NCBI GenBank assembly: GCA_016840465.1 | Contig: JAEOSH010000005.1 | Coordinates: forward strand, 50,736-82,735 | Reading direction: 5' to 3' | Length of the DNA: 32,000 nt | Source of the DNA: Candidatus Baldrarchaeum yapensis | GTDB lineage: Archaea > Asgardarchaeota > Baldrarchaeia > Baldrarchaeales > Baldrarchaeaceae | Part shown: positions 1 to 32,000 of the stretch, in pieces | Layout: each line of letters opens with the position of its first letter | How positions within the stretch are numbered: the stretch's first letter is position 1 | Notes under the pieces: generated by a model | The model's database searches: none | Told to the model about the DNA's origin: nothing | Seen by the model: the letters and a program-made list of their open reading frames with translations, nothing else | Position numbers and translations under genes: made by a program

Positions 1-1
1 A

Positions 2-1642
2 CCTCTACTGTGTAACGACCCTCACCTTTCCCTAACGGTTCCTCCTGTGTGGTATGAGGTACATTATGTTGTTAAGAGCGGCGATGAGATCTTTAACGTC
101 AGAGGCGTCACATTCCCAGGAATTCCGATAGTCATAATTGGCAGTAATCAATACGTCGGCTGGGGCTTCACGAATGTAATGGCCGATCAGATAGATTTCT
201 ATTATTATGTGTGGAAGAACGATACTCACTACTGGTATAAGGATGCGTGGCATAAAATAAGGCAAGTAAAGGAAGTTTTCCGAATAAAAACTGATGCAGG
301 ATTCGTAGAGAAAGTTATATACATAAACTTCACCGTTCATGGGCCTTTACTCGAGATGAAAATCGATGGAAAGAGGTACAGGTTTGCAGTCCGCTGGATG
401 GGACAAAACGCAACGACAGAGGCATATGCTTTGTGGAAATACGCTCATGCACATGATATCTACGAGTTTCTCAGTTATACTAACTACTTCCAGATGCCCC
501 CGCAGAACCACGTATTCGCTGACATATATGGAAATATAGGCTGGAGAGCGTGCGGAAGGTATCCGAATAGAACCTTCCCCAATGGAACAAATGCTGTACA
601 GTTTAATCCGCTAATTCCACGTCTTCCAATTAACGGAAGCGATCCTAACGTGATAGAATGGAATGATAGCGATTGGATAGAGCCCTGGGAGGCGCCCCAG
701 TTAATAAATCCGCCATGGGGCTATATAGTAACTGCAAACAATAAGGCGGCAAATGTAAGCGATTACCCGTATATCTACGACATTGCATGGACATGGGCGG
801 ACTATTACAGGGCATCACGCATTCAAGAGTTGATAAACGAAACTATTAATGAAAAGGGATATGTAACCATAGAGGATATGATGCGGATACAAAATGATGT
901 ACTTCTCGTGCTTGCACGGTCTCTCAAAGAATTCTTGGCCGATGTTGCTGGAAGATACGGCTACGAGAATATAAAGAACTTGATTGAGAACTGGGACTGC
1001 AGGATGACTATAAATTCAACTGCAGCAACTATCTTCGTTGTATGGTATGATTACTACAAGAATTTTACGTTCTCCGACGAGTTCAGAGAGAAATTTGAGA
1101 GCAAAGATCTACAGAATCTATGGATGGAGTTGCCTGACAACACATTGGAACACTTCACATTAACAAACAAGTCTTGGAAGTGGTTCAATGATGTTGGTAC
1201 AAAGGAGAGAGAAAATGCCACTACTATTGCTGGAAAGGCTCTAAAAGCTGCTATTGAGTATCTAAAGAAATACTTTGGAACAGATGATATTAATGAATGG
1301 AAGTTTGGGAAGTTGCATAAATTAAATGCACAACATGCCATGGGATCGACGCTTAAATGGTTAAACTATCCGAATTGGGAAGCGCTTGGGTGGAGCAATT
1401 GTGTTAATAATATAGGCAGAAATGCTGACCATGGACCCTCATGGAGAGAAATTTTAGACTTTTCAGATCTTAATAACAGTCGTTGCATAATTCCTGGAGG
1501 GCAGTCTGGTAATCCCTTCAGCGAACACTATTACGATCAGTTAAGGATGTGGCTTGATGGAGAGTACAAGAAAATGAGTTTCCCAGCGACTCCAGAGGAG
1601 GTCGAAGATGCCGAGTCGATAATTCATTTCGTTCCGGGGTGA
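2..1642 (+). CDS. Penicillin acylase family (Ntn-hydrolase) protein, 5' end lies outside the window
   Basis: The frame is open from position 2 (PLLCNDPHLSLTVPPVWYE), matching the beta-chain start motif NDPHL..P..WYE. It also has GVTFPGIP.VIIGSN...WGFTN, HGP, QNHVFAD..GNIG, TANN and a C-terminal GPSWR...PGGQSGNPFSEHY.DQL. The catalytic N-terminal Ser is just off-window. Confidence 0.92.
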   Translation, partial: PLLCNDPHLSLTVPPVWYEVHYVVKSGDEIFNVRGVTFPGIPIVIIGSNQYVGWGFTNVMADQIDFYYYVWKNDTHYWYKDAWHKIRQVKEVFRIKTDAGFVEKVIYINFTVHGPLLEMKIDGKRYRFAVRWMGQNATTEAYALWKYAHAHDIYEFLSYTNYFQMPPQNHVFADIYGNIGWRACGRYPNRTFPNGTNAVQFNPLIPRLPINGSDPNVIEWNDSDWIEPWEAPQLINPPWGYIVTANNKAANVSDYPYIYDIAWTWADYYRASRIQELINETINEKGYVTIEDMMRIQNDVLLVLARSLKEFLADVAGRYGYENIKNLIENWDCRMTINSTAATIFVVWYDYYKNFTFSDEFREKFESKDLQNLWMELPDNTLEHFTLTNKSWKWFNDVGTKERENATTIAGKALKAAIEYLKKYFGTDDINEWKFGKLHKLNAQHAMGSTLKWLNYPNWEALGWSNCVNNIGRNADHGPSWREILDFSDLNNSRCIIPGGQSGNPFSEHYYDQLRMWLDGEYKKMSFPATPEEVEDAESIIHFVPG

Positions 1643-1646
1643 TCGC

Positions 1647-2003
1647 ATGAAGAGGTACGGGTTTCTGGCATGCTTTCTAATAACACTAATCTTAGCGGTA
1701 TTGCTTGAACTCACAAGGATATGGGTACTCTTAATAGTAGCAGGGGTCATTGGAGGCTTCCTTTCAAAGAGTTTCCTAAGAGCAGTATTTGCCGGCTGCC
1801 TTGGAGTATTAGTATGCTGGCTCCTATATATTGCAGTGTTCTATACGCTTAATCCGTATGGTATGAGCATCGCGTTGAGCGTCTTTTCACTATTCTTAGG
1901 ACTTATGGTGGTACTTGGCGCAGTGCTTGGCGCGCTTAGCGCATCGCTGGGGTATTTCTTATCACAGGTGCTCATGCCGTCAGAGAAGGGGTCAGGGAAG
2001 TGA
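1647..2003 (+). CDS. Small Gly-rich multi-pass membrane protein of unknown function
   Basis: 118 aa with about 4 hydrophobic segments and GxxxG repeats. It starts 4 bp after the acylase stop, so it is probably co-transcribed. Confidence 0.7.
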   Translation: MKRYGFLACFLITLILAVLLELTRIWVLLIVAGVIGGFLSKSFLRAVFAGCLGVLVCWLLYIAVFYTLNPYGMSIALSVFSLFLGLMVVLGAVLGALSASLGYFLSQVLMPSEKGSGK

Positions 2004-2011
2004 TACGAGAA

Positions 2012-2440
2012 TTACTCGACTTTTATCCTAACTCTTTTTCTTTTCTTTGAAGAATCTTCTTTCTCTTTAACCTCTCGTATAATGAAGGATGATTGAGACT
2101 CTTCCTCTTTGATCGCTGGTATGCGGGACTCTTCTTTGGCTATTTCCCTTATGAGACTCGGTTCTGTGGACTCCTCGTCGAGTCCTATTATTTTTGCATC
2201 AGGGTATTTGTTCTTTATTTCCCTACGTAATGCTTCCTTATCGACGTTACCATATGTCTGTACCCTTACTATTGGTCGTCCCGTTTCGTCATACGTTACC
2301 GAGATGGAGTATCCTCCTCCCATTGTCTCCATATCTGGGAACTCTTCAAACATAGATTCCATCCGTTCAAATATTTCGTCAAATAATCCAAATATGTCAA
2401 ATGGGCTTCTTCTTTTCCGCCCTCTTGATCTTCTACTCAT
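2012..2440 (-). CDS. sHSP-related protein with an Hsp20-like N-terminal arm and C-terminal IxV motif but no alpha-crystallin domain
   Basis: N-terminus RRSPFDIFGLFDEIFERMESMFEEF and GYSISVTYDETGRP...YGNV resemble archaeal Hsp20 N-terminal regions. The protein ends RVRIKVE. An AGGTG RBS-like sequence lies upstream. Confidence 0.6.
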   Translation of the reverse strand: MSRRSRGRKRRSPFDIFGLFDEIFERMESMFEEFPDMETMGGGYSISVTYDETGRPIVRVQTYGNVDKEALRREIKNKYPDAKIIGLDEESTEPSLIREIAKEESRIPAIKEEESQSSFIIREVKEKEDSSKKRKRVRIKVE

Positions 2441-2505
2441 AAGGTTGCACCTCAGTTCTCATGTAAAAGTCTCAGGTAAAACCCTTACGGCAGTGGCGCT
2501 TAAGC

Positions 2506-2561
2506 GGCTCAGACGTCGCAGGCTTCCTCATCGATCAGGCTAGCAATCCCTCATCATTGCC
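2506..2561 (-). ncRNA. Box C/D 2'-O-methylation guide sRNA
   Basis: The minus strand reads GGC-A-AUGAUGA (C, 2557-2551)-GGGAUUGCUAGC (12 nt)-CUGA (D')-UCG-AUGAGGA (C')-AGCCUGCGACGU (12 nt)-CUGA (D)-GCC. It has a terminal GGC/GCC stem, is 56 nt long and is intergenic. Confidence 0.9.
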
Positions 2562-2844
2562 ATAATAGGTCTAACACTTATTCTTGACTCCCGTAAGTGA
2601 ATATTTTTTACGGTGGATATCGAAGATGCATTAGGAGGATGCACATGAGGGACTTCTTTCTAGAGGTCTGATACTACTGCAACAAAATGTTTAAAAGATT
2701 CTTAATGTTAGTACCCCGAAGAGAGGGATCAAGATGAGGGTCTACCTTCCACGCTGATATGTGGAATACTTGTAGTTTCTCTCGTTTTCTGCATGAAATA
2801 GTGGGTACTGTATTAAGACGTCTGGAGGTGATCGTTCTTGGAGC

Positions 2845-3783
2845 GTGATCAAGTTCCAGTGTGGAGTGGCCGTGAAAAGGTCAAAGTTTGGAGAAAGTAA
2901 GGAGCTACTTATGAGGAAGACCTTTGAAGTTTTGAATCTGGCACTTCGATCGGGACTCGATTATCTGTGCTTCGATTATGAGTGGAAGAAATATAATCTA
3001 ACATGTGAGGATCTCGCTACCATCCTTGAAGAAATTGACAGCAATGATGGAAAACTCACAGTTATCTTCACAGTTGCTTCTCGTGCAAATGAGTTCCTCA
3101 TCGAAGGATCCGGTAAGGCAAATGTAGATTCCTTATTACAATTACTAGATTCGTATCCGGATCTACTAGCTCTGAACTTGGTGGCTGGGAATCCGGCATA
3201 CTTATCAGAGGAGGAAAGAGGTCGGTCTGGATCGAGGACTCTTTACATACTTGGCGCTTATGTTGCCAGTCACGCTCCTACAAATGCAAAAATTCTCGTG
3301 GGTACAGAAAACGTACTTAAAACTGCCGTGAAACTGGCAGCGGAATTCGGATACATACCGTTTCATTTGTTTTCAGACAAATTGTCCACCGAGTTGAACT
3401 ATACGTTCAGTAGAACTAGTGGGGTTAGTGCATGTTATGTCCCCTATTCTTGTGTGCTTTCGGAAAGAGAAGTTGCATTGAAGATATGGAGGTATGTTTT
3501 ACGGAGAAGTAGCGCATGGGAGATGCTTAGATCACAAAATATAGACCCGAAGATTTTAGTGACTGCGTTTGAGAACGGTAAACATGAGAAACTGAGTGAC
3601 CATGCATGGAATGCATTTGTGTCAGTAATGAGATACTTTGTGATATATGGCGACGACCGGGCATTTGATCGAGAACTAGGGGATTACATCAGCAGTGGCA
3701 TGCGCCTAGTAATAGGGTTACCGTTAGGGGATTTCGAGAAGGAAGTGCCTCAACTTGCGAGAATCATGAGGCGAGAGTCATAA
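2845..3783 (+). CDS. Hypothetical protein, possibly a divergent LLM/Mer-like TIM-barrel
   Basis: 312 aa with an upstream GGAGGTGA RBS. The C-terminus FVIYGDD...ELGDYISSGMRLVIGLPLG...EV resembles the C-terminal pattern of luciferase-like/Mer proteins. The rest is weakly recognisable. Confidence 0.45.
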   Translation: MIKFQCGVAVKRSKFGESKELLMRKTFEVLNLALRSGLDYLCFDYEWKKYNLTCEDLATILEEIDSNDGKLTVIFTVASRANEFLIEGSGKANVDSLLQLLDSYPDLLALNLVAGNPAYLSEEERGRSGSRTLYILGAYVASHAPTNAKILVGTENVLKTAVKLAAEFGYIPFHLFSDKLSTELNYTFSRTSGVSACYVPYSCVLSEREVALKIWRYVLRRSSAWEMLRSQNIDPKILVTAFENGKHEKLSDHAWNAFVSVMRYFVIYGDDRAFDRELGDYISSGMRLVIGLPLGDFEKEVPQLARIMRRES

Positions 3784-4155
3784 ACGAAGTCTTTTTATTT
3801 CTCCATTCACTTTGGGAATTCTTATTTCCAATATGCCGTTTCTAAAAGTTGCCTTGGCGGATTTTATGTTACCCGGTGGTGGTATTTCTATCATTTTCCT
3901 TAGAGTTCCACGGACGAAAACATATAAGCGGTGACCTTCGCCCCTGATATCTATATCTTCCTTCCGTGCGTCGAGAATTTGTATTATCACAACAATTTCA
4001 TCGTCCATTTCGAGTAATTCGTATAACTCATTATCGCTTCTTTCTTTAACGCTATCTGCGTGTTCCACGGGATTTTCATCGATACCCAGCATTGTGAGTA
4101 TCGAGTTAAATAATTTTAAGAACTCATCGAATATGTCATGCCTTTTCTTTCCCAT
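3778..4155 (-). CDS. Small heat-shock protein (Hsp20/alpha-crystallin family), divergent
   Basis: EMDDEIVVI...KEDIDI...IEIP...AKATFRNGILEIRIPK is the alpha-crystallin domain signature. The usual ELPG is replaced by QILD. ATG at 4155 is preferred over the longer ORF start. Confidence 0.85.
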   Translation of the reverse strand: MGKKRHDIFDEFLKLFNSILTMLGIDENPVEHADSVKERSDNELYELLEMDDEIVVIIQILDARKEDIDIRGEGHRLYVFVRGTLRKMIEIPPPGNIKSAKATFRNGILEIRIPKVNGEIKRLRL

Positions 4156-4263
4156 TAACAACACCTTAAGAGGTTATTATTCGATATGCACAAAAACTTT
4201 TTGTTTCTCAATGCAAAAAAGGAGTTTTTGCCATTATATTGGTGTTTTGTAATACCTAATACT

Positions 4264-5841
4264 TCAAATGCCTAATTCTTGCCTTATTTTCTGCACAATT
4301 CTTCCTTCCCTTATAAGGTTCGATACGACCTCAAGATCTCGTGATAATGACCTATCGTCCTCCAATGCACTGACATGTCTTCTTATCTCTTCATAAGCTA
4401 TCTTTGTACCACTCCCTAATAGTTCCTTGCCTCCTCTCAGATCGATTCCCTGCGTTGCTGCTATCATTTCAAGAGCTATTATGTAGCGTGTGTTACTTAT
4501 TATTTGAGCAGTTCTTCGCGCTGAAACCAGCCCCATGCTAACAACGTCCTGATTTTCGGCATTAGTGGGTATGGACTTTATGCTTATCGGGCATGCAAGG
4601 CCCTGATTTTCAGCAACCAACGAAGTTGCTACGTACTGCACACCCATGAACCCACATCTAAGCCCCGGGTTTGATGAGACTAAGAATGGCGGTAAACCTC
4701 TATTTGTCATTTCATTCAAGAGAATAGCAAGTCGTCTTTCGGATAATAGGCCAACCTCCGTCGCGGCTATTGCTGCAAAATCCATGGCCATGGATATGTG
4801 TTGCCCATGAAAGTTTCCACCGTGGTACACCTTTTCGTTGTCTGCATCGATCAGTGGGTTGTCCGATGCTGAGTTCAGTTCTGTCTCCACAATGCTCCTT
4901 ACGAATTTTAGTGCATCAAGTGAGGCTCCTAGCACCTGCGGTGTACATCTGAGGCTATATACGTCTTGGAATTTCTCCTCCATCTTCTCGACTGATCCCT
5001 TTACTTCCTTTATGAAATCTTCGTACCTCCTGACGAGTTTACTTCCATCGAGGAGAGTTTTTATGTACCTTGCGATTTCCCTTTGTCCCTCATGAGGTCT
5101 GACATTATGTATGAAATCCTCAAACGGATCAATGAACCCCCTCATAGCCTCTATTGTTAATGCCGCAGCAATGGCCGCATTCTTTATTAACATCTCGAGG
5201 TCATAAACCACAAGCGCTGCGATTCCTGTCATTGCAGATGTTCCGTTGATCAGAGCAAGCCCTTCCTTATAGCTTAATTTTAGTGGCTTTAAATTCTCGT
5301 TTTTCATAGCTTCTGCTGCTTTTACTATTTTCCCACGATATTCGACAAACCCTTCTCCCATCATTGTTAGAGCCATATGCGCTAATTGCGTGAGGTCCCC
5401 ACTCGCTCCAACCGATCCTATCTCGGGAATTACTGGATGGATTTTCCTGTTAAGCATTTCAATTAAGAGTTTCAGGACCTCCGGCCTGACACCGGAATGC
5501 CCCATAGCAAGAACGTTGGCGCGTACAAGCATCATTGCTCTTACATATTCTGTGGGAAGAGGATTCCCCACTCCGGATGCGTGACTCCTTATTAAATTCT
5601 CTTGCAGAACTTCGGCATCCTCAGCCGGTATCACGCAGCTTATCATCGGTCCGAATCCTGTGGTTATTCCGTACACTATTTTCCCTTCATCAACGAATTT
5701 CCTAACAGTCTTCCGGCATTTCTCAACTCTCTTCAACGCCTCATCGGAAAGCATTACATTTGCGTGGTTCCTTGCAACTGCAACTACGCGCTCTATCGTT
5801 AAACTCTTACCATCCACTACCACGGCGCTCAATCCCATCAC
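4264..5841 (-). CDS. MIO-dependent aromatic amino-acid ammonia-lyase/aminomutase (HAL/PAL/TAL/TAM family), tyrosine-type signatures
   Basis: It has the MIO tripeptide in GSVGASGDL, plus VYGITTGFG, LIRSHASGVG, NGTS, QDVYSLRC.PQV, SDNP, GGNFHGQ, GVQY and NQDVVSMG. Confidence 0.95.
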   Translation of the reverse strand: MMGLSAVVVDGKSLTIERVVAVARNHANVMLSDEALKRVEKCRKTVRKFVDEGKIVYGITTGFGPMISCVIPAEDAEVLQENLIRSHASGVGNPLPTEYVRAMMLVRANVLAMGHSGVRPEVLKLLIEMLNRKIHPVIPEIGSVGASGDLTQLAHMALTMMGEGFVEYRGKIVKAAEAMKNENLKPLKLSYKEGLALINGTSAMTGIAALVVYDLEMLIKNAAIAAALTIEAMRGFIDPFEDFIHNVRPHEGQREIARYIKTLLDGSKLVRRYEDFIKEVKGSVEKMEEKFQDVYSLRCTPQVLGASLDALKFVRSIVETELNSASDNPLIDADNEKVYHGGNFHGQHISMAMDFAAIAATEVGLLSERRLAILLNEMTNRGLPPFLVSSNPGLRCGFMGVQYVATSLVAENQGLACPISIKSIPTNAENQDVVSMGLVSARRTAQIISNTRYIIALEMIAATQGIDLRGGKELLGSGTKIAYEEIRRHVSALEDDRSLSRDLEVVSNLIREGRIVQKIRQELGI

Positions 5842-5987
5842 CGATCCACAAGTACTTAGAGTGATAAACTAAGTAAACATGATGGGCACAGTACATGATA
5901 TGCCCAGCACCTCCATACACGTAGCCGACATTGGTCCCCAACGTGGATGGAACCGCTGAAGTTCGACTGCTGGAGGATAAACTGGAG

Positions 5988-6632
5988 ATGAGAAAAAGTC
6001 GAGAGGATCTGATAAATGTAATCCTTGTCCTAACGGAGAATATGAGGATAAAGGAGTTGGTTGATGCTCGTCTAAGAGAATTTAAGGCAATGAAAGAAAA
6101 AAGTTCGCAGGACTGGTTCATTGAGTTGTGTTTTTGTATATTGACCGCAAATTCGTCGGCAGAGGCTGGAATACGTGCTCAATGGATGATAGGAGATGGG
6201 TTTCTGCATCTCCCCAAAGAACAGTTAAAACAGCTTATTAAGCGCGCAGGGTGTAGGTTTTACAGAAGAAAAGCTGAGTATATAGTGGTTGCACGCAAGT
6301 ATGCAGATATTCTCAAACAGGAAGTTACATCTTACGATAATGAGACCGATGCTCGGGATTGGCTCGTCAAAACATTTAAAGGAATCGGCTATAAGGAGGG
6401 CAGTCACTTTCTTCGAAACGTTGGTTACGATAACGTTGCAATTCTCGATAGGCATATTCTTTCCATTCTCACAGAGTTCTCGCTAATAGATAGTATACCA
6501 AAACACATGACTAGGAGAAGGTACTTTGAGATAGAGCGCGTGTTCATAAATTTAGCTGATAATATCGGGATTTCACCCGCCGCACTCGACCTTTACTTGT
6601 GGTATCTAAAAACAGGCAAGATTCTTAAGTGA
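5988..6632 (+). CDS. ogg: N-glycosylase/DNA lyase (archaeal 8-oxoguanine DNA glycosylase, Ogg2 family)
   Basis: ELCFCILTANSSA, the HhH motif KGIGYKEGSHFLRNVG and AILDRH are present. ATG 5988 follows GGAGG. Confidence 0.93.
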   Translation: MRKSREDLINVILVLTENMRIKELVDARLREFKAMKEKSSQDWFIELCFCILTANSSAEAGIRAQWMIGDGFLHLPKEQLKQLIKRAGCRFYRRKAEYIVVARKYADILKQEVTSYDNETDARDWLVKTFKGIGYKEGSHFLRNVGYDNVAILDRHILSILTEFSLIDSIPKHMTRRRYFEIERVFINLADNIGISPAALDLYLWYLKTGKILK

Positions 6633-6635
6633 AGA

Positions 6636-6699
6636 TGTATCAGTTGACTGTTTACTCGTCATCCAGCGCATGTCAGCAAAGGGTGTGCTCATCATCGTG
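6636..6699 (-). ncRNA. Box C/D guide sRNA; the D guide is complementary to the conserved 23S rRNA GACUGUUUA segment
   Basis: The minus strand reads G-AUGAUGA (C, 6695-6689)-GCACACCCUUUG (12 nt)-CUGA (D')-CAUGCGC-UGGAUGA (C')-CGAGUAAACAGUCAA-CUGA (D, 6643-6640). It is intergenic and convergent with ogg. Confidence 0.88.
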
Positions 6700-6789
6700 T
6701 CTAGAATACTCTTAAACGGTAATAAATGTTTTCCTCCGTGAGCCAGTATCAAAAGATTATTTTAGTGGAAAGGGTGAAGTGATGAGGGC

Positions 6790-7476
6790 GTGGCGCCGAT
6801 GAGGTGCCCTTACTGCGGTAACGAAATTAGTTATCCGAACGCGAGATTCTGCCCGTATTGCGGGAGAAGTCTGCCGGGGGATACTGCGGGAACGGTGGTT
6901 CAATCAGCTATTCAAATAACTCCCGGAGGGTTACTTGATCCCCGTAGATCCTTTTACATCATCCATGAGAAGTATTGGGACATGGGATGGGGCGATATTT
7001 ACGACGAGTATGGACGCATAATAGGAAAAATGGAAAGAAAAATATTATCGCTTCGTGGGGAGATAAGACTTGAGGAGTTGGACGGGCGTGTAGTTGGTAA
7101 AGTTGTGCGGAAGATTATTGCAATAAGGCCTACTTACGACTTATTGGATCCCCAAGGAAGGCTACTGGCCCGCATGAGGAGGAAGTTATTGGCTATACTC
7201 AGGCCGGTGCTCTGGCTCGAGGATAGAAATGGGAATAAACTGTTGAAGGCACAGGGAGACTTCTTAGGCTTTAATTTCAAAATTTATGATGTTGCAGGAA
7301 GGTTAATCGCCGAAGTTAACAAATTAGACGCGTTCAAGGATTTATTTCTTGGAGGAACGATATTTGATTTCAGCGATAAATACGCGCTAAGAATATATGA
7401 CCCACGGGTCAGTCGGCTCTTACTGCTGGGGTTTGTTATAGCAATAGATAATGCAGTTCATGACGTCAGAAAATAA
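6790..7476 (+). CDS. Zinc-ribbon plus LURP-one/scramblase (Tubby-C-like) domain protein
   Basis: N-terminal CPYCG...FCPYCG, followed by repeated beta-hairpins (IYDEYGRIIG, LLDPQGRLLA, IYDVAGRLIAEV), DKYALRI and the terminal helix LLLGFVIAID. Confidence 0.8.
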   Translation: MAPMRCPYCGNEISYPNARFCPYCGRSLPGDTAGTVVQSAIQITPGGLLDPRRSFYIIHEKYWDMGWGDIYDEYGRIIGKMERKILSLRGEIRLEELDGRVVGKVVRKIIAIRPTYDLLDPQGRLLARMRRKLLAILRPVLWLEDRNGNKLLKAQGDFLGFNFKIYDVAGRLIAEVNKLDAFKDLFLGGTIFDFSDKYALRIYDPRVSRLLLLGFVIAIDNAVHDVRK

Positions 7477-7503
7477 CACTACTTGCTATGGAGAGTTGAT
7501 CAC

Positions 7504-9063
7504 ATGGTATTAGATGTTCATGAAATAACAAAAGCCGCTGAAAAAGACTACGAGAGAGCCTGGATAGAATATTCAGAAAAGATCCCAAGGGGATCTACTG
7601 GTTTTAAGTTGAAGAATAAAGCAAAGCGACATCCGGTTTTTGAAATCATACAGAAATTTAGGGAGATATTACTAGAGATGGGATTTGAGGAGATAATATT
7701 GCCAGTAATAGTTGAGGAGGGGATTGTTTACCGGGAGTATGGGCCCGAGGCTCCAGTGATTCTTGATAGAATTTTTTATCTGGCAACACTCCCGCGCCCG
7801 GACATAGGGATAAGTCGGGAAAAAGTTAATAAGATCAGGGAGATAGTGCCCGGGTTTGATAGGGAGGAGGAGTTAAAGAGAATATTCAGAGAATACAAGA
7901 GAGGGGGAATAGAGGCTGATGAGTTAATAGAGTATATGGTTAAGGATCTTGGAATACGGCAGGAACAAGCGACGAAGATAATAGATGAAGTTTTTCCGGA
8001 GTTGAAAGAGTTAAAACCTATTCCCACAAAGTTGACCTTAAGGAGCCATATGACGGCACTATGGTTTCCTGTGCTGGAAGCAATGCAGTATCGTGAACCC
8101 CTACCCATTCAACTCTTCACCATAGGAGAGAAGTTTAGAAGAGAGCAAAGACTCGACGAGACTCACCTATACTCCTCCTATACCGCGTCGTTGGTAATAA
8201 TGAATGACGAATTGGGTCTTGAAGATGGAAAAAATGTATGTCGCGAGATAGTCAATCGACTTGGCTTTTCGGAGGTAGAATTTAGACTCAAAGATGTTAC
8301 ATCGAAGTATTATGCCGCAGGAACAGAATTTGAGGTCTTTGTCAGGCATCCCAAAACGGGAGAATGGATAGAGATTGGAGATGGCGGAATGTATAGCCCC
8401 GTTTCTCTTGCAATGTTCAACATAGAGTATCCGGTTTTTAATGTCGGATTCGGAATAGAGAGAATTGCGATGATAATAACGGGAGAAACTGATGTCAGAA
8501 GGCTGGTGTATCCATACTTTTACACGGAACCTCAGTTCTCACCGGAAGATTTGGCATCTATGCTCTCATTTATAAAATCACCGAAAACCAGAGAGGGCGA
8601 GATGCTTGCAAACGCAATAGTGGATGCCGCAGTAAGGCATGCTGATGAAAAAAGTCCAGCTGAGGTAGTTGCATGGAGGGGGAGAATCTTGGGAAAAAGG
8701 GTGACAGTTACGATATGGGAGAGAGATCCTGGGGTCAAATTGCTGGGGCCCGCTGCACTTAATGAGGTATGGATTGTAAATGATACAATTATAGGAGTTC
8801 CGCCTTCACAAAGACCTGAGAATGGTTACTATACGGGAATAAGATATATAGATGGAATTGCTAAAAGAGCCGCCGCAGAGGCGGAAGAGATCGTAAGGAG
8901 AGGAGAAAAGGAGTTTTCCATGAGGGTAAGGATTGTCAGAGGACTTTCTGATATAAATTTAAAGTTGCAAAAGGCGGCATTACATTACATAACATCTAAG
9001 GGCAGTAAGATAGATATAAGAGGGCCTGTGTTCGTAGGAATAACCGTAAAAGTTGATGATTGA
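7504..9063 (+). CDS. sepS: O-phosphoseryl-tRNA(Cys) synthetase (SepRS)
   Basis: HPVFE.IQ.FRE..L.MGFEE, YGPEA..ILDR.FYLA.LPRP.IGIS, LTLRSHMT..WF, FRREQ..D..HL, W.EI...G.YSP.SL..., FNVGFGIER and a full-length C-terminal anticodon-binding region. ATG 7504 is preferred. Confidence 0.93.
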   Translation: MVLDVHEITKAAEKDYERAWIEYSEKIPRGSTGFKLKNKAKRHPVFEIIQKFREILLEMGFEEIILPVIVEEGIVYREYGPEAPVILDRIFYLATLPRPDIGISREKVNKIREIVPGFDREEELKRIFREYKRGGIEADELIEYMVKDLGIRQEQATKIIDEVFPELKELKPIPTKLTLRSHMTALWFPVLEAMQYREPLPIQLFTIGEKFRREQRLDETHLYSSYTASLVIMNDELGLEDGKNVCREIVNRLGFSEVEFRLKDVTSKYYAAGTEFEVFVRHPKTGEWIEIGDGGMYSPVSLAMFNIEYPVFNVGFGIERIAMIITGETDVRRLVYPYFYTEPQFSPEDLASMLSFIKSPKTREGEMLANAIVDAAVRHADEKSPAEVVAWRGRILGKRVTVTIWERDPGVKLLGPAALNEVWIVNDTIIGVPPSQRPENGYYTGIRYIDGIAKRAAAEAEEIVRRGEKEFSMRVRIVRGLSDINLKLQKAALHYITSKGSKIDIRGPVFVGITVKVDD

Positions 9064-9198
9064 GCCTCTTTCCGAAACTTAGGACTTCATAACTGTTATT
9101 TTTAAAGTCACGATTTATTACTCAGAACAAATATTTTATTGTGAGAGGTTAGATAAGGCGATGGGGCGCGTATGACTACGAGTGGGCAGGGATGAGAG

Positions 9199-9714
9199 AT
9201 GCAAGTAATGCCGATAGAGGAAATTCTGAAGATACTACTGGAGAGGTACAATAAAAATCCACGCGGATGGTCCATCCTCATCGATCCGCAAGGTAACATA
9301 ATAGTAATAGGCCCAAACACAGCATACAGGCTTAAAGTGATCCCGCTTGGTCCTGGAAAGTTCACGGGAGTTGGAGTAGCAATAGAGGAAATCGATGAAA
9401 TAAGGAGTTTATTAAGGGGAGTACCGTCGTTTGGTATTCGCCCATTGACCCCAAAACACCTGAAAGTGATAGAAAAAGAACTCATCAAGAAGGGAACAAT
9501 TTCATGGGAAACTCTCAGAAAACTGACGAAGACGGAGCCTGTACCCCTTAATAAGGCCATCGGGGACTGGGCATTAATAGGTCCGGAACTTCACACAACA
9601 CGACCACTGAGCGAAATAATAAAGGGGCAAAAAGAACTTGAAATGCTGTTACAAAGAGAAGCGGATAAACTCTTTAGGGAGAGATTTCCTCATAGGGCGA
9701 TGGCATATATATGA
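9199..9714 (+). CDS. Hypothetical protein
   Basis: 171 aa ORF with host-like codon usage that fills the gap between sepS and the ARH gene. No family was recognised. Confidence 0.65.
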   Translation: MQVMPIEEILKILLERYNKNPRGWSILIDPQGNIIVIGPNTAYRLKVIPLGPGKFTGVGVAIEEIDEIRSLLRGVPSFGIRPLTPKHLKVIEKELIKKGTISWETLRKLTKTEPVPLNKAIGDWALIGPELHTTRPLSEIIKGQKELEMLLQREADKLFRERFPHRAMAYI

Positions 9715-9722
9715 ATAATAAT

Positions 9723-10673
9723 TCACTTTGATTTTGTTTTCAGTTCCCATAGCTTTTCTCCAAGTGATTTTAGGTATTCGTAGTTTTCTAACTTTTCTAA
9801 CCATCTTTGCGGGATCGCCTCAACACCATGGTACGCACCACTTATAGCTCCCGTCATCGCGCCAATTGTATCAGCATCTCCGCCTAGGGATACCGCGTAC
9901 ACAACTGCGTCTTCAAAGCTTGACCAATGAAGTAGGAAAGAATATATTGCAGATGGAACCGATGTGAAGGATTCATATCCATTCCCTAACTCTTTAACAA
10001 CCACATACTTATCGTTAATACCTTCTGCAAGCATCCTTCCGATCTTTTTCACTTTTTCCCTGAAAACATCGCTTTCGCATACTAAAAGTAAATTGTCCAC
10101 AAAATCTTCAACGTCTAACCGCTTTCTTGGGTCTTTTCTTACGGCAAGTGCAATTGCGGTGGCCTGTATAAGGGCACCCTCTATTCCTAGGGGATGCATG
10201 TGAGTAACGCGACTAGCATCGTATACTGCCCTTTTCAACTCTTCAAAATCATCATAGTAAAACACCGCAACAGGAGCTATTCTCATCGCAGCGCCATTTC
10301 CATAAGATCCTTTACCATTGAAAATACTCTTGCTTGCTTCATCCCATGGAATGCCTTTCTCAATCAATCTGAATACCATGGTGGTACTAATGCCGTATCC
10401 GCGCCTCGGGTCATAATTATGCATGAAGACCTTTATTAAGTGATCTGGGTCTACTCGACCTTTTTCAATGATCGTTTCCGCAATACCTATTGCCATTTCC
10501 GTATCGTCGGTATACGAGCCTTCGGGTAGGAAGCCGGTCATCATTTCTCGTACTTCTCCGAAAACCTCTTCTATCTTTGATGGGCTCCAGCCTTCAACCG
10601 GCATGCCAAGCGCATCACCGATAGCCGTGCCGAGAATTGATCCTATAAATTTTGACTTTAACGAGATGGACAC
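9723..10673 (-). CDS. ADP-ribosylglycohydrolase (DraG/ARH family)
   Basis: G.AIGDALG.PVE, YTDDTEM, GNGAAMRIAP, S.VTH and GGDADTIGAM.GA..GA show intact metal-binding motifs. Confidence 0.93.
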   Translation of the reverse strand: MSISLKSKFIGSILGTAIGDALGMPVEGWSPSKIEEVFGEVREMMTGFLPEGSYTDDTEMAIGIAETIIEKGRVDPDHLIKVFMHNYDPRRGYGISTTMVFRLIEKGIPWDEASKSIFNGKGSYGNGAAMRIAPVAVFYYDDFEELKRAVYDASRVTHMHPLGIEGALIQATAIALAVRKDPRKRLDVEDFVDNLLLVCESDVFREKVKKIGRMLAEGINDKYVVVKELGNGYESFTSVPSAIYSFLLHWSSFEDAVVYAVSLGGDADTIGAMTGAISGAYHGVEAIPQRWLEKLENYEYLKSLGEKLWELKTKSK

Positions 10674-10683
10674 TTCAGGACAC

Positions 10684-11622
10684 CTATTTCTTTTTTCTCT
10701 TTCTCACATACGCGAAAACGGAAAGTGCTGCTCTTGCACCGTCACCAACGGCGCCGGATATTTGAAATATAGCATTAGATGTACAATCTCCCGCAGCGAA
10801 GACTCCCTCTATACTTGTCATTTGATTTTCGTCAACGATTATTCTTCCTCTTCCATCCAGTTTTACGCCAGCCCTTCTAGCAAGTTCAGTTGTTGGAACA
10901 GATCCCAACGCTAAAAACACCCCATCAACATCTAAAATTGTTCTTCTCCCACTTCTGATATCTTCTATCTCTATACCGGATATTTTTTGATCTCCGAGTA
11001 TTTTTAACACTTTATATCCCTCTAGAATTTCCACTTTCATTTCTTGCATGCGTGTTTTTAGCGTTTCCTCACATGTCAATTCTTCCTCGTGAGAAATTAG
11101 ATATACCTTACTTGCCAGTCCGGCAAGTAATAAGGCGTCTTCTGCCGCCTCGTCACCCGATCCAATAACTGCAACCTTTTTCCCCCTGAAAAAGAAGCCA
11201 TCACATATGGCACAATAGGATAACCCCCTACCTAGGAATCTTTCCTCATCCGGTATCACGGATTTTTTCCGTTCCGCTCCCATCGCCAGAATTACCGCGG
11301 TTGCCGTATACCTGCCTTTTCTCGTGACTATTTCCTTAGGATACACATCGAGTTTCATATCGATTACTTCCTCCATTTCATGAATCTCCACCCCAACCTT
11401 ACGCGCCTGTTCTACCATCTTCATGGCCAATTCCGGTCCCTTGATTCCATCGGGAAAGCCTGGGTAATTTTCTATGAAGGGCGCCTCATTAACACGGCCA
11501 CCAGCCATTTGGCGCTCGAGAATCAGCGTCTTTAGCCCCTTTCTTGCACAGTAAATCCCGGCCGTTAATCCGGCAGGTCCTCCACCCACAATTATGACAT
11601 CATAATGCGATCCACCATCCAT
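10684..11622 (-). CDS. trxB: Thioredoxin reductase-like flavoprotein (TrxB family)
   Basis: YDVIIVGGGPAGLTA, ENYPGF, redox-active CAIC, G.GD.A, TSIEGVFAAGD and A.G.G..AA. ATG 11622 has a GGGTG RBS. Confidence 0.9.
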   Translation of the reverse strand: MDGGSHYDVIIVGGGPAGLTAGIYCARKGLKTLILERQMAGGRVNEAPFIENYPGFPDGIKGPELAMKMVEQARKVGVEIHEMEEVIDMKLDVYPKEIVTRKGRYTATAVILAMGAERKKSVIPDEERFLGRGLSYCAICDGFFFRGKKVAVIGSGDEAAEDALLLAGLASKVYLISHEEELTCEETLKTRMQEMKVEILEGYKVLKILGDQKISGIEIEDIRSGRRTILDVDGVFLALGSVPTTELARRAGVKLDGRGRIIVDENQMTSIEGVFAAGDCTSNAIFQISGAVGDGARAALSVFAYVRKRKKK

Positions 11623-11830
11623 GTTTGGCACCCGCATAAAATGCATTAATGCTACGATATAAAGCTTAATTTCATGGGTAATGCTCGCTATCGCATCATT
11701 GAAACGTATAGACTGCTAGAGGTTATTAGACGTAATGACACGTTCAATTTCATGATACCAAAAAATCCTTTATATTGCTAAATTCTTCATAGAATGACGC
11801 ATTGTTGCCGTTAAAGGAGCATGAAGAGGC

Positions 11831-13264
11831 ATGGACGGTTATGTAAGAACGAGACTCGGTATCCGGTTATACGAGGAAGACATCGAGAATTTTGCTATAT
11901 TCTTTAAAGATAACTATTCACAGTATTTTGAAACGAAAATTCGAAATTTGAATGTAGAAAACTTTGGAAATAAATACGTAATATCCTTCGAAGAGTTATA
12001 TCCCTATGCTTATGACACATATGTTCATGTGACGCTTCATGTGGAAGAGGATCCTTATTTAGAGTTCTCATTCGATGAAAGGATCCCATCGGAATGGTTA
12101 TCGGTGATTGTTAAACGAATTAGAGAAATTTTCTCTCTGTACTTTGAAATGCGCGACGAGTTCTCTCTCACATTAATGTTTATATCGAATATCAGTGAGG
12201 TGCCGGAAATAAAAGATGGACGACGCGCATTCGGACTTTTTTCTTACAATCTTCTTCCAATATACATACTCATGTACGTTGCACTAATAGCTGTCTTCTT
12301 TTTGAATCCAAACCTCCTTGTGGCCACATATGTAGGGTTACAACTCATAATCCTCTTCTTTTCCGATAAAATACTGCTGATGTTTAGCGATTGGAAAATT
12401 GAGAGTGCTCAGAACGTCATACAAGTGGTTGAACTAAAAATGAATTACAAATCTTTAAATGTAGCAATGCAGGCGCCGTCGGAGGCCATACGTTCCTTTA
12501 AAAGGGAAATTCATGAGCCTGCATACAGGGAGAGAAGATTGATAGCAGTAGAAGATGTTCTTAGAGCATTAGAAAAGTACAAGAACCTATTTCCTTCAAT
12601 TAAGGATATCCGAGTGAAAAACTTCGATATCGGCGAAATTGTTGGAAAATTATCGAGACGGTTTGGTATTAAGCCTCCAAAAATCGGGATTGTTAACTCC
12701 ACGATTCCTAATGCTGCCGCTGCTGGAATCTCCCCCAGGAGATCTGTTTTGCTTTTAACAGCGGGTCTTTTTTCGATTTTAAATGAAACAGAGATCGAGG
12801 GCGTATTGGGTCACGAGTTAAGTCACATAAAGAACAGAGATCCTCTTTTGCTAATGTTACTCTTCAGTGGAGAGTATGCCCTTAGATTTTTCCTTTTTAC
12901 GACAATACCCGCGTTTTCTTTCTTCTGGTTGCCATATTTCGTCATAATACTATCATTTTTGTTTTTTGTGGCAAAGTTTTTCGAGGCTCGGGCAGATCTC
13001 GAGGCAATTTATAAGATTGAGAGGCCTGAGGCTCTTGTACACGCATTAATGAAGTTTGCTAAGAGAATCAGAGCTCGTGGCTCTCAACGAGGAGCATTAC
13101 AATGGTTTGGCTTTGATCCGCATCCTCCACTCGCATTCAGGATAGAAAGATTATCTGAATATATAAGGAAGGGGTTGCCTCAGGTACGTCACTTATTGCT
13201 TAAAAGTATTGTAGATGTCGTTAATGGGTTTCTCAGGGATCTATTTAGCCAGAGGAGAGAATAG
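11831..13264 (+). CDS. M48 (HtpX-like) membrane zinc metalloprotease with an extra N-terminal domain
   Basis: PNAAAAG, GVLGHELSHIKNRD (HEXXH), E.RAD and HPPL..RI motifs, with TM segments at about aa 135-185 and 340-380. Confidence 0.88.
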   Translation: MDGYVRTRLGIRLYEEDIENFAIFFKDNYSQYFETKIRNLNVENFGNKYVISFEELYPYAYDTYVHVTLHVEEDPYLEFSFDERIPSEWLSVIVKRIREIFSLYFEMRDEFSLTLMFISNISEVPEIKDGRRAFGLFSYNLLPIYILMYVALIAVFFLNPNLLVATYVGLQLIILFFSDKILLMFSDWKIESAQNVIQVVELKMNYKSLNVAMQAPSEAIRSFKREIHEPAYRERRLIAVEDVLRALEKYKNLFPSIKDIRVKNFDIGEIVGKLSRRFGIKPPKIGIVNSTIPNAAAAGISPRRSVLLLTAGLFSILNETEIEGVLGHELSHIKNRDPLLLMLLFSGEYALRFFLFTTIPAFSFFWLPYFVIILSFLFFVAKFFEARADLEAIYKIERPEALVHALMKFAKRIRARGSQRGALQWFGFDPHPPLAFRIERLSEYIRKGLPQVRHLLLKSIVDVVNGFLRDLFSQRRE

Positions 13265-13494
13265 CGACAAACATTATTTTGGTTTAGAATTGCTATCATA
13301 GAGTAGTACTGAGTAGTACTACTTACTATAACTTGTCCTCAGAATCTAGTTATGATCTGGCAAATATCAAGAGTCGTGCTCAAATTTTCGATTTAAGGAT
13401 TTATTCCCGCACTAAAACCGCCATCTACCCGAATTACAATAAATAAAAATGTTAGGATTAGAATATACATAGAAGGGTTCTGGGAGGGATTTAG

Positions 13495-13947
13495 ATGCCG
13501 ACCATGTCCACAGGCTTTGTCAGGGCTGCTGGCTACGCGGATAAGGTTAGAAGAGTTCTGTTTGCAACTGCAAAGGGCGTTGAGCCACAAGAGATAGTTC
13601 GAGCATCAGCAGAATTTAATATGAAGGTTTTCGAGATTCTCCAAGAGAAGAAGGTCGATAAGAGCGACGTTGTTAGGATAAGGTGCGATTACGAGATAAA
13701 GGACGGAAAAATAGAGTGGAAATGGGATACCCTTGAGTTGGAGGTATATGCAAGGGAGGACAAACCTCTCCTAAGTGAGGCGATGAAAGAGGTAGAGGAG
13801 GCGCGTGAGGCCCTTAAAGAGATAGTCACCGAGTTAAGCAACTTATCGTCCCAGCTAATAGACATCGCGCATCGAATTGATGATTTAATTCAAAGAGTGA
13901 AACGAGAACACATAGGCGAGGAAGAAAAGACTCAGGAACAGCAATAA
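13495..13947 (+). CDS. ThermoDBP-related protein 1 (DUF2258 family nucleic-acid-binding protein)
   Basis: MP.(M/L)STGFVRA.GYA.KVRRVLFA, V.K.DVVRI, I.W..D.LE.E.Y and a C-terminal coiled coil. GGAGGG RBS upstream. Confidence 0.9.
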   Translation: MPTMSTGFVRAAGYADKVRRVLFATAKGVEPQEIVRASAEFNMKVFEILQEKKVDKSDVVRIRCDYEIKDGKIEWKWDTLELEVYAREDKPLLSEAMKEVEEAREALKEIVTELSNLSSQLIDIAHRIDDLIQRVKREHIGEEEKTQEQQ

Positions 13948-14001
13948 CATGGCAGGATAAAACATTAAATTCTCATTTTTTATTTGAGGTCTGGGGATGA
14001 T

Positions 14002-14721
14002 ATGGTATTCGATCCTCTCGAAAGAGCCGAGATAATTTCGAAAATTGTATGCAAGAATATAAGAAGGAAGTATTACAGGTTCAGAATAAGCAGGCAATAT
14101 GCGGGAGAGGCAACTGCTGATTGCTTAGGATGCATGCTCGATTGCGCATATTGTTGGGCGTGGGAAGCCCATAGAAGAATGAGTGAGGTAGGGGACTTTT
14201 ATCACCCTGAAGAGGTATTTTCAAGACTTCTGGAAATGGCCAAGGAAAGAAATCTTCATAGGATACGGCTTTCTGGTGGTGAACCAACGCTTCATGTGAG
14301 ACATTTTGCTACTTTGGTGAGATTGATCGGCGAAGAGGCCCCAGATGTTACCTGTATCGTGGAAACGAATGGAATAATGATTTACAGACATCCGTGGCTT
14401 GCAAACATATTGGCAGACTACCCCAACATGGAGGTCAGAGTTTCAATCAAAGGGTATGACGAAAAAAGCTTTGAAAAGGTTACCGGCGCAGATCGAAAGT
14501 ATTTCTGGTGGCAGATAGATGCATTAAAGATTTTAATTGATAGAGGAGTTTATGCTTATGGTGCAGCCATGTGGGACATATGTGGTGCTAAAGGGGTAAA
14601 AAAGCTTATGAAAATTCTCCTAGATTACGGTATAGACGGGCTTGAATTAGAATGTTTGATAAGATATGATTTTGTGATGGAAAGAATAAGGGAGAGAGGA
14701 ATTAAACTCCGCGGTTCTTGA
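14002..14721 (+). CDS. Radical SAM protein (archaeal COG5014-like Fe-S oxidoreductase)
   Basis: KYYRFR...Y.G.ATADCLGCMLDCAYCW (CxxxCxxC), RLSGGEPTL, ETNG and VRVSIKG. Confidence 0.9.
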   Translation: MVFDPLERAEIISKIVCKNIRRKYYRFRISRQYAGEATADCLGCMLDCAYCWAWEAHRRMSEVGDFYHPEEVFSRLLEMAKERNLHRIRLSGGEPTLHVRHFATLVRLIGEEAPDVTCIVETNGIMIYRHPWLANILADYPNMEVRVSIKGYDEKSFEKVTGADRKYFWWQIDALKILIDRGVYAYGAAMWDICGAKGVKKLMKILLDYGIDGLELECLIRYDFVMERIRERGIKLRGS

Positions 14722-14859
14722 AAAAACAAAACTGTTATGGAGAAACTGTCTTATCCTATATGGCGGCGTACTAAATAAATTTAACATAAACACTCACGGC
14801 TGGGCATTGGCCCGGGGCGTCAGTCGCTAGTCTGAACGTCACTGGTTGTCTCTGCCCCT

Positions 14860-15641
14860 TCAGGCCTTATCTATTTCTGCGTCACGCGCCGCCTTCCCAG
14901 CGGCAATCCGCTCCACATTCAGCGCGAAGGATAGCCACTTCACGAACACGTCAGCACTTTCCACGAGCTGGTACCCTAGCGCTCTCCCTTGCCCCTGTGA
15001 CGGTAGAGATGCCTGAAGCCTCGAAGATCCTCTCGTACCTCGCGGCCCATCCCGCCGCTTGCCCCGACGGGACGGCCTTTTCGGCCTGACAAGGAAAAAT
15101 GCGTTTCTCTCCGGGGGTTCCCTCAATGTTACCTCCCTCCCTAAGTACGCGGAGACGCGAGCACAACGATTCCCTCCGAGACCGATTGCAGGAGCCTCTG
15201 GTAGCCGCGGTAGTCTGCAGTGAAGGCGTCAGTTGCGGTTGCCGTTATCACAAGGTCGGATTGTATGTCGTAGAGGAAGTGCACCTTGAAGTGGAGGCCC
15301 TTTCGACGGTGCGGGATTCCGGTGGAATCGGCGACCAGGAGATCGAGCGAGATTGCGATTTTCGTTGCGATCTCCATTGCCTAGTCTTTCAGTTTCAACC
15401 ACGCCCTGCGGATGGTTGCGGGGGCTGGGGAAATACGCCGACGATAAAGAACGCGAGTTCCGTGGTTACCCTGAACGTCAGGTTGAGAAGTGCTTTTATT
15501 GCGCAGAGAGTTGCGAACTTCCATGTCTCGTACTTCGGTGGTCGTCCTCCTGCATCTCCGTCTTGTCTGTTCTGCCGGCGCCAGCCTCTTTGTCGCGGCG
15601 AGGATAGCTTTAATAGCGTTGCAGTCGTATAGTATACCTAT
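14860..15641 (-). pseudogene. Fragmented DDE transposase
   Basis: Stitching frames gives GRPPKYETWKFATLCAIKALLNLTFR, PAPATIRRAWLK, LVADSTGI (first Asp), FKVHFLYD, a damaged LA(D)SAY and LYRHRGKGER (Y-x2-R-x3-E). There are several frameshifts and in-frame stops. Confidence 0.8.
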
Positions 15642-15659
15642 GGGCTGGTTGTACCGTCG

Positions 15660-15699
15660 TAAGGGTCTATAGGGGCAGCCCGTCCCCTATAGACCCTTA
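15660..15699. repeat. Perfect 16-bp inverted repeat with an 8-nt loop
   Basis: TAAGGGTCTATAGGGG (15660-15675), loop CAGCCCGT, then CCCCTATAGACCCTTA (15684-15699). Confidence 0.95.
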
Positions 15700-15744
15700 T
15701 GTAAAATTATGATTCTAATTTTCCCGGACAGGTGGGTGGTATCG

Positions 15745-16398
15745 GTGAGATGTGCATATTGTAAAGTCTTAGCGTGTGTTTCTGGATCGAAGAACTTCCC
15801 AAAAAATTGTCCGATGTCAAATTTCGCGGATGTGCTCGAGCGCGCTAGAAACGAGTATCAGAGAGATGAGAAGGTGAAGAAAATTGCATCGATAGCAGGA
15901 ATTGTAGAGGCAAGTGGGTATATAGAGTGGCCTCGTTTACGGGAAATAATAGAATTTGCTAGACTTATTGACGCAAGAAAGATAGGACTGGCGTTTTGTA
16001 TAGGTCTGCGTGATGAGGCTGCCGTGGTCTCACAAATACTAGAAAGAGCGGGATTCGAAGTCTACTCGGTCAATTGCAAAGTTGGCAGTATTCCGAAAGA
16101 GGAATTAGGAATTCCCAAAGATTATCAATGGGTCTCGAAAACCGGTTATGTGATAGGATTCGTGACCTGCAATCCGATAGGGCAAGCCATGCTCTTAAAT
16201 GCATATGGCACAGACTTAAATGTGATGTTAGGATTGTGTGTCGGACATGACACCCTCTTTATAAAGTTTTCAGAAGCCCCGGTGACGGTTTTAGCTGCTA
16301 AAGACAGAGCGTTCGGCCATAGTCCTCTTCTGGCGATTTATACGTATTATGGAAAGAAATATCTCGAAAAGTATCTGGAGGAGAAGAGAGAACGATAA
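15745..16398 (+). CDS. DUF1847 family Cys-rich putative metal-binding protein
   Basis: CA.C...AC...CP, WPRL.EIIEFA, KIGLAFCIGL, CKVG, CNPIGQA..LN and GLCVGHD.LF. GTG 15745 is preferred as the start. Confidence 0.88.
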   Translation: MRCAYCKVLACVSGSKNFPKNCPMSNFADVLERARNEYQRDEKVKKIASIAGIVEASGYIEWPRLREIIEFARLIDARKIGLAFCIGLRDEAAVVSQILERAGFEVYSVNCKVGSIPKEELGIPKDYQWVSKTGYVIGFVTCNPIGQAMLLNAYGTDLNVMLGLCVGHDTLFIKFSEAPVTVLAAKDRAFGHSPLLAIYTYYGKKYLEKYLEEKRER

Positions 16399-16448
16399 TG
16401 GGGTGTTAATTTTCTTCTTTACGAAATTTTTTCTCCAATGGGAATCCT

Positions 16449-17342
16449 ATGGTAGTGATTTCTTCCGAGGTGAATATATTGAGGGTCATTGATATTCACA
16501 TTCACCTAGCACCTCCAGAAGTAATTTCGCCGGGACTATTAGCGGTGTTGAAAAGGTTTGGTGGTCTCGACCCCGATTTCTATACGAGTATCACAAAGAA
16601 TCCCGAGTTTTTTGTGAAATACATGGATGAAAACAATATTCATGCTGTGTGCATAATGTCATATCCTGCTCCTGACGTGATGGGATGGGGTGACGATTTT
16701 GTTGATTTTGTCATGAATTATTCAAAAAATTATCCTGACAGATTGTTGCCATTCGGTTCAGTACATCCACGTTTTTCGGAAAATCCGGTTCCGCGTTTAG
16801 AGGAACTTCTCAGCAAGTACGATATGCGGGGAATAAAATTGCACCCGGTCCATCAACTCTTCAAGCCGAATGACTACAGACCTGAAGAGAGAGGGTTAAA
16901 GAGTTTAGAAAAAATTTATGAGTTTGCTGTCGAAAATGACCTCCCAGTGTTATTTCATACCGGTACAAGTATGTTTCCAAGGGCTAGAAATAAATACGGC
17001 GATCCGATATTTCTGGATGATGTGGCTGTCGATTTTCCGCGAATGAAAATTATAATGAGTCATGGAGGAAGGCCCATTTGGATGCAAACAGCGTTCTTTC
17101 TCCTTAGGAGGCATAAAAACATATTTTTAGATATTTCGGGAATACCTCCACGAAGGTTGTTGACGTATTTCCCAAGGTTTGTGGAAATAGCCGATAGAGC
17201 ACTTTTTGGCAGTGACTGGCCGGGTCCCGGGGTGAAAAGTATAGATTACAATGTAAAGGAATTTTTATCGCTTCCTATTCCGGAGAATATAAAGAAAAAA
17301 GTGCTATTTGAAAACGCACAAAAGTTGCTAGGCATAAAATGA
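16449..17342 (+). CDS. Amidohydrolase family metallo-dependent hydrolase (Amidohydro_2)
   Basis: IDIHIH, GIKLHP, VLFHTG, SHGG and FGSDWP motifs. Confidence 0.9.
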   Translation: MVVISSEVNILRVIDIHIHLAPPEVISPGLLAVLKRFGGLDPDFYTSITKNPEFFVKYMDENNIHAVCIMSYPAPDVMGWGDDFVDFVMNYSKNYPDRLLPFGSVHPRFSENPVPRLEELLSKYDMRGIKLHPVHQLFKPNDYRPEERGLKSLEKIYEFAVENDLPVLFHTGTSMFPRARNKYGDPIFLDDVAVDFPRMKIIMSHGGRPIWMQTAFFLLRRHKNIFLDISGIPPRRLLTYFPRFVEIADRALFGSDWPGPGVKSIDYNVKEFLSLPIPENIKKKVLFENAQKLLGIK

Positions 17343-17352
17343 ATATAGCATA

Positions 17353-18573
17353 TCATTTCTCCTTTCTGGCTTCTAACATTTCCATAAATGCATCTAACCG
17401 AACCTTAACTTGTGCATCAGAGTACGCCCGCTCGTCTGTGTGATCGGCTTCAATTATTAAACACGGAATATCGTATTCTTTAGAAAGAACTTTCTGTGCG
17501 GCAGGATGAAGCAGGGAGGTTGCCTTACATGACCTGCTTGAAAGCATTATTACGCCGTCGGCATCATATTCCTTCATTACCTTTACTATCCATTCTACTG
17601 TCCACTCACCTGGCAGGTTTATCGGGTTAAAAAGAGATTTGTACGCGAGAGACTCAAGAGGTTTTGAGGGATCTGGCTTATAAATCCCCCATGTTGCAGT
17701 ATATAGTTCATACACAAACACAGCACCATATTTCTCTTCAAGATAGTTGAATAGTCTTAGATTATGCCAATAGGGAATGCCGCTTAGCACAAGTCTGTAT
17801 TTTTCTTCATCGACGACTCCAATTCCTTCTTTGACTCTATTTTTGACCTCTTCATATAGCATCTTGTAATATTCTACGGCATCTCTTGCACCTGCAGATA
17901 CTACGTATGGAAACATAGCCGCGGACGCATCTGTAACTCCCATTGGACATGGTTTATTCTTTCTTAGATCTAAGGACTTATGCCACAGCTCCGCGGCCTT
18001 TCTTGATAGTTCCACGGAACTTCTAAGTCTGTTGATGTCCAGAGACTCTCCTGTTATTTTTTCTAACTCTTCAATCAACGATACAAGCTGATCCTTAACG
18101 TATTCTATATGATATTTTTCTATTTTATCGGTTATTCTTGGACAGTCCAAGATAAGTAGTGGTTTTTTGAGATAGTGAGACATCACTTGCCACCATTTTA
18201 GATAAATGGAACACACGTTCTTCGTAGACAATAAAAAGTCGGGTTTTTCCATTCCACCGAGTGGGGCCTTTCCACCAAGTAAAAATCCTATGACACATCG
18301 CGCGTAGGAGCACAAGTCCTGAAGATAACCATCCGCCTCCGATTTTCTGAACAATTCCATTGTTTCTTTCCTCACAGCACAAACACATGCGTAGTTTTCG
18401 GGAAAAAGTGGTTGAATGTCCATTGCATACAGTATTTCTATAGGTGGAGGTACTGCAGTGCACCAAGCCACCCATTTATTCCGCCTATGCGCTTCTATAG
18501 CCGAGAGATAATGTGCAATTACGAAGTTCGTGATTCTCCTTGCCGCCCTAAGGGACCTCCTCACTTTTTTCAT
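17353..18573 (-). CDS. 2-hydroxyacyl-CoA dehydratase alpha / benzoyl-CoA reductase BzdO-like subunit (HgdA/FldB family)
   Basis: FPENY (catalytic Glu position), cluster Cys in DLCSY, NVCS and RSCK, and IEADHTD.R......Q...R.DAF.EML. Confidence 0.9.
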   Translation of the reverse strand: MKKVRRSLRAARRITNFVIAHYLSAIEAHRRNKWVAWCTAVPPPIEILYAMDIQPLFPENYACVCAVRKETMELFRKSEADGYLQDLCSYARCVIGFLLGGKAPLGGMEKPDFLLSTKNVCSIYLKWWQVMSHYLKKPLLILDCPRITDKIEKYHIEYVKDQLVSLIEELEKITGESLDINRLRSSVELSRKAAELWHKSLDLRKNKPCPMGVTDASAAMFPYVVSAGARDAVEYYKMLYEEVKNRVKEGIGVVDEEKYRLVLSGIPYWHNLRLFNYLEEKYGAVFVYELYTATWGIYKPDPSKPLESLAYKSLFNPINLPGEWTVEWIVKVMKEYDADGVIMLSSRSCKATSLLHPAAQKVLSKEYDIPCLIIEADHTDERAYSDAQVKVRLDAFMEMLEARKEK

Positions 18574-18580
18574 GACGCTA

Positions 18581-19672
18581 TCACCTTAACATTTCTATGA
18601 ATGCCTCAACTCTATTTCTCAGAATTGCAGCAGAAAAGGGAAATTCGTATTCTAGAAGTAGTGAGGGAATGCCCTCTTCTTCTAGCATTCTCCGTAAGAT
18701 CGGATAATCAAAAAGATAGGGATCACAGAACTTCCTTATTAGGAAAATGACTCCTGAGGCATCAAACTCTTTTGCCAACTTCAGTATATACTCGGCGCGA
18801 TCCTCTACAGAGTGCCTATACGGCGATGGAGTCATGAGATAGTGTTCTGCTATACCAGCGAAGATGTCTTTTCTCACCGCTAGATCCTGTGAAAAGTGCC
18901 TCGATCCTATATCCATGTCATCGGCTACTATTAAGCCTCCGGATTCCTCTATAAGTTCTATGAGAGCAACATTCTCCACCATATGACCGGAAACTAGTAG
19001 TCTCACGCCCTCCTTTTTTGTCCCCCATTTCTCAATATTCCCTAATATTGAATTTAGCATGTCTATATGATGTTCGACGGGCATAAAAAATGCTGCAAGC
19101 ATAAGTTTAAAGAAATCAGTACCGCTAAAGGGAGGACTATTGGATTTTCTCATATTGTTCAATTTTCTTAACAACTTTCTTTGTTCATTGAACTTTGTTA
19201 TGGAATCCTTTAAGATTTCCTCGGAAGATTGTGATAATGAAAGTTCTTTAAGGAACTCCCATAATTTTATGATTTCTCCCTTGAAGTAATTCAAAGATTT
19301 GTCATCCTTTTTAGGTGGATAATGAAACAGATACAGTTTACGATTCGGATCCGTCAATTTGACAATATTGTATAATGACCACAATGAGTCACAGATATCT
19401 GGTATTATGAATGCCTTTACGAAGTCTAAATCCCCTGAAAGAAACTTTTGCAGCACCGAACGTGATAGTGAACACGCAAATGTGTGCATATAGGCGTCAG
19501 CCGCAGAGAAGTCTTCTGACATTATTATTAATGGGAATTGCTGCAAATTTGCGGCGTGTATCAGTTCTATGGGCACACCTACAGGGAAAAAAGCTACGAC
19601 GTTCCTTCCGCAACTCTGTGCTGTTTTTTTCACATATTGAATGGGATCATTAAGCAAATCATCGATATTCAT
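18581..19672 (-). CDS. 2-hydroxyacyl-CoA dehydratase beta / benzoyl-CoA reductase BzdN-like subunit (HgdB/FldC family)
   Basis: VP.ELIHAA, FACS, ICDS, G..IVADD...GSR, KFCDPY and R.EAFIEM. It ends 7 bp before the partner subunit. Confidence 0.9.
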   Translation of the reverse strand: MNIDDLLNDPIQYVKKTAQSCGRNVVAFFPVGVPIELIHAANLQQFPLIIMSEDFSAADAYMHTFACSLSRSVLQKFLSGDLDFVKAFIIPDICDSLWSLYNIVKLTDPNRKLYLFHYPPKKDDKSLNYFKGEIIKLWEFLKELSLSQSSEEILKDSITKFNEQRKLLRKLNNMRKSNSPPFSGTDFFKLMLAAFFMPVEHHIDMLNSILGNIEKWGTKKEGVRLLVSGHMVENVALIELIEESGGLIVADDMDIGSRHFSQDLAVRKDIFAGIAEHYLMTPSPYRHSVEDRAEYILKLAKEFDASGVIFLIRKFCDPYLFDYPILRRMLEEEGIPSLLLEYEFPFSAAILRNRVEAFIEMLR

Positions 19673-19899
19673 ATATCACGTACCCCGTTTTCGATCCAAT
19701 ACATCTTCGGAAGATGCACCATGCCGTACAATAATTATCGAGCGGTGATGCAATTTTAATGCTATGCTTTTCAGAGTATTTCCGACAAGACTCGCTACAT
19801 TCTTTTCATCGGAATCTCGAGGGAAACCATTCATGTTTTAAAGTCTTTTGACCATTAATGATTACAACGTTGAGTCAGCAATTCTCGGAGAGGGTTCTT

Positions 19900-21072
19900 A
19901 TGGCGCGTGTGTCCGTTGTACGGGTGAAGAATGATAACGTCGAGGCAGCTGTTAGAGAGGCCATAGAGATGGCTGGAGATTTTGATATAGGTTCTGGGGA
20001 GAAAATTCTAATAAAGCCCAATTTATGTTGCGATAAACCATCTGGTAGCGGTGTAGTTACGAACATGTCGGTAGTCGCGGCCGTTGTGAAAGTTGTTAGG
20101 GAAATGGGTGCAAAACCTCTAGTTGGAGATATACCAATCGTAGGATTCGATCCACAACACGTGTATGATGCCTTAGGCGTTAAGGAGATTGTTGAAAAGG
20201 CTGGTGGTGAATTTATAGACTTAAGTAAAGAGGAAAGGATCGTAATACAGATTCCGAATGCAAGAAAATTGCGCAGAGTGAAAATAGTGAAGACAACTTT
20301 TGAAGTCGATGGTATTATAAGTGTTCCGGTGTTAAAAACGCATTTCTTCACAGGAGTCACCCTTTCAATAAAGAATTTGAAGGGGTTGACCGATCAAGAT
20401 CAACGAACAAGGATCCACGTGTTGGGGCTTAATACTCCCATTGTTGATCTTCTGCAGGTTCTTAGAAATCAAATAAGGTATGTGATCATCGATGGAACTT
20501 ACGTTGCACGACAAATAAAGCCAAGTGGACCGTATTACGGACCAACGGAACCTAAAGACATAACGAAACTCGATTTGATAATTGCAGGAAGGGATCCTGT
20601 AGCTGTAGATGCGGTAGGAGCACAAATTATGGGCTTTAATCCTAAGGATATAGCAATGTTAAGGGAGGCCGCGGAAAGGGGGTTAGGTGAAATAGAAAAC
20701 ATAGAAATTGTTGGTGAGATGCCGGGTGCAGTTGGAAAGTTTGAAACCACACTTTTAGGGAAGATTATGAGGTTTCTAAACAAGTTTTGGACGTCAAGAA
20801 TCTTTAACCCATTGGTTCATCCATTAGCCAAGAAATTGTTTGGACCGGAGATTGTTGCATACAGACAAGTGATGAAGGAAATGGAAACCGGAAAGAAGGG
20901 AGAGGTCGTTCTCACGGGAGAGTGTGATGGCTGTGGTATTTGTGTGCGCTCCTGCAAGGTTGGAAACATAAAACTGGTGAACAATAAACCAGTAATAGGT
21001 GACAAATGCATTAAATGCTTCATATGCGTGGAGGCGTGTCCTAAAGGAGCGTTGTCAATAGTGGGACTTTAA
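19900..21072 (+). CDS. DUF362 domain protein with a C-terminal 2x[4Fe-4S] ferredoxin domain
   Basis: ILIKPN, VPVLKTH...VTLSIKNLKG, DPVA.D, CDGCGICVRSC and CIKCFICVEACP. ATG 19900 is preferred. Confidence 0.88.
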   Translation: MARVSVVRVKNDNVEAAVREAIEMAGDFDIGSGEKILIKPNLCCDKPSGSGVVTNMSVVAAVVKVVREMGAKPLVGDIPIVGFDPQHVYDALGVKEIVEKAGGEFIDLSKEERIVIQIPNARKLRRVKIVKTTFEVDGIISVPVLKTHFFTGVTLSIKNLKGLTDQDQRTRIHVLGLNTPIVDLLQVLRNQIRYVIIDGTYVARQIKPSGPYYGPTEPKDITKLDLIIAGRDPVAVDAVGAQIMGFNPKDIAMLREAAERGLGEIENIEIVGEMPGAVGKFETTLLGKIMRFLNKFWTSRIFNPLVHPLAKKLFGPEIVAYRQVMKEMETGKKGEVVLTGECDGCGICVRSCKVGNIKLVNNKPVIGDKCIKCFICVEACPKGALSIVGL

Positions 21073-21611
21073 AAATATCTTTTTGCATAATCTATTCCCC
21101 GTTCAAGCGCCACAATATTTATTTCTCGATGCTTTTCGGAAATCATATCAGTAATTGCGGCAATTACGGCCTCTTTGGACACTATATTCGTGACAGCAAT
21201 CATCGCACCGAGCATTATCATGTTAGCAACCAACAACACTCCTATTTCTTTCTCCGCTATATCATAAGCAGGAATTCCATATTTTTTAACATCAATACGG
21301 GTTGGTGGCGATACGAGTCTCGATTCGAAGAATATTAGCGCTCCGCTTTTTGCGATTTTTTCATATTTTTCTAGAGCATCTTGAGACATCACAACAAGAA
21401 TATCGGGATTTAATACATTGGTATAGAGAATTTCCTCGTCACTTATTATAACCTCAGAACGACTCGGACCTCCCCTAGCTTCTGCACCGTAAGATTGTGT
21501 TTGCACAACCTCGTATCCGCAGTAAAGAGCCGCCGCTCTCGCCAAGATTATACCTGCGAGAACCATTCCCTGACCGCCACGTCCTGCCATTATGATTTCG
21601 TATCTGACCAT
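21069..21611 (-). CDS. korC: 2-oxoacid:ferredoxin oxidoreductase gamma subunit (Kor type)
   Basis: AGRGGQG..LAG, QTQSYGAEARGG.SRSEV and NMIMLGA. Confidence 0.92.
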   Translation of the reverse strand: MVRYEIIMAGRGGQGMVLAGIILARAAALYCGYEVVQTQSYGAEARGGPSRSEVIISDEEILYTNVLNPDILVVMSQDALEKYEKIAKSGALIFFESRLVSPPTRIDVKKYGIPAYDIAEKEIGVLLVANMIMLGAMIAVTNIVSKEAVIAAITDMISEKHREINIVALERGIDYAKRYF

Positions 21612-21613
21612 TT

Positions 21614-22486
21614 TTAGGCCCTCATTTCAAGTTCTAACCAATCTAAGTGCGGCCTTAAGACTTTTATTTCTCCTCTTTCAACTCCCCTTATCAACTTATG
21701 GTATTCTTCGCAGAATTCGGGTTTCTCTACGTCTATAAACTCTCCAATTACTAGTTTTCCGCGTATTTCTTCTTTGCTCATCCTTTTTGCCTTCTTTATA
21801 TGCACTACACGCTCTTCGAAGAACCTTATTAGGTCTATAGAGGTTGGCATGTCATTTCTTCTGCCGAAGCCGGTTGGACAAGGCGATACTACCTCTATGT
21901 AGCAGAACCCCCTTTTAACGAAGGCCTTTTTCAAGCTCATTATTAATTGTCGAACTCTCCTCACGGTCCATCTTGCAACGTATACGGCACCTGCACTTGC
22001 GACGAGCTCACACAAGTCGAAGAATCCTTCGATGTTCCCGTATGGCGAGGTATAAGTATAGGCACCAATAGGTGTTGTTGGAGAAAACTGGCCCCCTGTC
22101 AGCCCGTAATTCAAATTGTTGATGCATATAGTTTTTATGTCTATGTTTCTTCTAGCAGCGTGTATTAGGTGTCCTAAACCTATGGCTCCACTATCACCAT
22201 CACCAGTAAAGACAATAACCATCAGGTCTGGTCTGTAAAGCTTTATTCCTGTCGCAAATGCAAGAGCCCGCCCATGTGTTGTATGAAGAGAGTCCGCCTT
22301 TATGTAACCAGGTATTCTCCCCGAGCAACCAATTCCTCCCACAAACACTATTTTGTTCATGTCAAGTTTTAGTTCGTCTATTGCTCGGAGAACTGCACCG
22401 AGAATGATGCCATTTCCACAACCGGGGCAGAATATAGTTGGTAGTCTATCCTCACGCAGGTACTTCCTCATAGGATGACTTCGCAA
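21614..22486 (-). CDS. korB: 2-oxoacid:ferredoxin oxidoreductase beta subunit (Kor type)
   Basis: FCPGCG, GIGCSGR, HTTHGRA, TPP-binding GDGD...IG..HLIHAARRN, NN.NYGLTGGQ.SPTT and SPCPT.FGR. Confidence 0.93.
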   Translation of the reverse strand: MRSHPMRKYLREDRLPTIFCPGCGNGIILGAVLRAIDELKLDMNKIVFVGGIGCSGRIPGYIKADSLHTTHGRALAFATGIKLYRPDLMVIVFTGDGDSGAIGLGHLIHAARRNIDIKTICINNLNYGLTGGQFSPTTPIGAYTYTSPYGNIEGFFDLCELVASAGAVYVARWTVRRVRQLIMSLKKAFVKRGFCYIEVVSPCPTGFGRRNDMPTSIDLIRFFEERVVHIKKAKRMSKEEIRGKLVIGEFIDVEKPEFCEEYHKLIRGVERGEIKVLRPHLDWLELEMRA

Positions 22487-23586
22487 CCTCCATCCCCCTT
22501 TATTATTTTCTTTGCGACTATTTTTAGCTCTGATGGTGTAAACGGCTCTCCACCTATTTTACTCACTAAAATTATATCTGATACGTCCCTCAATGCCGCT
22601 TTTACGAAATGATATATTTGTCCCTGATTGTATTCCACGACCATAACCTTATCGCTATTTATGACATTGCGTAATAGGTCTTCCGGAAAGGGCCATAATG
22701 TTATCAACCTTATGAATCCGACTCTTATTCCCTCTTCTTTTAATTTTATGTAAGCCTCTTTTGCAGCTCTTGCAGAGCTGCCATAACTTATAATTGTCAG
22801 GTCTTGCTGCTCACATGTTTTTTCGTACTTTAACATTATAATATCATCGATGTTATCCAAGATCTTAGATCTTAGTCTCCCGAGAAGCTTCCTGTATACG
22901 TTCGGGTCATCAGATGGATAACCGCGCTCATCATGGGCCAGTCCTGTAACGTGTACACTGGTACCCCTTCCGAAAATAGGCTTATGACTCCTCTCTATTT
23001 CCTCTCTTATTAGTTCGACTTCCTCCTCGTCGGGCACGACTACATTCTCTCTCATATGTGCTATTATGGCATCGCTTAGCAGAATTACCGGAGTTTTGTA
23101 TTTTGTAGCTTTTCTGAAAGCCTCCATTGTTAAATTAAGACATTCCTGTACGCTCCAAGGTGCGTATACTATTAACTCTCCGTCGCCGTGATGACCCCAC
23201 CTCGCCTGCATGACATCCCCTTGGCTGTGCAATGTCGGTTGCCCCGTTGAGGGTCCTCCTCGCATTACATCAACTATAACCACGGGAACTTCACACATTA
23301 TTGCGAAGCCTAGATTTTCCTGCATTAGGCTGAAGCCTGGCCCGGAGGTTGCAGTCATAGCTTTTGCTCCAACAAGGGAGGCACCTATTGCCGCCGCTAA
23401 ACTTCCCATTTCATCTTCCATTTGCACGAACTTTCCGCCCCGCTTTGGTAGCTTTAATGCCATCAGTTCCACAATTTCGCTAGCGGGGGTTATGGGATAT
23501 CCTGCAAAGAAGTCACAGCCTGCGAGTAACGCGCCTTCCACCACTGCCTCGTTTCCTTGCATGAAGTCGACTCTGCCCTTCCACAT
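22468..23586 (-). CDS. korA: 2-oxoacid:ferredoxin oxidoreductase alpha subunit (Kor type)
   Basis: GNEA..EGA..AGC.FFAGYPITPASE, QMEDE, TATSGPGFSLMQE and RGGPSTGQPT. ATG 23586 is preferred. Confidence 0.93.
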   Translation of the reverse strand: MWKGRVDFMQGNEAVVEGALLAGCDFFAGYPITPASEIVELMALKLPKRGGKFVQMEDEMGSLAAAIGASLVGAKAMTATSGPGFSLMQENLGFAIMCEVPVVIVDVMRGGPSTGQPTLHSQGDVMQARWGHHGDGELIVYAPWSVQECLNLTMEAFRKATKYKTPVILLSDAIIAHMRENVVVPDEEEVELIREEIERSHKPIFGRGTSVHVTGLAHDERGYPSDDPNVYRKLLGRLRSKILDNIDDIIMLKYEKTCEQQDLTIISYGSSARAAKEAYIKLKEEGIRVGFIRLITLWPFPEDLLRNVINSDKVMVVEYNQGQIYHFVKAALRDVSDIILVSKIGGEPFTPSELKIVAKKIIKGDGGCEVIL

Positions 23587-23779
23587 GCGCACATAAAGTC
23601 CTCCGGTTAATAGAATTCGGCAAGTATAATAGTAAAGCAAATGGCGACTTTAACTATATGTATGGGGAAAGTGTGCCATCTTTGTGTATATTTTGCAAGA
23701 TACTCGTGCCTTTTACTTGTTTTAATGGCATATAGAAATACACTTTGATAAAATACCACCTTTACGTAGGTAAAGTCGA

Positions 23780-25480
23780 TTATTCAGCACGTGCCTTGCT
23801 TCTGAACTGTTTTTCAAACAACTCCCTGATCCTAGTGATGGTGTCTGCCTCTTCCGGCCGTTTATCTTCTCTTATTCTCACGATCCTCGCGAATCTGAGG
23901 GCATATCCGGACTTGTATTTAGGAGATTTCTGTATTTCATCAAAAGCAACTTCAACAACTACCTCCGGCTTCACAAATACCGTTCTTCCTCGCTCTCCGA
24001 TTTTCAGTTCAAGCAAGCGTTTAGTCATGTGTTCGAATTCTTCATCTGTAAGCCCTTTGAACGTTTTTCCAACCACTAAAAACTCTCCAGAATTTTCATC
24101 TCGAGCGGCAAGGTAATAGTCGCTTAACCATTTATATCGTCTTCCATACCCCCAATCCGCAGCGACGATTACCAAATCCAAGGTATCCAAGGTCTCCTTT
24201 ATCTTTAACCATTTTTTACCGCGAATACCTGGAGTATAGTCACTATTTGGCTTCTTTGCCATCAAGCCTTCATGACCGGCAGATCTTGCCGCTTTGAAGA
24301 AATGTTCCGCTTCCTTAGAGTCGCTAGTTATAATCTGCGGAACAAGTTGTATATCTCCGGATATCTCATACAACTTTTCTCTTCTCTCCACATAAGGCAT
24401 ATCTATGAGTAAATTGCCATTTAAGTACAGGATATCGAAGAGATATAGCCTAACGGGGATTTCTTCTACCATCTCTTTCACATCTTTAACCCTACGAAAT
24501 CTTCTCATTAAGTGCTGAAATGGGAGGGGCTTCCCGTCGTTTCCGATAGCTATGACCTCACCTTCAAGAATAACTTCTCTCGCCTTTATGTTGTCTCTGA
24601 CCTGTGCAACGACGTCTGGAAGACTTAATGTAACGTCGGTTAACCTTCTACTAAAAATTTTCACCTCATTCTCCTTCTTATGTATTTGAACGCGCGCTCC
24701 ATCCAATTTCCACTCAAATGCCGTGCGTCCTCCATGGATCTTTAATGCTTCCTCAACGCTTTCTGCAGCCTGAGCAAGCATGGGCTCTATCGGATGAAAA
24801 AGCCTCATCTTTACCTCTTTAAGCGCCCTTATTCCGCCCTTTACGGCGATTTCGGCAACCTCACCTATATCACCAGTTAGCATATGTGCACGTTTAACTA
24901 ACTCTATTGGAGCATTTGATAGCAGGGCAAGCGCCTCTTCCACGATTCCTTCTGAGGCTCCGTGCCTCATTTCGCCCAATAAAATTTTCACTATGTACTT
25001 TGCTTCAAGCGGTTCGCACTTTTCAAGTAGCCCGCGCAGTAGTAGTTCCTTCTTCCGTTTAGATCCCTCACCCTTAACTTCTGATACTTCGTTGAAAATT
25101 TTGTAAACATCAAGTAACGTAATTTGCTGCTTTTGAGGCGCAAGAAGTGTTATCTGCTTGACTCCCTTTTTCTTTTCAAACAATATTTTTGTCATATCTC
25201 CAGGATCGCCGGTTTTGTTGAATGCATCCAATATATCTTTGGGTTTTGTACCAGTTATCTCCTTTATAACCTTTATGATCGTTCTCCATGAAATATCAAG
25301 AGTTTTGTGGCTCCATTCCGGAAATATTTTCCCCACTATCATTCTTGCGGCAATTCCCACGAGATCTGATGGTATCTTCTTGAAAAATGATGCAATTAAC
25401 GCAATCATACTTGACCTTTTGGTTGTCCGTTCTAAAGCTTCACAAAGTTCAACTAGGTCCCGAAAGGGAATGTCTCCCAT
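23780..25480 (-). CDS. lig: ATP-dependent DNA ligase (archaeal type with DBD, adenylation and OB domains)
   Basis: Motif I EWKLDG.R.Q.H, motif III ILEGE, IIIa LFDILY, IV EGLMAK, V WLKIK and VI ALRFARI..IR.DK. ATG 25480 has a GGTGA RBS. Confidence 0.96.
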   Translation of the reverse strand: MGDIPFRDLVELCEALERTTKRSSMIALIASFFKKIPSDLVGIAARMIVGKIFPEWSHKTLDISWRTIIKVIKEITGTKPKDILDAFNKTGDPGDMTKILFEKKKGVKQITLLAPQKQQITLLDVYKIFNEVSEVKGEGSKRKKELLLRGLLEKCEPLEAKYIVKILLGEMRHGASEGIVEEALALLSNAPIELVKRAHMLTGDIGEVAEIAVKGGIRALKEVKMRLFHPIEPMLAQAAESVEEALKIHGGRTAFEWKLDGARVQIHKKENEVKIFSRRLTDVTLSLPDVVAQVRDNIKAREVILEGEVIAIGNDGKPLPFQHLMRRFRRVKDVKEMVEEIPVRLYLFDILYLNGNLLIDMPYVERREKLYEISGDIQLVPQIITSDSKEAEHFFKAARSAGHEGLMAKKPNSDYTPGIRGKKWLKIKETLDTLDLVIVAADWGYGRRYKWLSDYYLAARDENSGEFLVVGKTFKGLTDEEFEHMTKRLLELKIGERGRTVFVKPEVVVEVAFDEIQKSPKYKSGYALRFARIVRIREDKRPEEADTITRIRELFEKQFRSKARAE

Positions 25481-25522
25481 AGGGTCACCATAATGGATTC
25501 TCGGTTTCACAAATTTAAGTAA

Positions 25523-25550
25523 GAGGATGATGACAGACATTACTGACCTC
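25523..25550 (+). other. Minimal box C/D (kink-turn/K-loop) hairpin motif in the fen-lig intergenic gap
   Basis: GAGG-AUGAUGA-CAGACAUUA-CUGA-CCUC has perfect C and D boxes closed by a 4-bp GAGG/CCUC stem. There is no C'/D' pair. Confidence 0.45.
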
Positions 25551-25554
25551 ACTA

Positions 25555-26583
25555 TTAACGTATAAAATCGAACAGTTTCTTTTGACCTGAGAAAACTTCT
25601 AACTTTTCGAGCCTTCTTATGGCGTTTTCGACGCGCTTTCTAGAAAAGTCCTTCTCATCGCATAGGAAAGATATTATTCCGTCCTTATCCGGCTTGTTCC
25701 ATTCTATCTGATAGTCATCCGTAACTTCAGGTTCCAAGAATATTTTCCTGACAGTGTTGTAGTCCTCATTTATTTTTATGACACCCCTTTTTACAGCGTT
25801 TTCTATTGTTCCGTACTTTCTAATAATCTCTAGCGCTCTTTTCGGGCCTATACCCTCGACACCCTCATTATAGTCCGTTCCCACTAATATTGCTATGTCT
25901 ATGAGTTGTTCCCTCGTTATTTTCAGCATAGACAGTAGTTCCATTAGGTCTATTATTTCTGGTTCCAGAGGTTTAACTATGCCCTTACTTGGCAGAAACT
26001 CAGTACCACTTATCGTGAGGTACCTTACCAGATAGTTTGTTCCATAGAGTAGCGAGTCCCAATCTCTGCTGCATACGGCAAATGCATCCCCTTTTCTGAC
26101 GATATATGCCGCCTGAGCCTCTGCATCTGACGGGGCTTGCACCCAAGGTATACCCATGAGGTCGAGGAGTTCCTTTGCTTCCTTTATCATCTCCGATGTG
26201 AGTCTACTTGTTTGTATTGCCTTCCTCCATGCTGTTGGGAGATCTCCACGAAATAACGCTTCTAGCCATTCACGCTCAGCCTTTTCTTTAAGTTTTTTGC
26301 GCTCATCTAATTCACGTAACTTAAGAGGATGAGGCTTTCCATCAAATACAAATATAGGAAAGATCCCATATTCTGTAAGTCTGGTTGTCCTATAAAAGAG
26401 TCCCATCAGGTGGCTTGTTGGTCTTCCCTTGGAGTCCGAAAAATATCTGCCATCAGGTTGTCTTATTAGTGCTAAAAATTGATATAATTCATTATTTGCA
26501 TCGAATGCTATCCTTCTTCCCGAAAAATACTCAAATGGTACTTTTTTCCGGTTAACAATTATTGGGGTTAGGTATACTCCCAT
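25555..26583 (-). CDS. Flap endonuclease 1 paralogue (second FEN1)
   Basis: MGV, IAFDA.N.LYQFL..IRQPDG, TSHL.GLFYRT, VFDG, APSDAEAQ, SRDWDSLLYG, ILVGTDYNEGVEGIGPK.AL and a C-terminal PIP-like QKKLFDF. Confidence 0.93.
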   Translation of the reverse strand: MGVYLTPIIVNRKKVPFEYFSGRRIAFDANNELYQFLALIRQPDGRYFSDSKGRPTSHLMGLFYRTTRLTEYGIFPIFVFDGKPHPLKLRELDERKKLKEKAEREWLEALFRGDLPTAWRKAIQTSRLTSEMIKEAKELLDLMGIPWVQAPSDAEAQAAYIVRKGDAFAVCSRDWDSLLYGTNYLVRYLTISGTEFLPSKGIVKPLEPEIIDLMELLSMLKITREQLIDIAILVGTDYNEGVEGIGPKRALEIIRKYGTIENAVKRGVIKINEDYNTVRKIFLEPEVTDDYQIEWNKPDKDGIISFLCDEKDFSRKRVENAIRRLEKLEVFSGQKKLFDFIR

Positions 26584-26660
26584 TTTACAGTTCACTCATA
26601 GGTCACTAAGGATAATGCTGATAAAAAGGATAAAAATTTGACTGAATGCCGCTGTATTGC

Positions 26661-28595
26661 TTATATCTTCAGGGCAACTTTAAATGCTGCAGATATGGCG
26701 TCTCTTGCTCTTCCAGGCGATATGCAATCGCCTACTGCATATACTTCCTTGAACTTTTTGGTTAACTGCTCGTATAGAGCCTTATTTGGAGCCGCCCCCA
26801 CAGCTATTACCACCGTGTCTGCGAGTATTTTCCTTTCCTGTCCCTCCTGTTCGACGAGAACACCGTCTTTCTCTATTGCCTTAGCCGTGGTTTTTGTTAG
26901 TATTTGAACACCTTTTGATCCTAGTCTCTTAAGTAACACCCATCTGACAGTCCTCTCAAGATCTCTACCTACTCGTGGAAGCATCTCTATAACCGTTACC
27001 TTTTTGCCCATTTCGGATAGATAATCGGCAGTTTCAAGACCTACGCCCCCACCTCCTATGACCACTACATTATCTCCGCACGAAACCTTACCTGCGAGAA
27101 CGTCGTATGCGTGGACCACATTTTCGAGGTCGATACCTGGTATATTTGGTATTATTGGTGTTGCGCCCGTTGCTACTATAATGACATCCGGATTGTGCTC
27201 TTCGACCACGTCAACGTTTGCATTCACCCCAAATTTTACATTAACGCCATATTTCTTCAGCATTGTTTCGTAAAATTCTATTACCTCCATCAGTTCGCCC
27301 TTATATGGTGGAACAGTGGCTAATCTGAACACACCACCCAGTTTATCCGACCTTTCAAGTAACGTGACATTATATCCTCTCATGGCCGCTGTTATTGCAG
27401 CCTCCATCCCCGCGGGCCCGCCACCTATTACCAGTACTTGTTTCTTTCTCTCGGCCTTCTTTATTTCATACTCGAGTTCCTTGCCTGCCCTTGGATTAAC
27501 AGTGCACTCCACGGCCTTTATCATAAATATCGACTCTAAGCAATGTCCACAAGCTATGCAAGGCCTTATTTCATTAAACCTTCCCTCATATGCCTTTTTA
27601 GCCCATTCAGGATCTGCAATTAACGCTCTGCCTATAGAAACGAAATCCGCCTTTCCTTCAGAGATTATTTTGCTTGCAAGTTGCGGGTACTTTATCCTAT
27701 TACTTGCGATTATGGGTATATCGACTATTTTCTTTAATTCTTCAGCATAGTAAACGAAGCCTCCGGGAGGTACTTCTCTTGTTATGAGGGGGCGTGGAGA
27801 TTCGTGCCACCCTGTAGTTACATTTATTGCATCAACACCCGCATCCTCCAATGCTTTTACTACCTTCTTTGTTTCATCAAACGTTGTTCCTCCTGGGAGA
27901 TAGTCTTCGGCGCTTATTCTTACTATCAGTGGATAGTCTTTGCCGATTGCGCTTTTTATCCTCTCAACGGTTTCAAGCAAAAAGCGCATACGATTTTCGA
28001 GTGGACCCCCGTACTCGTCCGTTCTTTTATTAGTGGCCGGAGATAAGAATTGATTAAAGATGTATCCAGCAGATGCACAAATTTCAACACCATCAAAACC
28101 AGCTTTTTTCGCTCTTTTGGCGGCTTCAGCAAAATAATTCTCAATTTCTATGATTTCTTCGACTGTTAATTCCTTTGGTGTCTCGCCTGTTAATTTTGAT
28201 GGTATAGGGGAGGGGGCTACGGGTTTTCTCTTTGTTATAATCGATGGGGCTAATCGACCCGGATGGAGGAGTTGTACGGTAACACGAGCACCTTTCCTCT
28301 TTATTTCTTCGACGAAATTCTTCCATCCAGGAATGAATTTGTCGTCATATAGTGCGGGCTGACCCGGATGGCTTCTATAGCGGGGATCGGGGCATACACC
28401 ACCGACTGCGATTAATCCAACATAGGCTTCGGCTCTTTCAGCGTAGAATCTTATCATCCTATCGCCAACGGACCCATCTGGTTCGGATAGTCCAACAAGC
28501 ATGGGAGCCATTATTATTCTGTTCTTCACTTCCATCTTACCTATTTTTCCAGGTTCGAATAGAGATTCGACCTCAGGTGGTGGTTTTATTCTCAA
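26661..28595 (-). CDS. NADH:flavin oxidoreductase, 2,4-dienoyl-CoA reductase (FadH)/enoate reductase-like
   Basis: OYE barrel (KNRIIMAPM, QLLHPGR, GFDGVEI...GY..NQFLSP.TN.RTDEYGG, GWHES), Fe-S motif CIACGHC...CTVNP, and two Rossmann motifs (GGGPAGMEAA, GGGGVGLE.A). Confidence 0.9.
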   Translation of the reverse strand: MRIKPPPEVESLFEPGKIGKMEVKNRIIMAPMLVGLSEPDGSVGDRMIRFYAERAEAYVGLIAVGGVCPDPRYRSHPGQPALYDDKFIPGWKNFVEEIKRKGARVTVQLLHPGRLAPSIITKRKPVAPSPIPSKLTGETPKELTVEEIIEIENYFAEAAKRAKKAGFDGVEICASAGYIFNQFLSPATNKRTDEYGGPLENRMRFLLETVERIKSAIGKDYPLIVRISAEDYLPGGTTFDETKKVVKALEDAGVDAINVTTGWHESPRPLITREVPPGGFVYYAEELKKIVDIPIIASNRIKYPQLASKIISEGKADFVSIGRALIADPEWAKKAYEGRFNEIRPCIACGHCLESIFMIKAVECTVNPRAGKELEYEIKKAERKKQVLVIGGGPAGMEAAITAAMRGYNVTLLERSDKLGGVFRLATVPPYKGELMEVIEFYETMLKKYGVNVKFGVNANVDVVEEHNPDVIIVATGATPIIPNIPGIDLENVVHAYDVLAGKVSCGDNVVVIGGGGVGLETADYLSEMGKKVTVIEMLPRVGRDLERTVRWVLLKRLGSKGVQILTKTTAKAIEKDGVLVEQEGQERKILADTVVIAVGAAPNKALYEQLTKKFKEVYAVGDCISPGRARDAISAAFKVALKI

Positions 28596-28693
28596 TTCTC
28601 ACCCTCCATGCTTTAGTAGGTGCTAGTACAATAAATGAGCATCTCCTTTTTATAAGGTATTGGCACTAAAGGATGTAGCAAGGAGGGTCTGCG

Positions 28694-29878
28694 ATGGAAA
28701 AGTTTGTTTCGCAAGCAGCGAGGAGGACGAGGCTATCAGGTATAAGGGAGATTAGCGAGAAGGCAATGAGGATGAGAGATGTGATCAGACTAGAACTTGG
28801 CGAGCCTGATTTCAAGACGCCGGATAACATAATAGATGCAGCAACTGAGGCCATGAAAAAGGGTTATACACATTACACTTCGGTAATGGGTATTCCCGAA
28901 TTGAGAGAAGCGATTGCAGAGAAGCTTGAAAGAGAGAATGGTATAGAGGCGGATCCTGAAAGAGAGATCCTTGTGACATGCGGCGGATATCATGCGATAT
29001 TTGTATCTCTTGCTGCAGTTTTAAATCCAGGAGATGAGGTTATTGTTACAGACCCCTGCTGGTCCGCATATGTCAGTACCATAAGTTTTCTCGGCGCAAA
29101 ACCAGTGTATTGTCCCTTGGACGAGGATAAGGAGTTTGAACCCTCCCTTGATCTCATAGAGAACCGAATAACTGAAAAGACTAAGTTAATAATTATAAAT
29201 TCTCCTCAAAATCCGACAGGTGCCGTTTGGAGCAAAAGTATCCTAGAAGCTATCACTGAACTTGCGATGAAGAAGAATATACTTGTACTTTCGGATGAGG
29301 TCTACGAGAAACTAATATTTGATGGATATAAGCATTTTAGTCCCGCTTCTATTATTCCCGACGCAAAGGATTACGTCATATCGATATTTTCGTTCTCAAA
29401 GACCTATGCGATGACCGGGTGGAGGATAGGATACGTCGTGGCTAATGAAAAACTCATAGAGTACATGAAGAGAGTGTCCTTCATTACAATAGCATGTCCA
29501 AATGCATTCGTTCAATATGCAGCGATAGAGGCGTTAGGGGGATCACAGGATGCTGTCAATCGTATGATTAAGGAGTACCAGAAGAGGAGGGATATCATTT
29601 ATTCGGAAATTAGTAAAATTTCGGGGGTGAAGTGTTGCAAACCACACGGGACGTTCTATATATTTCCGAACTTTTCGGAGATAATGAGAGATTCTGTGAA
29701 GCTAACCTACTACTTGCTCGAAAATGCGAGAGTCGCGGTAGTACCAGGCGTCTCCTTTGGTCCAGAGGTTGGTGAGGGGCACATCAGAATAAGTTTCGCG
29801 ACCTCAACCGAGAATTTAAGAGAGGCTGCTAAGAGAATAAGAGAGGCTGTGGAAAACCTTCAAACTAGTGACGCTTGA
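28694..29878 (+). CDS. PLP-dependent class I/II aminotransferase (aspartate/aromatic type)
   Basis: [10 protein letters not shown]...[37 protein letters not shown] and IRISFA. Confidence 0.94.
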
Positions 29879-30905
29879 GCCACGCGTCAAGGCCCGCTTG
29901 GACTTTTACTTTTCTGGATGCCAATACCAATCTATCCAGCGCCTTTCTCACCCTATCCTCACTAAAGTCGAAACTTCCACATAAGAAGTCGACTATGCCT
30001 TCGATATCCGGCTCATGCCACTTTAATTCATAGTCATCGGTTACTTCAGGATTCAGGAACAATTCACGTATCTTCAGCGGATTTACCGGAAATTCTGCGG
30101 ATGGAAGATACTTTAATGCTTTTTCTAGGGATCCATATTTCTTTATTATTTCGAGCGCTCTTTTAGGCCCGATTCCCTTGACACCATCAGGATTGTAGTC
30201 TGTACCTATAAGGATGGCCATATCTATGAGTTGTTCCCTCGAAATCCCCAGAGAGGAAAGTACTTTCTCCAGTTCTATTATCTCCGGTTTTATTTCGACA
30301 TATATATTCTTTCCCGGAAGTTTTCTTTTACCAGTAATTGAAATGTTTCTGACAAGTCTCGGTGAGCCGAAGAGTAGGGAATCATAATCTTGACTTCCAC
30401 ATGCGAACACATGCCCCTTTTGCGCCATATATGCAGCTTGCGCTTCTCCTTCGGATGGGGCCTGGACCCAAGGGACACCCATGAGATTTAACAGTTCTTT
30501 TGCCTGATTTGCCATTTCTTCTTTTAGTGTTGCGGTCTGCTGAGCGTATTTTCTCGCAGCCTCGAGGTCTCCACGTTTTAACGCCTCTTCATACTTCTTA
30601 ATTGCCTCTTCTCTTATTTTTCTCCTTCGCTTTATTTCTGCCTCTTTCAGTTCAGGCGGTTTCCCGTCAAACACATAAACTGGCTTTATTCCTATCTCTA
30701 TGAGGTTGATTGTTCTATAGAAGAGCCCATTAAGGTGGCTTGTTATACGCCCTCGAGAGTCTTTAAGTGGACTACCATCTCTCAGCCTTATTATTGCGAG
30801 GAACTGATAGAGGGCGTTGTAAGCATCGAGAGCTATAACTTTTCCCCTTAATGTTTCGAGTTCTATTTCTTGCCCCTTTACGATATCTGTCAATTTGACA
30901 CCCAC
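29865..30905 (-). CDS. fen: Flap endonuclease 1 (canonical archaeal FEN1)
   Basis: [66 protein letters not shown] and a PIP box QAGLDAW. Confidence 0.96.
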
Positions 30906-30998
30906 AACGATCCCCAGTTAAATATTGTGGTGAAATTGCGAAAAAAGTATCGGTTTAATAATGTGCCAATATCTGCTGGTCAGGATGTGGTTGATACT

Positions 30999-32000
30999 TA
31001 GTACTTCTGAAACTTTCTGAGAAATGAACATTTTTGGTCTATCCATCCATTCACGTCACCTTCCACCCTGCGGCGAAACGCGCACCGGCGGGCGACCGAA
31101 ATACGGTATGGCGGGCACAATCCTAAGCAGTGTCATGCAAACCCCCAAACACCAGCCGGGGGCGGCCCGCATCTGCCGCCCACTCGAAGAAGAGCAAACC
31201 GAGCGCTTCAAGAAAACACGTATAGCTCGTCGGGGCCGAATCGCATCGCGAAATCAGGTAAACGTATAAAAGGTAAATGACCGCGGAAACAAGTAACAAA
31301 AACCATCTAAGCGCAACGCTGCGCGAGCACGTCCGCGCCCTCCGCACCTTCACCACCCGATTGCACGTCTCAATGCCCACCTCCGCCAGTACTCCAAAGC
31401 ATCGCCCAATGGCATGCCACGGCACACAACCACAATCCGCTTCTCCCCGCGCCGGTAAACAATGAGATCGACGCTTATCTGCCTCCTCCCGCCGCTCGCG
31501 CTCACAACGTACGGAACAACGTGTGGACCGTCGCCGCTCAGACCCTCCAGACCCCTCTTTATGCCCGCCGTCCTCCTGGCGGCGATCGCAAACGGGATGT
31601 TCCTTCTCGCGAGAACCTCCATGACCTTCACCGAGAAAAAGCCACAATCCATGTAGACTCCCTCGACCTCGAGCCCCAGCCTCTCGATGTCACGAAGCAC
31701 CGCCTCCACGGCGTCGGCGCGGCTGTCGAACATGGAGATGGGGCTTATGGAGAGTGGGATCTTCCGGGGGCCGTCGATGGCGGCCGCCACGACGTACCTG
31801 TGCACGTAGCACTTCTTGGCGGGGGAGTAGTGGACCCACTCGTCGCGTGTGCCGAAGTAGGGAACTTCGGTTGTGTCTATCGCGACCAATACCCTCCTGC
31901 GGCGCAGCACTCCGGCGGCGATCTCCCCGAGGATCTCGTTGAGACTCTCGGAGTCGCGCATTCCTATTTTCCTCAGCTGGAAGGCCACCGAGTCGGGATG
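30999..32000 (-). mobile_element. ISH3-family (IS4-like) insertion sequence, running off the window
   Basis: This is a GC-rich segment encoding a DDE transposase. A possible terminus TAGTACTTCTGAAAC at about 30999 is reminiscent of ISH3-type ends (tentative). Confidence 0.75.
31123..32000 (-). pseudogene. ISH3-type DDE transposase with a single frameshift at about 31376-31378, 5' partial
   Basis: Frame 1 reads VAIDTTEVPYFG...VYMDCGFFS...EYWRRW. The other frame continues GIETCNRVVK.RRARTCSRS...R.F...SAVIY. One missing G in TGGGC would join them as RRWGIET. Confidence 0.85.

Follow-up and report, generated by a model that had tools for sequence, protein, structure and literature searches.

A HutH-like MIO enzyme of Candidatus Baldrarchaeum yapensis is probably a tyrosine ammonia-lyase of an unmodelled subfamily

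The gene described here, in a 32,000-nucleotide stretch of DNA from Candidatus Baldrarchaeum yapensis (the window), raises the question whether an MIO-dependent enzyme that scores as a histidine ammonia-lyase (HAL, HutH) acts on histidine, or on an aromatic amino acid such as tyrosine. The open reading frame is real and intact and encodes an MIO-dependent enzyme: it has no internal stops, gives a full-length match to Pfam PF00221 (Lyase_aromatic; 645 bits, residues 14-487, profile positions 1-465 of 466), and contains all general catalytic residues of the MIO enzymes, including Tyr57, the YSLR site and the Ala-Ser-Gly tripeptide which cyclises to the MIO electrophile (Table 1). Translation more likely starts at the ATG at 5836-5838, one codon downstream of the GTG, resulting in a protein of 524 aa, the length of the identical database protein (P0002). 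There was no compositional sign of recent transfer, with a GC3 of 0.44 for the gene and a genome mean of 0.505 ± 0.086.

Table 1. Positions in the window of the ammonia-lyase gene and of its active-site residues.
Feature	Position	Strand	Basis and remarks
MIO-dependent ammonia-lyase gene	4264..5841	-	ORF and translation; 525 aa from GTG 5841
Tyr57, inner-loop catalytic base	5671..5673	-	SgTAM alignment, invariant; HAL Tyr53, SgTAM Tyr63
Pro65 (SgTAM Glu71 position)	5647..5649	-	Alignment to TAM-like and FlxA sequences
Ser86-His87 (LIRSHASG)	5581..5586	-	His is HAL His83, SgTAM His93
MIO tripeptide Ala146-Ser147-Gly148	5398..5406	-	GSVGASGDL, invariant in family alignment
Tyr295...Arg298 (YSLR), carboxylate-binding	4948..4959	-	Invariant columns; HAL Tyr280/Arg283
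Met399-Gly400-Val-Gln-Tyr403, substrate pocket wall	4633..4647	-	Class alignment
Asn430-Gln431-Asp-Val-Val-Ser-Met-Gly (in NAENQDVVSMG)	4531..4554	-	Gln431 codon 4549-4551; replaces HAL Glu414

Automated annotation would name this protein a histidine ammonia-lyase, as the preliminary description of the locus had anticipated: the hutH model TIGR01225 is its best equivalog (592.7 bits, cut-off 539.15), PRK09367 also scores above cut-off, and NCBI uses the name histidine ammonia-lyase for close relatives. The same protein passes the cut-off of TIGR03832 for tyrosine 2,3-aminomutase (TAM; 538.1 bits, cut-off 501), and stays below that of NF053541 for the FlxA-type tyrosine ammonia-lyases (TAL; 516.6 bits, cut-off 700). 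True HutH proteins reach 658-700 bits on TIGR01225, a true SgcC4-like TAM scores 943.5 on TIGR03832, and the Flavobacterium and Chryseobacterium orthologues score 887-889 on NF053541; the class of the query has no curated model and its scores lie between hutH and TAM. Overall identity is slightly higher to HutH than to TAM or TAL (48.7% to true HutH, 47.6% to Asgard HAL, 44.1% to TAM and 42% to FlxA TAL), which speaks against a tyrosine enzyme, as does the presence of His87 and Tyr403 in many HALs. In the PDB, the best sequence match is SgTAM (424 bits, compared with 393 for 7tqr and 341 for Pseudomonas putida HAL), and an alignment-based AF2 model of the query (pLDDT 92.4) fits best on SgTAM 2ohy (TM 0.95, rmsd 1.6), with HALs at TM 0.88-0.89.

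The clearest departure from HAL is at residue 431, where the query has a Gln and HAL has the Glu414 (P. putida numbering) of its QEDHVSM motif. The preliminary description had read the loss of this Glu from NQDVVSMG, and the alignments agree: Glu is present in 204/204 HAL-class sequences, a set including every HutH from hut operons and 52 sampled Asgard paralogues. In GkHAL both the E411D mutant and the Y52F mutant of the inner-loop Tyr are inactive, while mutants of P. putida HAL at the corresponding active-site positions are slowed 1,000 to 20,930-fold (PMC11432326). At the eight positions which most strongly discriminate HAL from Gln-type enzymes (202, 340, 400, 406, 427, 430, 431 and 433) the query reads S,H,G,T,N,N,Q,V, the same as an SgcC4-like TAM from an enediyne-type cluster and, except for position 433, the same as the FlxA TALs, whereas hut-operon HutH proteins read Q,S,I,A,S,Q,E,H. 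Gly400, one of these eight, is found in 97% of the Gln-type enzymes and is replaced by Ile, Thr or Leu in HAL. When the top 40 discriminating positions are taken, the query is Gln-type-like at 25 and HAL-like at 8.

The other motifs on which a tyrosine enzyme had been proposed (RSH, NFHGQ at residues 343-347, and QY) are all present in the translation, as NQDVVSMG is, but were rejected as evidence of class: all three also occur in the HutH of Peptoclostridium acidaminophilum, which is encoded in a hutP-hutH-hutU-ftcD-hutI operon, and RSH and QY are found in the characterised Thermoplasma HAL (7tqr). Similarly, the Ser86-His87 dyad is not diagnostic, since HutH, SgTAM and FlxA TAL have it in common. 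Among the motifs quoted, these alignments leave the missing HAL glutamate, together with the residues around it, as the only diagnostic one.

Comparison with the known enzymes shows a mixture of features in the substrate pocket. Tyr403, in the stretch GVQYVATSLVAEN, corresponds to Tyr415 of SgTAM, which together with SgTAM His93 binds the phenol. Glu is found at the position of Pro65 in 15/15 TAM-like subclass sequences (SgTAM residue 71 is Glu in the wild type and Ala in the 3kdy mutant), while Pro65 is common to the FlxA TALs and the archaeal class. Met399 is as in HAL, with Ala or Glu in TAM-like enzymes (Ala in SgTAM) and Gln in FlxA, and therefore the pocket may leave less room than that of the known tyrosine enzymes. 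SgcC4/SgTAM of Streptomyces globisporus (PDB 2ohy, 2rjr; about 43-44% identity) shares Ser-His, NFHGQ, Gly400, Tyr403, Thr406, Asn427 and the complete NQDVVSMG with the query, and differs from it at Pro65 and Met399, in its natural-product cluster and in its host, which is not archaeal. The flexirubin TAL of the Flavobacteriia (FlxA/FjTAL) shares Ser-His, Pro65, Gly400, Asn427 and Asn430-Gln431, but has Gln399 and Phe403 instead of Met399 and Tyr403, and the query lacks a pigment cluster. HutH (P. putida 1b8f, Thermoplasma acidophilum 7tqr, Geobacillus kaustophilus; 41-49% identity) has the same fold and MIO chemistry and shares Tyr57, His87, Asn199, Gln292, Tyr295, Arg298 and Phe344, but differs at the essential Glu414 and at seven more class positions. 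The classical His-Leu TALs (RsTAL 2o6y and the PYP-linked TAL; 35-38% identity) share Gln431, the MIO chemistry and a frequent aryl-CoA ligase neighbour, but have a His-Leu or Tyr-His dyad with Leu, Val or Ile at 403, unlike the Ser-His and Tyr403 of the query. Both characterised Ser-His Gln-type lineages act on tyrosine, SgTAM according to its PDB titles and FjTAL/FlxA as a tyrosine-specific lyase which is almost inactive on Phe.

The phylogeny is consistent with a position outside HutH. IQ-TREE recovered a HutH clade (support 100/97) without the query, which instead joins the TAM and FlxA-like clades in a Gln-type group of 28 rows (83/94), and also lies outside the TAM clade itself (98/90); FastTree agrees with the position outside HutH. 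The tree does not resolve the deep branching order among the Gln-type enzymes, and an enforced grouping of the query as sister to the HutH clade was not rejected (AU p = 0.33). A phylogeny and a genome search for hutU and hutI had been put forward in the preliminary description as ways to separate the query from HutH, and the first places the query outside the HutH clade, subject to this AU result, while the second gave neither gene. Urocanase (PF01175) had no match in the window, as had been noted from the sequence, nor in the whole host genome, which is 96% complete and contains a single MIO gene, and no hutI (TIGR01224) scored above cut-off in that genome. Urocanase is present in 53/57 other MIO-positive Asgard genomes (G001-G100), often within a few kb. 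When 400 Asgard genomes were searched with the DNA pattern for NQD[IV]VSMG, only the host genome contained it.

No ligase or other partner gene adjoins the lyase gene in the host genome. The window also contains an HGD-D pair, an OYE/FadH-type Fe-S flavoenzyme, an aminotransferase and a 2-oxoacid:ferredoxin oxidoreductase, and no link between the lyase and these genes is claimed, as they are 11-24 kb away, have DNA-repair and housekeeping genes interspersed, and reach none of the curated cut-offs. Elsewhere in the host genome, contig C52 encodes a PaaK-like ligase which adjoins transporters, has no linkage to the lyase gene, and shares 67.5% identity with the ligase that neighbours the MIO gene in a relative (P0017); as a possible partner of the lyase it is suggestive only.

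We therefore also looked at the surroundings of the Gln-type genes in other genomes, where most of the relatives sharing its signature are from archaea. A hutU or hutI gene was near the Gln-type gene at 0/14 GTDB loci, 0/8 relatives looked up and 0/80 metagenome loci, whereas hutU was within 8 kb at 32/66 E-type loci. Of the two patterns in the GTDB profile scan one is a generic MIO motif, so that mostly canonical HALs came back, and these loci served as HAL controls; the DNA pattern used on the metagenomes also caught His-Leu classical-TAL-like enzymes, which were split off by residue signature before counting. Within the same-signature class, nine of the 13 loci with usable flanks carry PaaK-type ligase or acyl-CoA-type genes (PaaK-type ligase, ACAD, ETF, CoA-transferase, ACD or FAD-oxidase+CCG) in three arrangements, with the host locus counted among the four which do not. 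AMP-binding::MIO fusion proteins also exist. The ligases beside the relatives belong to the PaaK superfamily and score below every curated cut-off, with FlxY as the third-best family.

Taken together, it is supported that the query is not HutH, and it is probably a tyrosine ammonia-lyase of an unmodelled subfamily. A tyrosine-type lyase is the most likely assignment because the HAL glutamate is missing, the active-site signature is of the tyrosine type and the genome has no histidine-degradation pathway, and a lyase is preferred to a mutase because Pro65 agrees with the FlxA lyases, whereas the TAM-like subclade has Glu at this position. We infer the tyrosine substrate, the lyase reaction over the mutase reaction and the physiological role from these comparisons, and give an even chance to the full reading, a functional Gln-type (SgTAM/FlxA-like) MIO aromatic amino-acid ammonia-lyase which would most likely convert L-tyrosine to trans-p-coumarate and ammonium. 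By homology, the MIO derived from Ala146-Ser147-Gly148 would capture the substrate amine and Tyr57 would remove the β-proton, while Arg298 and Asn199 would hold the carboxylate, and the para-hydroxyl would be hydrogen-bonded by His87 and Tyr403 as it is by His93 and Tyr415 in SgTAM, with Gln431 in place of the Glu that HAL uses for the imidazole. In the related archaea the product would probably be passed to the PaaK-type aryl-CoA ligase and then to acyl-CoA redox enzymes; the gene in the host stands alone, and to propose that it serves there to ferment amino acids or to release ammonia is no more than a guess.

With regard to the alternatives, an MIO lyase or mutase for another substrate, i.e. 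Phe, DOPA, a substituted tyrosine or a novel aryl- or heteroaryl-alanine, is unlikely. The combination of Pro65, Met399-Gly400, Tyr403 and Gln431 is an exact match to no characterised enzyme, and this, the lack of a curated model for the class and the low-scoring neighbour ligases of the relatives would all fit such a substrate, but the relatives with signatures suggestive of Phe or classical TAL activity have lost His87 or Tyr403 (SL, HL or FL dyads; Leu, Val or Ile at 403), and the query retains both of these phenol-binding residues. It is quite improbable that the query is an atypical HAL working without Glu414, which would release ammonia or feed urocanate elsewhere, for example to a urocanate reductase. 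The hutH and PRK09367 models are its best matches, its highest identity among the reference enzymes is to HALs, with which His87, Met399 and Tyr403 are often shared, the sister position is compatible with the AU test, and residue 431 alternates between Gln and Glu in the neighbouring grade (P0056, P0058, P0061); against this stand a Glu conserved throughout the HAL class, where even the change to Asp kills activity, the non-HAL residues at the seven other class positions, and the lack of hut genes in the genome and near the Gln-type loci. Least probable of all is a tyrosine 2,3-aminomutase of the SgcC4/CmdF type making β-tyrosine, for which the TIGR03832 score, SgTAM as best PDB match by sequence and structure, the Gln431, and the identity to SgcC4-like TAM at the eight class positions, His87 and Tyr403 can be cited, but which is at odds with Pro65 and Met399, the branching outside the TAM clade, the 943 bits of a true TAM against the 538 of the query, and the absence of NRPS, condensation-domain or enediyne context at the host locus and the same-class relatives (as opposed to loci L014 and L086, which do have it). 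The earlier proposal of a TAL or an aminomutase thus holds for the exclusion of HutH and the TAL/TAM-like class positions, with the aminomutase as its less likely half. MIO mutases have lyase activity as well, and the distinction between the two is therefore a matter of degree.

As a tentative and rather doubtful extension of the tyrosine ammonia-lyase assignment, the query could belong to a largely archaeal MIO subfamily without a model of its own (Ser-His, Pro65, Met-Gly399-400, Tyr403, Gln431), which is annotated everywhere as HutH and catalyses the first step of an undescribed anaerobic pathway for tyrosine or another aromatic amino acid, with the Asgard copy horizontally acquired, as it is the sole copy among 400 Asgard genomes. 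In this route non-oxidative deamination of the amino acid would give an aryl-acrylate, for activation by either a PaaK-type ligase or a CoA-transferase; ACAD/ETF-type enzymes would then reduce or β-oxidise the activated product, with ATP recovered via ADP-forming acyl-CoA synthetase. Clostridia use a transaminase and 2-hydroxyacyl-CoA dehydratase route, to which a lyase-first route would, if true, be an alternative.

We found no characterised archaeal tyrosine-type MIO enzyme in the literature searched. The subfamily is named HAL in archaeal metagenome-assembled genomes because it passes both the hutH and the tyrosine aminomutase cut-offs, and metabolic reconstructions that rely on that name would wrongly assign histidine catabolism to these genomes. 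Since the class combines features of SgTAM, FlxA TAL and HAL, it could help to show how HAL specificity developed from aromatic specificity or the other way round, with the Gln/Glu switch at residue 431 as the obvious position for a specificity test. Finally, in anaerobic archaea the class is repeatedly linked to genes for aryl-CoA ligases and acyl-CoA redox enzymes, which suggests that aromatic amino acids are fermented there in a way not yet recognised.

The motifs quoted in the preliminary description, which had set the MIO enzyme apart from histidine ammonia-lyase (HAL, HutH) by four signatures, were all found at the expected positions. For comparison, enzymes were chosen whose genomic setting indicates what they do: the HutH proteins of Peptoclostridium acidaminophilum, Haloferax volcanii and Klebsiella, each encoded in a complete hut operon, an SgcC4-like tyrosine 2,3-aminomutase (TAM) encoded within an enediyne-type cluster with SgcC1-, SgcC5-, SgcC- and SgcJ-like neighbours, a classical tyrosine ammonia-lyase (TAL) whose gene adjoins those for photoactive yellow protein and its ligase, and the FlxA TALs of Flavobacterium and Chryseobacterium (887-889 bits on NF053541). 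Three signatures (RSH, NFHGQ and QY) are common to real HALs, as Peptoclostridium HutH carries an RSH-type Ser-His, NFHGQ and QY, while Ser-His and QY also occur in a characterised HAL from Thermoplasma (7tqr); NQDVVSMG with its loss of the HAL Glu is not shared. An alignment of 277 sequences contains 204 of the HAL class (Glu-type), and each of these carries a Glu matching P. putida HAL Glu414; the MIO enzyme has Gln431 there (Gln-type). In Geobacillus HAL the E411D substitution abolished activity, and the corresponding active-site mutants of the P. putida enzyme work 1,000 to 20,930-fold more slowly (PMC11432326). When alignment columns were ranked by separation of the 204 Glu-type from 59 Ser-His Gln-type sequences, the strongest positions were 431, 400, 427, 340, 430, 406, 433 and 202; in ascending order these read S, H, G, T, N, N, Q, V in the MIO enzyme, the same in the SgcC4-like TAM, the same save at 433 in the FlxA TALs, and Q, S, I, A, S, Q, E, H in HutH. 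At the top 40 discriminating positions the enzyme sides with the Gln-type at 25 and with HAL at eight, all of them weak.

Both a FastTree phylogeny of 277 sequences and an IQ-TREE phylogeny of 82 recovered a single HutH clade (support 0.965 and 100/97, respectively) that takes in the Asgard HALs and all HutH references; the MIO enzyme lies outside it in both, as had been anticipated. Forced adjacency to this clade was not rejected (AU test, p = 0.33), and the tree therefore speaks against HutH membership without proving distance from HutH. The enzyme falls into a Gln-type group of 28 sequences (83/94) that also includes the TAM clade (98/90) and FlxA-like sequences, on a poorly resolved backbone. 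The TAM structure of Streptomyces globisporus, SgTAM, came first in PDB searches with both Foldseek (TM 0.95 vs 0.88-0.89 for HALs, using the enzyme model) and phmmer (424 vs 341-393 bits). In NCBIfam, the enzyme and four members of its same-signature class exceed the cut-offs of both hutH, with scores of 581-611 bits, and TAM, with scores of 536-569 bits, while true HutH falls below the TAM cut-off and true TAM below that of hutH. This class, mostly archaeal and with Pro65 and Met399, comprises all top database matches (P0003-P0023, 48-54% identity) and is an unmodelled family between hutH and TAM, which explains the automatic HAL name.

The host genome (2.27 Mb, 96% complete) has a single MIO gene, and the suggested search for hutU and hutI found no urocanase and no imidazolonepropionase above cut-off in it. 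MIO genes are frequent in the Asgard phylum (228/301 genomes), the paralogues sampled (29 best and 23 further) are all Glu-type, and 53 of the 57 MIO-bearing genomes within G001-G100 also have urocanase, often a few kb apart; the four genomes of the same order lack both genes. Of 400 Asgard genomes, only that of the host was matched by a degenerate DNA pattern encoding NQD[IV]VSMG. This distribution shows that the gene is not orthologous to Asgard HutH; acquisition from a different archaeal lineage is probable, though its composition is unremarkable. Many Asgard genomes contain a second Glu-type paralogue (L136-L138 in G126, G003 and G171, and L139-L148), in which Asn-His replaces Ser-His and the motif reads AAADQEDFVSM; it is often divergent from the canonical HAL and adjoins hutI or hutU. 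The missing essential residue, the non-HAL class signature, the position outside the clade and a genome without hut pathway together argue strongly that the enzyme is not HutH.

In the window the gene is solitary, flanked by a small Hsp20-like gene and a divergent 8-oxoguanine glycosylase gene. Among relatives of the same signature, three neighbourhoods recur: FIST, a PaaK-type ligase overlapping the MIO gene, and aldehyde dehydrogenase (P0003, P0004); a divergent PaaK-type ligase with 3-hydroxyacyl-CoA dehydrogenase, CoA-transferase and acyl-CoA dehydrogenase (P0007, P0017); and an adjacent FAD-oxidase and CCG iron-sulfur pair with acyl-CoA dehydrogenase and, variably, ETF, CoA-transferase, PaaK-type ligases and ADP-forming acyl-CoA synthetase (P0009, P0010, L154, L162, L168). 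One of these is present at 9 of the 13 same-signature loci with usable flanks, several from related organisms; the remaining four, among which the solitary gene is counted, have nothing comparable. No hutU or hutI was found near Gln-type genes at 14 GTDB loci, eight relatives looked up or 80 metagenome loci; in the Glu-type control, hutU lay within 8 kb at 32/66 loci. The PaaK-superfamily ligases adjoining relatives fall below all curated cut-offs, with FlxY, the flexirubin acyl-CoA ligase, as third-best family. A counterpart of one such ligase, 67.5% identical, is encoded on another contig of the host, and contig 15 carries an AMP-binding/ACAD/ETF cluster; both are unlinked to the lyase gene. 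In the same metagenome sample, genes resembling classical His-Leu TALs are often direct neighbours of 4CL- or PaaK-type ligase genes.

Among the metagenome loci L151-L230, NANNQD[IV]VSMG also occurs in a large separate class with the His-Leu TAL dyad and Leu/Val at 403, common in soil and peat metagenomes, several members directly adjoining 4CL- or PaaK-type ligases. Three natural fusions (P0157, P0126 and P0122), with the architectures AMP-binding::MIO (1057 aa, and a 2535-aa megaenzyme) and ThiF::MIO (924 aa), are Rosetta-stone links between MIO and adenylating enzymes.

Predicted genes of the window discussed in the text
Feature	Position	Strand	Remarks
MIO enzyme (probable ammonia-lyase)	4264-5841	-	open reading frame, 525 aa
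SepRS (O-phosphoseryl-tRNA synthetase)	7483-9063	+	TIGR00470, 549.9 bits (cut-off 380.65)
Two adjacent HGD-D family subunits	17353-19672, with 19858-21072	-, +	all below curated cut-offs
ATP-dependent DNA ligase	23780-25552		directly adjoins first FEN1/XPG paralogue
FEN1/XPG-family nuclease paralogues	25555-26595 and 29865-30905	-	both 346 aa, within 5 kb
OYE + pyridine-nucleotide-disulfide oxidoreductase Fe-S flavoenzyme	26661-28595	-	644 aa; best 551 bits, below all cut-offs
DDE transposase fragment or gene	31350-31988	-	window edge, overlapped by other ORFs; GC up to 0.51

With regard to the other genes, SepRS is known above all from methanogens and Archaeoglobus, and its presence would imply tRNA-dependent cysteine synthesis in this Asgard genome. 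The HGD-D subunits resemble 2-hydroxyacyl-CoA dehydratase, benzoyl-CoA reductase and double-cubane reductase and adjoin a divergent DUF362 + 2x[4Fe-4S] gene; no activator ATPase was seen in the annotated stretch. The flavoenzyme belongs to the 2-enoate reductase/FadH/BaiCD/bilirubin-reductase family and could be an aryl-acrylate reductase, though its gene lies 21 kb from the lyase gene.

The MIO enzyme itself looks functional from its sequence: Pfam Lyase_aromatic matches end to end (645 bits), the MIO tripeptide (Ala146-Ser147-Gly148) and Tyr57, Asn199, Gln292, Tyr295, Arg298 and Phe344 are intact, and AlphaFold, run on an alignment, gave a confident model (pLDDT 92.4). The recorded identical protein has 524 aa, starting at an ATG one codon inside the open reading frame. 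Tyrosine is suggested as substrate with moderate confidence: both characterised lineages among the Ser-His Gln-type are tyrosine enzymes, and His87 and Tyr403, presumably the phenol-binding residues, are retained. Counting against it are the HAL-like Met399 and overall sequence identity, slightly greater to HutH (48.7% and 47.6%) than to either TAM (44.1%) or FlxA (42%). Of the two activities proposed in the preliminary description, the lyase is favoured over the mutase by Pro65, which FlxA lyases share, by the place outside the TAM clade and by the absent natural-product context, and we consider the chances of a tyrosine-type ammonia-lyase to be about even. Activity on another aromatic substrate is unlikely, and an atypical HAL, to which Met399 would fit, is distinctly improbable with Gln431 in place of the essential Glu. 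An aminomutase is the least probable, as position 65 (SgTAM Glu71) is invariably Glu in the TAM-like subclass, and 399 is Ala or Glu. The enzyme sits inside a well-known family and is not a new kind of system; its value lies in the correction of an annotation and in the hint it gives of a possible route for aromatic amino acids in archaea.
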